Shown here piece after piece: positions 1 to 64,000 of a stretch of 64,000 nucleotides of DNA. Position 1 is the stretch's first letter. Every line of letters starts with the position of its first letter. Made by a program: the position numbers and the translations under genes. Under the pieces are notes generated by a model. It worked only from the letters and a program-made list of their open reading frames with translations. It had not been told where the DNA came from and ran no database searches. Source of the DNA: Alphaproteobacteria bacterium (GTDB lineage Bacteria > Pseudomonadota > Alphaproteobacteria > UBA7985); the NCBI GenBank assembly GCA_965658725.1, contig CBFHUI010000004.1:2825-66824 (forward strand). Direction: 5' to 3'.

Positions 1-23
1 GGGGGCCTCGGCCCCCGGTTTTT
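1..23 (+). terminator. GC-rich hairpin with T-tract upstream of atpC (terminator-like or mRNA-stabilising)
   Basis: GGGGGC-CTCG-GCCCCC (1-16) followed by GGTTTTT; the upstream gene is outside the window. Confidence 0.5.
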
Positions 24-51
24 CGCATCACGCGGATTGGACTTAAGACCC

Positions 52-444
52 ATGACGATGCAGTTTGAACTGGTAACCCCAGAAGCATCCGCAGCACAGA
101 TCGAAGCGACCATGGTTGTCGTTCCGGGCGCTGAGGGTGACATGGGTGTGCTGGAAAACCACGCACCAACCGTAACCAGCCTGCGCCCCGGCGTTGTGTC
201 GGTGACGGGCAGCGACGGCGATGCTGGCTTCTTCGTAGCGGGCGGCTTTGCCGAGATCACCAACGAGCGTTGTGTGATCCTCGCGGAGAGTGCAACGGCG
301 CTGAGCGAGCTGACGACAGAAGCCGCACAAGCGGCGCTGACCGAAGCGAAAGCAGCACTGGAAACGGCGACCTCCGATGGCGAAAAGAACGCCGCCGAGC
401 GCAAATACGCCGTGGCCCATGCCATGGTCGAAGCGGCGTCCTAA
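52..444 (+). CDS. atpC: F0F1 ATP synthase epsilon subunit
   Basis: FELVTPE...VVVPGAEGDMGVLENHAPTVTSLRPG...VAGGFAEI and a C-terminal helical hairpin; ATG at 52 preferred over TTG at 37. Confidence 0.95.
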   Translation: MTMQFELVTPEASAAQIEATMVVVPGAEGDMGVLENHAPTVTSLRPGVVSVTGSDGDAGFFVAGGFAEITNERCVILAESATALSELTTEAAQAALTEAKAALETATSDGEKNAAERKYAVAHAMVEAAS

Positions 445-471
445 GACCCCGCTATTCGCACCAAGTCTTCC

Positions 472-510
472 AAAAAGGGTGGCCCAGCCAAACGCTGCGC
501 CACCCTTTTT
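472..510. terminator. Bidirectional intrinsic terminator after atpC
   Basis: AAAAAGGGTGGC...GCCACCCTTTTT inverted repeat. Confidence 0.85.
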
Positions 511-513
511 CTT

Positions 514-529
514 TGGTACATCAGCTGCA
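514..529 (+). promoter_or_regulatory. Possible sigma54 promoter of the serine hydrolase gene
   Basis: TGGTACATCAGCTGCA = GG-N10-GC, two mismatches to TGGCAC-N5-TTGCA, about 50 nt before the ATG. Confidence 0.3.
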
Positions 530-578
530 CTGAGCTAAGCCCTGCGAAATTGTCTTTAATTCTTTAAGGTTTAGCTTC

Positions 579-1625
579 ATGCGTTTGCTTCACGTTCTGC
601 CCTGCCTTCTGATTTCCCTGACGACTGGCGTAGGCGCACAGGCTCAGGCTGACGCTTTAGCGGGTTGGCTGGAGGACATATCATCACCGGGACGCGCGGC
701 ATCCGTCTACTTTTGGGAAGACGGCCAAGGCGAAGCGGCAGCTCATGGCCCCTACGGTACCCGAAAACGCAAAGTTACACCAGCCGACCCTTTCTTGCTG
801 GCATCCGTGAGCAAGGCTTATACGGCTGTGGCGGTTGTAAAGCTGGCCGAACAGGCTCGGATAGACCTCGACGCGCCAATTGGCACGTATTTGCCCGAGG
901 AACTAATCGATCATTTGCCGGGACTGGATCGCATTACCGTGCGTCAGGCTCTGGGCATGCGAACGGGGCTGGCAGAGTACTACACCGAGGAAAACCCTGA
1001 AGCAGCATCGGGCAAAACGCCCGAGACACTGCTGGAATATGTCTACGATGAACCGCTGAATTTTTCGCCGGGGACGGCTTACGAATACTCGAACACCAAC
1101 TATTTGCTCGCCGAGATCCTGCTGCGTGAAGTTACTGGCCTGCGCTTTGGCCCTGCCTTGGACTGGCTTGTTTTTCGCCCGGCAGGTCTGAACAACTCAG
1201 CCGTTCTGGGCTACGGGATCGGCCCGGATAACATGGTGATGGGGTATCAGCGGGGTGATCTGGAAACTGTGGCAGACATTCGCAGGCTCTATTCCGGCTA
1301 TGGCTTTGGTGATGGTGGAGTGGTCGCGACGGCCGAAGACGTGGGCCGTTTCTACCGCGCCCTATTGATCGACCGCAGCCTTTTGGGCGACTGGGGCCTG
1401 CGCCAAATCACGAGCGACCCAGAAGGCGATGGGTATGGTCTCGGGATTGACGTTGCGGAAGAGGGCGAAATGGGCCTTGTCTATGGGCATGCAGGCTCGG
1501 ACACTGGGTATCTGACCGACGTCCGACTGACCCTCGACCCTCCGGCCGTCGCGGTCATTCTCACCGCTGAAGCTGAAAGCGATACCGAGCTGACTTACAC
1601 GCTTCTTAGTGAAGGTCTGGACTAA
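579..1625 (+). CDS. Secreted serine hydrolase, beta-lactamase/PBP-like family
   Basis: Signal peptide ending AQA; SxxK (LASVSK), YSN (YEYSNTNY) and HxG (YGHAGSD) motifs. Confidence 0.88.
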   Translation: MRLLHVLPCLLISLTTGVGAQAQADALAGWLEDISSPGRAASVYFWEDGQGEAAAHGPYGTRKRKVTPADPFLLASVSKAYTAVAVVKLAEQARIDLDAPIGTYLPEELIDHLPGLDRITVRQALGMRTGLAEYYTEENPEAASGKTPETLLEYVYDEPLNFSPGTAYEYSNTNYLLAEILLREVTGLRFGPALDWLVFRPAGLNNSAVLGYGIGPDNMVMGYQRGDLETVADIRRLYSGYGFGDGGVVATAEDVGRFYRALLIDRSLLGDWGLRQITSDPEGDGYGLGIDVAEEGEMGLVYGHAGSDTGYLTDVRLTLDPPAVAVILTAEAESDTELTYTLLSEGLD

Positions 1626-1725
1626 AACCAGTCATCAAAGAAAGTTCCCGTCCTGCCCTTGAAACACCAGCCAAATCAGAGAGGTTAGGGGCAGGATTGA
1701 CCGCCGTTTTGAAAGGCCTGCACCC

Positions 1726-2136
1726 ATGATCACAATCATTATCCTCGCCACCCTGATGACGCTGGCCATGAGCATGGTTCCCGGAGCATACAAGATCACC
1801 TCGTCCGGCATCGACGGCAAGCTGCGCACCGATGCAAACGTACAGGAATTGAAGGGCTGGGGCCGGTTGGGGCAGCGGGCGTTTGAGAACCATATGGAGA
1901 CCTACGTCACCTTCATGGGGCTCGCGGTTCTGGTGGTGTATCTGGGTGACCGTGTGGGGGTGAATGACATCCTGCGGCTGGCGGTGCTGGGCGGGTGGAT
2001 TTACCTGCTTTTCCGGGTTGCGCACTTCATCTGTTTCACGCTTTCTGTGCCCTACCTGCGCACGGCAAGCTGGTTTGGATCTGTCTTTGGGATCGTGCTG
2101 ATCGGCTGGGCCGTGCTGCAACTCGCTGCGATTTGA
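1726..2136 (+). CDS. MAPEG family membrane protein
   Basis: 136 aa, four hydrophobic segments, RAFENHME and LFRVAH...VPYLRT pattern. Confidence 0.8.
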   Translation: MITIIILATLMTLAMSMVPGAYKITSSGIDGKLRTDANVQELKGWGRLGQRAFENHMETYVTFMGLAVLVVYLGDRVGVNDILRLAVLGGWIYLLFRVAHFICFTLSVPYLRTASWFGSVFGIVLIGWAVLQLAAI

Positions 2137-2149
2137 GGACTTTCACTCT

Positions 2150-3010
2150 ATGCCAACGCTGCTCGGGTTTGGTGCCATCCTGCTGTGGGCGGCGCTGGCG
2201 CTCCTGACGTCCCTGACAACCCGATTGCCCTTGTTCGAGTGGCTCGCGCTGACCTTCGGTCTCGCGACGCTGTTCAGCTTGCCCATGCTGTTGCGTGCCG
2301 GGGCCGTTGCATCGCTGCGGGCTGTGCCGGTAGGCGGCTGGGCGCTGGGGATCATGGGGCTGTTTGGCTATCACGCGCTGTACATGCTCGCGCTCAAGAA
2401 CGCACCGACGGCGCAGGCCGGGCTGATCGCTTACCTGTGGCCGCTGCTGATCGTGCTGTTTTCCATGGCGGGGCAGCCCGCCGGGCGCTGGGTTCTGCCG
2501 ATCCTGGGCGGCGGGTTGGGGCTGGTTGGGGCTGCGCTGCTGGTCGTGGATCCGAGCGAAGGCGGGTTCCAGCCGACCTACGCACTGGGCTACGGCTTTG
2601 CGCTTGCCTGTGCGCTCATGTGGTCGAGCTACTCCGTCCTGAACCGGCGGTTAAGCGCCGTGCCGACGGTGGCGGTGGTCGTTTATTGCGCGGTGGCGGC
2701 GCTGGGCGGGCTTGGGCTGTCGCTGGCCTTAGAGGACTGGGTGCGACCGACCGCGCTTGAGTGGGCCGGGCTGGTCGGACTGGCGCTGGGGCCCATGGGG
2801 TTGGCGTTCTTCGTCTGGGACTATGGCACCAAGCACGGGAACGTCACGCTGCTCGGTGCGCTGAGCTATTTCGCGCCGCTGCTCTCGACGTTGTTGCTGG
2901 TCGCAGCGGGGCAGGCGCAGGCGTCGTGGGTGTTGGCGCTGGCGACGGTGCTGATTGTCGGCGGGGCGGGTTTGGCCGCGCTGGGGCTGCGGCGCAAGGA
3001 AGCCGCCTAG
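2150..3010 (+). CDS. EamA/DMT family transporter (YddG-like)
   Basis: About 10 TM segments in two repeats; GLFGYHALY, LIAYLWPLLIV, LSYFAPLLST. Confidence 0.88.
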   Translation: MPTLLGFGAILLWAALALLTSLTTRLPLFEWLALTFGLATLFSLPMLLRAGAVASLRAVPVGGWALGIMGLFGYHALYMLALKNAPTAQAGLIAYLWPLLIVLFSMAGQPAGRWVLPILGGGLGLVGAALLVVDPSEGGFQPTYALGYGFALACALMWSSYSVLNRRLSAVPTVAVVVYCAVAALGGLGLSLALEDWVRPTALEWAGLVGLALGPMGLAFFVWDYGTKHGNVTLLGALSYFAPLLSTLLLVAAGQAQASWVLALATVLIVGGAGLAALGLRRKEAA

Positions 3011-3960
3011 TCCTCTGCCTTCTCGGCGGCTTCAGCGGCGCGCATTTCAGCCAGTTCGGCGCGGATAGCGTGGAGTTCCTGCAGGATGGCGCGCTGCGCA
3101 GGGTCGGCAACCTCGTCAGCGGTCATGGTGCTTTCTGCTTCGTCCTTGGCCGAGTCCATGGCGTTCACCAGAATACCAATGAACAGGTTGAGCGCCGCAA
3201 ACGCTGAGATCACCACGAACAGCGTGAAGTAAACCCACGAGCTGGGGTGCACTTCCATGATTGGACGCACGATCCCGTGGGACCAGCTTTCCAGCGTCAT
3301 GATCTGGAACAGCGTGTAGAACGCGCGGCCTAGGTCGCCGAAGTAGTCGTACCCGTCCGCACCATAGCCGCCATAGAGCGTACCGCTGTAGAGCTGCACC
3401 CCGATCACGGCGAAGACATAGTGGATCAAGATCAGCAGCAGCGCCGCCGACCCCATCCCGGGCAGGGCGCGGAACAGGCCGGAGACCACCAGTCGCATCG
3501 CCGGGATTGCTGCGACCAGTCGGAGCACCCGCAGCACGCGCAGCGCCCGCAGCACCTTGAGCGAGTCCGTTGCCGGGACAAAGGCGACCGCGACCACAGC
3601 CAGATCGAACCAGTTCCACGGATCGCGGAAGAACCGCAAACGGTAGGCCGCCGCCTTGAGCGCGATTTCGCAGACGAAGAAGGCCAGCGCGATGGTGTCG
3701 AGGATCAGCAGGATCTGCCCAACCGAACCTTCGCCCGCTTCCCTTACGTTCTTCGACGTCAGCAGGCCGAGGATGATGGCGTTGGCGATGATGACCCCGA
3801 TCACCAGCGTGCGGAACCAGCGCGCCTCGACAAAGCGGGTCAGGCGGTTTTCCGGCCCAGCAGGCCGCTCGGGCTTGGGCTTGGCAGCCTTGGAGGTCGA
3901 GACGTGGGGGGCGTTGTTGGCGCGCGCGGCGGCGTGTGCGCCTGTGACGGGAGATTTCAT
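3007..3960 (-). CDS. Bacterial voltage-gated sodium channel (BacNav, ion transport protein)
   Basis: 6TM; S4 LRALRVLRVLRLV; pore FQIMTLESWSHGIVRPIM; S6 NLFIGILVNAM; C-terminal coiled coil. Confidence 0.92.
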   Translation of the reverse strand: MKSPVTGAHAAARANNAPHVSTSKAAKPKPERPAGPENRLTRFVEARWFRTLVIGVIIANAIILGLLTSKNVREAGEGSVGQILLILDTIALAFFVCEIALKAAAYRLRFFRDPWNWFDLAVVAVAFVPATDSLKVLRALRVLRVLRLVAAIPAMRLVVSGLFRALPGMGSAALLLILIHYVFAVIGVQLYSGTLYGGYGADGYDYFGDLGRAFYTLFQIMTLESWSHGIVRPIMEVHPSSWVYFTLFVVISAFAALNLFIGILVNAMDSAKDEAESTMTADEVADPAQRAILQELHAIRAELAEMRAAEAAEKAED

Positions 3961-3984
3961 CGATGAGTCAAGCGTTGCAGTCTG

Positions 3985-4386
3985 TCAGGAAGGTCCAAAA
4001 ACGACCTCGTGCATAACCCGTCCGGGCAAAAGCGTGAACCAAATGTTGAGGCCGAGTGCACCAAACCAGAGCAAAATCATTGTTAAACGGTGATCTTTGA
4101 CCCGATGCGCCCGCGCCGCTCGCCATCCCATGATCAAACCAAAGCCTGCAAACAGGGTTAGGAGATGAATGGGGCTGAACGGTCCCCAGGTTCTGATCTG
4201 GTTGATGAACAGGGACGAGAGCACGGCCACCAGCATGGCGCTCATCCACGTGTAACCCAGCGCGCGATGGATCAGCGTACCTTTCGGTCTGGCAAAAATG
4301 AGCACCCCGAGTGCCAGCGACGCGAGAGCGGTGCTGGCGTGGAGAGCAATCAGCCATCCCGCGCTGAGCAGGGGCTCGAGGGACAC
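3985..4386 (-). CDS. DUF2306-type membrane protein
   Basis: LHASTA...PKGTLIHRALGYTW...GPFSPIHLL...H..TM His pattern; 4 TM. Confidence 0.75.
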   Translation of the reverse strand: MSLEPLLSAGWLIALHASTALASLALGVLIFARPKGTLIHRALGYTWMSAMLVAVLSSLFINQIRTWGPFSPIHLLTLFAGFGLIMGWRAARAHRVKDHRLTMILLWFGALGLNIWFTLLPGRVMHEVVFGPS

Positions 4387-4387
4387 T

Positions 4388-4792
4388 CTAGGCGGTGGCG
4401 TAGCGGGCGCGTGCGCCGCGTTCGATACCAGCAGCGATCAGCCGGTCGATGTTCAGGCGGTGGCGCACCAGCTCCAGCACCTGCATTTCTTCGTCCGTCA
4501 GCACCCCGTCCGCTGCAGCCATCTCGCAGGCCAGTGCGTAGCCGGTTTCGCAGAGCTGCGCGGATAGTGCCCCCTGCATATCGCCAAACAGCAATTCTAA
4601 ACCGTCTTCGGCTTCCAGCGCTGTTGCGATCCGGCGTGCGGTCTCGGGCAGGGTTTCGATGTCAAAGCTATTGAACACCGGCCAGCTTCGCACCACGTCC
4701 GCCATCTTCTTCAGCTCCTGATCCGCGATGTCGTTATCTGCGGCCGAGACCAGAACCATAATGGCAATGAGTGAGTCGTGATGCGTCGCCAT
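4388..4792 (-). CDS. TerB-family (tellurite resistance-like) protein
   Basis: MVLVSAADNDIADQE...AYALACEMAAADG..TDEE..L. Confidence 0.8.
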   Translation of the reverse strand: MATHHDSLIAIMVLVSAADNDIADQELKKMADVVRSWPVFNSFDIETLPETARRIATALEAEDGLELLFGDMQGALSAQLCETGYALACEMAAADGVLTDEEMQVLELVRHRLNIDRLIAAGIERGARARYATA

Positions 4793-4901
4793 GCTGCTTG
4801 CTTCCCTGTGTTAGACGTGACGCCCAAAGTGCGTCTTTCTTCTCATGTATATGTGGATAGCCCTGCGGTTGGGTCAATGACAGGCGCGGGAAAAACCTCG
4901 A

Positions 4902-7736
4902 CTAGTCGAGGAAGGACCGGATCCTCTGGCAGGCTTCATCAAGGCCAAGGCGATGGATCGGCACCCCGGTGGGAAAGGCGCTTTCCAGGCGGCTGGGCAT
5001 CATGGGGTCGAGCAGGACGAACACGCCCTTGTCCGTTTGCCGCCGGATCAGCCGGCCGAAGGCCTGCCGCAGCTTGGCCCGCGCAAGCATGTCATCCAGC
5101 CCGCGCCCACCAAAAGCGTCGCGACGCGCACGGTGCAGGATATCGGGCCGGGGCCACGGTACGCGCTCAAAGGCAAGCAGGCGCAGGCTGTTCCCCGGCA
5201 CATCCACGCCGTCCCGCACGGCATCCGTCCCGAGCAAACAGGCGTTGGTGTCATCGCGGAAGATGTCCACCAGCGTCCCCGTGTCCATGGCGTCCACGTG
5301 TTGCGCGAACAGCGGCAGTCCGTTTTCTTCCAGCGGCGTTCGAATGCGATCGTAGACCGCGCGCAGGCGTCGGATGGCGGTAAACAGCCCGATGCCGCCC
5401 CCACCCGAGGCCATGAAAAGGCTTTCGAATGCAGCCGCGAGGGCGCCGGGCTGGTTCTTGGGCACATCGCCAACGATCAGTACTTCGGCCTGATTGGCGT
5501 AGTCATAGGGGCTTTCCACGCGCGCGCGAAAAGCGCCACCGCGCAAGTGTTGCGCCCCGGTTCGCTCTTCTGCCACGCGCCACGCATTTTCGGTGTCAGC
5601 GACCGGGTCCGTGAGGGTGGCAGAAGTGACGACAAAGCCCTGCACCTGGCTGGCCATGGTTTGGCTAAAGGGCTTCATCGGGTCGATGAAGTGGCGGTAG
5701 TAGCCCAGATCGCGGTCCTTGCCGTCCACACGCTCTACAGAGAACCAATCCACGAAATCAGGCGGTGGATCGCTTTCTAGGTCGCGCAGCATGGCGGACC
5801 ACGCGGTCAGCGGGTCCACGGCGCGGCGTTCGAGCGAACGCACCATGGCTTCGGCGCGGCGCCGGGCGTCGGCTTGGGACTTCCACTGGACCGGCTGGTC
5901 CTCGTCGCTGCCTTCGTTCTCTGTGCTGGCCTCAGCATCTTCATTGTCTTTACCCGTAGGCTGTTCGAGAACGTCAATCAGGCAGGCGCGCAAGTCCTGC
6001 ACGGGCTTGAGCAAGCGCCCCAGCGCCTCTTCAAACTCGCGCGCGGCGGCCAGCAAGCCAGTAACCGGCGGTCGCGGGGTGCATTCGATCGAGAACGGGT
6101 CGCCGGGCTTGTCGGCGCGGGCATAGACCTGCTCCCCAACAAAGCTCAGGAAGTACTCGCCCGCCCCGTCCGGCGTGCCGTCGCGCAAGCGCTGGTACCA
6201 GCCCGGGCCGGGTAGGGTGTAGGCCCCCTGTTCAACTTCCTTGAGCAGATCCGGCAGACGCGGGTCGAGGGTGACGACCTCTTCCATCCGAACCCGCAGG
6301 CCACGTCCTCGCCCGCGCTTGTCGCTTTCCGGGCCGAGCAGCCAGCGGCGCAGCTCAGCGGTTTCCAGCCCGGAGAGACCGGCGCTGAAAAAGCTGTCGG
6401 AGGCGTCGAAGAGGTGATGGCCTTCGTCGAAAACCACGTGCTCGGACAGATCGCTTTCCGGGCCCTGTCCAGCTTGATTGAGCACGAGCGCATGGTTGGC
6501 GATTACCAGTCGGGCATGGCGGGCGTTACGGATGTTCTTCTCGATCCCGCATTTGCTGTAGTGCGGGCAACCGGAATAGAGGCACTCGCCGCGCTGGTCG
6601 GTCAGGTCGGTGGTGACTTTGGTGCCGAACAGGTCGATCAACCACGCTGGAAAGTCGCCCCCAACCATATCGCCGCTGCGGCTGCGCTCAGCCCAACGCG
6701 CGGTAATGACCAGCCCGATGCGATCCCGATCGGTGAGGCCGCCGGCTTGTCCCGCTTCTTGCAGATTCAGCAGGCAGAGATAGTTCTCCCGCCCTTTGCG
6801 AACCACCACGTTCCGGTTTTTCGTGCCCGGCTCTTCGAACAGGCGGTCCATTTCCTGATCGATTTGACGCTGTAGGGCGCGGGTGTAGGTCGAGACCCAG
6901 ACAGAGCCTTTGTTCTTACCTGCCCACACGGTCGCAGGCGCGAGATAGCCCAGCGTTTTCCCCACGCCTGTTCCGGCCTCGGCGAGCACCATGTGCGGGG
7001 AAGCGCGTTCTTCGCGGGGATGAAAGGCCTGACTGACAGCAGAGGCATAGTCGGCCTGCGAGGGACGTTCTTCGACATCGCCTCGGCCCAGCCCGAGCAG
7101 CGTGGAAAGTTGCTTGCGCGCTTCAGCCTCGGTGACGGGGTCCGTGCCGGGGCGGCCTTGGGCGGCCTCGTCTTCCCACGTGTCCATCCGTTCCCACACT
7201 CGCAGGGCGCGGGATTGGTCCGCGCCGGGATCGAGCGCGGCGTCTCCGGCCGTGGCGGCGAGGCCGCGTACGATGGGTTGCGCCCAGGGCCAGTGCGCCC
7301 GCGCAGCGATCCACACGCCTGAAAGCATCACACGATCCGTTGCACCAAAGCCGCTGAGCTCGGCGAGAAGCGCGCGGGCGATGGCGCGGAGGTTGGCGGC
7401 AAGATCGTCGGGACCGGCGGCGTCTTCGGGTTCTTCCAGCCCCACCACGCGGGACAGTGACTTGGCCGTTGGCGTAACCGTGCGCGAGGGGCGTACAAAG
7501 GCGAAGAGTTCAAGCACATCCAGCGAGCGAAAGCGCGCCATTCCCCCGCGCCGTGCCAGCGCTGGCATGTGACAGACCAGTGGCGCGTCCTTGGTCAGCG
7601 CTTGAGACAGCGCTTGGGCAGAAAGTTGTTTTGCTGCCTGTCCGGGCGCACACCACCACAATCCACCGCCGTGCCACACCAGCACCGGCGCTGTATCAAC
7701 GGACAGCCCCTCAGAACGATCGAACAAATCAAGCAT
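4902..7736 (-). CDS. dinG: DinG-family ATP-dependent DNA helicase (Fe-S)
   Basis: EAGTGVGKT Walker A, DEGHHL, four Cys (YLCL, GECLYSGCPHYSKC), GVDVPG, QAFGRLIR; start placed at ATG 7736 (MLDLFDRS). Confidence 0.88.
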   Translation of the reverse strand: MLDLFDRSEGLSVDTAPVLVWHGGGLWWCAPGQAAKQLSAQALSQALTKDAPLVCHMPALARRGGMARFRSLDVLELFAFVRPSRTVTPTAKSLSRVVGLEEPEDAAGPDDLAANLRAIARALLAELSGFGATDRVMLSGVWIAARAHWPWAQPIVRGLAATAGDAALDPGADQSRALRVWERMDTWEDEAAQGRPGTDPVTEAEARKQLSTLLGLGRGDVEERPSQADYASAVSQAFHPREERASPHMVLAEAGTGVGKTLGYLAPATVWAGKNKGSVWVSTYTRALQRQIDQEMDRLFEEPGTKNRNVVVRKGRENYLCLLNLQEAGQAGGLTDRDRIGLVITARWAERSRSGDMVGGDFPAWLIDLFGTKVTTDLTDQRGECLYSGCPHYSKCGIEKNIRNARHARLVIANHALVLNQAGQGPESDLSEHVVFDEGHHLFDASDSFFSAGLSGLETAELRRWLLGPESDKRGRGRGLRVRMEEVVTLDPRLPDLLKEVEQGAYTLPGPGWYQRLRDGTPDGAGEYFLSFVGEQVYARADKPGDPFSIECTPRPPVTGLLAAAREFEEALGRLLKPVQDLRACLIDVLEQPTGKDNEDAEASTENEGSDEDQPVQWKSQADARRRAEAMVRSLERRAVDPLTAWSAMLRDLESDPPPDFVDWFSVERVDGKDRDLGYYRHFIDPMKPFSQTMASQVQGFVVTSATLTDPVADTENAWRVAEERTGAQHLRGGAFRARVESPYDYANQAEVLIVGDVPKNQPGALAAAFESLFMASGGGGIGLFTAIRRLRAVYDRIRTPLEENGLPLFAQHVDAMDTGTLVDIFRDDTNACLLGTDAVRDGVDVPGNSLRLLAFERVPWPRPDILHRARRDAFGGRGLDDMLARAKLRQAFGRLIRRQTDKGVFVLLDPMMPSRLESAFPTGVPIHRLGLDEACQRIRSFLD

Positions 7737-7871
7737 GAGGGTGGTTTTATGCGCAGTTGAGGCGCTTGGACAGTCGTAGTTTGAGCCGCCATGCAGGTTT
7801 GTGGCGTTTTGTCCGAGGCATAAAGCCCGTAGTGTCTCTCCGACTTTCAAACCCTGAGGACAAGAGATCCC

Positions 7872-9464
7872 ATGACTGAGTATTCCGATCTTGCTGACGC
7901 CGCGCGTGCCTGGCCGTTTGAGGAAGCGAAGAAGCTCAAAAAACGGCTGGGTGGCAAGGTGCCGGACAAGGGATATGTGCTGTTTGAAAGCGGCTATGGC
8001 CCCTCGGGTCTGCCGCACTTGGGCACCTTTGGCGAAGTTGCGCGCACGACCATGGTGAAGCGCGCGTTCGAAGCGCTGTGCCCGGACATCCCAACCAAGC
8101 TGGTGGCGTTCTCTGACGACATGGACGGCTTCCGCAAGGTGCCGACGAATGTGCCGAATCAGGAGTTGCTCGCCACCGCGCTGAACAAGCCCCTGACCCA
8201 AGTGCCTGATCCATTTGGCGAAGAAAGCTCATTTGCAGCGCAGAACAACCGGCGCCTGCGCGCCTTCCTCGACAGCTTTGGCTTTGAGTATGAGTTCAAG
8301 TCCTCGACAGAGACCTACCAGTCCGGCGCGTTTGATGCCGCGCTGATCCGCATGGCGGAGGCTTATGAGGCCGTTATGGGAATCATGCTGCCGACCTTGG
8401 GGGCCGAGCGTAAGGCGACCTATTCGCCCTTCCTGCCGATCTCCCCGGTCAGCGGTAAGGTTCTGCAGGTGCCGATGCTCAACGTCGACGCCAAGGCCGG
8501 GACCGTGACTTACGTTGAGCCGGAAACGGGCGAAGAAATCACCCAGCCGGTGACGGGTGGGTCGTGCAAAGTGCAGTGGAAGCCGGATTGGGCGCTTCGC
8601 TGGTACGCCTTGCAGGTCGACTATGAGATGTACGGCAAAGACCTGATCGACAGCGCGAAGATTGCGGCGCGGATCACCAAGGCGCTCGGCGGCCCCGCGC
8701 CAGAGGGCTTTTCCTACGAGCTGTTCTTGGACGAGCAAGGCCAGAAAATCTCCAAGTCCAAAGGCAACGGCCTGTCGATCGAAGAATGGTTGGAGTACGG
8801 CCCTGCCGAGTCCCTCTCGCTCTACATGTTCCAGCGTCCACGCACGGCCAAGAAATTGCACTTCGACGTCATACCCAAGGCGGTCGATGACTATGTGACC
8901 TTTGTCGAGAAATTCCCCGGAGAGGCCGGCGAAAAGCAGCTGGAAAACCCCGCCTGGCATATCCACGGCGGCGATCAGGTGCCGGCGAGCGAAGACGGTG
9001 TGTCCTTTGGCATGTTGCTCAACCTCGCGTCGGTTGTGAATGCGTCCGAGGCAAGCGTGCTCTGGGCCTTCATCCAGCGCTATCGCCCGCAGGCCAGCCC
9101 GGAGACGACCCCGTTTCTGGCCAAGCTGGTCGATCATGCTGTGCGCTACTACCGCGACCGTGTCGCCCCGACCAAGGCCTACCGCGCGCCGACGGAAGCG
9201 GAAGTTGCGGCCTTTACCAGTCTGCACGATGCACTGGGTGCCTTTGAGGGACAGGATGCAACGGCAGAAGATCTGCAAACGGCGGTGTTCACCGTGGGCA
9301 AGGGTGCTGAGTACGAGAATCTGCGCGAGTGGTTCCAAGCGCTCTATCAGGTTCTGCTCGGACAGGATCAGGGGCCGCGCTTTGGCTCCTTTATCGCGCT
9401 CTACGGCGTAGCTGAGACCCGTGCTCTGCTGATGCATGGGATCAAGGGCGAGCTGGCGGCATGA
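7872..9464 (+). CDS. lysS: Class I lysyl-tRNA synthetase
   Basis: [17 protein letters not shown] (HIGH-like), KISKSKGN (KMSKS-like), QGPRFGSF. Confidence 0.95.
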
Positions 9465-9805
9465 ACCTGATCTACCACATGGCGCACCGGGGAGACTGGG
9501 ATGCGGCGCAGGCAAGCGGGGCCTATGCTGGCTCAGCCGACGACCTGCGCGACGGGTTCATCCACTTTTCGACCGGCGCGCTGATCCCTGAATCCGCAGC
9601 CAAGCACCGGGCGGGGCAGGCAGATTTGCTGCTCATCTGTTGCGAGGCCGAGGCCTTGGGTGACGCGCTCAAGTGGGAGCGCTCGCGCAACGGCATCGAC
9701 TTCCCGCACCTTTACCGCGCGCTCGACCCGGCGGAGGCGCTGTGGTCGGTTCCGCTGCCGCTGGACGCGGCAGGCGTGCATGTTTTTCCCAAGGATATGG
9801 CCTGA
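9461..9805 (+). CDS. DUF952 domain protein
   Basis: IYHM...W..A...[15 protein letters not shown]...FPHLYRAL. Confidence 0.88.
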
Positions 9806-9808
9806 TCC

Positions 9809-11659
9809 ATGTGGTCCCTCACGCCTGCGCTGCTGCGCGCCCTAGACCCTGAAACCGCGCACCACGTGACTTTGCGCGGGTTGCGGCTGGGGCTGCACCC
9901 TCGTTTTCGCCAGCGTAAAGCGGCGCCCGCAGGTCAGCTGTTTGGCAAAGACCTGCCCAACCGCCTGGGCCTTGCAGCCGGGTTCGACAAGGACGCTGAG
10001 GCCGTCGCGGCACTGGCGGCGCTGGGCTTTGCGGCGGTTGAGGTTGGCTCGGTTACCCCGCAGCCCCAACCGGGAAACCCGCGCCCCCGCGTGTTCCGCC
10101 TGCCCGCCGACCGCGCTGTCATCAATCGTTACGGTTTTAACTCTGGCGGCCACGATCTGGTGCGCCGCAACCTCGACCGTCTTCGCCCGGAGCAGCGCCC
10201 GCCGCTGTTGGGCGTCAATCTGGGGGCCAACAAGACCTCCGAGAATGTTCCAGCGGACTTCGCGCTGGGTGTCAGCCGGTTTGCCGACATTGCTGATTAT
10301 CTGGTCATCAACGTATCCAGTCCAAACACGCCGGGCCTGCGGGATCACCAGACCATCGACGCGCTGGCTCGCATCCTCGACCTCGCCCTCGATGCCCGCG
10401 CACAGACCGCACCGACGCCGCTGATGCTCAAGATTGCCCCTGATCTAGCCGATGAAGACGTCGCCGCCATCGTTGATCTTGCGCTCGACCGGGGGATCGA
10501 GGGCCTGATCGCGACCAACACCACCATTGCCCGGCCCGACGGCCTGAAGGGCGCAGCGCAGACCCAAGCGGGCGGGCTATCCGGTCAGCCGCTGTTCGAG
10601 CGTGCGACCGAAGTGCTGACATCCATCCGGGAGCAGGCTGACGACCGCCTCGTCGTCTTTGGCACTGGCGGTGTTTCGACCCCGGAGCAGGCGCAGGAAA
10701 AGGTCCGCCGGGGCGCTGATCTGGTCCAGCTCTACACGGGCCTGATTTATGGCGGTCCGGCACTGGTCCGGCCGCTCATGCAGGCGGTTTCGCTGCCGAC
10801 GAAGACCCAGCGGGTGAGCGGGCTCAATCAGCTGATCGACGAGCGTCGCTATCGCGGGCTGATCGTCGATCTGTGGGGGGTCATGCACAACGGTAAGGCG
10901 CTCTTCCCCGAAGCGGTCGAGGCGTTGCGCCGCGCCCGGCAGCGGGGGTTGCAGGTGCAGTTCCTCTCCAACGCACCGCGCCGCGCGCACTCCATCGCTG
11001 GCCTGTTGGAGAAAATGGGCCTCCGGGCCGAGAGCTACGACGGCATTGTCTCCAGCGGTGAAGAAAGCTGGCAGGCGCTGCGCGACCGAACGGCGCTGTT
11101 CTATGAAGAACTTGGCCCGCGCTGCTTCCATTTGGGAGCGGGTGAGAAAGACGCAAACATGCGCGAAGGGCTGGATTTTGCCTTTCAGGATCAGCTCGAC
11201 GGCGCAGACTGGATCCTCAACACCGGCCCAGCCGCCAGCACGGATATCGCCGAGTGGCTGCCGCTGCTGCGGAAGGCGCTGGCGCTGGACCTTCCCATGG
11301 TGTGCGCCAACCCGGACCGCGTGGTCATGCGAGGCGAGTCCAAGGAGCTGTGCGCGGGCGCGCTCGCTGAGTGGTACGAGGCCGAGGGCGGGGTCGTCAG
11401 CTGGCACGGCAAGCCCTATCCATCGGTTTACGCCACCGCCCGCCGCGCCATGAACCTCCCGCGCCACGAAGTCCTTGCCATTGGCGACAGCTTCACCACC
11501 GACGTTGCGGGGGCGCAGACGGCGGGGATCGACGTCCTGCTGGTCAACACCGGCATCCACCAAAGCGACCTCGATGGCGATCTGATGGGCGGCGTTGACC
11601 GCCTCTCTGTCGAAAAAGGCCTGCGCCCGACGTTTGCGGCTGACAGGTTGCAGTTCTAA
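9809..11659 (+). CDS. pyrD: Fusion: quinone-dependent dihydroorotate dehydrogenase + HAD-IIA hydrolase (TIGR01459-like)
   Basis: Residues 1-~330: LAAGFDK, NRYGFNS, VINVSSPNTPGLR, KIAPDL, GGLSG, LYTGLIYGGP. Residues ~336-616: DLWGVMHNG, FLSNAPR, CANPD, HGKP, IGDSFTTDVAGA. No stop codon between the parts. Confidence 0.9.
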   Translation: MWSLTPALLRALDPETAHHVTLRGLRLGLHPRFRQRKAAPAGQLFGKDLPNRLGLAAGFDKDAEAVAALAALGFAAVEVGSVTPQPQPGNPRPRVFRLPADRAVINRYGFNSGGHDLVRRNLDRLRPEQRPPLLGVNLGANKTSENVPADFALGVSRFADIADYLVINVSSPNTPGLRDHQTIDALARILDLALDARAQTAPTPLMLKIAPDLADEDVAAIVDLALDRGIEGLIATNTTIARPDGLKGAAQTQAGGLSGQPLFERATEVLTSIREQADDRLVVFGTGGVSTPEQAQEKVRRGADLVQLYTGLIYGGPALVRPLMQAVSLPTKTQRVSGLNQLIDERRYRGLIVDLWGVMHNGKALFPEAVEALRRARQRGLQVQFLSNAPRRAHSIAGLLEKMGLRAESYDGIVSSGEESWQALRDRTALFYEELGPRCFHLGAGEKDANMREGLDFAFQDQLDGADWILNTGPAASTDIAEWLPLLRKALALDLPMVCANPDRVVMRGESKELCAGALAEWYEAEGGVVSWHGKPYPSVYATARRAMNLPRHEVLAIGDSFTTDVAGAQTAGIDVLLVNTGIHQSDLDGDLMGGVDRLSVEKGLRPTFAADRLQF

Positions 11660-11828
11660 TTTGAATTATCTGAGATTACGCGAAAAAAGACGTTGAAGCC
11701 TTTGTAAAACTGCGTTATTTCTTCTGGCATTATGCGGCAGTGTCGATTCATTTTTACGACACGCCTTCGATTTTTCAGCCCCGTGTTTGAGTCTCGGGGC
11801 GCGCATTTGATGTTCAGGAGCAGTGCCC

Positions 11829-14570
11829 ATGACGGCGCAGTTAAAGCCCGCTTCACGCTTTGAATCCTACACACCGACGCTTGTCTTCGCCCTGATCATG
11901 ACGGGTGCCTGGCTGGTCGCGGGTTGGTCTTTGTTTGGCTACTACGGCGGCCCGACCGCCTTTGCCAGCCTGAGTCCAGCGGAAGTAGGGCTGGTGATTT
12001 GCGGGGGCTTGCTGCCGCTTATGGCGATCTGGATCCTGTGCGGCATGCTGGTTGTAGGCACGCGCTTGCGCAACTCGATGATGCAGGAGCTTAGCACCCT
12101 GCGCACCGTGAACATCATGCCCGAGGAAACCCAGGCTCACATCAAGTCGATCACCCGCGCCTTTGAAGACCGCGTTGGGCACTTGCAGGGCGTGACCAGC
12201 GGTATTCTGACCTCGCTGGAGTCCGCGACAGGCCAGTTTGAGCGGCAGTCGGATATGCTGGAGGCGCTGTCCTACCGCGTTGATGAGCAGTCGAACACGA
12301 TTTCGACCGCACTGAGCATTCAAGGCAATCAGCTGACCGGGGCCGAAGGACGGATTGACCGCATGGTCAACCGCATGAAGCACGCCATGGAAGACGTCCG
12401 CGATGCGGGCGAGACCTTCCGCGAGAACCTCTCCAAGCCGATCGCTGAAGTCCAAGACACGCTCGCCGACGCGACCGCTTCGATCCATACGCAGATCGAC
12501 GACATCTGGTCCCGGCTGGAGCTGCTCGACGCCGCGCAGGCCGAGACCGAAGAAGCCACGGCCCGGACACGCGCCGCGCTGGAAGCGGAGTCCGAGAACC
12601 TGCGCCACACCGCTGACGAGGCCCTCGCGAATGTAGAGAGCATGTCGCTCAAGCTGACCGGGCAGATTGATTTGCTCAAGACTGTGTCTGACGATGCCAA
12701 CGACGTGGCGGATCAGATGCAGGGCCGGTTGGAAGAGCAGTCCAAGGCGCTGCGGCAGGCGGGCAATGACCTTTCCACCCACGCCAACGAACTGCATCAG
12801 GCGATTCAGGATCAGGCGGCGCACCTCACGCATTTGCAGGAGTCCGTTGATACATACGGCGGCGCGATCTCTGAAGAGTTCGAAAAGAAGATCGAGAAGC
12901 TCATGAATTCGGCACGCGAGGCGGCGGCTATTGTCGGTGAGGAAACAGCACTTGCCACCCGCCGCGCGATCGACGAGCTGTCGGAGAACGGCGACAAGCT
13001 CACCGGCAACATCAGCTTCGTCTCCGAGCGGGTTGAGCAGCTGACCGAAGCGCTCGAAACCGGCGCGGCGACGCTCAAGGAAACCGCGCTCTCGGCCAAG
13101 GCGGCGATGCAGGCCGGGGCTGACGAAGCGGCGAAGACCATGACGGACTCGACCAAGGGCGCAGAGGTTCGCTTTGTCGAGCTCGGCGACGCTTGGGCCG
13201 ATGCGCTGGAGGAGCAATCTTCGCGGCTCGAAAGCTTGCAGGAGATGGCAACCGCGGCTGAAGACAGCACCTTTGCCCGCGCTGAAGAGGCTGTTGTGCA
13301 CCTCGCCGAGCGCCTCGACCATGCGCTGCAGGAACGGTTTGAGGATGAACACGGCGCCTTTAACACCGCGCAACGGCAGATTGATGCTGCGGCACAGCGG
13401 ACCGTGAACAACTACCACCGCTTGGTCGGCAGCTTTGTCGATGATCTGACCAAGAAGGCCGGGGCTGAGATGGAATGTCTCATGACCTGGGGGCAGGAAA
13501 TTCCGCGCGCCGCCGAGCACCTGCGCGAAACAGCGGCTGAGGTTGTTCACTTGATGGACGAGAAGACCAAGGCTCTTCTTACCCGCACCGATGAAGTGCG
13601 CCACGCGACCACGGATGCACTGTCTGCAACGCAAAGCCTGTTCGATGGGATCTCGCAGGGGCCGGAGCGCCTGACGGAGACGGTGACGGCGCTGCGCGAT
13701 GCGTCGTCTTCGGCGGTCGAAGATCTACGCCTGCAAACCGAGACGCTGAACTCCTTGCTGGTGGACAGTCGCAATCGGTTGGTCCGGTTGACTGAGAAGT
13801 TCCATCAGGGCGTCAACGACGACGCGGTTGACTCTCGTCTCATGCGTTTGGCCGAGGCGATCGAAGCGGGTGAAGGCGCGCTGCGTCAGGCGGCGTCTGC
13901 GTTTGACGATACGACCCATCAGGCGGCTGAGTCCGCGCATTCGGCGGCAGGCCGTTTGCTCGAAACCTCTCGCCTTGTCGGCGCGCAAGTTGAGATGCTG
14001 CGGGATATGACCACCAACACGGAAAGCGCCAACAACCTGCGGCGTGTGACCGATCAGGCTGACGAGCTGCGGGTGATCCTTGAACAAATCGGGGTCGCGG
14101 CGGAGAACCACCAGCTGACGCTGGTCCGCGTGACGGAGGAGGCTAAGAGCCAGTCGGAAAAGCTGCTCCAGACGGTGAAGCACTCCGAGCGAGATGCCTT
14201 CCTCAACGAAGCGTCATCCATGGTTGAGGCTCTGCACCAGGCGGCGATTGACGTTGACACCATCCTCGACGGTGATCTGCCGGGCGATGTGGTGATGGCG
14301 ATCAATGCGGGTGACCGAGGCGTGTCTGTCCGCCGCCTGCTCAGCCGCTACACTCCTGCAGGCGCTGCGGCCATGGCGGACCTTTATGCCCGCGACCGGG
14401 CCTTTACGGCACAGGTGGACCGCTACTTGGAAACCTTCGACAGCCTGCTCGAACAGGCCAACCGCGTGGACCGGTCCAAGCTGCTGCACACGACCTTCCT
14501 GACCGCAGACATTGGCAAGCTTTACGTCTTCCTTGCACGGTCGATCGGGGTGATGCAGGCCGCCGAGTAG
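11829..14570 (+). CDS. Membrane-anchored long helical protein, TipN/GPR(RgsE)-like polar scaffold
   Basis: Two N-terminal TM helices, about 750 aa A/E/L/T/Q-rich helical region, C-terminal LYARDRAFTAQVDRYLETFDSLL...FLTADIGKLYVFLARSIG resembling the conserved end of alphaproteobacterial polar landmark proteins. Confidence 0.65.
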   Translation: MTAQLKPASRFESYTPTLVFALIMTGAWLVAGWSLFGYYGGPTAFASLSPAEVGLVICGGLLPLMAIWILCGMLVVGTRLRNSMMQELSTLRTVNIMPEETQAHIKSITRAFEDRVGHLQGVTSGILTSLESATGQFERQSDMLEALSYRVDEQSNTISTALSIQGNQLTGAEGRIDRMVNRMKHAMEDVRDAGETFRENLSKPIAEVQDTLADATASIHTQIDDIWSRLELLDAAQAETEEATARTRAALEAESENLRHTADEALANVESMSLKLTGQIDLLKTVSDDANDVADQMQGRLEEQSKALRQAGNDLSTHANELHQAIQDQAAHLTHLQESVDTYGGAISEEFEKKIEKLMNSAREAAAIVGEETALATRRAIDELSENGDKLTGNISFVSERVEQLTEALETGAATLKETALSAKAAMQAGADEAAKTMTDSTKGAEVRFVELGDAWADALEEQSSRLESLQEMATAAEDSTFARAEEAVVHLAERLDHALQERFEDEHGAFNTAQRQIDAAAQRTVNNYHRLVGSFVDDLTKKAGAEMECLMTWGQEIPRAAEHLRETAAEVVHLMDEKTKALLTRTDEVRHATTDALSATQSLFDGISQGPERLTETVTALRDASSSAVEDLRLQTETLNSLLVDSRNRLVRLTEKFHQGVNDDAVDSRLMRLAEAIEAGEGALRQAASAFDDTTHQAAESAHSAAGRLLETSRLVGAQVEMLRDMTTNTESANNLRRVTDQADELRVILEQIGVAAENHQLTLVRVTEEAKSQSEKLLQTVKHSERDAFLNEASSMVEALHQAAIDVDTILDGDLPGDVVMAINAGDRGVSVRRLLSRYTPAGAAAMADLYARDRAFTAQVDRYLETFDSLLEQANRVDRSKLLHTTFLTADIGKLYVFLARSIGVMQAAE

Positions 14571-14596
14571 GCGCTCGCCCGGATAGGACGATCAAG

Positions 14597-14636
14597 AAAA
14601 GCGCCGGCTGCTCAGGTGAAACTGAGCGGCCGGCGC
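14597..14636. terminator. Intrinsic terminator between convergent genes
   Basis: AAAA-GCGCCGGCTGCTCAG-GTGAAA-CTGAGCGGCCGGCGC, 15-bp stem; T-tract on the minus strand. Confidence 0.85.
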
Positions 14637-14667
14637 GTGTCGTTCTGGGGCGGTTGAGGCGGGGCGT

Positions 14668-15237
14668 CTACTGGCCGCGCGACACAGCTTGCATGATGTA
14701 ACTGGCGGAACCCGGGCGGGCATAGACTTCGGGGAAGCCTTCCGCGCTGTACGCAGGCGCGGCGTAGCCCATGGGCCTCGCGCTGGGAACGCCGTAACCG
14801 GGCAGGCCAGAGGTATCGTGCACCACCATGACGTTCGAACCGTAGCCCTGCATCTGATCGGCGGCGGCGACTTGCCCCTGATAGGACAGGATCGACTGCG
14901 CCTGCTCAGCGTAAGTCGCGCTGTCCTGCATGCTGTATCCATGGCCGTGGCCAGAGACGTGGGCCGAGCCGTAACCGGCCGATACCGCAGGCGCGGCGTA
15001 CTGGACGTGGGGCGCGTACGTGGGCTGGGCGGCATAACCGGTCTTGGTATAGGCTTGGTGCGTGTTGGCTGCTGCAACGTGCGCGTTGCCGCCGTATGAG
15101 AAGGTCACAATCGACCCTGCTGGAGCGGGCGCGTAGCCGGTTTTTGAGTAGCTGTAGGATTGGGCTTGGGCAGTTTGTACAGCGAAGACCCCGGCGATCA
15201 GCGCCGCCGGGATGATCAAATATTATAAGGTCCGCAT
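14668..15237 (-). CDS. Secreted Tyr/Ala/Gly-rich low-complexity protein B; in-frame TAA at codon 5 (or alternative TTG start at 15219)
   Basis: ATG CGG ACC TTA TAA TAT TTG ATC ATC CCG = MRTL*YLIIPAALIAGVFAVQTAQA; mature part has YxKTGYA twice and YAAP/YAP repeats. Confidence 0.7.
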
Positions 15238-15323
15238 GAAACTCTGCTTCTTCAAAAGGTCTAAATTGGTCGTCCAAACGGGCGCTCGGATTGGGAGCGA
15301 AGCGCCGCAGTAGCGAGATAAAC

Positions 15324-15339
15324 TGCAATGGTAGGGCCA
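15324..15339 (-). promoter_or_regulatory. sigma54 promoter of protein B gene
   Basis: Minus strand TGGCCCTACCATTGCA: GG-N10-GC with TGGC and TTGCA. Confidence 0.65.
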
Positions 15340-15459
15340 GTCGGGAGGAAGGACTGGCTCTGCGCATAAGGGCGGTTTACTCGGACCAAATCACCAAAAG
15401 AGAGACAATAAAGTGTCTTGCACGCAGAAGGGGCAGAACCGAATTGCGACGGTGGTCGC

Positions 15460-15999
15460 TTACTGAGTCGGAATAATTTGCGGGTAGGACGCAGATTGGG
15501 CCGGCTGAGCATAGGGGTTCGCCGCTGGCTGAGCTTGCGGGTAGCCCTGCGCGAGTGCCTGCGGAGCAACCTGCTGCTGGCCATACTGAATGACCTGCTG
15601 TTGCTGTTGCTGCTGGACCATCGCCCCTTCAACGCCGCTCACCACAGGCAGAACAGCGGCTTCATACACCACCGGCTTTTGCGTGGTGTAAACCTGCTGC
15701 ACTGGCAACTGAACAGGCTGTTGGTAGTAGGTGAAGGTCTGCGGCGCGTAGACCGGAATGCGGGCCTTGCTGTAGACCGCAGGCGCGCCGCCGGTCGCGG
15801 CGTAGCCGGTGCCGTGGGCAGACGGCATGTGATAGCCTTGGCCCTGGTGCGTGAAGTTCACCACGCTGTTGGGGTTGATCGCAACCTGGGGCGCGTAGCC
15901 GGTCTTGTTGTAGACCATGGGAGCCTGAAATTGTGCGGAGGCCACAGTCGGTGCGATCATCAGAGCACCGAGGCCTGCAAGCAGAAGAGAACGTAACAT
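15460..15999 (-). CDS. Secreted Gln/Tyr/Pro-rich low-complexity protein A (paralog of B)
   Basis: AGGAA Shine-Dalgarno; signal peptide MLRSLLLAGLGALMIAPTVASA; YNKTGYAP...SVVNF; Q7 tract; no Cys/Trp/Asp. Confidence 0.8.
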   Translation of the reverse strand: MLRSLLLAGLGALMIAPTVASAQFQAPMVYNKTGYAPQVAINPNSVVNFTHQGQGYHMPSAHGTGYAATGGAPAVYSKARIPVYAPQTFTYYQQPVQLPVQQVYTTQKPVVYEAAVLPVVSGVEGAMVQQQQQQQVIQYGQQQVAPQALAQGYPQAQPAANPYAQPAQSASYPQIIPTQ

Positions 16000-16050
16000 G
16001 GGCAGTTCCTAGAGGAATGAAACGAAAAGCAGAGAGCTTCCCGCCTCCTC

Positions 16051-16066
16051 CGCAAACGCGATACCA
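16051..16066 (-). promoter_or_regulatory. sigma54 promoter of protein A gene
   Basis: Minus strand TGGTATCGCGTTTGCG: GG-N10-GC with TTGC; predicted TSS about 41 nt before the ATG. Confidence 0.6.
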
Positions 16067-16129
16067 AGTCAGTTTTCACTACTTTCGGGCAGATTAGGCC
16101 CCACTTTGCCTCGTTTTTCCCTACGCTCA

Positions 16130-16161
16130 CGCATAAGAAAATGCGGTGACAAAGTTATGCG
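16130..16161. promoter_or_regulatory. Palindromic candidate upstream activator sequence
   Basis: CGCATAA-N18-TTATGCG with nested CGCAT-AAGAAA-ATGCG, about 90-120 nt upstream of the predicted sigma54 TSS. Confidence 0.4.
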
Positions 16162-16174
16162 CCCCCTATCCCCA

Positions 16175-17170
16175 TTATCCGACATCGTCCTTGAGGCTTC
16201 TGGCCAGCAGTTGGGTCATGAGGTCCTGAGGCGAGAGATTGTCCCGGATGAGCTGCCCCACGGCCTGCGAGATCGGCAGATCCAGCGCAGCGGTGCGCGC
16301 TCCGGCCAGCAGGGCGAGCGCGGCCTGCGCGCCTTCGACCGTGATGCCTTGGGCGAGTAGGGCATCAGCCTGCCCGCCTAGTCCCAGCTGAACACCAAAG
16401 CGATGATTGCGCGACTGGCTGTCCTGACAGGTCAGCGCCAGATCGCCAAGACCGGCCAACCCAGCAGCCGTCCGCTGCTGCCCGCCGTAAACAGCGATGA
16501 CCCGCTCGATCTCCCGGAGGCCGCGCGTCATCAGTGCTGATCGCGCGCTCGCGCCCAGCCCCATACCGTCCGAACAGCCACAGGCGATGGCAATCACGTT
16601 CTTGAGGGCCCCGCAGACCTGCACGCCAACAGGGTCGTCGCGCTGATATAGGCGGAGTTGGGGTGTGCTCAGCTGTTCGATCATGGCGGTTTGAACGCCG
16701 TTGGCGGCGAGCGTCAGAGCGGTCGGACGACCTGCAAACAAGTCTGCGGCAAAGGAAGGCCCGCTCAGTACCGCCAGACCACCGGGCGGGCTCAAGGCTT
16801 CGCTCAACAAGTCGCCCGTAGCGGTGGCAAAGCCCTTGGAAACGGTGACAACTTGGCAAGTCTGGGGCACGTGCGGGGCCAGCGCGGCAAAGACCTCAGC
16901 CTGCGCGCGTGCCTTGACCGCAAGGATCAGGACGTCGCCAGGCGCCATTGCTTCGCCTGCCGCGCCAAAGCGGTCGAGCGTGCCAGCCCGTACACCAGTG
17001 AGCGGCAAACAACCCGGTACGCGCGGGTTGTGGCCATCGTGGTTCAGCCGTTCTGCCTGCTCAGGATCCCGGCACCAAAGCTGCACCGACACATCGGCCG
17101 AGAGCCAGACTTTGGCCAGCGCGGAGCCAAAGGCACCGGCGCCAACAATATGCACGCTCCCCCGGCTCAC
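16175..17170 (-). CDS. gpsA: NAD(P)H-dependent glycerol-3-phosphate dehydrogenase
   Basis: IVGAGAFGSALA, SKG, LSGPSFA, GALKNVIAIACG, GLGDLALTC..SRN, VEG. Confidence 0.95.
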   Translation of the reverse strand: MSRGSVHIVGAGAFGSALAKVWLSADVSVQLWCRDPEQAERLNHDGHNPRVPGCLPLTGVRAGTLDRFGAAGEAMAPGDVLILAVKARAQAEVFAALAPHVPQTCQVVTVSKGFATATGDLLSEALSPPGGLAVLSGPSFAADLFAGRPTALTLAANGVQTAMIEQLSTPQLRLYQRDDPVGVQVCGALKNVIAIACGCSDGMGLGASARSALMTRGLREIERVIAVYGGQQRTAAGLAGLGDLALTCQDSQSRNHRFGVQLGLGGQADALLAQGITVEGAQAALALLAGARTAALDLPISQAVGQLIRDNLSPQDLMTQLLARSLKDDVG

Positions 17171-17275
17171 TGGCCTGCGTTCAAAAAGTGTTGAAGCATA
17201 GCGGCTCCTCCCTTGTTCTCAGGGCCATTAGTCTGCACATCACTTGTATTCCATATCAGTAGAAAGCGCCGCTTG

Positions 17276-19186
17276 ATGACCGACAATACAGCCAACCCCG
17301 GCCAATCCAAAGACGCCGCCGGGTCGGCAGTTCCCCGGACCAAAGGCCCTTCCGCCGGGACGCCAGCTGGCTCTGGCGGCGCGCCGGATACGCCAAAGGC
17401 GTCTTACGAGCGGGACGGCAACCAATTCGTTACTGCACTGAACCTGCTGCGCTACCTCTGGCCTGCTGACAAGCCGCGTCTGCGGTTGCTGTTCGTTCTG
17501 ACTGGACTGGCGATTTTGGCTGGACAGCTGTTCCTGGCCGTGACGCCGTTGGTGTTTGCAACGGCGGTGGATGCGGTTGGGGGTGAGGGCGCCTTTCCGA
17601 ACGCTTCTCTGGCGTTGATCGTCGGTCTCGTCGCCGCCTTTGGCCTCGCGCGCTTGCTGGCGCAGGGCAGTCAGGAGCTGAGTTCCGCGCTGTTTATCTT
17701 CGTGGGACAGAACGGGATTCGCACGGTTGCGCTGGAAACCTTCAAACACCTGCACCAGTTGAGCCTGCGCTTCCACCTCGACCGTCAGACCGGGGGGTTG
17801 AGCCGGGCGATTGAGCGGGGGACAAAGGGCATCGAATTCGTGCTGCGGATGATGACCTTTAACCTCGTGCCCACGACTTTTGCGATTGTGATCGTAAGCG
17901 TCATCCTACTGGTCAACTTCGGTGCGATTTACGCCATCATCACCTTTGTCACCGTGGTCGGTTACATCATTTACACGATCGCCGTAACCGAATGGCGCAT
18001 CAAGTATCGCCGGATGATGAACCAGACCGACTCAGAAGCGACGACCAAGGCTGTAGACTCGCTGCTGAACTACGAGACGGTGAAGTATTTCTCCAACGAA
18101 GACCACGAAGCCGTGCGCTATGACAGCGCGCTGCGAGGCTACGAGTCCGCTGCGGTGAACAGCCAGCTGTCCCTGTCACTGCTCAACCTCGGCCAAGGCG
18201 TGATCATCGCGGGTGGGCTGGTGCTGCTGCTCAGCCTGGCTGTGCCGTCCGTCATGTCGGGCGAGATGACCGTGGGCGACTTTGTGGCGATTCAAGCCTA
18301 TCTGATCCAGCTTTACCTCCCGCTCAACTTCCTCGGTTTCGCCTACCGTGAGATCAAACAGGGGCTGGTGGACATGGAGTACATGTTCAACCTGCTCGAA
18401 GTGGAGCGCGAAGTGCCTGACGGGCCTGGCGCAACAGATATTGCCGTAAGCGGCGGTCTGCTGGCCTTCCGCGATGTTGATTTTGGCTACAACAACGATC
18501 GCCAGATTCTGCACAAGCTCGATTTTGAGGTGCAGCCGGGAAAGACGTTGGCCATTGTCGGGCCGAGTGGTTCGGGCAAGTCTACCATCGGCCGCATGCT
18601 GTTCCGCTTCTATGACGTCTGGGACGGTGGCATTGAGATCGACGGGCAAGACTTGCGGGGCGTGACGCAGTCTTCCCTGCGCGAGGTGATCGGGATCGTG
18701 CCGCAGGACACCGTGCTGTTCAACGACACCATCGCCTATAACATCGCCTATGGCCGCCCGAATGCGAGCCGCGATGAGGTGATCGAAGCGGCCAAGCTGG
18801 CGCAGATCCACAACTTCATCCTTGATCTCCCCGAAGGCTACGACACTCGCGTGGGTGAGCGAGGGCTCAAGCTCTCAGGCGGGGAGCGTCAGCGGGTCTC
18901 GATCGCGCGGACGATCCTGAAAAATCCGGCCATCTTGCTGTTCGACGAAGCCACTTCGGCCCTCGACACCGACACCGAGTCGGCGATTCAGGCGTCTTTG
19001 GCAGCGGTTTCCCGGGATCGCACCACGCTCGTAATCGCGCACCGCCTCTCGACTGTGGTCGATGCAGACGAGATTATTGTGCTCGATAAGGGCCGAATCG
19101 TCGAAAAAGGCGCGCATCAGGCGCTTTTGGAGCGCGATGGGGTCTATGCGCACATGTGGCATTCGCAACAGGAAGCTGATGAGTAA
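17276..19186 (+). CDS. ATM1/HMT1-type ABCB half transporter (TMD+NBD)
   Basis: SLRFHLDRQTGG, DSLLNYETVKYF, GPSGSGKST, LSGGERQR, LLFDEATSALD; ATG 17276. Confidence 0.92.
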   Translation: MTDNTANPGQSKDAAGSAVPRTKGPSAGTPAGSGGAPDTPKASYERDGNQFVTALNLLRYLWPADKPRLRLLFVLTGLAILAGQLFLAVTPLVFATAVDAVGGEGAFPNASLALIVGLVAAFGLARLLAQGSQELSSALFIFVGQNGIRTVALETFKHLHQLSLRFHLDRQTGGLSRAIERGTKGIEFVLRMMTFNLVPTTFAIVIVSVILLVNFGAIYAIITFVTVVGYIIYTIAVTEWRIKYRRMMNQTDSEATTKAVDSLLNYETVKYFSNEDHEAVRYDSALRGYESAAVNSQLSLSLLNLGQGVIIAGGLVLLLSLAVPSVMSGEMTVGDFVAIQAYLIQLYLPLNFLGFAYREIKQGLVDMEYMFNLLEVEREVPDGPGATDIAVSGGLLAFRDVDFGYNNDRQILHKLDFEVQPGKTLAIVGPSGSGKSTIGRMLFRFYDVWDGGIEIDGQDLRGVTQSSLREVIGIVPQDTVLFNDTIAYNIAYGRPNASRDEVIEAAKLAQIHNFILDLPEGYDTRVGERGLKLSGGERQRVSIARTILKNPAILLFDEATSALDTDTESAIQASLAAVSRDRTTLVIAHRLSTVVDADEIIVLDKGRIVEKGAHQALLERDGVYAHMWHSQQEADE

Positions 19187-19275
19187 CTGCCGCAAGGCTT
19201 AGCACTGGCTTTTCCACAGTTCTTTGCGTAGAAAGCTGCATCCGTTTGACCACGATTTAAGTAGGAGCGAGGCTC

Positions 19276-19566
19276 ATGTCCCGCCGCTGTGATTTTGTTG
19301 GCCGTAAGCCACAAGCTGGTAACACCGTTTCGCACGCTATGAACAAGCGTCGCCGCCGGTGGCTGCCAAACCTGCAAAACGCGACCCTGCACTCTGATAT
19401 TCTGCAGGAAGGTGTCCGCGTTCGTCTGTCCACTCGTGCGATCCGCACCATCGAAAAGAACGGTGGTCTGGACAGCTTCCTGATGGGCACCCCGAACCGC
19501 AAGCTGGGTCCAGATGCGCTTGAGATCAAGAAGCGTCTGGAAAAGGCTCAGGCTGCTGCTGCCTAA
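19276..19566 (+). CDS. rpmB: 50S ribosomal protein L28
   Basis: [34 protein letters not shown]. Confidence 0.96.
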
Positions 19567-20625
19567 CTAAGGCAACTGTGCGAGCGCCCACTGGGCGCTT
19601 TCAGCCACGATTGAGTTTTCAGAGCGTGCGAGCTGCTTTAGTGGCTCGCGCGCTTTTTCTTGTCCTGAATTTCCTAAGCAAATGCTCAGGTTGCGCAGGA
19701 AGCGGACGATCCCGATGCGCTTGATGGGCGAGCCGGCGAAGGCTTCGCGAAAGCGCGTGTCATCGAAGTCGGTGAAGTCTAGCAGCTGCGCCTGATCCAC
19801 CACATCCCGCGGCTTGAAGCCTGCTTCTGCGGTCGCCTGAGCAAACTTGTTCCACGGACAAACGGCAAGGCAGTCGTCACAGCCATAGATCCGGTTGCCC
19901 ATAGCCTTTCGAAACGCCACGGGAATAGGGCCCTCGTGCTCGATGCTCAGATAAGCCAGACAGCGCGTGGCGTCCAACTGATAGGGCGCCGGAATGGCCT
20001 GGGTGGGGCATATGTCGATGCAGCGGGTGCAGCTGCCGCAGTGGTCTTCGGTTGGCGTGTCGGGCGGCAGGTCGAAGCTTAGGTAAATCACCCCCAGAAA
20101 CAGCCACGAGCCGAAGTCGGGAGAGACGAGGTTGGTGTGCTTGCCTTGCCAGCCCACTTGCGTCTGCGCGGCGAGGGCCTTTTCCGGCACTGGGGCTGTA
20201 TCGACGAAGACTTTCAGCTCCCGGCCCGTCTGCTCCCCAATCCAACGCCCCAAACGCTTGAGACGCTTTTTGAGGATGTCGTGATAGTCCCGGTTTTCGG
20301 CATAAACGGAGACATTGGCCCGCGCGGGCTGGCTCAGGCGCTTGAGCGGGTCGTCTTCCGGGCCATAGTTCAGGCCGACAATGACTGTTGAGCGCGCGTC
20401 GGGCCAAAGGGTTTGCGGGTCCGACCGCTGGTCGAGCCGGCGCTCCATCCAGTCCATGGTCCCGTGCTCGCCTTGAGCGACAAAGGACTGATAGCGGGCG
20501 GTGTTTCGCTGGGGGATGCTGGCCGGGCCGAACCCCACGCTGTCAAAGCCAAGCGCCAGCGCCTCCGCTCGGATCGCGTCGCGCAGCGCCGTGGGGTCAG
20601 AGAGGGTCGATGTCGCCTCGGGCAT
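19567..20625 (-). CDS. queG: Epoxyqueuosine reductase
   Basis: [49 protein letters not shown]. Confidence 0.95.
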
Positions 20626-21727
20626 AGCCAGCCAGCACTCCCGCTTCAAAGTCCGCGAAGGCCCCGGCTTCAATCGCCGAGCGCATGCGCGCCATCAGGT
20701 CCTGATAGTGCTGGATATTGTGCCACGTCAGCAGCATCGCGCCGAGCATTTCGTCAGCGCGGTGCAAATGCCGGATGTAGGCGCGGGAATAGTTGCGGCA
20801 GGCGGGGCAGCTACAGTCCTCATCGATCGGCCGTGGGTCGTCCTGATGCCGGGCGTTGCGCATGTTGATCGGGCCTCGCCAAGTGAAGGCCTGCCCCGTC
20901 CGTCCCGAGCGCGTTGGCAGCACGCAGTCGAACTGATCGACCCCGCGCTTGACCCCACCGATCAGATCCAAGGGCTTACCCACGCCCATAAGGTAACGTG
21001 GCTTTTCACGGGGGAGAAAGGGCTCGCAGACATCGAGCGTCTCAAACATCAGTTCCTGCCCCTCACCCACGGCCAGACCGCCGATGGCGATGCCGTGGAA
21101 GTCCATGGGCGTCAGCGCCTTGATCGACTCTTCGCGCAAGTCCGCAAACACTGACCCTTGCGCAATACCATAAACCCCGTACCCGGTCCGCTCGACCCAT
21201 GCCTCGCGTGAGCGCTTAGCCCAGCGCACGGAGAGCTGCATGGAGTTATAGGCCCCGGCTTTGTCGATCGGGAAAGGCGTGCACTCGTCCAGTGCCATGG
21301 TAATCGTAGCGTCCAGCAAGCGCTGGATGTCCATGGAATCTTCCGGCGTAAGCCTGTGCTTGGAGCCGTCGATATGGCTGCGGAAGGTCACGCCCTCCTC
21401 CGTCAGCTTGCGCAGATCAGCCAGCGACATGACTTGATAGCCGCCAGAATCGGTCAGGATCGGACCTTCCCAGTTCATGAACTGGTGCAAGCCGCCAAGG
21501 TTATGGATGCGCTGTGCCGTTGGGCGGATCATCAGATGGTAGGTGTTGCCCAGAATGATTTCTGCGCCAGTGGAACGCACGCTCTCGGGTGTCATGGCTT
21601 TGACAGTAGCGGCGGTGCCAACGGGCATGAAGGCAGGGGTTTCGACCGTGCCGTGCGCGGTGTGGATCCGACCCCGGCGCGCGGCGCCATCGGTGTTCAG
21701 AAGCTCAAAGGAAAATGGCGTGCTCAT
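20597..21727 (-). CDS. tgt: tRNA-guanine transglycosylase
   Basis: [56 protein letters not shown] Zn site. Confidence 0.97.
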
Positions 21728-22773
21728 GAGGGGTCGCGAAGCTCCAGAAAACAACCGTCGCCGTAGCTGAAGAAGCGGTAGCGCTGGGCGACGGCGTGTG
21801 CGTAGGCGGCTTTCATGGCGTCCGTGCCGCTGAAGGCACAGACCAGCATGAACAGCGTCGATTGCGGTAAGTGAAAGTTGGTGATCAGCGCATCGACCAC
21901 CTCGAAGCGGTCGCCGGGCTTGAGGAAAATATCCGTGTTCATCGCGCCTTCTTTCCCCCGCAGGCTTTCCAGCGCGCGCAGCACGGTCGTTCCCACCGCC
22001 ACCACGCGCCGGCCTTCGGCCTTGGCGGCGCGGATACGGGCGGCGTTTTCGGCGTCCAGCGCGCAGGATTCGCTGTGCATCTGGTGGTCAGATACGTCGT
22101 CAACACGGACTGGGGCAAAGGTACCCAGACCGACGTCGAGCCGGACTTCTGCCGTCTCCAACCCCTTGGCCGTGACCAGTGCGTCGAGGGTTTCCTCGTC
22201 GAAATGCAGGCTGGCCGTTGGTGCAGCGAGGGAGCCTTTCTCACGGCCGCAGAAGGTTCGGTAGTCGTCACGATCCTGCACTTCGCCACCCTTTTCCCGG
22301 CGGATATAGGGTGGGAGCGGCATGTGCCCCTGCGCGTCGATGGCGTCGAGCACGCTGCTGCCTTCTGCCGCGAAGCGCAGGCCGATGTCGGCACCATCCT
22401 TGGCCTCGACAGTGGCGGTCAGCGTGTCAGCGAACAGCAGGCGGTCGCCGGGTTCGAGCTTCTTGCCCGGCTTGGCGTAGCAGATCCACGTATCGCTCTG
22501 CTCCGTCTCGGCGACCAGCGTGACTTCGATCTGCCCGTCAAACACCCGCTCCCCCCGCTGCCGCCGACCGATCAGACGGCTGGCAAAGACCTGCGAGTTG
22601 TTGAACACCAGCAAATCACCGGTGCGCAGGCAGGCGTCGAGTTGCGCGAAGGTTCGATCCACCAGCGCACCATCTGCCGCAACGTGCAGCAGCTTTGCCG
22701 CGGAACGGGGGTAGAGAGGGCGCTGCGCGATGAGGTCTTCGGGCAGCGCGAAATCGAAGTCGCTAAGCCGCAT
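21724..22773 (-). CDS. queA: SAM:tRNA ribosyltransferase-isomerase
   Basis: [58 protein letters not shown]. Confidence 0.96.
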
Positions 22774-23362
22774 TCGTCGAGCCGGAGCGTGCAAAAACGC
22801 CGGCGATCAGAAGGCGGAAGGGCACGAGGGCGACGACGGCGACAACGACCTTCACGCCGAAATCAACCGACGCATAGTTCATCCAGTTACCGGCGCCGCT
22901 GGCCGCGATGCTGTAGAAAATCACAGTGTCGATCAGGCTGGCAATCAGGGAGCTGACCAAGGGCCCAAACCACCAGGCTTGCTGGCGCAGGGCGTTAAAG
23001 ACGGACACGTCGAGTACTTGGCCAACGACAAAGGCGCTCAGTGAGCCCAGTGCAATCCGGCCTACAGACCACGGGTCGGTGAAACCTTCGCCAATGTTGC
23101 CGCCGCTGAGGAGGAAGTACGCCACCCCGCCCCCGAAACCGATGGCAATCACCCAAAACGCCCGCCGCGCGCCGAACAGGCGGTTGATGACGTCGGTGAT
23201 CAGAAAGGCGACAGGAAAGGTGAACTGGCCATAGTTGAACCAGTTGGCATTCAACCACTCGATCGGCATGGCGACGAGCACATTTGAGATATAGACGATA
23301 AAGGCCATGAGCGCGCCGGCAACCACCAGCGCAAGCAGATTGGCGTTCTGCTGCTGAGTCAT
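22763..23362 (-). CDS. Queuosine precursor transporter (YhhQ/VUT family)
   Basis: SNVLV, GQFTFPVAFLITD, RIALGSLSAFVVGQVLD, SLIDTVIFY; first gene of the queA-tgt-queG run. Confidence 0.88.
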   Translation of the reverse strand: MTQQQNANLLALVVAGALMAFIVYISNVLVAMPIEWLNANWFNYGQFTFPVAFLITDVINRLFGARRAFWVIAIGFGGGVAYFLLSGGNIGEGFTDPWSVGRIALGSLSAFVVGQVLDVSVFNALRQQAWWFGPLVSSLIASLIDTVIFYSIAASGAGNWMNYASVDFGVKVVVAVVALVPFRLLIAGVFARSGSTNAA

Positions 23363-23462
23363 TTGTTTTCTCCAGTTTTTCCCCGTCTGCGGCCCAACGA
23401 GCAGGAGGCTCGCGGGTTCAACGCATCGGGTCGGGTAACGGCTTGCTTCTAGGGGATTTTTG

Positions 23463-24422
23463 TCACGGACGCCACAGCAAGACGGCGATCATGGTGGGCA
23501 GCAGACCTATGAAATTGTTGTCTGTCGCAACAAACACGAGGAACTCACCCGGATCGGAGGTCGCCATTACGGCGACTGATTCCACATTCGCTACTGGACC
23601 CAGCAACGGGTCGAGGTCGAGGATGGCTTGGGGTTGCAGGCGGTTGCCTGCCGCGATGTCTTCAATCGGCACGACCATCAGCCGATTGCTCAACGGCTCG
23701 CGCATGGAGACAAACTTGCGCTCGCTGATCACCAGAAAGCGGCCGTCGGGGGTGACGTCTGCACCGGTCGGGGCGAAGACCTGATCCCACTCGTAGACGA
23801 GGATTGGCCAGTCGTCCGGCTCGCCTTCATAAATCCAGGCGCGCAGACCCCCCTCGCGCTCGACCCCTTCAGCGATGGCGAGCAAGCGGCTGTCGGGCAA
23901 GGTGGCGAGGGCTTCGACACCTTTGGAATTACGCGCAAGGCCCCGCAGAGCGGTGGGAACAGGCAGGTTGCTGATCCGTGTGCCCTCGCGCATGACGCCA
24001 ACCCGGTGACGCTCCTCAAAGCCAAAGGCCAGCCGCTCTTCCCACACCGCCAGCGATTCTGCTTGCCGCGCGGGTAAGCCGGTTTGCGCATCCAGCAGCC
24101 GTTCGATGGTCAGCCGATCATCTCGAAACCCTGTCACCCTTAGGCCTGATCCGGTTTCAAACAGTAGGTCGCCTCGCAGCAGATCGCCATTGTCAGTCAC
24201 AGCCAGAATGCGGATGCCGTCGGCGGTCCCTGCCGGCACCAGCCCAGCCCCCAGACCGCTCACCCCACCCAGCCGCCGGTCGTCTGAGCTCAGCGCCAGC
24301 CCGCCAACCCAAGTGAAAGCGTCAGGCAGTTCTGCAGGTTCGGGCAGGGGGGTGCTCACAAGGGACACGTGACGCTGTGCCAGTGCTGCAGGCGGCGCGG
24401 TCAGAACCAGCGTCGCAAACAT
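23463..24422 (-). CDS. Esterase-like activity of phytase family protein (secreted beta-propeller)
   Basis: GGVSGL, AVTDNG, ESLA, GFEERHR, KGVEALA, NVESVA, TDNNF; start uncertain, placed downstream of the infB terminator. Confidence 0.75.
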   Translation of the reverse strand: MFATLVLTAPPAALAQRHVSLVSTPLPEPAELPDAFTWVGGLALSSDDRRLGGVSGLGAGLVPAGTADGIRILAVTDNGDLLRGDLLFETGSGLRVTGFRDDRLTIERLLDAQTGLPARQAESLAVWEERLAFGFEERHRVGVMREGTRISNLPVPTALRGLARNSKGVEALATLPDSRLLAIAEGVEREGGLRAWIYEGEPDDWPILVYEWDQVFAPTGADVTPDGRFLVISERKFVSMREPLSNRLMVVPIEDIAAGNRLQPQAILDLDPLLGPVANVESVAVMATSDPGEFLVFVATDNNFIGLLPTMIAVLLWRP

Positions 24423-24438
24423 CAGGCTGCAGAACGGC

Positions 24439-24465
24439 AAAAGGCCCCCGAAGCGGGAGCCCTTT
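24439..24465 (-). terminator. Intrinsic terminator after infB
   Basis: Minus strand AAAGGGCTCCCG-CTT-CGGGGGCCTTTT. Confidence 0.7.
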
Positions 24466-24520
24466 GGCGGAGCCTTGGCGTTGCAAGGCTCCGTTCGATG
24501 CAAGGATGCAGTGGCGAACA

Positions 24521-27190
24521 CTAGAGCTGGCGAGCGATTTCTTCGATCTCGAAGCACTCGATCTGATCGCCGACCTGAACGTCCTGATAGTTCTCGAAGG
24601 CCATACCACATTCCAGACCGTTGGCGACTTCGCGGACTTCATCCTTGAAGCGGCGGAGGGTCTTGAGCGTGCCTTCGTGAATAACCGTATCGTCGCGCAG
24701 CAAGCGCACTTTGGCGCCGCGCTTGACCACACCTTCGGTAATCCGACAACCAGCCACGCGACCGACCTTCGTAACGTTGAAGGTTTCGAGGATCGTTGCG
24801 TAGCCCAGGAAGTTTTCGCGCTGTTCGGGCTTGAGCAGGCCGCTCATCATCGCTTTCACGTCGTCCACCAGCTCGTAGATGATCGAGTAGTAGCGGATGT
24901 CGATGCCGTCACGCTTGGCGCTTTCGCGCGCTTGCGCATTGGCTCGGACGTTGAAACCGACGACCATGGCGTTAGAGGCACGCGCCAGCGTGATGTCAGA
25001 CTCGGTGATACCGCCCACGCCTTGGTGCAGGACGTTGACTTTGACCTCTTCGGTGGACAGCTTCTGCAGCGTACCGATGATGGCTTCAACCGAGCCGTGT
25101 ACGTCACCCTTGATGACCACCGGCAGTTCTTCTGCCGTGCCTTCCTTGAGGGCGGAGAACATGGACTCGAGACTGCCTTTGGACGCCAGCGAAGCGGCTT
25201 CCTTGGCTTTTGCCTGCCGGAATTCAGCAACTTCCCGGGCGCGCGCTTCGGACTCAACCACGACGAACTCGTCACCGGCAACCGGGGTTCCGTTGAGGCC
25301 GAGGACTTCGATCGGGGTTGATGGTTTGGCTTGCTTGACCTGCTTGCCCTGATCGTTGATCAGCGCCCGCACTTTGCCCCACTCGGAGCCAGCGACGAAA
25401 ATGTCACCGATGTTCAGCGTGCCGCGCTGGATCAGGACGGTCGCAACGGAGCCACGGCCCTTTTCCATCTTGGATTCGACCACCGCACCGGAAGCCCGGC
25501 TGTCGGCGTTGGCCTGCAAGTCCAGAACTTCAGTCTGCAGCTCGATGGCTTCAAGCAAGGCATCCATGCCGTCGCCCTTGAGCGCAGAGACGTGCGCGAC
25601 CTGGACTTCACCACCCATGGATTCGACCTGCACTTCGTACTGCAGCAATTCCTGCTCGACATTCAGCGGGTTCGCGTCGGGCTTGTCACACTTGTTCACC
25701 GCCACGATCATCGGCACACCGGCCGCTTTTGCGTGGGCGATGGCTTCCTGCGTCTGAGGCATGATGCCGTCATCGGCCGCGACCACAAGGATCACCATAT
25801 CCGTAACGTTCGCCCCGCGGGCGCGCATCTCGGTAAAGGCAGCGTGGCCCGGTGTGTCGAGGAAGGTGATCAGCTTGCCGCTTGGCGCAGTAATCTGGTA
25901 GGCGCCGATGTGCTGCGTGATGCCGCCAGCCTCACCGGAGACCACGTTGGCCTTGCGGTAGAAGTCGAGAATCGAGGTCTTGCCGTGGTCAACGTGACCC
26001 ATGACGGTCACAACCGGCGGACGCGGGGCCTTAACGCCAGCGTCATCCACAGGGGTTGCGAGACCTTCGAGGACGTCTGCGTCAGCAACACGACGGATTT
26101 CGTGGCCCAGCTCTTCGACCACGAGTTCAGCGGTATCGGCATCGATCGACTGGTTGACCGTCGCCATCACGCCCATTTTCATCAGCACGCGAATGACGTC
26201 GCCAGAGCGCTCGGCCATCCGGTTGGCGAGTTCGCCGACAGTGATGGTTTCAGGCACGACAACTTCACGCACGATTTTCTGCTGCGTCGCGAGCGCTTCC
26301 TTGGCGCGCTGCTTTTCCCGCTCCCGCTGACGCCGGATGGAGGACAGGGAACGCATGCGATCCTCATCGCCCTCGAGCGCGTCGGCAACGGACATCTTGG
26401 AGCTGCGACGACGACCGGAGTCGTTCTTTGCACGCAAGGTGGTTTTCTTGGCCTGCTCGTCCGCGCCTTTGGCTTTCTTCACGCGACCAAAAACGGGAGC
26501 CTCTTCCGGACCGCGCTGCGGGCGCGGAGGCGCCTCGCCTTTCTTGGTGCGGGGGCGCTCTGCTTCGGGCGGTGCCGTGGCGGCTACTATTGGGGCGCTC
26601 GGGCCGTCATCGCGAGGAGACGGCTTGGACGCCTGTGCAGCAGCCTTTTTGGCGTCTTCGCTTTCGCGTTCAGACTGGCGGCGGGCTTCTTCAGCCTCGG
26701 CGAGCTGGCGCAGCTCATCCTGCCGTGCGCGCTCGGACGCTTCGCGGGCTTTCCGCTCCTGCTCCCGCCGGGCGGTCTCTTCGGCAAGCTGCGCGGCGCG
26801 CTCTGCTTCGCGGGCCTTGGCCTGCTCCAGAACCGCCATACGCTTGACGCGTTCGGACGCGGTCAGGTTGTCGTTGCTGTCCGCAGCAGCGGCCGGTGTA
26901 CGGCGCGCAGCTGGCGGGGCAGCCGCGTCACTAGAAGGCGTGGATTTCTTGAGGCTGGCGAGCCCTTCGGCCAGTTCCTGATTCGGAACGGCCGCCATCT
27001 TACCCGTGCTGCCGCGTTCGAAGGTACGCTTGGTACGCTTCTCCACCACGACCGTCTTCGAGCGTCCATGGCTAAAGGACTGCTTTACCTGACCGGCATC
27101 AACCGTTTTACGAAGTTCCAGCTTGCCGGGCTTTGACAAGCGCAGCGGCTGCTTGGAATCTTGGTTGTTGTTTTCGTTTTCGTTGGACAT
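24521..27190 (-). CDS. infB: Translation initiation factor IF-2
   Basis: [42 protein letters not shown]..., ECGMAF. Confidence 0.98.
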
Positions 27191-27298
27191 TTAGTCTTTC
27201 GTCGCCTTCTAAGCGCGGCATCGGCCGCGTCATCATTGGGGGGTTGTCAGCACATTGCGTTCATACCCGTGTGTTCTGGTTCCCGAAGGAAGCCGTTA

Positions 27299-27910
27299 CT
27301 ATGAAGCCGCCTCGGCGACCGGTGTGCGGGGCGCGGCCATGACGCTGAGCAGCGCATGGTCGGCCTTTATTGTCTTCGCCATTCCGGCGTCGGTAACGCC
27401 GGAACAGACTGCTGTTGCGCGACCCAGGGCCTGAGCCAGGATCTGCGCGGTTTCGCTTCGCAAGACTGCGGTTGCCGTGTCCTCTGCGATCCGGATCATC
27501 GGATCGAGCGTATTCGGACTGCCATCGGAGGCCAGAACCAGCAGCCGCAGCTTGCCTTGTCTGAGCTTGTCCTTGGTCTTTTCAGTCCCCACAACCAGCG
27601 CCCCCGAACGGCGCGCTAACCCCAGTCGATCCAGCATGATCTGCCGGATCTGTGTTTCTACCCGTACCGCCAAATCTGCAGGCACAGACGCCTCAGTTTT
27701 GGCAGAACGCGCAAAAGCGTTCTTCTTGACCGCAGTCTCTAGCACATCCCGTCGGGGAATTAACCAGATTCCACGGCCCGGCAGACGCTTGCCCATGTCA
27801 AAGGTCACTTGACCCGCAGGATCGAGGACAAAGCGCAGCATGTCGCTGCGGTCTGCGCTCTCTCCTGTAACGGCGCATTTGCGCTGCGGGTCTTTCTTGC
27901 TCATGGGCAT
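27299..27910 (-). CDS. YlxR/DUF448 RNA-binding protein with L7Ae-like C-terminal domain
   Basis: RKCAVTG, RFVLDPAGQV..D...LPGRGIW; LGLARRSG..V.G; located between nusA and infB. Confidence 0.85.
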   Translation of the reverse strand: MPMSKKDPQRKCAVTGESADRSDMLRFVLDPAGQVTFDMGKRLPGRGIWLIPRRDVLETAVKKNAFARSAKTEASVPADLAVRVETQIRQIMLDRLGLARRSGALVVGTEKTKDKLRQGKLRLLVLASDGSPNTLDPMIRIAEDTATAVLRSETAQILAQALGRATAVCSGVTDAGMAKTIKADHALLSVMAAPRTPVAEAAS

Positions 27911-27941
27911 GTGTGCGTCTTTTCAGCTGGTTCTCCCTGCC

Positions 27942-29465
27942 TTACTCGTCAAACCAGTGCGCGCGCGCTGCCATGACGATCTCGTTGGCCTTCTCCTCGG
28001 TCATTTCGTGCGCAACCAGCAGCTCGGCGAGTTCGTCGCCGGCCAGATCACCCACGTCGTCGAGGGTCTTGATATTGTTGTTGCCGAGGATGACCATCAT
28101 CGACGGGGTCAGGCCGTCGAGCGCGGCGACTTCGTCGGTCACGCCCATCTGCTTGCGCTCCTCATCGCGGCGGTCTTCTTCCTGTGCCAGCCAGTCGCGC
28201 GCACGGTTGCGCAGCTCTTCGCCGATTTCCTCGTCAAAGCCTTCGATCGCGGCCAGCTCTTCGACCGGGACAAAAGCAATCTCGTCCACCGCCGTGAAAC
28301 CTTCGGCAACCAGCAGGTGTGCGATGACGTCTTCCACGTCCAGCGCCTGAACAAACAGGCCCGAACGCTGGTTGAACTCTTCCTGACGCCGGCCCGATTC
28401 TTCCTCATCGGTCAGAATGTCGATCTCCAGCCCCGTCAGCATGGACGCCAGCCGTACGTTCTGCCCGCGTCGGCCAATGGCCAGCGACAGCTGATCGTCT
28501 GGAACCACCACTTCGATCCGGCCTGCTTCTTCGTCGAGAACAACCTTGGTCACCTCTGCTGGAGCGAGCGCGTTTACCACGTAAGTCGCGATGTCTTCAG
28601 ACCATGGAATGATGTCGATCTTCTCGCCTTGAAGCTCACCGACAACCGCCTGTACTCGGCTGCCGCGCATACCGACACAGGCACCGACCGGGTCGATGTT
28701 CACTTCGTGGCTCAGCACCGCGATTTTAGCGCGGGAGCCGGGGTCGCGGGCGACAGATTTGATCTCGATCAGACCATCGTAAATCTCTGGCACTTCCATG
28801 GAGAACAGCTTCGCCATGAAGATTGGGTGCGTGCGGGAGAGGAAGATTTGCGGGCCGCGGGTTTCTTCGCGCACATCGTAGATATAGGCACGGATGCGGT
28901 CGCCGACCTTTGGCTTTTCCCGCTGGATCAGCTCATCCCGGCGCAAGATCGCTTCCGAGCGGCCCAGATCGACGTACACGTTGCCGTATTCAACGCGCTT
29001 GACCAGACCGGTGATGATCTCGCCCTTGCGGTCCTTGAACTCGTCGTACTGCTTTTTGCGCTCAGCAAAGCGCACTTCCTGCACGATCACCTGCTTGGCC
29101 GACTGCGCCGCAATCCGTCCCAGGTCGATAGGAGGCAGTTCTTCGGTCAGGAAGTCGCCCACGACCAGCGCCTCATCCGAGAGGTGCGCGTCACGCAAGG
29201 TGATTTGCGTCATGTCATCTTCGACTTCTTCACGCGTCTCAACCACTTCGCGGTACCGGTGCAGGCTGATCTGCCCGTTCTTGCGGTCAATCGCGGCGCG
29301 GATGTCGTGATCGACACCGTACTTCTGACGGCCGGCGCGCTGAATCGCCTTTTCCATGGCTTCGAGCACTTCATCGCGCTCGATGCCTTTCTCGCGCGCG
29401 ACCATGTCGGCCATCTGGATCAGTTCCAGCCGTGGGGTGGCGGTTGTTTGGACCACGTTATCCAT
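27942..29465 (-). CDS. nusA: Transcription termination/antitermination factor NusA
   Basis: AREKGI, RIAAQSAKQVI, ARDPGSRAKIAV, GACVGMRGSRVQ, AIGRRGQNVRLA. Confidence 0.98.
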   Translation of the reverse strand: MDNVVQTTATPRLELIQMADMVAREKGIERDEVLEAMEKAIQRAGRQKYGVDHDIRAAIDRKNGQISLHRYREVVETREEVEDDMTQITLRDAHLSDEALVVGDFLTEELPPIDLGRIAAQSAKQVIVQEVRFAERKKQYDEFKDRKGEIITGLVKRVEYGNVYVDLGRSEAILRRDELIQREKPKVGDRIRAYIYDVREETRGPQIFLSRTHPIFMAKLFSMEVPEIYDGLIEIKSVARDPGSRAKIAVLSHEVNIDPVGACVGMRGSRVQAVVGELQGEKIDIIPWSEDIATYVVNALAPAEVTKVVLDEEAGRIEVVVPDDQLSLAIGRRGQNVRLASMLTGLEIDILTDEEESGRRQEEFNQRSGLFVQALDVEDVIAHLLVAEGFTAVDEIAFVPVEELAAIEGFDEEIGEELRNRARDWLAQEEDRRDEERKQMGVTDEVAALDGLTPSMMVILGNNNIKTLDDVGDLAGDELAELLVAHEMTEEKANEIVMAARAHWFDE

Positions 29466-29476
29466 CGATGTATTCC

Positions 29477-30049
29477 TCAGCTTTCCGGCGCAGTGCCGGT
29501 CTTAGGGTCAAGTGCGTCAGCCAGGGTGACTGGCTTGGGTAAGGTGCCATTCTTGGCGGCGTCAAACAGGGCATCGGTCGCGATCAGCTTGGCCTTGGCC
29601 AAATCGGAAAAGGGCAGCAGCGCGTCCCCGTTCTCGGTGTCGATTCGAACCGCTTCACCCTCAACCCCGCCCAGCACGCCGGAGAACCGACGGCGGCCTT
29701 CGATCAGGAAGCGGGTTTCAATCTTGGCTTCGTACCCCTTGAACCGCTCAAAATCCGCAAGCCGGGTCAGCGGCCGGTCAACGCCAGCGGAGCTGACTTC
29801 CAGCGTGAAAGACTCCGCGATCGGGTCTTCCACGTCCAGCAGCGCCGACAGCGCACGCGAGATTTCCTCACAGTGCTCCACGGTCATCAGGTCGCCGTTG
29901 GACGGCTCGGCCATCAGCTGCAGGCGCGGGTTCTGCGACCCGATTAGCAGCAGGCGCACGAGATCAAAGCCCATGGCTTCCAGCATGGAAACAATGTCGT
30001 CTTCAATCCGGGCCAAAGGACCAACGGGGCGCTCGAGGCGTTCCATCAT
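29477..30049 (-). CDS. rimP: Ribosome maturation factor RimP
   Basis: GFDLVR, LQLMAE, CEEISRALSALLDVEDPI, LEVSSAGVDRPL. Confidence 0.95.
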   Translation of the reverse strand: MMERLERPVGPLARIEDDIVSMLEAMGFDLVRLLLIGSQNPRLQLMAEPSNGDLMTVEHCEEISRALSALLDVEDPIAESFTLEVSSAGVDRPLTRLADFERFKGYEAKIETRFLIEGRRRFSGVLGGVEGEAVRIDTENGDALLPFSDLAKAKLIATDALFDAAKNGTLPKPVTLADALDPKTGTAPES

Positions 30050-30076
30050 TCAGCGGCAATCAAAGAAGGGGTTACG

Positions 30077-30106
30077 AAAACAAAAAAGCGAGCCGGCGGC
30101 CCGCTT
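30077..30106 (-). terminator. Terminator/attenuator just upstream of rimP
   Basis: Minus strand AAGCGGGCC-GCC-GGCTCGCTT followed by TTTTGTTTT, ending 27 nt before the rimP ATG. Confidence 0.75.
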
Positions 30107-30168
30107 GTTTCCAAGGGCATCACATGAAGCTTTAGAAGTTCACGGGCCGTCTGACGCCTTACATAGGA

Positions 30169-30915
30169 TCAATCGGGCACGCGCTCAAGGCTTAAATACA
30201 GGGGCTTACGTCCTTCCCGCACTGCTTTTGCCTCATAGCGGGTCCGGGGCCAGTCTTCCGTGCGCACCCGCCAGTCGTCCGCCGACTGCGCCAGCCAGCG
30301 GAACTTGGGGTGCGCCAAGGCGATCCGAGTCATCCACGGCTGATAGTCGGCGTGGTCGGTCGCAAGCCGCAGCAGGCCGCCGGGACGGATGGCGCGGGCG
30401 AGCGCGTCCATCATGCTCGGCTGGATGATCCGTCGCTCCCAATGGCGGCGCTTCGGCCAAGGGTCAGGGTGCAGAATAAAGGCACGCTCAACGCTGCCTT
30501 CCGGAACCCCTTCCACCAGCACACGCCCGTCGCCGTGCATGATCCGTACATTGCTCAGGTCGTGATCGTGGATATGCCGTACGGCAGAGGCGACCCCGTT
30601 CAGGAAGAACTCGGCGCCAATCAGCCGCACATCCGGGTTGGCTTCAGCCTGCCAGGCCAGGTGCTCACCCGCGCCGATACCCACTTCGAGCCAGAGCCGC
30701 TCAGGCGCATTGCCGAACAGCGCCGGCAGGTCCACGCGGCCCTCATTATCGGGGATGCAGGCAATCTCTGGCAGGACATCGGTCATCATCCGCGCCAGCT
30801 TCGGCTTGAGCGGACGACCGGACAGGCGGCCCCACAGGTGCAGGATGCCGTCTTTGGCTGTGCTGTCCTTGCCGCGGTAGGGTTGGAAGTCGGTGGAAGA
30901 GGGAGGCTTTGACAT
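30169..30915 (-). CDS. trmB: tRNA (guanine-N7)-methyltransferase
   Basis: LEVGIGAGEHL, IGAEFF, HPDPWPKRRHWERRI, LATDHADY, TRYEAKA. Confidence 0.94.
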   Translation of the reverse strand: MSKPPSSTDFQPYRGKDSTAKDGILHLWGRLSGRPLKPKLARMMTDVLPEIACIPDNEGRVDLPALFGNAPERLWLEVGIGAGEHLAWQAEANPDVRLIGAEFFLNGVASAVRHIHDHDLSNVRIMHGDGRVLVEGVPEGSVERAFILHPDPWPKRRHWERRIIQPSMMDALARAIRPGGLLRLATDHADYQPWMTRIALAHPKFRWLAQSADDWRVRTEDWPRTRYEAKAVREGRKPLYLSLERVPD

Positions 30916-30961
30916 AGTCCCGATCTGCCCAAAGCCCTCTCACAGGTCAAGCGAAAGGGGG

Positions 30962-31426
30962 TCAGGTCCGGTATCGATCCGACTGTACAAAGTCCAGCGA
31001 CAAGACCAGCTGCATGATCGAGCGCCGCAGCGACGGGTCTTGCAGGCGGCAAAAGGCCCGCACCAGCTCGCTTAACTCGGCATCCCCCATGCGATCGACA
31101 CCTTCGAAGTCCCTGTGCTCATCACGCAGAGCGTCTTCGCTCGCTTCGCCCAAATCAGGGTCGGCGTATTCGTCAAAGAAATACTGGATGGGAACGCTAA
31201 GCGCTTTCGCCAGTTCATAAAGGCGACCGGCTGAAACGCGGTTTGCGCCACGTTCGTATTTTTGCACTTGTTGAAACGACAGATCGACGGCTTTCGCCAA
31301 TTCATCCTGCGTTAAACCCCTTACTAAACGCCGGGTCTTGATCCGTCTGCCAACGTGCACATCGATTGGATTGCCACTTCCCTCGGCGGTCGATGGCCTC
31401 CCTCGCTTGCGGGGCTTGGTGTCCAT
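30962..31426 (-). CDS. XRE-family HTH transcriptional regulator
   Basis: PIDVHVGRRIKTRR...TQDELA..VDLSFQQVQKYERGANRVSAGRL. Confidence 0.92.
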   Translation of the reverse strand: MDTKPRKRGRPSTAEGSGNPIDVHVGRRIKTRRLVRGLTQDELAKAVDLSFQQVQKYERGANRVSAGRLYELAKALSVPIQYFFDEYADPDLGEASEDALRDEHRDFEGVDRMGDAELSELVRAFCRLQDPSLRRSIMQLVLSLDFVQSDRYRT

Positions 31427-31527
31427 AAATGGGCTTGTCTGCTAATCGGTTAATTTATCCGAATTTTTACATACAATAGCATACATAGACAACTGATTAA
31501 AATTTACATCTTATACGAGTATTTTTA

Positions 31528-33060
31528 TCAACGGCGGCGGGTATTCCAAGCCAGACCCGTACCCAGACCGATTGCGAGCAGCCCCAAGCAAAGCCCCCAG
31601 AACACAAGGCGCGAGGCTCTGCCGTAAAGCGTGAGGGGAAGAGGTTGGGGCAAAGGTACGTTGGCGACCTCCGTGCTGCCATAGGCCATGCGCTTGTGCA
31701 CGCGCCCAGCGGCATCAATGACGCCAGAGATCCCCGTACCGCCGACGCGCACCATGGGTAAGCCTTCTTCCACGGCGCGGAACCGTGCGAAGATGAAGTG
31801 CTGGCGCGGGCCTGACGTGTCGCCGTACCAGCCATCGTTGGAGATGTTGACCATCCACTCTGGCCGGGGGGTGCCGCGCTTGATGACGTTGCCGGGGAAG
31901 ATCATCTCGTAGCAGATCAGCGGGGAGACGGGCGGCAGGCCCGCGATGTCCCACGTGCTCAGCCCAGGCCCTTCCCAGAACGACCCCGCCGAAAACGCCT
32001 GCAGCGGGATCCAGCGCACGAACCACGGCTTGTATTCACCAAAGGGGACGAGGTGTGATTTGTCGTGGCGCGCGAGGATCCCGTCCTCGCTCAGCAGATA
32101 AGCGGTGTTGGTGGGGATCGGATCATCCCCGGGAGAGGCGCCCAGACCGCCCGTGATGATCCGGGTTTGCGCAGGCAGGCGGTCGAGGATCCAAGCGAGG
32201 TCTTCCGGGAAATAGTCGATGAAGAACTGGATTGAGGTCTCCGACCAGATCGCGACGTGATGCGTGCCGTCGCCGCTCAAGGTCATGGACAGAAGGTCGC
32301 TGACCTTCTGGCGCTTTTCGGTGTCATCCAGTCGGGCGAGGGCGTTGGTGCCGGGCTGCACCAGCCGCGCGATGGTTTCCGACGGTGCCGCTGCCCGCAC
32401 GCCGATCTGGCTCAGCCGAAGCTGACCGAAGGCCACCAAAACCACCAGCGGCAACAGGGTCAGCGCCAGTCCCGCGCGCACCTGTCGCCGCAGCAGCAGG
32501 GCAGGGCCCGCTGCGCTGAGCATGGTTAGGGCCGTGAGGCCAAAGACGCCGATCCACGCTGAGAGCTGGAGCGTAAGGGGGTGAAAACCCCAGACCGTGC
32601 CCAGCGGACCCCAGGGCAGGCCCGTCAGAACCCACCCGCGAAAACCTTCCGCCCCCATGGACGCCGCAGCAAACAGTACAATCGTTCCCAGCAGGCCCAG
32701 ACGCAGGCGACGCTGCACCAGCCAAACCGCGAGCCACCATGGACTTTGCACCATGGCCAGAAAGGCGGGCAGACCGAGGATGGCGAACGGCATGACCCAC
32801 CAGTACGCGGCGAGGTCAACGCCGACGATCCAGCCCAGCCAGTACATCCCCCCGGCGATCTGTCCCCACCAGAACGTAAAGATGAACAGCCAAGCCCCGC
32901 GCCAGCCAGTCCGACTCAGGATCAGCAGCAGCGCAAGGGGATAGGCCACCCACAGCACGGGCAAGGCCCAGACCGGGGGCTGCGCCAATGCGGTCGAAAG
33001 GCCCAGCAGGAAAAGAAGCAGCGAGCCGCTTCCTGTCCGAACGCGGGTGAAGCGGTCCAA
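31528..33060 (-). CDS. lnt: Apolipoprotein N-acyltransferase
   Basis: GLPW, VQP, WSET, KSHLVPFGEY, ICYE, NISNDGWY, QH. Confidence 0.93.
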   Translation of the reverse strand: MDRFTRVRTGSGSLLLFLLGLSTALAQPPVWALPVLWVAYPLALLLILSRTGWRGAWLFIFTFWWGQIAGGMYWLGWIVGVDLAAYWWVMPFAILGLPAFLAMVQSPWWLAVWLVQRRLRLGLLGTIVLFAAASMGAEGFRGWVLTGLPWGPLGTVWGFHPLTLQLSAWIGVFGLTALTMLSAAGPALLLRRQVRAGLALTLLPLVVLVAFGQLRLSQIGVRAAAPSETIARLVQPGTNALARLDDTEKRQKVSDLLSMTLSGDGTHHVAIWSETSIQFFIDYFPEDLAWILDRLPAQTRIITGGLGASPGDDPIPTNTAYLLSEDGILARHDKSHLVPFGEYKPWFVRWIPLQAFSAGSFWEGPGLSTWDIAGLPPVSPLICYEMIFPGNVIKRGTPRPEWMVNISNDGWYGDTSGPRQHFIFARFRAVEEGLPMVRVGGTGISGVIDAAGRVHKRMAYGSTEVANVPLPQPLPLTLYGRASRLVFWGLCLGLLAIGLGTGLAWNTRRR

Positions 33061-33063
33061 GGC

Positions 33064-34077
33064 CTATTTGTCCTCTGACTCGGTTGAGTCCGTGTTGGGG
33101 GAAGGAGCAGCGCTTTCGTCCGCCGCGCCCTCGTTGGCTGCGCTGTCATCAGCGGCGGCGAGGCGGCGTCGGCGGCGCAAGGGGTTGGTGGCGGGCTCGA
33201 TGTGAACGCGGCGAATGCGGCGCGGGTCGGCTTCCATCACCATGAACCGCCAGCCCGATGCGTGGGTCAGAACCTCACCCCGGATCGGCACGCGCCCGGC
33301 CAGCGAGAACACCAGGCCGCCGAGCGTGTCGAAGTCTTCCTCGCGGTCTTCGTCGGTCAGGAACGCACCAATGCGGTTCTCCAGCTCGCTGAGTTCGAGC
33401 CGGGCGTAAGCCTCGAACTCGTTTTCACCGACAGTCACGATCTCGCCGTTGTCTTCGTCGTGCTCATCCTGAATATCGCCGACGATTTCTTCCACGAGGT
33501 CTTCAATAGTCAGCAAGCCGTCGATCCCGCCGTGCTCGTCAACCACAAAGGCCATGTGGCGGCGCTTGGTGCGCATATCCAGCAGCATGTCGAGTACCGG
33601 CATCGACGGCGCAACAAAGATTGGCGGGCGCAGGATGGAGCGCAGGCCCTCGTTCGAGCCGCGCGCCTTGGCGGCGAGCAGATCTTTGATGTGCACCAGT
33701 CCGCGAATGTCGTCCTTGTCCTCACCGTAGACCGGCATGCGTGAATGACCCTCGCCTGCGGCAACCTCGATCACCGCGTCGATGGAAGAGTCTATGTCCA
33801 CAGCAATGATCTCGGCGCGCGGGACCAGCACGTCTTCGACGGTGCGGTCCTTGAGCTGCAGGATGTTGGACAGCATCTTGCGCTCATCGGCACCAAAGCC
33901 GCTGCTTTCATCATGATCGGGGGACTCGAGGATGGTCTCGATCGCATCGCGGTCGTTGCGCTGGGGCCGAACAAGGCGCAGGACAGCGGCCACCTGCTCG
34001 CCCCAGCGGGTCAGCCGGGACGATGGCGGTTGAGACGGTTCAGAATTCGAAGAGGAAGGGTCGGCAGACGTTGTCAT
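33064..34077 (-). CDS. CBS-pair + CorC domain protein (CorC/hemolysin family)
   Basis: VLVPRAEI, HSRMPVY, VVDEHGGIDGLLTIEDLVEEIVGDIQDEHD, DTLGGLVF. Confidence 0.9.
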   Translation of the reverse strand: MTTSADPSSSNSEPSQPPSSRLTRWGEQVAAVLRLVRPQRNDRDAIETILESPDHDESSGFGADERKMLSNILQLKDRTVEDVLVPRAEIIAVDIDSSIDAVIEVAAGEGHSRMPVYGEDKDDIRGLVHIKDLLAAKARGSNEGLRSILRPPIFVAPSMPVLDMLLDMRTKRRHMAFVVDEHGGIDGLLTIEDLVEEIVGDIQDEHDEDNGEIVTVGENEFEAYARLELSELENRIGAFLTDEDREEDFDTLGGLVFSLAGRVPIRGEVLTHASGWRFMVMEADPRRIRRVHIEPATNPLRRRRRLAAADDSAANEGAADESAAPSPNTDSTESEDK

Positions 34078-34152
34078 GACGTGGTGAGAGTGGCCGCACC
34101 ATCGGGCAAAATTACGGTCGCTGTATCGCGTTGGTCTTGTCCGGTGCTTTGT

Positions 34153-34680
34153 TTACTCTGCGTTTTCTCCGTATGGGTCAGGATAGCCGAGGTCTCTCAT
34201 AGCGAGGCGTTCGAGGCCTTCCATCAGTTCGGCTTGGTCCTCTTGAATATGGTCAAACCCCAGCAAATGCAAAACCCCGTGGATTATCAAGTGGCTAAGG
34301 TGTGAATCGAGCGTTTTTTCCTGCTGGATAGCCTCTCGCACGACAGTTTCCCCTGCCAGAGCCAGATCTCCCCAGTAGACCGAGGCCCCATCGGCCTGCC
34401 CCTGTTCCATAATCCCGGCGGGGGCATCGTCTTCGAAGCTGGGCCAGGACAGGACGTTGGTGGGTTGGGGTTTGCCGCGGAAATCTTCGTTCAGCCGCGC
34501 CACGCGCGGGTCATCGAGGAAGGCGATGGAAAGCGCTGCATCGGCTTCCCAGTGGTCAAAGCCTTCGCTCTCCAATCCCACGTGAAAGGCCGCCGCCACG
34601 GCGCGGTCGGTGAGGGTTTCGAGGTCCTCGGCCGACGCAGGCCATGCGTCGGGCGCGTCTAGGATGAGTTCAGCCTTCAT
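34153..34680 (-). CDS. ybeY: rRNA maturation RNase YbeY
   Basis: LNEDFRGKPQPTNVLSWP; HLIIHGVLHLLGFDH. Confidence 0.95.
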   Translation of the reverse strand: MKAELILDAPDAWPASAEDLETLTDRAVAAAFHVGLESEGFDHWEADAALSIAFLDDPRVARLNEDFRGKPQPTNVLSWPSFEDDAPAGIMEQGQADGASVYWGDLALAGETVVREAIQQEKTLDSHLSHLIIHGVLHLLGFDHIQEDQAELMEGLERLAMRDLGYPDPYGENAE

Positions 34681-35693
34681 CCCTGATCGGCGCCGGTCTT
34701 GTAGGCCTCCGCCTCTGGCTTGGGTGCTGCGTCGTAAGCGCGGATGATGCGACCTACCAGCGGGTGGCGCACTACATCATCAGCAGCAAAGCGCTTCACC
34801 GCGACGCCTTTGACATCGCGCAAGGTATCGAGCGCATCGCGCAGGCCGCTTTTCACGCCGCGCGGCAGATCGACCTGACTCAAGTCACCGTTCACGACCA
34901 TGCGCGAGCCTTCGCCCAAGCGGGTCAGAAACATCTTCATCTGAGCAGCGGTGGTGTTTTGCGCTTCATCAAGGATCACAAAGGCTTCCGACAGGGTGCG
35001 ACCCCGCATGAAGGCCAGCGGGGCAATCTCGATTGACCCCGCTTCGATCCGCTTCTCCACCTGATCGCGCGGCAGCATGTCATAGAGCGCGTCGTAAAGC
35101 GGTCGCAGGTAGGGATCGACTTTTTCTTTCATATCACCAGGCAGAAAGCCCAGCCGTTCACCTGCTTCGACCGCAGGGCGGGACAGGATCAGCCGTCGAA
35201 CCTTGCCTTCGAGCAGGTGCGAAATCGCCATGGCGGCGGCAAGGTAGGTTTTGCCTGTCCCAGCGGGGCCAACGCCAAAGGTCAGCTCATGGTCGCGCAT
35301 GGCCACCAGATAGTCTGCCTGCCCCGGCGTGCGCGGTGAAATCGACTTCTTGCGCGTCGTGATGGCGACGTGTTCGGTGGGGTGCCCTTTGAACAGGTCC
35401 TCTGCAGCGCCGTTCTGCTCGACGTGGTGCCGACCCATGCGGATCGCTGCTTCTACGTCCGCCGGCTCAACGATCAGGCCACGACGCGCACGGTCGTAAA
35501 GGCTTTCAAGGACAGCAAAGCCAAGCTCGACGGACTCGGTCTCACCGTGCAGGACGATTTCATCGGAGCGGTTGGCGATCGACAGGCTGAGCCGTTCTTC
35601 GATTAGCGCAAGGTTCGCGTCACCCACACCGCAGACATCCAGAGCCAGTCTCGCGTCCGCGAATTGGAACGCATGCGATGTCGCTTGGGTCAT
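34677..35693 (-). CDS. PhoH-family ATPase
   Basis: GPAGTGKTY, SRPAVEAGERLGFLPGD, APLAFMRGRTL, LDEAQNTT, GDLSQVDL. Confidence 0.95.
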   Translation of the reverse strand: MTQATSHAFQFADARLALDVCGVGDANLALIEERLSLSIANRSDEIVLHGETESVELGFAVLESLYDRARRGLIVEPADVEAAIRMGRHHVEQNGAAEDLFKGHPTEHVAITTRKKSISPRTPGQADYLVAMRDHELTFGVGPAGTGKTYLAAAMAISHLLEGKVRRLILSRPAVEAGERLGFLPGDMKEKVDPYLRPLYDALYDMLPRDQVEKRIEAGSIEIAPLAFMRGRTLSEAFVILDEAQNTTAAQMKMFLTRLGEGSRMVVNGDLSQVDLPRGVKSGLRDALDTLRDVKGVAVKRFAADDVVRHPLVGRIIRAYDAAPKPEAEAYKTGADQG

Positions 35694-35708
35694 TCGGAAC
35701 CTTTCATA

Positions 35709-37070
35709 TCAAGCAGCTTCACGTGCCATTAGGATTTGGCCTCGTAGGGAATTGGCGCCCGCGGCGAGGATTTCAACGTCCACCAGTTGACCCACCCGAT
35801 GTTGCGGTGCCGTTACAGCGACCGACTGCATGTAGGGACTGCGCCCGATCAGCTGCTCTTCTTCCTTACCCGCGCGCTCAAGCAGCACAGAGAAGGTGCG
35901 GCCCACGCAGCTTTGGTTGAAGGCCAACTGCTGCTCGTTCAGCAGCTGTTGCACGGCTTCGAGCCGGCGTGACTTCACCTCTTCGGGCACATGAAACTCA
36001 ACATTAGCAGCCGGGGTGCCGGGGCGGGGGCTGTACTTGAAGGAATAGGCTTGGGCGTAGTTCACATCCGTGATGATCTTCAGCGTGTCTGCGAAGTCCT
36101 GATCGGACTCACCGGGGAAACCGACGATAAAGTCACCACTGATCGCCATGTCGGGCCGGATCTCACGCAAGCGTTGGATGATCTCAAGGTACTCGGCAGC
36201 TGTGTGCGAGCGGTTCATCGCCTTCAGGATCGGGTCCGAGCCGGACTGCACGGGCAGGTGCAGATAAGGCATCAGCTTTGGGTTATCAGCGAAGGCGCGG
36301 TAGAGGTCTTCGTCCATGTCCTTGGGGTGAGACGTAGTAAAGCGCAGGCGCTCCAGACCATCGATATCACCCAGCGCGCTGAGCAGCCCGGCAAGGTTCC
36401 ACGTCCCCGTCCCACCGTTCGGCGCTTCGCCGTGGTAGGCGTTAACGTTCTGACCCAGAAGGGTAATTTCCCGCACACCCTGATCCGCCAAGCGCTGGGC
36501 TTCGGCGAGCACGGAGGCAACTGGGCGCGACTCTTCCGCTCCGCGCGTGTAGGGGACCACGCAGAAGGAGCAGAACTTGTCGCATCCTTCCTGCACTGTC
36601 AGGAAAGCAGAAGCGCCCGTGGCGGACGTGCGCTCTTCAGGCAGATGATCGAACTTGGATTCCGTGGGGAAGTCAGTCTCGACGATGGCGCGCTCGCCGC
36701 GCTCCACTCGGTCTACCAGTTCCGGCAGACGGTGATAGGATTGGGGGCCGATGACCAGATCGACAGCCGGGGCCCGTCGCTGGATTTCTGCACCCTCAGC
36801 CTGCGCAACACAGCCGGTAACGGCGATCTTTACGTCGCGCCCGGACTGCTCCCGCAGCATCCGCATGCGGCCAACTTCTGAGTACACCTTCTCCGCCGCC
36901 TTCTCCCGAATATGGCAGGTGTTCAGCACCACCAGATCCGCCTCGTCGGCGCTCGCGGCAGTGGTATAGCCAGCCTTGCTCAGGCTTTCGGCCATCCGCT
37001 CGGAGTCATAGACGTTCATTTGACACCCATAGGTGCGAATGAAGACGCGCTTTTCGGAGTTCTCAGTCAT
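35709..37070 (-). CDS. miaB: tRNA-i6A37 methylthiotransferase MiaB
   Basis: [40 protein letters not shown]-terminal TRAM domain. Confidence 0.96.
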
Positions 37071-37103
37071 GACGCCCTACTATCACCAACCTTTGACAGC
37101 TTG

Positions 37104-37143
37104 AAAACAAAAACGGTCGCAGGGCATCAGACCTGCGACCGTT
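37104..37143 (-). terminator. Intrinsic terminator after mucR
   Basis: AACGGTCGCAGG-GCATCAGA-CCTGCGACCGTT, 12-bp stem with minus-strand T-tract. Confidence 0.85.
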
Positions 37144-37165
37144 CTAAACCGCAATGGCGGGTGGC

Positions 37166-37576
37166 TTAAGCAGCGCTGCGGCGGGTACCGAGGCCGATTT
37201 CCTTGGCCAGCTTGGAGCGCTGGGCTGCATAGTTCGGCGCAACCATTGGGTAGTCCGATGGCAGACCCCAACGCTGGCGGTATTCTTCCGGGCTCATGTC
37301 GTAAGCGGTCTTCAGGTGACGCTTGAGCATCTTCAGCTTCTTGCCGTCTTCCAAGCAGACAATGTAATCCGGCTTAATCGAAGAACGAATAGCAACCGCA
37401 GGTACAAGTTCTGCTTCTTCTTCTACTGCAGGGGCATCGACAGAAGAAAGCGTTGCGTAGACATCAGCAATCATCCGCGGCAAGTCGCCGACAGCGACAG
37501 AATTATTCGACACGTGCGCAGCAACGATGTCTGCAGTGAGTGCAAGCAACTCAGAGTTGGCGTTATCTTTCACCAA
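37166..37576 (-). CDS. mucR: MucR/Ros family transcriptional regulator
   Basis: LTADIVAAHVSNN, PAVAIRSSIKPDYIVCLEDGKKLKMLKRHL, YRQRWGLPSDYPMVAPNYA. Confidence 0.95.
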   Translation of the reverse strand: MVKDNANSELLALTADIVAAHVSNNSVAVGDLPRMIADVYATLSSVDAPAVEEEAELVPAVAIRSSIKPDYIVCLEDGKKLKMLKRHLKTAYDMSPEEYRQRWGLPSDYPMVAPNYAAQRSKLAKEIGLGTRRSAA

Positions 37577-37720
37577 AATATTCCTTCTCGATAAGTACCA
37601 ATATAGCGCTTTGAGCGAAACTGTATTGCTTCTTTAAACGTGAATTTGATTTTTGCAAGGCGAAGATCATTCTTCGTCACGCATTTATGATGCCGCGTCT
37701 GAAGCGGCGAAAGCGTGCAC

Positions 37721-38188
37721 TTAAGAACGTTCCTTCGTCTCATTCGGCGCAAAGTCATAATGCATTAACACTGCGTGCTGCAAATCACCATTTGCCATTC
37801 TATAGTAATTTTTGCGTATACCAGAAATGCTAAAGCCTAAAGACGAATACAGTGAAATAGCAGACTCATTATTCGCTGCAACTTCAAGGAAGCACTTCTC
37901 AACACCTTCGATTTTATCAAGTGTTTGTTCAAATATCATTTTTGCAATCCCTCGACGTCTGTAGTCAGGAGCCACACAGATCGTGGAGACTTCGATTTCT
38001 GGGATGACAGTATTGTAAAGAATAAAACCCGCTAAAGCGTTGCTGTCTTCAATCCAGCCGTACGCACTATAGGTTGGCAGGGCCAAAAAAGTCTGAAAGT
38101 CCTTCTCTCGCCATGGGGTGTCAAAACACAGTTGATGCACCGTTGCCATCGCGGCAGCATGAACGAAGCCCAAGCGTTCGACACTCAT
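37721..38188 (-). CDS. rimI: RimI-like GNAT acetyltransferase
   Basis: CF..PW, V.PDYRRRGIA, FLEVAANNESAISLY..LGF...G.RKNYY; directly downstream of tsaB. Confidence 0.8.
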   Translation of the reverse strand: MSVERLGFVHAAAMATVHQLCFDTPWREKDFQTFLALPTYSAYGWIEDSNALAGFILYNTVIPEIEVSTICVAPDYRRRGIAKMIFEQTLDKIEGVEKCFLEVAANNESAISLYSSLGFSISGIRKNYYRMANGDLQHAVLMHYDFAPNETKERS

Positions 38189-38823
38189 GGGGATAACTTT
38201 TGGCCGATTTCCGGCGCTCTCAAGTAAATCGGAGAAGATTTGTCCTGTGATTCAATCAGGTAGGCGGCTGAAACGTCAGGCTTTGACAAGGCTTGCGCGA
38301 CAATTGCCATGTTAGGTTCGTGCTGGGTGGCGTTTGGAAGGATCTTGCCGGCGGCTGAACCGATGAGCTGCCGGAATGGTCCCTTGGCTTGAACCTCTTC
38401 GACCGAGTAGACCCCGTCGCGCAAAAGAAGGGAGACACCGTCCTTGGCATAGGCGCGAACAAAGACTTCAGCGCGGCGGGACTCAACGGTGATGCACAGC
38501 CCGTCGGTCTCACCCGCTTCGGCGGCGTAGACGTCAAAGGCGTTGACCCCATAAAACGTCGCGCCTGTCGCCCGTGCCAAGCCCAAACCTACGGAAATCC
38601 CGAGCCGAATGCCGGTAAAGCCGCCCGGGCCGAGCGTGCAGGCAACGCGGTTCAACGAGCCAGCATCCTGATCTGCCGAAGCCAGCAAGTCATGGAGCGC
38701 CGGCACCAGCCGTGCAGGTTGTCCACGGTCCATGGTTTCGCGTATCGTGCCCAGCGCTTCACCGTCTTTGAACAGCGCGGCACTCAGGCCCTGGCCCGCG
38801 CACTCGAAGGCCAGTGCGAGCAT
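38185..38823 (-). CDS. tsaB: t6A biosynthesis protein TsaB
   Basis: MLALAFE, GPGGFTGIRLG, SRRAEVF, PIYLRAP. Confidence 0.88.
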   Translation of the reverse strand: MLALAFECAGQGLSAALFKDGEALGTIRETMDRGQPARLVPALHDLLASADQDAGSLNRVACTLGPGGFTGIRLGISVGLGLARATGATFYGVNAFDVYAAEAGETDGLCITVESRRAEVFVRAYAKDGVSLLLRDGVYSVEEVQAKGPFRQLIGSAAGKILPNATQHEPNMAIVAQALSKPDVSAAYLIESQDKSSPIYLRAPEIGQKLSP

Positions 38824-38824
38824 G

Positions 38825-40150
38825 TTAGAGGTAGAGGTTCATCGGCTGACCGCTGGACAACCGCGCGCGGTCAAAGTCGGTCAGACGGTTGTCGTTCACC
38901 AGCGTGTTGAGCGTTGCCGCGTAGTATGTCGGATCTTCGCTGTAGCGGTTGAGATGCGGGATCAAATCCCGCGCTGATGCCATCCGACCCGCTCGACGCA
39001 GGCCAGCGCGTGCTTTGCGCATTTCGAGATAAGCACTGTTAGTGTTCAGGTTCATCGCGTAGCTGCGGATCGACTCTTCTAGCGAGGTGAAAGTGCGGAC
39101 GCGGTGGTTCTGGTCTGCATCGCGGTCGGACGGGGTCATGCCCGGTTGGCTGGAATCCCAGACCCGCTGCCCGAACAGGGCGTTGCCTTGCTGCACATAC
39201 CGCGAAGTACCCCAGCCACTTTCCAGACCCGCCTGTGCGAGAATTAGGCTCACTGGCAGGACATCGACGCGCTGGAGGAGGTTGGTCGTGTTGCTCTGAA
39301 TATCGTATTTCGCCGCGATGGTGCGCACGGATGCAGGGGCGTTGGTGATCGGGCCGCTGTAGCCGCTGCGCTCGATGGTCGCGCGCTCGGCCGCGATTTC
39401 AGCGTTCACTTTGATCGAAAGGGGCAGCAACAGCCGGAGGAACACGTCTTTGTTCATCGGTACGCTGTTGTTCATGTCGTTCGGTAGCTTGCGCGCGAAG
39501 ACCGGCGGAACCGGCGCGCCGCGTCGCATGGTGTCGAGCAGGTAGCCGTTCTGGTCGAAGAACCGGCCAACGCCTTCCAAACCACCGGGAACCGACTTGG
39601 AGACGGCGTTGGAGGAGGGAGCCAGGGGCGCGAGCGCGCGCTGCGGGTTGACCTGCGGCGCGCGGGTCGGAACGAACTGCCCACCCATCGGGGTTGCGGC
39701 GGAGAGATCGAAGGACTGGCCGTTGCTGACAACAGTGGTGCTGGCCCGCTGCGGAGCCGCGGCAACTTGCGCCTGACGCTCGGCCTCAGCCTTAGCCGCC
39801 TTTTCCGCTTCGCGCTCAGCGCGTTCGTCGGATCCGGTGACCTGTGGCAGCCATTCGTTGACGATGTAGTTGAAGGTATCACCAGTGATCTCAAAGCCTT
39901 CACCGTCTACCTTGATCGCGCGCTCTTCATCGAAGGAAAAACGCTCGCTCACCTGATCAGGGAAGGCCTCTACCCGGCCTTCAAACGCCTTCATGCCCTC
40001 AGCAACGCGCGTCGGCGCGCTGGCGAGGTCAAAGGTGCTGCCGGGGCTCAGTTCTTCATCATCGATGGTCGTGGTGGACGAACAGGCACCAAAGGCCAGA
40101 AGCAGCAGGCAAGCTGAAAGAGGGGTCGAGCGACGAAGGCGGCCGGTCAA
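38825..40150 (-). CDS. Lipoprotein with C-terminal Bax-like glucosaminidase (GH73-like) domain
   Basis: GAGGA SD then TTG at 40150; LLLLAFGAC lipobox-like; LAQAGLESGWGTSRY..GNALFGQ, SYAMNLNTNSAY. Confidence 0.75.
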   Translation of the reverse strand: MTGRLRRSTPLSACLLLLAFGACSSTTTIDDEELSPGSTFDLASAPTRVAEGMKAFEGRVEAFPDQVSERFSFDEERAIKVDGEGFEITGDTFNYIVNEWLPQVTGSDERAEREAEKAAKAEAERQAQVAAAPQRASTTVVSNGQSFDLSAATPMGGQFVPTRAPQVNPQRALAPLAPSSNAVSKSVPGGLEGVGRFFDQNGYLLDTMRRGAPVPPVFARKLPNDMNNSVPMNKDVFLRLLLPLSIKVNAEIAAERATIERSGYSGPITNAPASVRTIAAKYDIQSNTTNLLQRVDVLPVSLILAQAGLESGWGTSRYVQQGNALFGQRVWDSSQPGMTPSDRDADQNHRVRTFTSLEESIRSYAMNLNTNSAYLEMRKARAGLRRAGRMASARDLIPHLNRYSEDPTYYAATLNTLVNDNRLTDFDRARLSSGQPMNLYL

Positions 40151-40298
40151 AGGAATATCCTCACAGAAAAAATACGGGCTTGAAACGCCACGCCTGCTTA
40201 ATGGGTTCGCCTGCCGAATCCCACGCAAATACGGCGGTTTGAGGATTATGTGACTATGCAGACCCCGTGACCCCCGATGAGGGTCGCATTAAGCTCCA

Positions 40299-40844
40299 TT
40301 ATACGGGCGCGACTTCGCGAACCTCTGGCACATAATGCTTCAGCATGTTTTCGATTCCCATCTTCAGCGTCGCGGTCGAGGATGGGCAGCCAGCGCAGGC
40401 GCCGCGCATGTGCAGGTAGACCACACCTTCCTTGAACTCATGGAAGACGATATCGCCGCCGTCCATGGCCACGGCGGGCCGCACGCGGGTGTCGAGCAGG
40501 TTTTTGATCTGCGTCACAACCTCACTGTCTTCTTCACCGGACTCTTCGGTCGCGCCATCGTCACGCATCACAGGACGGCCAGCGGTAAAGTGCTCCATGA
40601 TCAGGCCGAGGATAGAAGGCTTGATGAGGAACCATTCGCGGTCGTCGCTTTTGTGGATCGTGATGAAGTCCGAGCCGAGGAACACGCCGGTCACGCCCTC
40701 AACTTCGAACAGCCGTTCGGCCAGCGGCGAGACCGCTGCTTGCTCGGGCGTGTCGAAGTGCGCGGAGCCTTCGCTGAGAACCGTCAGGCCCGGAAGGAAC
40801 TTCAGGGTCGCTGGGTTAGGCGTGGATTCAGTCTGGATAAACAT
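40299..40844 (-). CDS. NifU/NfuA-family Fe-S carrier
   Basis: MFIQTESTPNPATLKFLPG; RVRPAVAMDGGDI; GACAGCPSS. Confidence 0.93.
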   Translation of the reverse strand: MFIQTESTPNPATLKFLPGLTVLSEGSAHFDTPEQAAVSPLAERLFEVEGVTGVFLGSDFITIHKSDDREWFLIKPSILGLIMEHFTAGRPVMRDDGATEESGEEDSEVVTQIKNLLDTRVRPAVAMDGGDIVFHEFKEGVVYLHMRGACAGCPSSTATLKMGIENMLKHYVPEVREVAPV

Positions 40845-41108
40845 GGAAGTCGTCCTGTCTTGTCGTGCCACTAACATGCGGATCAGGACGCAAGAGATCA
40901 AGTCGGCGCGACGTTATGCTGGGGCGCGGCTACGGGATGGCACGAAGAGCGGCTGGTTTTCGCGCATCAAGATCGCAAAGATTTGATAGTTTTCGTTACA
41001 AGGAGTCGTGAATGCGCCATATTAAGCGCTCACTTTTCAGTCTAAACACAGGCAGTATTCCCGGTACGCTCCGACGCACACCCGCCAGAGCAACTGTTTG
41101 AAAAATAT

Positions 41109-41735
41109 ATGAGAATCCAGATGCACCGTCGTCCCGCTTTCCTCTCCCTCCTCCTTTCCGCCTTTGCGCTGAGCCTTGCCGTGCCGTTGCAGGCACAGGC
41201 GCAGACGACGCAGGAGCAGGTGACGGCCTTCCTCAATCAGGTCGAGTCCCAGATCGAGCGCATTACCACTGCGCAAGGGCGTTTTATGCAGATTTCGGAT
41301 TCAGGGCAGATCGTGCGCGGCGATATCTACATCGCCCGCCCCCGTCGGATGCGCTTTGACTATGACGAACCGTCCCCGGCGTTGCTGGTCGCGGATGGCC
41401 GGTTCATTGGCACCTACAACACTAAAGATGAGACCTCTGCCCACCGGCAAATCAACCAGACGCCGTTGAAATTCCTGCTCAACGAAGACCCCAACCTCGC
41501 CAACGGGGTGAAGGTGCTGAAGATCGAGCGGGTGGCCGAGTCTGTGCTGGTGACGATTCAGGATCGGCGCAACCCGAACCAAGGGCAGCTCATCCTTGTG
41601 CTGGACACGCGGACTCTGGAGTTGCGCGCCTGGCAGGTTATCGACGACAAGGGGGAACGAACGACGGTGCGGCTTGAGTCCATGACTTACGGTGTACCGC
41701 TCGCCAACACCCTGTTTGAGCGTCCTACCTTCTGA
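41109..41735 (+). CDS. lolA: Outer-membrane lipoprotein carrier LolA
   Basis: Signal peptide; F.Q...G....G...I.RP.RMRFDY..PSP.LLVADG; TPLKFLL. Confidence 0.85.
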   Translation: MRIQMHRRPAFLSLLLSAFALSLAVPLQAQAQTTQEQVTAFLNQVESQIERITTAQGRFMQISDSGQIVRGDIYIARPRRMRFDYDEPSPALLVADGRFIGTYNTKDETSAHRQINQTPLKFLLNEDPNLANGVKVLKIERVAESVLVTIQDRRNPNQGQLILVLDTRTLELRAWQVIDDKGERTTVRLESMTYGVPLANTLFERPTF

Positions 41736-42487
41736 TGACAAAAGCCCCCGTGATCGGGGTCATGACGTGCGCCCGACCCAAGCACGAGAAGACCCCGGAG
41801 TATCTGGAACTGGCCGTGGGCCAGAAGTACATGCAGCCCCTTCTCGACCGGGGTGCGCTTCCCTTTCCGGTGCCGAATTTTGGCGAGAAAACCCCCTTTG
41901 ATGCGCTGGTGGCGCAGATCGACGGGCTGCTGCTGACTGGTTCGCTGAGCAACGTTCACCCGGACCGCTACGATGGCGAACTGGGGCCGCAAAGCCTGCC
42001 GCTCGACCCGCATCGGGACGCCTGCACCTGGGGCCTGCTCGATCGCTGTATCGCGCAGGGCAAGCCGGTGTTTGCGCTGTGTCGCGGGTTTCAGGAGCTC
42101 AACGTCTATGCCGGGGGCAGTTTGGATCAGAGCGTGCATGACGTGCCGGGCCGCATCGACCACCGCTCCCCCACCTCTCACGTGCCGGAGATCAAGTACG
42201 GCGCGTGGCAGCAGGTCACGGTCACACCGGGCGGCATTTTGGCCGGAGTGCTGCAGTCTGATGCGCCTATCGTTATCAACTCCCTGCACCTGCAGGGCGT
42301 GAACCGTTTGGGTGAGGGCGTGACGGTGGAGGCAACGGCGACCGACGGGCTGGTCGAAGCACTGTCGATCGACCGGGCGAAGGCCTTTTGTCTGGGCGTG
42401 CAGTGGCATCCCGAAGCCATCCCCGACAACCCTGTCAGCGTCGCGCTTTTCGACGCCTTTGTGGACGCCTGCCGAGCGCAGGGCTAG
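41735..42487 (+). CDS. Gamma-glutamyl-GABA hydrolase-like class I glutamine amidotransferase (peptidase C26)
   Basis: DGLLLTGSLSNVHP, RD, FALCRGFQELNV, NSLHLQGV, GVQWHPE. Confidence 0.9.
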   Translation: MTKAPVIGVMTCARPKHEKTPEYLELAVGQKYMQPLLDRGALPFPVPNFGEKTPFDALVAQIDGLLLTGSLSNVHPDRYDGELGPQSLPLDPHRDACTWGLLDRCIAQGKPVFALCRGFQELNVYAGGSLDQSVHDVPGRIDHRSPTSHVPEIKYGAWQQVTVTPGGILAGVLQSDAPIVINSLHLQGVNRLGEGVTVEATATDGLVEALSIDRAKAFCLGVQWHPEAIPDNPVSVALFDAFVDACRAQG

Positions 42488-42496
42488 AGTCGCGCC

Positions 42497-43291
42497 ATGA
42501 GAATTGTGACTTGGAATGTTAACGGCCTTCGCGCGCGTGCCGAGCACGTGACCAAGGTCATCGACGCGCTGCAACCTGACGTCCTGATGATGCAGGAAAT
42601 CAAAATGGACGCCGCGATTTTTCCCCACGACGACCTCGCCGCAGCGGGCTTGCCGCATGCGACCGCGCATGGGTTCAAGGGCAAGCACGGCGTCGCCATC
42701 GCGTCCCGCGTTGCGTTGAGCGATATTGATAAGTCAGTCATTGGCGGCATCGACGACGGGCGCCACGTCTCTGCGACCATCGCGACCAGCGGTGGCGACC
42801 TGCGGCTGTCGAGCCTCTATGTGCCGTCGGGTGGGGACAAGCCGGATGTCGAGATCAACGACAAGTTCGCGCACAAAATGGCCTTTATGGAAGAGATGAA
42901 GACTTTCTTCGCCGGTGACAGCTTCCACGTGGCGGGCGGTGACCTGAACATCGCGCCGGGCGAAGAAGATGTTCACGACCACAAGAAGTGTCGTCGTCTG
43001 GTCGGGCACTCCGACGGTGAGCGCGCGATTATGGCAGAGGCCATCGACGCGGGGCAGTGGCTCGACACCGGTCGCCATCTGCAGCCTGAAGGGCCGCTAT
43101 TTTCCTGGTGGGGCTACCGGTTTCCGCCAGCGTTTGAACGGAACCTTGGCTGGCGGCTGGATCACCTTTGGCTCAAGAAAAGCCATGCCAGCAAGATCAA
43201 GGGCGGCTCGGTCTATCGTGACAGCCGAGGGTGGGAAAAGCCTTCGGACCACGCGCCGGTGATCCTCGATCTCGACGTCACGGTCGGCTGA
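42497..43291 (+). CDS. xth: Exodeoxyribonuclease III
   Basis: TWNVNGLRAR, QEIK, YVPSG, GDLNIAP, FSWW, RLDHLW, SDHAPV. Confidence 0.92.
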   Translation: MRIVTWNVNGLRARAEHVTKVIDALQPDVLMMQEIKMDAAIFPHDDLAAAGLPHATAHGFKGKHGVAIASRVALSDIDKSVIGGIDDGRHVSATIATSGGDLRLSSLYVPSGGDKPDVEINDKFAHKMAFMEEMKTFFAGDSFHVAGGDLNIAPGEEDVHDHKKCRRLVGHSDGERAIMAEAIDAGQWLDTGRHLQPEGPLFSWWGYRFPPAFERNLGWRLDHLWLKKSHASKIKGGSVYRDSRGWEKPSDHAPVILDLDVTVG

Positions 43292-43292
43292 G

Positions 43293-43826
43293 ATGTCAGA
43301 ACAGCTCGCCCGATACGCCGGACGCGCTTGGATCGGTGATGCCGTTCTGGGCGGGATCGGCGCGGGCCTGCTGGGACTTTGGACGCTGGTGCTGCTGCCG
43401 GGTTTCTGGGCGGTTCTTCCGGGGATGGGATTGGTTGGGAGCCTCTATCTCATCGGTCGGGCGCTGTGGCTGAAAACGCTGACCTATGCATTCGACGAAG
43501 ACGCGGGAAGGCTCACCCGGCGCGCGGCTTTCGTGGCGGAGCGGCGCGTGGATTTGAGCGCGCTAACCCGCGCTGACCTGCACTATCTGGGGACTTTGCT
43601 GCGGGGGGCGCGGGGGAAAAGCGGGCTGTTCGTCCTACACGTTGCTGACGCCAATGCGTCCCTGCGGATCGAGAGCAAGGTTGAGGGCTTCCACGCCCTC
43701 ACTTCTGCCGCGTTGCGGTCTTTTATCGAAGCCGGGAATTCGATCTCGCTGGCGACTTACGACAATGCTGACGCCATCGAGGTCGACGTGGGTCTGAAGA
43801 CCGAGATGATCTCTCGGCCTGTCTGA
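43293..43826 (+). CDS. Hypothetical membrane protein (2 N-terminal TM)
   Basis: 177 aa ORF starting 1 nt after xth; two hydrophobic helices then a soluble domain. Confidence 0.65.
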   Translation: MSEQLARYAGRAWIGDAVLGGIGAGLLGLWTLVLLPGFWAVLPGMGLVGSLYLIGRALWLKTLTYAFDEDAGRLTRRAAFVAERRVDLSALTRADLHYLGTLLRGARGKSGLFVLHVADANASLRIESKVEGFHALTSAALRSFIEAGNSISLATYDNADAIEVDVGLKTEMISRPV

Positions 43827-43841
43827 CCCACCCGCATTTTC

Positions 43842-44549
43842 TTACATGGCGAGGCGGTAGCCGCCGGGTTCCGTCACCAGGATGGAGTTCTGCTGCGGGT
43901 CCGGCTCGATCTTCTGCCGCAGACGATAGACGTGGGTTTCCAACGTGTGCGTGTTCACACCCGCGTTGTAGCCCCAAACTTCGTCGAGCAGCGTATCCCG
44001 CGACACCACCTTGCCGCCCGCGCGGTAAAGAAACTTCAGGATCGCCGTTTCCTTTTCGGTCAGGCGGATCTTGCGGTCGTTCTCGTTGTTGGTGAGCATT
44101 TTTGCAGCCGGGTGGAAACCGTAAGGCCCGACGTTAAACACCGCATCATCGGATTGCTCGTGCGTGCGCAGCTGGGCGCGCAGGCGGGCCATGAAGACGT
44201 TGAAGCGGAAGGGCTTAGTGATGTAGTCGTTCGCGCCCGCATCAAGCCCAAGAATGGCGTCCGCGTCACTGTCTTGCCCGGTCAGCATGATGATCGGCGC
44301 CTTCAGCCCCCGACGGCGCATCAGCTTGCACAGGTCGCGCCCATCCATGTCCGGCAGGCCCACGTCGAGGACGATGGCGTCGAAGTGGTCGGCGTCTGCG
44401 AGCTTCATGGCTTCCGAGCCGTTCTCTGCCTCGCTCACCGCATACTCTTCATGGAACCCCAGTTGCTCGGCGAGGGTCTCCCGCAAGGTCGGGTCGTCAT
44501 CGACCAGCAGGATGCGGCGGCGGTTGGCGTCGTGGCTGAGGCTTGTCAT
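43842..44549 (-). CDS. cenR: OmpR-family response regulator, CenR/OtpR-like
   Basis: ILLVDDD..LRETLAEQL..HEEY, LDVGLPDMDGR, GANDYITKPF, KIRLTEKETAILKFLYRAG, THTLETHVYRLRQKIE; lolA-xth neighbourhood. Confidence 0.72.
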   Translation of the reverse strand: MTSLSHDANRRRILLVDDDPTLRETLAEQLGFHEEYAVSEAENGSEAMKLADADHFDAIVLDVGLPDMDGRDLCKLMRRRGLKAPIIMLTGQDSDADAILGLDAGANDYITKPFRFNVFMARLRAQLRTHEQSDDAVFNVGPYGFHPAAKMLTNNENDRKIRLTEKETAILKFLYRAGGKVVSRDTLLDEVWGYNAGVNTHTLETHVYRLRQKIEPDPQQNSILVTEPGGYRLAM

Positions 44550-44687
44550 CAAAAGGCTCCTTTGAACAGGCGCGTTGGTTCTGGACCTTATGTTAGCCGC
44601 ACACGCAGTCGTGTCATCAGCTCACAGAGCCATGTTGAGACTTTGTGAGGATTTGTCAAATTGACGTGAGGAAGAAAGCGTTTTTAA

Positions 44688-45359
44688 TCAGGGATTTAGC
44701 GGTGGACGCGCGCCAAAGATGGCGCTGCCGACGCGAACGTGAGTGGCGCCTAACTCCACGGCTGTCTGGTAATCACCAGACATCCCCATGGACGCCCACG
44801 GCAAGCCGAGGTCGTCTGACATCCGCTTGAGGAAGGCAAAGTGGCCCGCGGGCGCGTCTTCGACCGGCGGTATACACATGAGCCCTTCGAGCGGCAGGGA
44901 TTCGGCGCGGATCTCGGCAACAAGCGCTTCGACATCATTGGGCAGAACGCCCGCTTTCTGCGGCTCTTCGCCTGTGTTCACTTGGACCAGCAGCTTGGGG
45001 CAGCGCCCCAACGCCTGCGCTTCCCGCGCGATGGCTCGGACAAGCTTGGCGCGGTCCACGGTGTGGATGACGTCAAACAGCGCGAGGGCGTCTTTGGTCT
45101 TGTTGCTCTGCAAAGGGCCGATCAGGTGCAGCTCCATGTTGGGCCAGTCGGAGCGCAGGTCGGGGTACTTGCCCTTGCTCTCTTGCACGCGGTTTTCACC
45201 GAAGATCATTTGCCCGGCCTGCAGGGCTTCGATGACGGCTTCTTGCGGCTTTGTCTTGGCAACGGCAATCAGATGCACGTCGTCTGCTGACCGTCCAGCG
45301 CGTTCAGCAAAGCGGTCGATCTGTTCGTGGACGTCGGCGAGGTTTTCGGCGATGGACAT
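44688..45359 (-). CDS. YggS-family PLP homeostasis protein
   Basis: LIAVAKT, FGENRVQE, HLIGPLQSNK, GLMCIPP, SMGMSGDY, VRVGSAIFGAR. Confidence 0.95.
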   Translation of the reverse strand: MSIAENLADVHEQIDRFAERAGRSADDVHLIAVAKTKPQEAVIEALQAGQMIFGENRVQESKGKYPDLRSDWPNMELHLIGPLQSNKTKDALALFDVIHTVDRAKLVRAIAREAQALGRCPKLLVQVNTGEEPQKAGVLPNDVEALVAEIRAESLPLEGLMCIPPVEDAPAGHFAFLKRMSDDLGLPWASMGMSGDYQTAVELGATHVRVGSAIFGARPPLNP

Positions 45360-45362
45360 GGC

Positions 45363-46328
45363 CTAGACCAGCCCTTCGCGCCCAATCGACAGGAACCGCT
45401 GCTCCCGCGAGCGTTTGAGCGCCTGGCCGTCCATGGCGGAAAGCTTCTTCAGCTGCGCTTCAATCGAGTCACCCAGCGCCATGGCGGCTTCGACCGGGTG
45501 ACGGTGCGCGCCGCCTGCGGGTTCGTCTACTATGCCGTCAATGACGCCCAGCCGAAGCAGATCTTGCGCGGTCAGGTTCAACGCCCCGGCCGCGTCCTTG
45601 GCAAACTTGCCGTCGCGCCAGAGGATCGAGGCACAGCCTTCGGGGGAAATCACGGAATAAACCGCGTGCTCGAACATCAGAACGCGGTTCGAAGCCGCCA
45701 GCGCCACTGCGCCGCCAGAGCCGCCTTCGCCGGTGATCACCGCGATCGAAGGCACCTCGAGCCGCAAGCCGGCTTGGATTGAACGGGCAATGGCCTCAGC
45801 CTGTCCGCGCTCTTCCGCGCCTTTGCCCGGATAAGCGCCGGGCGTGTCCACGAAGGACAGAACCGGCAGGTTGAACTGCCCTGCCAACTCCATCAGGCGG
45901 ATCGCTTTGCGGTAGCCCTCGGGCCGACCCATGCCGAAGTTGTGCCTTACCCGCGAGTTCATGTCGTTGCCCTTCTCGTGGCCCATGACCACAACAGGAC
46001 GACCCCGGAACCGCGCCAATCCGCCCAGAATGGCTTGATCGTCGCCGAAGTTCCGGTCACCGGAGAGCGGCTGGTAATCGGAGAGCAGCATTTTCGCCAG
46101 CGCAAGGAACTGCGGCCGGTCGGGGTGGCGGGCGACCTGACATTTCTGCCAGGCATCCAGGTTGCGATAGACTTGGGTCAGGCGTTTAGCGGCCTGCTCG
46201 CGCAGCTTTTCCAGCTCGGTGCTCATATCGCCGCTGCCGTCTTCACCGACGAGCCGGCTCAGCTCCGCAATCTTCGCTTCCAGATCTTTGACTGGCTTTT
46301 CAAATTCCAAGGCCACCGCAGCGGACAT
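45363..46328 (-). CDS. accA: Acetyl-CoA carboxylase carboxyltransferase alpha subunit
   Basis: LEFEKP, QVARHPDRP, NFGMGRPEGYRKA, GEGGSGGA, YSVISPEGCASILW. Confidence 0.97.
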   Translation of the reverse strand: MSAAVALEFEKPVKDLEAKIAELSRLVGEDGSGDMSTELEKLREQAAKRLTQVYRNLDAWQKCQVARHPDRPQFLALAKMLLSDYQPLSGDRNFGDDQAILGGLARFRGRPVVVMGHEKGNDMNSRVRHNFGMGRPEGYRKAIRLMELAGQFNLPVLSFVDTPGAYPGKGAEERGQAEAIARSIQAGLRLEVPSIAVITGEGGSGGAVALAASNRVLMFEHAVYSVISPEGCASILWRDGKFAKDAAGALNLTAQDLLRLGVIDGIVDEPAGGAHRHPVEAAMALGDSIEAQLKKLSAMDGQALKRSREQRFLSIGREGLV

Positions 46329-46357
46329 GCCAGACGTCTCCCGTCTTTGGTTTCCGG

Positions 46358-47329
46358 TTAGTTCAGTTGTGCTAGCCCATCGCCGCCGCTTAACAAACCC
46401 AGATTCAGTGGGTGAGCTGCGCCTACAATGGCCTTCAGACGCTCGTCTAGGATATGGGTGTAGATCTGCGTGGTCGATATATCGGCGTGCCCAAGCAGGG
46501 ATTGCACAGCGCGCAAATCCGCTCCATGGGCCAGCAAATGGCTTGCAAAGGCGTGTCTGAGCACATGGGGAGAAAGGAGCCCTGGATCAACATTGGCCCG
46601 TGCTGCCAGATCTTTCAGCGTCGTACCAAGCTTCTGTCTAGAAAGATGTCCCGCCTTTGACGGTTCTGGAAAGAGGAACAGACTTTCCTTGCCCAGTGGC
46701 AGAAACCCAACCCGGCCGCCTTCGATGTAGCGGGCCAGTGCGCGCTGTGCGGGTTCGCCGACGGGTATCATACGCTCCTTATTACCCTTGCCGCGCACGA
46801 CCAGAAAGCGCGGGTCACGGGCAGCGACAGCGATGGGAAGGCTGACCAATTCCGTCGCGCGCATGCCCGTGGCGTAGAGCAACTCGACCAACGCAAGTGT
46901 GCGCAGAGTGGTGGGCGTGCCGGAGTCGGCGTCTTGCTGCGCGCGGGTCAGCAGCTTGCCGACCTGATCTTCAGAGACCAGCTTGGGCAGCGGCTTGCCG
47001 GTGCGGGGGCCGTCGATGTGGCGGGCGGGGTTGTCTTTGCGCAGACCGTCTTGCTGCAAAAACAGGAAGTATTGCTTCAGCGCCGAGAGCTTGCGCGCGG
47101 CGGTCCTGGCGGACTGACCAGCGTCGAGCAGCCCTGCGAGAAAGGTACGAATGTCCACGGCATCAGCAATGGCAATGTTGCCGCCAGTTTCCGGCCGGGC
47201 GTGGTTCAGGCTCTGGCGAAAGGCATCGAGGTCGCGGCGGTAGGCTTCCAGCGTGTTCCGCGCTGCGCCGCGTTCGCTGCGCAGCATCTCAAAGAACAGA
47301 TCCAGAAAGGGCCCCTCGTTGACTGCCAT
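46358..47329 (-). CDS. xerD: Tyrosine recombinase XerD
   Basis: SERGAARNTLEAYRRDL, LYATGMRATEL, GKGNKER, SPHVLRHAFASHLL.HGADLR.VQ.LLGHADISTTQIYTH. Confidence 0.9.
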   Translation of the reverse strand: MAVNEGPFLDLFFEMLRSERGAARNTLEAYRRDLDAFRQSLNHARPETGGNIAIADAVDIRTFLAGLLDAGQSARTAARKLSALKQYFLFLQQDGLRKDNPARHIDGPRTGKPLPKLVSEDQVGKLLTRAQQDADSGTPTTLRTLALVELLYATGMRATELVSLPIAVAARDPRFLVVRGKGNKERMIPVGEPAQRALARYIEGGRVGFLPLGKESLFLFPEPSKAGHLSRQKLGTTLKDLAARANVDPGLLSPHVLRHAFASHLLAHGADLRAVQSLLGHADISTTQIYTHILDERLKAIVGAAHPLNLGLLSGGDGLAQLN

Positions 47330-47520
47330 CAGCGCCCCGTGTCAGTCGGCCGCGGCATGTCCTGCCCCAGAATAACCTCGCGCGGCAGCACTTGCCGGAT
47401 CGTCTGAGCTGGGCGGGGCGGTTCCCAAGTGTACAGCAGAATCAGGAAGAAAACCCCGATCACGCACAGGATCACCAGAAACAGCAAAAAGGGATTAGGA
47501 TCGTTTCGCCGGAAGGTCAT
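47329..47520 (-). CDS. Small single-TM hypothetical protein
   Basis: 63 aa with one hydrophobic helix; stop overlaps the xerD start. Confidence 0.6.
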   Translation of the reverse strand: MTFRRNDPNPFLLFLVILCVIGVFFLILLYTWEPPRPAQTIRQVLPREVILGQDMPRPTDTGR

Positions 47521-47581
47521 GTGTCGATGTTAAGCCCTGTCTTCGTTTACAGCTTCAATAAACGGGTCTAAACGCCAAGTC

Positions 47582-48148
47582 ATGACCCAAGCACGCAACA
47601 AGAGCCTCGCAAAATCGCTGCACGGTCGCATCGACCGTCCAATCGTTCTGGTTGGGCTCATGGGATGCGGCAAGTCCAGTGTTGGCAAAGTCATCGCCCC
47701 CCTCTTGGGCCTCGACTTCTTTGATTCCGACTCAGAAATCGAAGGCGCTGCGGGCATGTCTATCGCTGAAATCTTTGAAAATTATGGCGAAGCTGAATTT
47801 CGTGCGCTGGAAAGGCGGATTTTTGAGCGCATGCTGGATGACCAGCCCAAGGTTATTGCAGCTGGTGGCGGGGCTTTCGTGCAGGATGATACCCGGGCCG
47901 TGATCAAGGCTGGCAGTGTCTCTCTCTGGCTGCAAGCAAAGCTGGACGTGCTTGTCTCGCGGACGCAAAAGCGGAGCAATCGGCCCATTTTGGCCGGTAA
48001 GGATCACCGCGCGGTGCTGCGAGATTTGATGGAAAAGCGACGTCCAGCATATGAGAAGGCCGACTTGCGCGTGTTTTCAGGACCGGAATCGATCGATAAA
48101 ACGGTTCGGGCGTCTTTGGACGCGCTCAAGGGCCACTTCCTGCCCTGA
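47582..48148 (+). CDS. aroK: Shikimate kinase
   Basis: GLMGCGKSSVG, DSDSEIE, GEAEFR, GGG, RP. Confidence 0.93.
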   Translation: MTQARNKSLAKSLHGRIDRPIVLVGLMGCGKSSVGKVIAPLLGLDFFDSDSEIEGAAGMSIAEIFENYGEAEFRALERRIFERMLDDQPKVIAAGGGAFVQDDTRAVIKAGSVSLWLQAKLDVLVSRTQKRSNRPILAGKDHRAVLRDLMEKRRPAYEKADLRVFSGPESIDKTVRASLDALKGHFLP

Positions 48149-48163
48149 GCCACAGGAACGGAC

Positions 48164-49276
48164 ATGACACAGCAGACTCTCGAAGTTGGACTTGGTGAGC
48201 GCACCTATCCCATCACCATCGGTGCCGGCGTGCTCGATGGATTGGCGGCGGCGTGGGCCGATCGGCTGAAGCCTCGCCGGCTGTCGATCATCGCCGACAG
48301 CGCCGTTTGGGCGGCCCATGGCGCCCGGCTTGAGCAGCAGTTGACGGCGGCAGATGTGGCGATCCGGCTGGTGACGGTACCGGGTGGGGAGGAGAGCAAG
48401 TCCTTTCCCGTCTTTGCAGATGTTTGTGAGCAAATGCTCGCCCATGGCATTGAGCGCCGCGACGTCTTGCTGGCTTTTGGTGGCGGTGTGGTGGGTGACC
48501 TTGCGGGTTACGTGGCCGCTTCGCTGTTGCGCGGGATCGACTTTATTCAGGTGCCGACGACCCTACTGGCGCAAGTTGATTCCTCCGTCGGCGGCAAGAC
48601 CGGGATCAACAGCGCGAGCGGCAAGAACCTCGTTGGCGCGTTTCACCAGCCCAAGGCCGTCTACATCGACACCACTCTCCTCGACACCCTGCCCGAACGC
48701 GAATGGCGCGCAGGCTATGCTGAGGTGGCCAAGTACGGCTGTCTTTGGGACGGTGCGTTTTTCGAGTGGTTGGAAAGCGAAGGCCCTGCCGTGCGTCCGG
48801 GTGATGCGGATGCCCTGATCGAAGCGGTGACCCGCTCTTGCGCCATTAAGGCCGAAGTTGTCGCGCAGGATGAGCGTGAGGTAGGCGTGCGCGGGTTGCT
48901 CAACCTTGGCCACACCTTTGGTCACGCGCTCGAAGCAAACTACGGCTACGACGGCCGCTTGTTACACGGCGAAGGGGTCGCCGTGGGGATCGGCTTGGCC
49001 TATGAGCTGGGGCGGGTACTGGGGCTTTCGACCGGACAGGACGCGCAGCGGGTGAAAACACACCTGCTCGCCGCCGGCCTGCCGGTGCACCGCTCACAGC
49101 TTGCGGCGCAGGATTTAAGCCTGAAATCGATCTGGAAACCGATGATGAAAGACAAAAAGGTGCAGGACGGCGTCCCGACCTTTATTGTTCCCACATCCAT
49201 TGGGGATACCCATTTGAATAAAGACGTGCCGAAAGCGGCCGTCGATCAAGTGTTGAATGACTGGCTGGAGTCCTGA
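48164..49276 (+). CDS. aroB: 3-dehydroquinate synthase
   Basis: GGGVVGDLAG, PTTLLAQVDSSVGGKTG, LNLGHTFGHALE, HGEGV, DKK. Confidence 0.96.
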   Translation: MTQQTLEVGLGERTYPITIGAGVLDGLAAAWADRLKPRRLSIIADSAVWAAHGARLEQQLTAADVAIRLVTVPGGEESKSFPVFADVCEQMLAHGIERRDVLLAFGGGVVGDLAGYVAASLLRGIDFIQVPTTLLAQVDSSVGGKTGINSASGKNLVGAFHQPKAVYIDTTLLDTLPEREWRAGYAEVAKYGCLWDGAFFEWLESEGPAVRPGDADALIEAVTRSCAIKAEVVAQDEREVGVRGLLNLGHTFGHALEANYGYDGRLLHGEGVAVGIGLAYELGRVLGLSTGQDAQRVKTHLLAAGLPVHRSQLAAQDLSLKSIWKPMMKDKKVQDGVPTFIVPTSIGDTHLNKDVPKAAVDQVLNDWLES

Positions 49277-49279
49277 TCC

Positions 49280-50584
49280 GTGTTGACCACCGTGGTCGCC
49301 ATTGCCCTCGTAATCCTGCTGCTGCTGGCCGCTTCGGCCTTCTTCAGCGGCTCTGAAACCGCGCTGACTGGCGCGAACGCGGCGCGCATGCACCTGCTGG
49401 CTAAGGGCGGGGACAAGCGGGCCGGGCGGGCCGAGCGGCTGATCGCGATCAAGGACCGCGTGGTGTCTGCCATCCTGATTGGCAACAACCTAGTGAACAT
49501 CCTCGCATCCGCCCTAGCAACCATGCTGTTCAGCACGCTGTTCGGCGGCTTCGGTGTTGTGGTGGCAACCGTTGTGATGACCGTACTGGTCGTGGTGTTC
49601 GCCGAAGTGCTGCCCAAGACCTTTGCCCTGCGTCAGGCCGATAACGTTGCGCTGCGCGTGTCACGGCCACTGTCCATCCTGACAGCTGTATTCGCGCCCG
49701 CGACCTTTGCGCTGCAGCGGGTGATCTCCGCGCTGCTTCCCGACCGGACGACGGACGACGACGAAGGCGAGGAGGCCCTCCGAGGCGCCATTGCACTGCA
49801 CGCCACCAGTGGTGATGCCGAAGACGAAGCGGAGAGCCAGATGCTTGGCTCCATCCTCGACCTTGAGGACGTCGCGGTTGACGAGATCATGACCCATCGC
49901 AGCCAGGTTGAGTCCCTCGACCTCAGCCAGACCAACGCCGAGATCATCGACGCGGTGCTGAACTCAACCTTTACCCGCCTGCCAGTCTGGCGGGAGCAGC
50001 CGGACAACATCGTCGGCGTGCTGCACGCTAAAAACCTGTTCCGCGCCCTGCGAAAAGCCGACGGCGACCCGGAGAAGCTGAACATCAGCGCCATCGTTGC
50101 CACGCCGTGGTTCGTGCCGGGTACCGCCTCACTGCTTGAGCAACTCCAGCACTTCCGCTCCCGCCGCGAGCACTTTGCGCTCGTTGTTGATGAGTACGGC
50201 GGGCTGGAAGGCGTTGTGACGCTCGAAGATATCCTCGAAGAAATCGTTGGCGACATCGACGATGAAGAAGACGAAGTGCGCCGCGGCATCCAGCGGGAGG
50301 CCGGCGGATCCTTCATCATTGATGGCGAGATTTCCTTGCGTGATCTGAACCGGAACCTGAGCTGGCGCTTGCCCGATGACCGGGCCTCAACGCTGGCGGG
50401 TTTCGTGCTCTACGAGAGTCGCCAGATCCCTGAGGTCGGGCAGGTGCTGAGCTTCCAGGGGTTCCAATTCGAGATTTTGGGCAGGGATCGTCTGCGAATC
50501 ACCCGCTTGCGCGTGACCCCAGAATCGGTCTTGGCTCAAAGACGTCGAAATCAGCGCAAAACCAGTGAGCAAACCGCCCCATGA
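49280..50584 (+). CDS. HlyC/CorC family transporter (CNNM/DUF21 + CBS + CorC)
   Basis: SAFFSGSETAL, ILIGNNLVNI, EVLPK, VVDEYGGLEG. Confidence 0.92.
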   Translation: MLTTVVAIALVILLLLAASAFFSGSETALTGANAARMHLLAKGGDKRAGRAERLIAIKDRVVSAILIGNNLVNILASALATMLFSTLFGGFGVVVATVVMTVLVVVFAEVLPKTFALRQADNVALRVSRPLSILTAVFAPATFALQRVISALLPDRTTDDDEGEEALRGAIALHATSGDAEDEAESQMLGSILDLEDVAVDEIMTHRSQVESLDLSQTNAEIIDAVLNSTFTRLPVWREQPDNIVGVLHAKNLFRALRKADGDPEKLNISAIVATPWFVPGTASLLEQLQHFRSRREHFALVVDEYGGLEGVVTLEDILEEIVGDIDDEEDEVRRGIQREAGGSFIIDGEISLRDLNRNLSWRLPDDRASTLAGFVLYESRQIPEVGQVLSFQGFQFEILGRDRLRITRLRVTPESVLAQRRRNQRKTSEQTAP

Positions 50585-51252
50585 ATGGTCGCAGTACCCA
50601 ACACCCACAGCAGGGCTTACCAACCGCCGATCGCCGCAAGCTTTTGCACGAACGCCGCTACGATATTCGTGGCTATGAGCGTGAAGACGGCATGATCGAT
50701 GTCGAGGGCAAGATCGTCGATCTGAAGCCTCATTCCTTCGACAACCACGACCGGGGCTACGTCCCGGCGGGGGAGCCGCTGCATGAAATGCACCTGCGTC
50801 TGACGATCGATGAGAACTTCAAGATTCACCGCGCTGTGGCGGCGACGCTCTACTCGCCCTTTGCCATTTGCCCCGGCGCTACGGACGCTTACGCCCGGCT
50901 CGAGGGCCTGACCATTGGCCCGGGCTTCAACAAGCGGGCGGCTGAGGCTGTTGGGACGGCGCTAGGGTGCACCCACATCACCGAAATGCTCCGCGCCATG
51001 GGTACTGTTGCGTTTCAGTCCATGTGGCCGATCATCCGGCGCAAGGAATTGGAAGCAGAAGAGCGGGAAAAGGCCGAGAACGGCGGGGCTCCTGCAGCAG
51101 AGAAGCCAAAAAAGCGACCAGGACTGCTGGGCAGCTGTCACGCCCATGCGCCCTGGTCCGAAGTGGTGAAAAGAAACTGGCCTGACTTCTACGACCCCGA
51201 AGCCGAGGCCGATGCGCTGGCACGAGTGGAGTCGCCCAGCAGCCGCAGCTAG
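50581..51252 (+). CDS. DUF2889-type protein
   Basis: R.DG..DVEG...D.K, LHEM.LRLTID, PFAICP, GCTHITE, GSCHA. Confidence 0.75.
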   Translation: MNGRSTQHPQQGLPTADRRKLLHERRYDIRGYEREDGMIDVEGKIVDLKPHSFDNHDRGYVPAGEPLHEMHLRLTIDENFKIHRAVAATLYSPFAICPGATDAYARLEGLTIGPGFNKRAAEAVGTALGCTHITEMLRAMGTVAFQSMWPIIRRKELEAEEREKAENGGAPAAEKPKKRPGLLGSCHAHAPWSEVVKRNWPDFYDPEAEADALARVESPSSRS

Positions 51253-51258
51253 ACCGAT

Positions 51259-51504
51259 TTAGCGACGGCGAAAGTACTGCAAAATCTGCGCACGCATGGT
51301 GGAGGAGAAGGACGCCTGCCCCTTGCGGCGCTCGACGTAGTCGCAGAACTGGTCGAGAGACACTTTCTCTTCTTCCAGTAGCTCATTGAGTCCCGCCCAG
51401 AATTCCGGCTCGAGCCGCACAGACGTGCGACGCCCCTGAACGCGAACATTTCGGATGGGGTGGATCGCCTTTTGAGGCGTGTCTTGTGAAATTTGCTGAA
51501 GCAT
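51259..51504 (-). CDS. Ribbon-helix-helix domain protein (RHH_4-like)
   Basis: GGAGG SD; RNVRVQGRRTSVRLEPEFWAGL...SFSSTMRAQILQYF. Confidence 0.85.
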   Translation of the reverse strand: MLQQISQDTPQKAIHPIRNVRVQGRRTSVRLEPEFWAGLNELLEEEKVSLDQFCDYVERRKGQASFSSTMRAQILQYFRRR

Positions 51505-51660
51505 GGGGAACCTCCAAAAAAGTGCATTCATGGGAAATGATCTCGTATAACGAGTAGTACCTATGAATTAGGTTCTTATGCAAGCGAAATCGTTATGGAA
51601 ATGCAACCAAAAGTAATTTTTCATGCATTTTTTTGCCTAAGCGAGCCAGTCTAGACAATT

Positions 51661-51915
51661 TTATAGGAATGATATCGAAAGTGCATGCACGGGGCCGGCC
51701 AGTTCTGCGGCTAAAATCGTATGCACCCTCCGGTAGCGCTCCAGTCGCGTTAGGCCGGAAAGGGCTTCCGACTTGATGGTTAGTTTGAAGTGCGATTCAC
51801 CTGAGTTTGGACTGCCAGCGTGGCCCGCGTGCAAATGAGACTCATTCTCTAATTCCAAAATTTCAGGGGACAGGGCCGCAATTAGCTTGGCTTCGATCTG
51901 TTCCTGCACGGTCAT
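51661..51915 (-). CDS. bolA: BolA family protein
   Basis: ENESHLHAGHAG...GESHF...F/L.G..RLERYRRVH..L..E...VHALSI. Confidence 0.9.
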   Translation of the reverse strand: MTVQEQIEAKLIAALSPEILELENESHLHAGHAGSPNSGESHFKLTIKSEALSGLTRLERYRRVHTILAAELAGPVHALSISFL

Positions 51916-51968
51916 TTCGCTTAGTCTCCAAAATCTTGTGTCTGACCCACCTATAACCCGGCGGCCCC

Positions 51969-52616
51969 ATGGATCGAAGCGCTGAAGACGCTCTGAAAGA
52001 ACCTTTCAAACGGACCAACCGCACGCAGGAGCGTGAGCAACGGCGTGCGAAAAGTCGCGTGCGCGTCTGTGAAGCGCCGGGCTGTAAGGAAGAGGGCCAG
52101 TATCCTGCACCCAAGTCTCGCCGACGGGTCAACGAACGCTACCACTTCTGTCTTGAGCACGTGCGCGAGTACAACAAGGCGTGGAACTACTTTGAGGGCA
52201 TGACCCCTGGCGCGGTCGAGCGGGATCGCCTCGCCGCCATGACCTGGGACCGGCCGACCTGGCGCTTTGGGGAGCAGGGTCGGGCCAAGGCGGGCCAGCG
52301 AGCCAGTGCCTTTTCCGGGAACGCCTTCAAAGACAGCTTTGGTTTCTTCGAGGAAGACGAGCGCGACGAGGAAGAAATCCGCGCGCGCGACACGCGCCGG
52401 CTGCTGCGTTCCCTGCCGCCCGAGTATCGGCAGGCCTTCGATACGCTCGAGATTCAACCGCCTGTGACGCCAGAAGCACTGAAATCGCACTACAAAGATT
52501 TGGTTCGCAAGCTACATCCTGATTTGAACCAAAACGACCCGGCTGCGGAAGAGAAGATGAAAGCTGTGAACGCCGCTTATTCCCTCGTCCGCGACATTAT
52601 CGAGAACGCTGAATAA
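51969..52616 (+). CDS. J-domain protein with N-terminal Cys/His motif
   Basis: CEAPGC...YPAPK...FCLEHVREYNKAWNYF; C-terminal LHPDLN. Confidence 0.9.
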   Translation: MDRSAEDALKEPFKRTNRTQEREQRRAKSRVRVCEAPGCKEEGQYPAPKSRRRVNERYHFCLEHVREYNKAWNYFEGMTPGAVERDRLAAMTWDRPTWRFGEQGRAKAGQRASAFSGNAFKDSFGFFEEDERDEEEIRARDTRRLLRSLPPEYRQAFDTLEIQPPVTPEALKSHYKDLVRKLHPDLNQNDPAAEEKMKAVNAAYSLVRDIIENAE

Positions 52617-52707
52617 CCCGGCTCTCAGCCTTGCACGAAGCGCCCTTGCGGGGTCCATGGCGCTTGAGTGTAATGAGCCGGAAATTAAAACTTGAGGGTA
52701 AGCCATC

Positions 52708-53673
52708 ATGACCGCAGAGCTCACGGCACCAGACATCACCGTAAACGTCCGTGACGCCTTTGGGATCGACGTGGATCTGGACGTTCCCGCGTTTTCCGAG
52801 GCTAACGAATACGTGCCGGATCATGACGAGAATTACATTTTCGATCGCGATACCACGCTCGCCATCCTGATGGGCTTCAAGCACAACCGCCGCGTGATGG
52901 TGCAGGGCTACCACGGCACGGGCAAGTCAACGCACATCGAGCAAGTGGCCTCCCGGCTAAACTGGCCGCTGGTGCGGGTGAACCTCGACAGCCACGTTTC
53001 GCGGATCGATCTGGTCGGTAAAGACGCGATTGTCCTGAAAGACGGCAAGCAGATTACGGAGTTCCGTGAAGGCCTGCTGCCCTGGTCGCTGCAACGCCCC
53101 ATGGCGCTGGTGTTCGATGAATACGATGCTGGCCGCCCGGACGTGATGTTCGTGATCCAGCGCGTGCTGGAAGTCGATGGCAAGCTGACTCTGCTGGACC
53201 AAAACAAAGTCATCCGCCCGAATCCCCACTTCCGCCTGTTCGCGACGGCCAACACGGTCGGTCTGGGCGACACGACGGGCCTGTACCACGGCACGCAGCA
53301 GATCAACCAAGGTCAGATGGACCGCTGGTCTGTGGTGTGTACGCTGAACTATCTGCCGCGCGCGGTTGAGACGGAGATCGTTCTCGCCAAGCTTCCAGCC
53401 TACCAGACTGAAGCCGGTCGCAAGACGGTTGAGTCGATGGTTGCGCTGGCCGATTTGACCCGTAAGGGCTTCATGGCGGGTGATATCTCCACCGTCATGT
53501 CCCCCCGGACGGTACTGACTTGGGCAGAGAACGCGGGGTATTTGGGCGAGGACATCGGTCTGGGTTTCCAGCTCTCCTTCCTCAACAAGTGTGACGAGTT
53601 GGAGCGCCCGGTGATTGCCGAGTACTTCCAGCGCGCCTTCGGTGAAGACCTGGTTCTGGACAAGGCAGCCTAA
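52708..53673 (+). CDS. cobS: Cobaltochelatase subunit CobS (MoxR-like AAA+)
   Basis: GYHGTGKSTHIEQVASRLNWP..RVNLDSHVSRIDLVGKD; FDEYDAGRPDVMF. Confidence 0.95.
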   Translation: MTAELTAPDITVNVRDAFGIDVDLDVPAFSEANEYVPDHDENYIFDRDTTLAILMGFKHNRRVMVQGYHGTGKSTHIEQVASRLNWPLVRVNLDSHVSRIDLVGKDAIVLKDGKQITEFREGLLPWSLQRPMALVFDEYDAGRPDVMFVIQRVLEVDGKLTLLDQNKVIRPNPHFRLFATANTVGLGDTTGLYHGTQQINQGQMDRWSVVCTLNYLPRAVETEIVLAKLPAYQTEAGRKTVESMVALADLTRKGFMAGDISTVMSPRTVLTWAENAGYLGEDIGLGFQLSFLNKCDELERPVIAEYFQRAFGEDLVLDKAA

Positions 53674-53676
53674 GCT

Positions 53677-55599
53677 TTGGCACAGCCCGCATCGTTCAAG
53701 ATCCCCGCATCCAAGCGCCGAGCGAACCTGCAGGAAGACTTCCGGCAGTCCACCTCGGCAACCTTGCGCGCACTCTCCGGCAACAAGGAGCTGGAGGCGG
53801 TTTTCGCGTCAAACGCGCGTGGGAAGATCGGCAACGATGTGTTCATCAGCTCGCCCAGCCGGGAAATGACCCCGGCAGAGCAGGCACTGGTGCGCGGTGA
53901 GTGCGACCAAAACGCCCTGCGCGAAGCCCACCACGATGAAAAGCTGCACACCCGCCTTGCCCCGGTTGAGATGACCGCGCGGCAGGTTTTCGATGCTATG
54001 GAGCAGGTGCGCTATGAGGCGCTGGGCTCCCGCGAGATGGGCGGTGTTCGGCAAAACCTGCAGGCCGCGCACGAGCAGCGGGTCTCCGACCTGAACCTAA
54101 AGTTCGTCAACGCCAAAGAAGAAGCCCCGCTGGCTGAAGTCATGCGCTATCTGGCGCGGGAGCATATCAGCGAAGGTGAGTGGAACGTTCCGGACAACGC
54201 ACAGCCGGTTGTTGACCTCTGGAAGCCGCACCTGAGCGACAGCGTTTATGAGCAGCTGGAACGCCTGAAAGATAACCTCGACGATCAAAGCGCCTTTGCC
54301 GAGATTGCCGGAGATCTGCTCCGCGACCTCGAATTTGAGATCGACCAGAACCCCGATGATCAGCCTGATGACGATCAGGAAGCGGGCGAGGATAACGACA
54401 CCGAGAGCAACGCGAACGACGTGCGCGGTGAGGATGACGGCCAGCAGGACGATCAGCCTCAGGACTCCAACCCCGACGACCAGCAAGCCTCTGACCAACA
54501 GCAGGCCGGCGAGCAGGACGACGTGCAGTCTGAAGACAGCTCGCAGATGCAGGAAGGGGACGAAGCTCCACTGCAGCCTGATATGACGCCGGAGTACCGC
54601 CCGCCGTCCAACGACCCGCCGCCGCACGACTACAAGGCCTTTACCACCAAGCATGACGAAGTTGTTGAAGCTCAAGACCTCTGTGACGGCGAAGAGCTGA
54701 CCCGCTTGCGTCTGATGCTCGACCAGCAGCTGACTTCGCTGCAGTCTGTTGTTGCCAAACTCGCCAACCGCTTGCAGCGCCGCCTGATGGCGAAGCAGAC
54801 GCGGTCGTGGGAGTTCAACCTCGAAGAAGGTCTGCTGGATACCGCGCGCTTAACTCGTGTGATTACTGATCCGACCAATCCGTTGTCGTTCAAGGTTGAG
54901 ACCGATACTGACTTCCGCGACACCATTGTGACGCTGCTGATCGACAACTCCGGCTCCATGCGTGGCCGTCCCATTTCCACGGCAGCGATTTGTGCGGACA
55001 TTCTCGCACGGACGCTGGAGCGCTGTGGTGTCAAAGTCGAAATTCTCGGCTTTACCACGCGACAGTGGAAGGGCGGGAAGGCCAAGGAAGACTGGCTCGC
55101 CGCTGATCGACCGACCAATCCGGGCCGCCTGAACGATTTGCGGCACATCATCTACAAATCCGCCGACGCGCCTTGGCGCCGTGCGCGGAAGAACCTCGGC
55201 CTGATGCTTCGCGAAGGCCTGCTGAAAGAAAACATCGACGGCGAAGCGCTCGAATGGGCGATGAAGCGTTTGTCGGTCCGCCCAGAAAACCGTCGCATCT
55301 TGATGGTGATTTCTGACGGTGCACCAGTCGATGACAGCACGCAGTCTGTGAACAGCGGCAACTACCTCGAAAAGCACCTGCGCGACGTCATTGAGTCGAT
55401 CGAGAAGAAGTCAGAAGTTGAGCTTGTCGCCATCGGTATCGGCCACGACGTGACCCGCTATTACCAGCGCGCTGTGACCATCACGGATGCTGAGCAGCTG
55501 GGTGGGGCGATGATGGATCACCTGGTCTCACTGTTCGACGAAGACGCCCTGCGCAAGCTTGCTGCTGAGGCCATGGCTGCGGGTCTGATGGGGCGCTAG
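53677..55599 (+). CDS. cobT: Cobaltochelatase subunit CobT (VWA)
   Basis: Acidic linker; [13 protein letters not shown]; [10 protein letters not shown]; [11 protein letters not shown]; [11 protein letters not shown]. Confidence 0.93.
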
Positions 55600-55617
55600 G
55601 CGTCCTTCTTCACCGTT

Positions 55618-56889
55618 CTAGGCCGTGTCTTCTGCCGCTTCGGCAGGTGGTCGTGCCCGCTCAAACCACCGCAACACCAGCCCAACGGTCAGCGCCAGCG
55701 TAATCGGGAACAGCGCCAGCGCCATGAAGGTGGTTCGGAAGCCATAGTGCTCGCCGGAAAAGCCGATGGTGACCGGACCGCCGAGGAAGGCGATGAAACC
55801 CACAGCCGTTATGATCGATATCGCGACCCCCGGCGGCAAACCAGGCGCGCCGTCAGCGGTCTTGATCGCTTGCGGGATGATGTTGCCCGTGCCCAGCCCG
55901 ACCATGGCAAAGCCGATGTAGGTGAGCGCGCTGGTTTCGGGCCGGGTTGCCAGAATAATGCCGATGACGGCAATCACCCCACCAATCTGCAGCGTCCCCG
56001 CTCGGCCAATCCGCGCGATCACCGGGTCGCCGACCATGCGGCCAACCGTCATCATGGCGGTGAAGAAGGCGAGAGCTGTCCCCCCAGCCACCGCCGCTGC
56101 GCGCCGCCGGTCGGCGTCTGCTGCATCCAACGTGGGCCACAGGCGCTCCGGCACGATCGGCGCGTCACGGCCAAGGAACAGCTCGCGGATGAGGAAAGAG
56201 CCCCAGTCCTGAAACGTGCCTTCGAGCATGTAGCCCACGATCTGATAGAAGGCGATGATCAGCAGAGGCGGATAGAGGATGTACTTGAGCTTCAGCGGCG
56301 GGCTGCTGGTCGCGCTCTCCGCCGGGATCTGCTCCCGCCGCAGCAGACCATTGTAGATCGACGGCAGGCAGGCAAAGCCCAGCACAATCAGCCCCCAGAT
56401 CAGCCACAACCCGTTCAACTCCAGCGCCAGCCAACCGGCCATCCCCGCAGAGCCAATGAAAGTACCCAGCGACCAGAAACCGTGGATCGAGGAGATCACC
56501 GGCTTACCCAGCTGATCCTCAATCACCGACGCCTGTGAGTTAACGGCGATTTCCCACGTGCTGATGGTCAGCCCAACCAGCAGAAACAGCACCAGATAGA
56601 TCACGAATGACGGCGCAGAGACCATGAAGCCGACCACACTCAAGTAGCCGATCGACATGATCATCACAGCTTTTCGGGTGCCAATTTGCTTGATGATCCA
56701 CGGGGCGAGGGGCAGTGAAACCAGCGCTCCCCCGGCGCCAAACAGGAAGCCAATGCCAAATGCGCCCTCACCTATGCCAAAGCGGTCCTTCACAAAGGGC
56801 AGGTAAGGCAAATATGTCCCGATCAGTGTGCCGTAGATCAAAAAGATGAAGCTCACAGAAAATCGAGCGCTTTGCGGCGTAGCGGTCAT
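55618..56889 (-). CDS. MFS transporter
   Basis: About 12 TM; HGFWSLG, EG...DWG, GRMVGD; ATG 56889. Confidence 0.85.
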   Translation of the reverse strand: MTATPQSARFSVSFIFLIYGTLIGTYLPYLPFVKDRFGIGEGAFGIGFLFGAGGALVSLPLAPWIIKQIGTRKAVMIMSIGYLSVVGFMVSAPSFVIYLVLFLLVGLTISTWEIAVNSQASVIEDQLGKPVISSIHGFWSLGTFIGSAGMAGWLALELNGLWLIWGLIVLGFACLPSIYNGLLRREQIPAESATSSPPLKLKYILYPPLLIIAFYQIVGYMLEGTFQDWGSFLIRELFLGRDAPIVPERLWPTLDAADADRRRAAAVAGGTALAFFTAMMTVGRMVGDPVIARIGRAGTLQIGGVIAVIGIILATRPETSALTYIGFAMVGLGTGNIIPQAIKTADGAPGLPPGVAISIITAVGFIAFLGGPVTIGFSGEHYGFRTTFMALALFPITLALTVGLVLRWFERARPPAEAAEDTA

Positions 56890-56971
56890 AGGGCCTCGTG
56901 CGAGTTTGTTGGTGCTTCGGTAGCCGATTCGCTCCATAGTGAACCTGACCAAGAGTAGACAGGAGGCCCCA

Positions 56972-57337
56972 ATGGCTGAATCTCATCGTCAACAGCGTGT
57001 AGCGGAACGTATCCGCAAAATCCTGTCCGCAGAACTGGCGAAAAGCAACTTCTCAGATGCCGTGCTCGACCGGCAACCCATCACCATCACCCATGTTGAT
57101 CCCTCTCCCGACTTGCGTCATGCGAAGGTCTTTTTCACCGCTTTGGGGGGTGTGGCGCTGGTGCCGGTCAAGGATCTCAAGGATGCACTGACCCGGCAAA
57201 AGACCGCGTTGCAGTCGGCGCTGGGTCGGCAATTGACCATGAAGTTCACGCCAAAGCTTACGTTTGTCCCTGACGATGCCTTTGACAAAGCCGATCACAT
57301 GAACCGGCTCATCCATGGTTTGCCACAAGCGAACTGA
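56972..57337 (+). CDS. rbfA: Ribosome-binding factor A
   Basis: AGGAGG SD; RQQRVAERIR, ITITHV..SPDLRHAKVF, MKFTPKLTFV.D. Confidence 0.88.
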   Translation: MAESHRQQRVAERIRKILSAELAKSNFSDAVLDRQPITITHVDPSPDLRHAKVFFTALGGVALVPVKDLKDALTRQKTALQSALGRQLTMKFTPKLTFVPDDAFDKADHMNRLIHGLPQAN

Positions 57338-57812
57338 TCGCCTTCGCAGTCTGGGAAAGTCCGGCTCGGCGCAGGTCGTCGGGGTGGTGGTCTGGGCTCT
57401 GCAGCGCTGTCGCATGGGCCGCGAAGAAAGCGTCGATACTCACTCGATCCAGCCCAAGCGGTCTTAACTGCCGCAGGGGAAAGTCGCGGGCGTTGCTGGT
57501 AACAATCAAGCTGGCGTCAGCACTCAGCGCCGCTTCGATCACATGCAGATCGCCGGGATCGCGGAAGCCGTTGGCGGAGAGCGGGAGCGGGGCGGGTGTG
57601 ACGATGCTGGCCTGAAACTGGGTCAGAAAAACCTCAGCATCGGGCATGGCTCGAGCGGTGAGAACGGCGCGGAGCTCCTCGACGGTGCGCGTGGACCAGA
57701 GCGGCTGAATCGTGCCTGTCCGAGCAAGATCGGCAATCAACGCCCGCACTCGAAAACGAAAAAGCGCGTTGGTGTCGAACACAACGCGCTTTGAGGTGGG
57801 TGAGGATGCCAC
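57309..57812 (-). CDS. PIN-domain protein (PIN_3-like)
   Basis: VVFDTNAL, WS....EEL, DPGDLHVIEAA, IVTSNARDFP. Confidence 0.8.
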   Translation of the reverse strand: MASSPTSKRVVFDTNALFRFRVRALIADLARTGTIQPLWSTRTVEELRAVLTARAMPDAEVFLTQFQASIVTPAPLPLSANGFRDPGDLHVIEAALSADASLIVTSNARDFPLRQLRPLGLDRVSIDAFFAAHATALQSPDHHPDDLRRAGLSQTAKAISSLVANHG

Positions 57813-57826
57813 GGAAAGGCGGCTTC

Positions 57827-59464
57827 TTAGCTCTTGGACTCGAGCGTTTCCCAGTGCTGACGCTTGCGGTAGATCGTTGAAGCAGAGATCCCAAGCAGTG
57901 CGGCTGCTTTCGGGATGTTACCACCACAGGACTCGATGGCGTCCTCGATGGCCTGCTTCTCTGTTTCCCACAGGGGCAGAATGCCTTCAGCACGCCGCCG
58001 GATTGGCGCGCCTTCACCAGCAGCAGCCGGGTTGACGATGCCCTCAATCGGGGCAGTGGAGCGCGGAGACAGCGGGTTGGGCGTGCTGGTCGTCGCGCGC
58101 AGGGCTTCTGCGGCGAGGTTCTCGGCCAGCGGACTAGCGGGTGCGGACGGCACGCTGTTCTGCGGAGGAGCCACGGAGACCGGGGATGCGCCGCCTTGGT
58201 TGGGTAGAGCGGTCGGCGCGCCAGCGGTGAACATGGCGGGTGGGGTATGCGCGTGAACACCCGGAACGCGGCCCGGGCCAGACCCTGCCGGGTTTACGGG
58301 TGCTGGCACCATATCGGCTGTTACCTGCTCACCCTTGTTCAGGACGACGATGTTACGGATAACGTTCTGCAGCTGGCGGACGTTGCCCGGCCAAGGATAG
58401 TTCAGGAACATGCGGGAGACTTCGGGGTCGAAATCGCGGAAGCGCTTGTTCTCTTCAGCAGCAAACTCCACCAGAATCTTGCGGGCAATGTCGAGCGTAT
58501 CGCCCTCACGCGCGCGCAGCGGTGGCAGGTGGATCGGAATGACGTGCAGGCGGTAGTAGAGGTCTTCGCGGAAGCGGCCTTCGCCGATTTCCACCAGCGG
58601 ATCGCGGTTGGTGGCGCAGATGAAGCGGATATCAACCTTCTGCTGCTTGGTTCCACCGACTTTGGTGAAGGTGCCGGTCTGGATAAAGCGCAGCAGCTTG
58701 GACTGCAGGTGCAGGTCCATTTCGCAGACTTCGTCGAGGAACAGCGTACCGCCCTCCGCCTGCGAGGCCGCGCCTTCGTGATCGCTGATCGCGCCGGTAA
58801 AGGCGCCTTTCACGTGACCGAAGATTTCGGATTCCATCAGGTCTTTCGGGATCGCTGCACAGTTCAGCACGACAAGCGGCTTTTTCGCGCGCGGGGAAAG
58901 ACGATGGATGGCTTCGGCCGTGACTTCTTTACCTGTACCAGACTCGCCGGTGATGAAGGTTGTGGCCTTGGACGGCGCGGCGGATTCCACCATGCGGTAG
59001 ATGACCTGCATGGCCTTGGACTTGCCAATGAAGCCCTGAAAGCCCTTGGTCGAGACCGGCTTGGGGTTGGCGATGACCTGCTGCTTGATGCTCTCGCGCT
59101 TCAAAGCGGCGGTGAGCGTCTGGACGAGGCGCTGTCGGTTGAACGGCTTGACGAGGAAGTCGTACGCCCCGCCGCGCATGGTCTCGACCGCCATGTTGAT
59201 CGAGCCGTGAGCCGTAATCATGATGACGGCGGAGTTGAGGCCGCGCTCCTGGATAAAGTCGAGGATCTCCGTGCCGTTCATATCGGGCAGACGAACGTCC
59301 AGCAAAATGACGTCGGGTTCATCGTTGGAGAGATGCTTGAGCGCTTCCTTGCCACTGCTGGCGTGCGTGATGTCGAGCGGCTCCTCTTTCAGATATTCCT
59401 TATACAGGGAAACCAGAGGCTGCTCATCTTCAACAAGCAAAACTTTAAAGCGTTGTGCGCTCAT
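57827..59464 (-). CDS. sigma54-dependent response regulator (REC-AAA+-Fis HTH), LuxO-like
   Basis: VED, LLDVRLPDM, TAHGS, QGFIG, GESGTGKE, GAFTGA, FLDEVCEMDLHLQSKLLRFIQTGTF, WPGNVRQLQN, ILPLWETEKQAIEDAI..C.GNIPKAA. Confidence 0.9.
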   Translation of the reverse strand: MSAQRFKVLLVEDEQPLVSLYKEYLKEEPLDITHASSGKEALKHLSNDEPDVILLDVRLPDMNGTEILDFIQERGLNSAVIMITAHGSINMAVETMRGGAYDFLVKPFNRQRLVQTLTAALKRESIKQQVIANPKPVSTKGFQGFIGKSKAMQVIYRMVESAAPSKATTFITGESGTGKEVTAEAIHRLSPRAKKPLVVLNCAAIPKDLMESEIFGHVKGAFTGAISDHEGAASQAEGGTLFLDEVCEMDLHLQSKLLRFIQTGTFTKVGGTKQQKVDIRFICATNRDPLVEIGEGRFREDLYYRLHVIPIHLPPLRAREGDTLDIARKILVEFAAEENKRFRDFDPEVSRMFLNYPWPGNVRQLQNVIRNIVVLNKGEQVTADMVPAPVNPAGSGPGRVPGVHAHTPPAMFTAGAPTALPNQGGASPVSVAPPQNSVPSAPASPLAENLAAEALRATTSTPNPLSPRSTAPIEGIVNPAAAGEGAPIRRRAEGILPLWETEKQAIEDAIESCGGNIPKAAALLGISASTIYRKRQHWETLESKS

Positions 59465-59607
59465 CAATATCAAATCCCATGCCAAAGCGTAGGCAATAAC
59501 AATTTACGGCTAAACAATATGCGACGTTGTAATTCTCGATCTAAGTACGCTGCGAAAACCACTGAAATCAAGGATTTTTTTCGGTTTTGACGCAATTCGT
59601 TTGATCG

Positions 59608-59620
59608 CTGCATTTTGCAA
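59608..59620. promoter_or_regulatory. LuxO-box-like palindrome
   Basis: CTGCA-TTT-TGCAA, one mismatch to the Vibrio LuxO site TTGCA-W3-TGCAA, 144 nt upstream of the LuxO-like ATG. Confidence 0.5.
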
Positions 59621-59724
59621 ACATCAGCGCAAAGCGAAAAATCGCTCGGGTGCCGTTTGGCCAATAAGCCAGATTTCCACCGACTTATCCACAAAAAAAC
59701 TCCCTATTTACGGGGGTAGAAGTC

Positions 59725-59755
59725 AAAAAAAGGGCGTCCTAATTGGACGCCCTTT
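59725..59755. terminator. Intrinsic terminator (BI-1 gene; possibly bidirectional)
   Basis: AAAAAAAGGGCGTCC-TAATT-GGACGCCCTTT, perfect 11-bp stem. Confidence 0.88.
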
Positions 59756-59788
59756 GTGCTCAAGTCTGAGACCTGATCAAGCTGGAGC

Positions 59789-60601
59789 CTAGTTCCGTGC
59801 GGAGAAGATCCGCAGCAGGGACAGGAACAGGTTGATGAAGTTGATGTACAGGCTCAGCGCGCCGCCGATGGCGTAGGACTGTGCCAGTGCCTGATCCCCG
59901 GACTGTGCCGCGTGGTAGTACAGGCCCTTCAGGTTCTGCGTGGTGTAAGCGATCAGCGCCAGAGAGGCGAAGATCACGACAACGCTGATCAGGATGTCGA
60001 ACCAGCCACCTGCGAAGATACCGATGCCCAGCACGTTGCCCAGGAACAGCTGTGCGACCGATGCGATGATCGCAGCGAGGATGCCTGCGCCGGCAATCGC
60101 GCCGATGCTGCTCAGGTCACGGTTCGTGGTGTAACCGAAGAGCGACAGAATGCCGAAGCCCAGCGATGCGGACAGGAAGGCCTTGAGAACGACCGGACCG
60201 GAATAGCCGGTGGCGTTCGCCAGCTGCTGCGCGCCCACGCTGTTGATCGCGAAGGCCATGATGAAGGACAGCGCCACGCCCATCAGCGTGGCAAAGGTCC
60301 AGAACACGGCCTGTGCCGCACTGGGGCTCATTGTATAGATGCGTCCACCGAAGATGAATGACAGCACCAGCGGCGCAAACATGACTACCCAGCGCACGGG
60401 CGAGCCGTACAGGATCTGGCCCAGGACGGAGCCGTCCTGAAAGGCAAAGTAGGCAACCACAAAGCCGACGACGCCAGTAAGCGCCAGTCCGCCGATCATG
60501 TAGTTGTAAACGGACAAGAAGAAGGTCCGTAGACCAGCGTCAACCGCGACGTCACCGGCGCGGCGGTAGCTGATTGGATCGTCGTCGAAGTTGTTCGACA
60601 T
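59789..60601 (-). CDS. Bax inhibitor-1/YccA family membrane protein
   Basis: DAGLR.F.LSVYNYM..GLALTG, LFGYTTNRDLS, TQNLK, GALSLYINFINLF. Confidence 0.92.
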   Translation of the reverse strand: MSNNFDDDPISYRRAGDVAVDAGLRTFFLSVYNYMIGGLALTGVVGFVVAYFAFQDGSVLGQILYGSPVRWVVMFAPLVLSFIFGGRIYTMSPSAAQAVFWTFATLMGVALSFIMAFAINSVGAQQLANATGYSGPVVLKAFLSASLGFGILSLFGYTTNRDLSSIGAIAGAGILAAIIASVAQLFLGNVLGIGIFAGGWFDILISVVVIFASLALIAYTTQNLKGLYYHAAQSGDQALAQSYAIGGALSLYINFINLFLSLLRIFSARN

Positions 60602-60721
60602 GGTGTCCTCCGAAAGTAAGGTCAGGAACGATGGGGCATGACCGCCCCAACTCTCGCGCGCATCCTGCCTCAGCAGCAGGAGAAACGCCAGACTTGCGAC
60701 TGATATAGGGGGTCGCAGGCG

Positions 60722-62008
60722 CTAGCGGTAGAACCGTGCGACCAATTCGACGTGACCGGTGAACAAAAATTGATCCAGCGGGGCGACCCATTCGAGCTGA
60801 TAGCCCCCTTCGCGCAAAATCCGGGCATCGCGGGCGAAGGTTGAGGGGTTGCAACTTACGGCGACGACCGTGGCCGGACCCGCATCGGCGAGGGCCTCGG
60901 TCTGCGCTTTGGCTCCGGCGCGGGGCGGGTCGATGACCACGGCCTGAACCTTTTTGAGCGCAGCACCGGTCAGGGGCCAGTTGGCCAGATCGCGGGTCGC
61001 CGCGTGCACGTCCAGCCCTGCTGCCTTGGCGGCTGTTTTCAAAGCCTCGATGGCAGCGGACGCGCCCTCATAGGCCTCAACGGTGTGGCCGCGCTCGGCG
61101 AGCGGCAGGGCAAAAGTGCCGTGTCCGGAATAAAGGTCCATGACCCGTCTCGCTTCGTCCGGGATCGCGGCGAGGACAAGGCTCTGCAGGATGGTCTGCC
61201 CGTCCTCGGACGGCTGAAGAAACGCACGCTGGGGCAAGGCTACCTGCGCCGAACCCAACTGCACCAGCGGCGCAGAGCGCTCGGCGATGGGGAGGTCGTT
61301 GTGCGTCAGCCGCGCCCAGCCTGCTTCTGCTGCCAGTTGCGCAAGCCGGTCCTGAGTCTCAAAGCCCTCTCGCATTCCACCTGACAGCGCGATGTCGAGG
61401 CCGTTGCTGGCCTCAGTGATATGCACGCGCAGGCCTTCGCGGTCTTCGATCAGTCCGTCGAGCCCCGTGCAGAGCAGGGGTAGGGCGTCGAGCAGGGCGG
61501 GGCGCAGGACCATGCAAGTCTCGACCACTTCCACCCAGTGCGAGGAGCGGCGGCGAAAGCCGATCTGCACAGGCTTGCCCATGGGCTGGAGCGCTATGAA
61601 CTCCGCGCGTCGCCGTGTGCCAGCCTCGACAGCTTCGAGCGGCAGGACCAGCGCGGGGTCATAGCCCGCCCGGCTCACGGCGTCTTCGACGCGGGTCAGT
61701 TTCCAGTCGTGCTGAGCGCTGAGGCTCCAGTGCTGCAACTGACAACCGCCACAGGCTCCAAAGTGCGGACAGGGCGGTTCCGTGCGGTCGGGGCCTTCGC
61801 TGAGCAGTTCAAGGATCTCGGACTGTGTGCCTGACGCGGACTTGGCCGTGGTCTGCACCAGCACTTCGTCCCCCGGCACGGTCAGCGGTACGAAAACCGG
61901 GCCTTCGACGCCGGGTTGCGGCGCGAGGATGCCGTCGCCGCGTCCGCCGATACTCTCGATTTTGCCTTGGAGCTGCTTGCCCCCGCCCTTGCGCTGCTTG
62001 CGTCTCAT
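60722..62008 (-). CDS. RNA m5U methyltransferase (RlmD/TrmA family, TRAM domain)
   Basis: CPHFGACGGCQLQH, AFLQ, DLYSGHGTF, DPPRAG, VSCNPSTFARD, FLFTGHVE. Confidence 0.9.
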   Translation of the reverse strand: MRRKQRKGGGKQLQGKIESIGGRGDGILAPQPGVEGPVFVPLTVPGDEVLVQTTAKSASGTQSEILELLSEGPDRTEPPCPHFGACGGCQLQHWSLSAQHDWKLTRVEDAVSRAGYDPALVLPLEAVEAGTRRRAEFIALQPMGKPVQIGFRRRSSHWVEVVETCMVLRPALLDALPLLCTGLDGLIEDREGLRVHITEASNGLDIALSGGMREGFETQDRLAQLAAEAGWARLTHNDLPIAERSAPLVQLGSAQVALPQRAFLQPSEDGQTILQSLVLAAIPDEARRVMDLYSGHGTFALPLAERGHTVEAYEGASAAIEALKTAAKAAGLDVHAATRDLANWPLTGAALKKVQAVVIDPPRAGAKAQTEALADAGPATVVAVSCNPSTFARDARILREGGYQLEWVAPLDQFLFTGHVELVARFYR

Positions 62009-62730
62009 TGCCGTACCAGATGGATCAAATATTCGCGGTTGCCGTCTCCGCCTTCGATGGGGCTATCGCCATTCCAAGCGATGGTCCAGTCCGCATGCGC
62101 GTCAGCCAGCCACGCGCGGACAAGGTCAAGCGCGGCGGCGGGGTCTTTGGCGACACCGTCCTTTTGCAGGCCGTCGCGCCCGACTTCGAACTGTGGCTTG
62201 ACCAAAATCAGCGCCTGCGCCTGCTGTGGGAGAAAGCGTAGGGCGGGATCGAGGGCCTTGGTCACAGAGATAAACGACACGTCGGAGACCAGATGCGTCA
62301 CCCCATGCTCAGCCAGCAATTCCGCCCCCAAATCGCGGGCGTTGAAGCCGTCGAGCGCGTGCAAGCGCGGGTGGGAGCGCAAGCTTGGGTGCAGCTGGTC
62401 GTGTCCAACGTCCAGCGCCACAACGTGACGGGCGCCGCGGTCCAGCAGCACTTGAGAAAACCCGCCCGTTGATGCGCCGATGTCGATGCAGGAGCGGTCA
62501 GTGGGATCAAAGCCGGGGCACCGTTTCAGCGCTTCAACCAGCTTGAGCGCTGCGCGAGACACCCACGGGTGATCGTCGATTTCCAACCGGTCAAAGGCTT
62601 CTGTGCTGATCTTGTCGCTGGGCTTGAGCGGGCGACCGTCGAGGGTGATTTTGCCGCGCTTGAGTAAATCCGCAGCGCGGGACCGGCTCGACACGCGGCC
62701 TGCCGCAACAAGGCGCGCGTCCAGACGCAT
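62005..62730 (-). CDS. tlyA: TlyA-family RNA methyltransferase
   Basis: S4 domain; WVSRAALKL, DIGASTGGF, DVSFIS, LVKPQFEVG, PIEGGDGNREYL. Confidence 0.92.
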   Translation of the reverse strand: MRLDARLVAAGRVSSRSRAADLLKRGKITLDGRPLKPSDKISTEAFDRLEIDDHPWVSRAALKLVEALKRCPGFDPTDRSCIDIGASTGGFSQVLLDRGARHVVALDVGHDQLHPSLRSHPRLHALDGFNARDLGAELLAEHGVTHLVSDVSFISVTKALDPALRFLPQQAQALILVKPQFEVGRDGLQKDGVAKDPAAALDLVRAWLADAHADWTIAWNGDSPIEGGDGNREYLIHLVRQ

Positions 62731-62734
62731 GCGC

Positions 62735-64000
62735 CTAGGCCGACAGCGCCGAAATCGTCAGCACGGCTTCAGCCTCGTCCATACCCAGCAGTTGCAACGC
62801 CTTGCAGGCGATAGACGCACTGTCCAGCCCGGCGGCGGCGAGCTGGTCGGCGGGGCTCATGTGGTCGATGAAGGCGTCTGGCATGGTCAGGGTGCGGATC
62901 TTTACGCCCCGGTCCAGATGCCCGGCCTCGGCCAGATGCGTCAGCACAGCCGCGCCAAAACCGCCCGAAGAGCCTTCCTCGATGGTCAGGAGGGCGTCGT
63001 GACTGGCCACGGTTTCGTCGATCAGTGCCGTATCGAGCGGCTTGGCAAAGCGGGCGTCAATGACGGTGGGGTTGAAGCCCTTGGCCGCCAAAGTCTCAGC
63101 CGCGGCGAGCGTGTCTTTGAGCCGTGCGCCGTAAGACAGCAGGGCGATGGCCGAACCCTTGCGCACCACGCGCCCCTTGCCTATTTCCAGCGGCACGCCG
63201 CTCTCCGGCAGGTCCACGCCCACGCCATCACCGCGTGGGAAGCGGTAGGCGAATGGCCCGGCATCGTAGGCCGCAGCGGTGGCCGTCATGTGCATCAGCT
63301 CTGCCTCGTCCGCCGGTGCGGCAACCACCATACCGGGGATGGTGAGCAGGTAGGAGATGTCATAGGCCCCGTGGTGAGTCTGACCGTCTGCCCCCACAAA
63401 CCCGGCGCGGTCGAGGACAAAGCGCACGGGCAGGCCTTGGATGGCTACGTCATGGATCAACTGGTCATAGGCGCGCTGCAGGAAGGTCGAGTAGATCGCC
63501 ACAAAGGGCTTCATCCCTTCACAGGCCAGCCCCGCCGCAAAGGTGACGGCGTGCTGCTCGGCGATACCCACGTCGTGGGTGCGCTCTGGGAAGCGGGTGC
63601 CAAAGGTGTCCAGGCCCGTGCCGGACGGCATGGCGGCGGTGATTGCAGCGATGCGCTCGTCACGCTCCGCTTCGCGGATCAGTGCGTCTGCAAACACGCG
63701 AGTGTAGCTCGGCGCGTTGGACGGCGGCTTGGATTGCTTGCCAGAGACCACGTCGAACTTGGCGACGCCGTGGTACTTGTCTGCTGCGGCTTCGGCGGGC
63801 GCGTAGCCCTTGCCCTTTTGCGTGACCACGTGGACCAGGAACGGCCCGGCCCCGTTCTCGCTCGCTTTCCGCACGTTCTCGAGCACGGGCAGCAAGTGTT
63901 CAAGATTATGACCGTCGATCGGGCCGATGTAGTAGAAGCCCAGCTCCTCGAACATCGTACCGCCGGTTGCATAGGTGCGCGCAAACCCTTCCGCGCGCTT
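62735..64000 (-). CDS. dxs: 1-deoxy-D-xylulose-5-phosphate synthase (5' end outside the window)
   Basis: [64 protein letters not shown]; frame open to the window edge. Confidence 0.96.

Follow-up and report, generated by a model that had tools for sequence, protein, structure and literature searches.

A conserved LuxO-type dyad upstream of a luxO-like gene as a candidate autoregulatory operator in marine Alphaproteobacteria

Introduction

Nearly all work on LuxO concerns Vibrionaceae, where the protein is the central node of quorum sensing. Vibrio LuxO represses its own gene from a site that overlaps the -35 element, and the same site serves the sigma-54 promoter of the divergent qrr1 gene (PMC2632942); in V. 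cholerae, the site located between qrr1 and luxO has its center 28 bp ahead of the luxO start site (PMC10328515). A nearly identical sequence precedes a luxO-like gene within a 64,000-nt stretch of an alphaproteobacterial contig (hereafter, the window). Is this sequence an operator and, if so, is it read by the product of the gene that it precedes? A preliminary description of this DNA had answered in the affirmative, proposing that both the DNA specificity of LuxO and its autoregulation are conserved across bacterial classes. The literature that we searched contained nothing linking LuxO-type regulators with these Alphaproteobacteria (Rhodospirillales, Geminicoccus).

A LuxO-type box upstream of a luxO-like gene

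The box reads CTGCATTTTGCAA in the letters of the window (59608-59620; a dyad to which no strand was assigned) and TTGCAAAATGCAG along the gene strand, that is, TTGCA-AAA-TGCAG. It is identical to TTGCAWWWTGCAA at 12 of 13 positions, with nine of the 10 specified bases and the W3 spacer in place, and is equally close (12 of 13) to the V. cholerae qrr1<>luxO site ttgcaaaatgcaa. A scan for TTGCA-W3-TGCAA with at most one mismatch returned this box as the single match in the 64 kb, and the near-perfect LuxO box reported earlier (12 of 13 positions of TTGCA-W3-TGCAA) is thus upheld by both the sequence and the scan. The distance of 144 nt to the ATG of the minus-strand luxO-like gene (59464) had been given correctly as well, as had the AT-rich setting: the intergenic region around the box, 324 nt in length, has a GC content of 44% vs ~61% in the window. 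At most one mismatch being allowed, 0.19 matches are expected in the window, and 18 of 100 whole-window shuffles contained at least one; in shuffles of the 324-nt intergenic region, the probability of a 9/10 match is 0.012, or 0.002 when the W3 spacer is required. Public DNA sequencing runs show zero variants within the box, and the single metatranscriptome found has zero coverage here.

The gene preceded by the box (57827-59464, minus strand) encodes a 545-aa protein that consists of a REC domain, a sigma-54 AAA+ domain, a Pro/Ala-rich linker and a Fis-type HTH. The phospho-acceptor Asp of the REC domain lies inside DVILLDVRLPDMNG (aa 51-64), and the GAFTGA motif of the AAA+ domain is intact (aa 220-225). 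The best NCBIfam model is LuxO_transreg_Vib, with 630 bits vs 388 for NtrC, a score under the 800-bit equivalog cutoff, and the best PDB match is LuxO (5EP0; 480 bits vs 330 for NtrC1). By these scores, which agree with the earlier labeling of the gene as LuxO-like, the protein is a LuxO-like one at the family level, not a certified equivalog.

An alanine scan of residues 409-430 of V. cholerae LuxO has shown that G409, N410, I411, L418, V420, S423, I425, Y426, R427, K428 and L429 are critical for DNA binding, A414 and A415 already being alanines in the native protein (PMC11407668). This segment aligns in register, at a constant offset of 106, with the HTH segment GNIPKAAALLGISASTIYRKRQ of the window protein (aa 515-536; 57857-57922, minus strand). 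Nine of the 11 critical residues are identical (G, N, I, L, S, I, Y, R and K), V is conservatively replaced with I, and the position equivalent to L429 is occupied by R in the window protein and by K in the relatives that adjoin perfect boxes.

Between the AAA+ domain and the HTH, the window protein contains a low-complexity linker of ~100 residues rich in Pro, Ala and Ser (aa 387-487; 58004-58306, minus strand). Such a linker is typical of the box-bearing clade described below (508-627 aa) and is missing from homologs of the length of Vibrio LuxO (~455-480 aa). The nearest homologs of the protein come from marine Geminicoccus-like alphaproteobacterial MAGs. The ORF downstream of the luxO-like gene (57309-57812) encodes a PIN-domain protein of the RSP_2648 family, and the remainder of the window contains housekeeping genes, namely, nusA-infB, miaB, lnt, cobT and dxs.

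Conservation of the box among close relatives

A scan at one genome per species yielded 80 LuxO-like loci, nine of which (L001-L009) are at 80-92% protein identity to the window gene; the upstream regions of these nine were aligned with that of the window (n=10). Both TGCA half-sites of the box are invariant in this alignment (columns T172-A175 and T179-A182). The spacer differs among the aligned sequences (AAA, GAT, GTT), and the outer bases drift (T/A on one side, G/T on the other), with at least one outer position off the consensus in every case. The subclade L005-L008 carries ATGCA-GAT-TGCAT, in which both outer positions are off the consensus and the spacer is not W3, and an extended perfect palindrome, GATGCA-N3-TGCATC, is found in one subclade. 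About 50 nt on the distal side of the box are unconserved. Every locus of the window clade has one full box rather than a tandem. Judging by the alignment, invariant half-sites combined with a drifting spacer and flanks are the footprint of a dyad-symmetric protein-binding site, the invariant core being TGCA-N3-TGCA; on the same grounds, the box is more than a chance match and is under selection. In our view, the box very probably acts as a cis-element in one way or another.

Other elements of the intergenic region

The remaining conserved blocks of the alignment are the terminator of the neighboring gene; a DnaA box; an A-tract followed by CTTGATTTCAG; TTTCGC.G..TA.TTAG; GTCGCATATTGT; and a 17-nt block at the ATG. 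The intrinsic terminator (59729-59755, minus strand) belongs to the co-directional gene located upstream (59789-60601), for which the sole family match is a weak one, to a membrane-protein family, and bounds the regulatory region of the luxO-like gene on the upstream side. Between this terminator and the LuxO-type box lies a perfect DnaA box, TTATCCACA (59685-59693, plus strand), the only copy in the 64 kb, which is retained throughout the clade alignment with a single mismatch in one relative. A DnaA box is also present upstream of the gene of the sister lineage L081. A replication origin at this position was rejected because there is no GC-skew switch; the DnaA box may instead provide an input of DnaA into the luxO-like promoter.

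On the way from the box to the ATG, a single conserved block resembles a promoter, namely, TTGATT-N18-TACTTA (59542-59571, minus strand), preceded by the A-tract: the TTGATT hexamer occupies 59571-59566 and, after 18 nt, TACTTA occupies 59547-59542. The -10 hexamer is weak and is not called by the consensus scan. Adjacent to the ATG is the 17-nt block TTGGCATGGGATTTGAT (59469-59485, minus strand), which is nearly invariant, with a single change in one of the 10 sequences, and is probably the ribosome-binding site or a translational control region; it might also be the target of an sRNA. The N-terminal codons of the luxO-like gene vary synonymously among the relatives, and therefore the ATG at 59464 is the real start. 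The consensus fold of the 5'-UTR is a weak helix without covariation. A related motif, ...TTTGAT-N3-5-ATG, was seen again in the sister lineages L081 and L087.

The preliminary description had evoked the arrangement of Vibrio, in which the LuxO site also serves a divergent qrr1, and this layout did not hold up here: no divergent sigma-54 promoter, no qrr-like RNA and no luxU were detected. In the 10-sequence alignment, both strands of the region delimited by the terminator and the ATG are devoid of a conserved GG-N10-GC; none occurs within ~1 kb of the box, with one weak copy more than 1 kb away; and nothing conserved emerged from a sigma-54 promoter scan upstream of the distant loci. The only -24/-12 candidate near the box is TGGCAT-N5-TTGAT, situated ~130 bp downstream of it, and TTGGCATGGGATTTGAT likewise looks like a sigma-54 promoter. 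This reading was rejected because the near-invariant GC is replaced with GA, because transcription would begin ~6 nt into the coding sequence and because the synonymous variation noted above upholds the ATG. The divergent side of the box is unconserved apart from the DnaA box and runs into the terminator of the neighbor. Rfam searches found neither Qrr nor any other relevant family, either in the whole window at the gathering threshold or in L035, L036, L041, L053 and L078 at an E-value threshold. A luxU (Hpt) gene is absent directly downstream of the luxO-like gene, that position being occupied by the PIN-domain gene. Thus, the Vibrio module is only partly present, and at this locus the box is not an enhancer for a neighboring sigma-54 promoter or a Qrr-type sRNA.

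The box in sister lineages

The next-closest proteins come from a set of sister contigs; they are 53-63% identical to the window protein and combine a long linker with the HTH GISASTIYRKKQ. The box is present at every sister locus with enough upstream sequence (five lineages), with nine or eight of the 10 consensus positions matched: GTGCATAATGCAA at -203 from the ATG in L081, GTGCAAATTGCAA at -129 in L082, GTGCATTTTGCAA at -129 in L085, GTGCAAAATGCGA at -133 in L087 and GTGCAAAATGCAA at -134 in L088. In four lineages, the agreement with the LuxO consensus reaches 9/10; the probability of such a match is 0.007-0.012 per lineage and ~1e-8 jointly over the four. A second box-like element, TGGCAGATTGCGA (8/10), is located at -84 in L082 and L085 and occurs also in L084, for which only 102 nt of upstream sequence are available; it is limited to the L082/L084/L085 lineage. 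The upstream neighbors vary among the sister lineages (MmcB-like, SecB and other genes), and pairwise blastn comparison of the upstream regions between lineages recovers essentially the box alone, with the DnaA box as an additional shared piece between the window clade and L081.

In a neighbor-joining tree of 72 LuxO-like proteins, from which Vibrio LuxO was left out, all box-bearing loci fall within one clade. The complete core is absent upstream at all 55 LuxO-like loci of the tree outside this clade, many of which have very similar recognition helices, and none of the 68 loci at 45-62% identity has a comparable upstream box. Absence of the site upstream of orthologs had been named in advance as evidence against the proposal, and the outcome is split: the site is present throughout one monophyletic clade but absent at the other 55 loci of the tree. 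Self-regulation predicts that the site would track the luxO-like gene within one protein clade.

Anchored on the box, the five sister lineages share the arrangement ttGTGCA-W3-TGC(A/G)A, followed after 8 nt by TATGGT, TATCAT (twice), TATACT or TATTGA, so that TAT is found at a fixed offset, 8 nt past the end of the box, in five of the five. We infer that TTGTGC and the -10-like hexamer, separated by 17 nt, form a sigma-70-type promoter in these lineages, with the box covering the -35 element and the spacer. The predicted start would then follow the center of the box by ~27-28 bp, as in the luxO autorepression of V. cholerae. The putative -35 element matches the consensus at only three of six positions and is not called by the consensus scan; the sigma-70 consensus scan of the L082 and L087 upstream regions called no promoter on the gene strand. 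In L082 and L085, the second box-like site is located just downstream of the predicted start.

The window clade has no TAT at the conserved offset after the box, and the sigma-70 consensus scan of 59300-59900 called no promoter. Here, the one conserved hexamer that resembles a -35 element is found ~45 bp downstream of the center of the box. Hence the proposal of autoregulation across classes stands only in part: the box follows the luxO-like gene through one clade with unrelated flanks, but in the window clade it shows no recognizable overlap with a -35 element.

LuxO-type boxes at other luxO-like loci

The sites of V. cholerae LuxO mapped by ChIP-seq are ttgcaaaatgcaa (qrr1<>luxO), ttgcaatttgcaa and ttgcattttgcaa (PMC10328515). 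Exact matches to T[TC]GCA-W3-TGC[AG]A were counted in the 561 kb around 80 non-Vibrio luxO-like genes. Six were found vs 0.15 in shuffles, a ~40-fold enrichment, with two of the six located within coding sequence (L039 and L053); tandem box pairs in the same 561 kb number four vs 0.3 in shuffles. In L035, L037 and L041, several boxes have a sigma-54-like promoter at a distance of 80-125 bp. The tandem boxes of L053 and the box of L039 were not counted as sites, being inside apparent coding sequence. These observations suggest that T[T/C]GCA...TGC[A/G]A is a family-wide recognition code, which, by its distribution in the sequences, appears to be used by LuxO-like proteins of both Alpha- and Gammaproteobacteria. 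The proposed conservation of DNA specificity accordingly receives backing from nine of the 11 critical HTH residues, the 12 of 13 positions shared with ttgcaaaatgcaa and the enrichment of boxes outside Vibrio, but the 55 other loci of the tree lack the complete core upstream. A scan of metagenome contigs for TTGTGCAWWWTGCAA-N8-TAT gave at least 120 loci, and an enhancer-binding-protein gene was absent from all of the matches listed; this is the random background of a very large collection and is uninformative, not a refutation.

Several of these loci have distinctive layouts. In a gammaproteobacterial MAG (L035, JAUJGA010000184.1; 2729-2850 and 5538-5683), TCGCATTATGCGA precedes the luxO-like gene by 164 nt; in the divergent direction, the sigma-54-like promoter TGGCGCAGGGCTTGCT stands in front of a 100-aa ORF, and the site is located between the luxO-like gene and this promoter. 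This is the qrr1<>luxO arrangement, with a protein gene replacing the sRNA; downstream, a second box pair lies 83-124 bp from TGGAATGATTTTTGCA. In a Chromatiales MAG (L037; 100-270 and 7481-7601), the variant dyad TCGCA-W3-TGCGA is flanked by a divergent pair of strong sigma-54 promoters (TGGCACACAACTTGCT, TGGCACGGCTTTTGCT) and recurs 114 bp from a third.

The contig of a Rhodospirillales MAG (L041, JAVEYE010000032.1; 5215-5545) carries tandem near-perfect boxes, TTGCAAAATGCAC at 5511 and TTGCATTTTGCAA at 5530, 79-98 bp upstream of the sigma-54-like TGGCATGCGCCTTGCG on the minus strand. The ~155-200 nt that follow TGGCATGCGCCTTGCG are non-coding and structured (fold z = -3.55), end in an intrinsic terminator, are convergent with the luxO-like gene and have no Rfam match; this stretch is a candidate Qrr-analogous sRNA in an alphaproteobacterium. 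In a Reyranella MAG (L078, 4460-4600), the box-like sites TCGCATCCTGCAA and TTGCGAATTGCAA lie just downstream of the luxO-like gene. Next come TGGCACGTCTCTTGG and a gene that, on inspection by eye, looks UDP-glucose-dehydrogenase-like, a possible sigma-54 target in polysaccharide synthesis.

Discussion

The results are most readily accommodated if the luxO-like gene is controlled from the box as a conserved dyad operator, to which a dimer of the product of this very gene would bind through its Fis-type HTH, resulting in autoregulation. We hold this reading with moderate confidence; the product of the gene is the proposed binder because the box matches the V. cholerae site, the DNA-binding residues are conserved and boxes are enriched near relatives. 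By analogy with Vibrio, repression is the more likely sign of the regulation. In the window clade, where the box is distal to the candidate promoter, the outcome could be repression from a distal site, a block of read-through transcription or some other effect.

The explanation to be weighed most carefully against an operator read by LuxO-like protein is that the dyad belongs to some other factor, either another enhancer-binding protein with a Fis-type HTH, such as NtrC or NtrX, or an unrelated dimer, by which the luxO-like gene would be controlled, so that the resemblance to the LuxO site is coincidental. The conserved core is just TGCA-N3-TGCA, a short dyad around which the outer T/A of the Vibrio consensus vary, and an upstream box is missing from the majority of the LuxO-like loci whose recognition helices are similar, as this explanation would have it. 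However, the site tracks the luxO-like gene across changing neighborhoods and is confined to one protein clade, nine of the 10 LuxO consensus bases are found in four lineages, residues critical for DNA binding are kept, and LuxO-type boxes are enriched specifically around luxO-like genes, all of which make another factor rather unlikely. A chance match, retained because the close relatives have diverged too little, can be put aside as extremely improbable. Such a match does turn up in a good number of whole-window shuffles, and the proteins of L001-L004 and L009 are 90-92% identical; yet the spacer and flanks have diverged around invariant half-sites, and the box recurs at 53-63% protein identity, upstream of genes whose upstream regions are otherwise unalignable, with the joint probability over four lineages given above.

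Two further explanations keep the box functional while changing its role. The box could be an upstream activating sequence at which the LuxO-like protein binds to switch on a sigma-54 promoter, of its own gene or of a divergent RNA or protein gene, as at Vibrio qrr1. The intact GAFTGA motif and AAA+ domain, the pairing of similar boxes with sigma-54-like promoters 80-125 bp away (L035, L037, L041), and the presence of TGGCAT-N5-TTGAT ~130 bp downstream of the box speak for it; we consider it improbable nonetheless, given that GG-N10-GC is not conserved on either strand, that the one candidate is defective in its GC and start position, and that the divergent side offers only the DnaA box and no Rfam match. 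Slightly less probable again is that the box is a piece of the core promoter, with TTGCAA or TTGTGC as the -35 element and the second half-site and dyad symmetry being incidental. TTGCAA does resemble TTGACA, and the TTGTGC-N17-TAT..T of the five sister lineages is compatible with a promoter of the sigma-70 type. The second half-site (TGCAA/TGCAT), however, would then be located in an unconstrained spacer, yet it is conserved equally to the first, and the window clade keeps both half-sites without a properly spaced -10 element.

With autoregulation by the LuxO-like protein as the preferred reading, the closest known counterpart is the Vibrio qrr1-luxO operator of V. harveyi and V. cholerae, which likewise is a 13-bp TTGCA-W3-TGCAA dyad upstream of a REC-AAA+-HTH gene of the LuxO family and which resembles the sister lineages in the predicted position of the box, centered at about -28 and over the -35 element. 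The differences are the alphaproteobacterial host, from a marine Geminicoccus-like MAG clade; the lack, at this locus, of a divergent sigma-54 promoter, a qrr1-type sRNA and a downstream luxU; the location of the window-clade box ~45 bp upstream of the candidate -35 element, not on it; and a protein that scores 630 bits vs the cutoff of 800 and has an additional Pro/Ala-rich linker of ~100 aa. The upstream activating sequences of the NtrC family (those of LuxO at qrr2-4 and of NtrC at glnAp2) are also dyads read by a C-terminal Fis-type HTH, whereas the window locus has a single site, not a tandem, and no partner sigma-54 promoter. NtrC also represses the sigma-70 promoters glnAp1 and glnL, its own operon included, via sites that overlap the promoters, and recognizes TGCACC-N5-GGTGCA. 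It thereby exemplifies an enhancer-binding protein acting as a plain repressor of a sigma-70 promoter, with the differences that the recognition sequence is another one and that promoter overlap is not evident in the window clade.

The distribution of the box suggests joint transmission of a LuxO-type protein and its cognate 13-bp operator through a clade of uncultured marine Alphaproteobacteria, and that negative autoregulation of LuxO is an ancient or recurrent design feature, independent of Qrr sRNAs. To a specialist, it is unsurprising that a regulator with a conserved HTH keeps its motif and its self-regulation; conservation across the clade adds moderate interest. The box also provides a testable motif for regulon discovery of orphan LuxO-type regulators, next to -24/-12 promoters. 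A broader scenario, which we put forward tentatively, is that the LuxO recognition code and the self-operator predate Vibrio quorum sensing, and that the orphan regulator, with no adjacent Qrr or LuxU, controls a sigma-54 regulon, possibly with Qrr-analogous sRNAs such as the L041 candidate, and maybe with a tie to the cell cycle via the DnaA box.

A possible alphaproteobacterial precedent for the input side is the ShkA-ShpA-TacA phosphorelay of Caulobacter, in which a hybrid kinase and an Hpt protein feed a REC-AAA+-HTH activator. The domain architecture of the regulator, the class of the host and the LuxQ/LuxU/LuxO-like input logic are the same; the literature searched yielded no binding motif for TacA. 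An Hpt/REC protein also adjoins the relative in L089: directly after its luxO-like gene (P0025), which has no box upstream, lies a convergent gene for a PAS/REC/Hpt protein (2986-4437), so that certain lineages of Alphaproteobacteria may possess a phosphorelay partner resembling LuxU.
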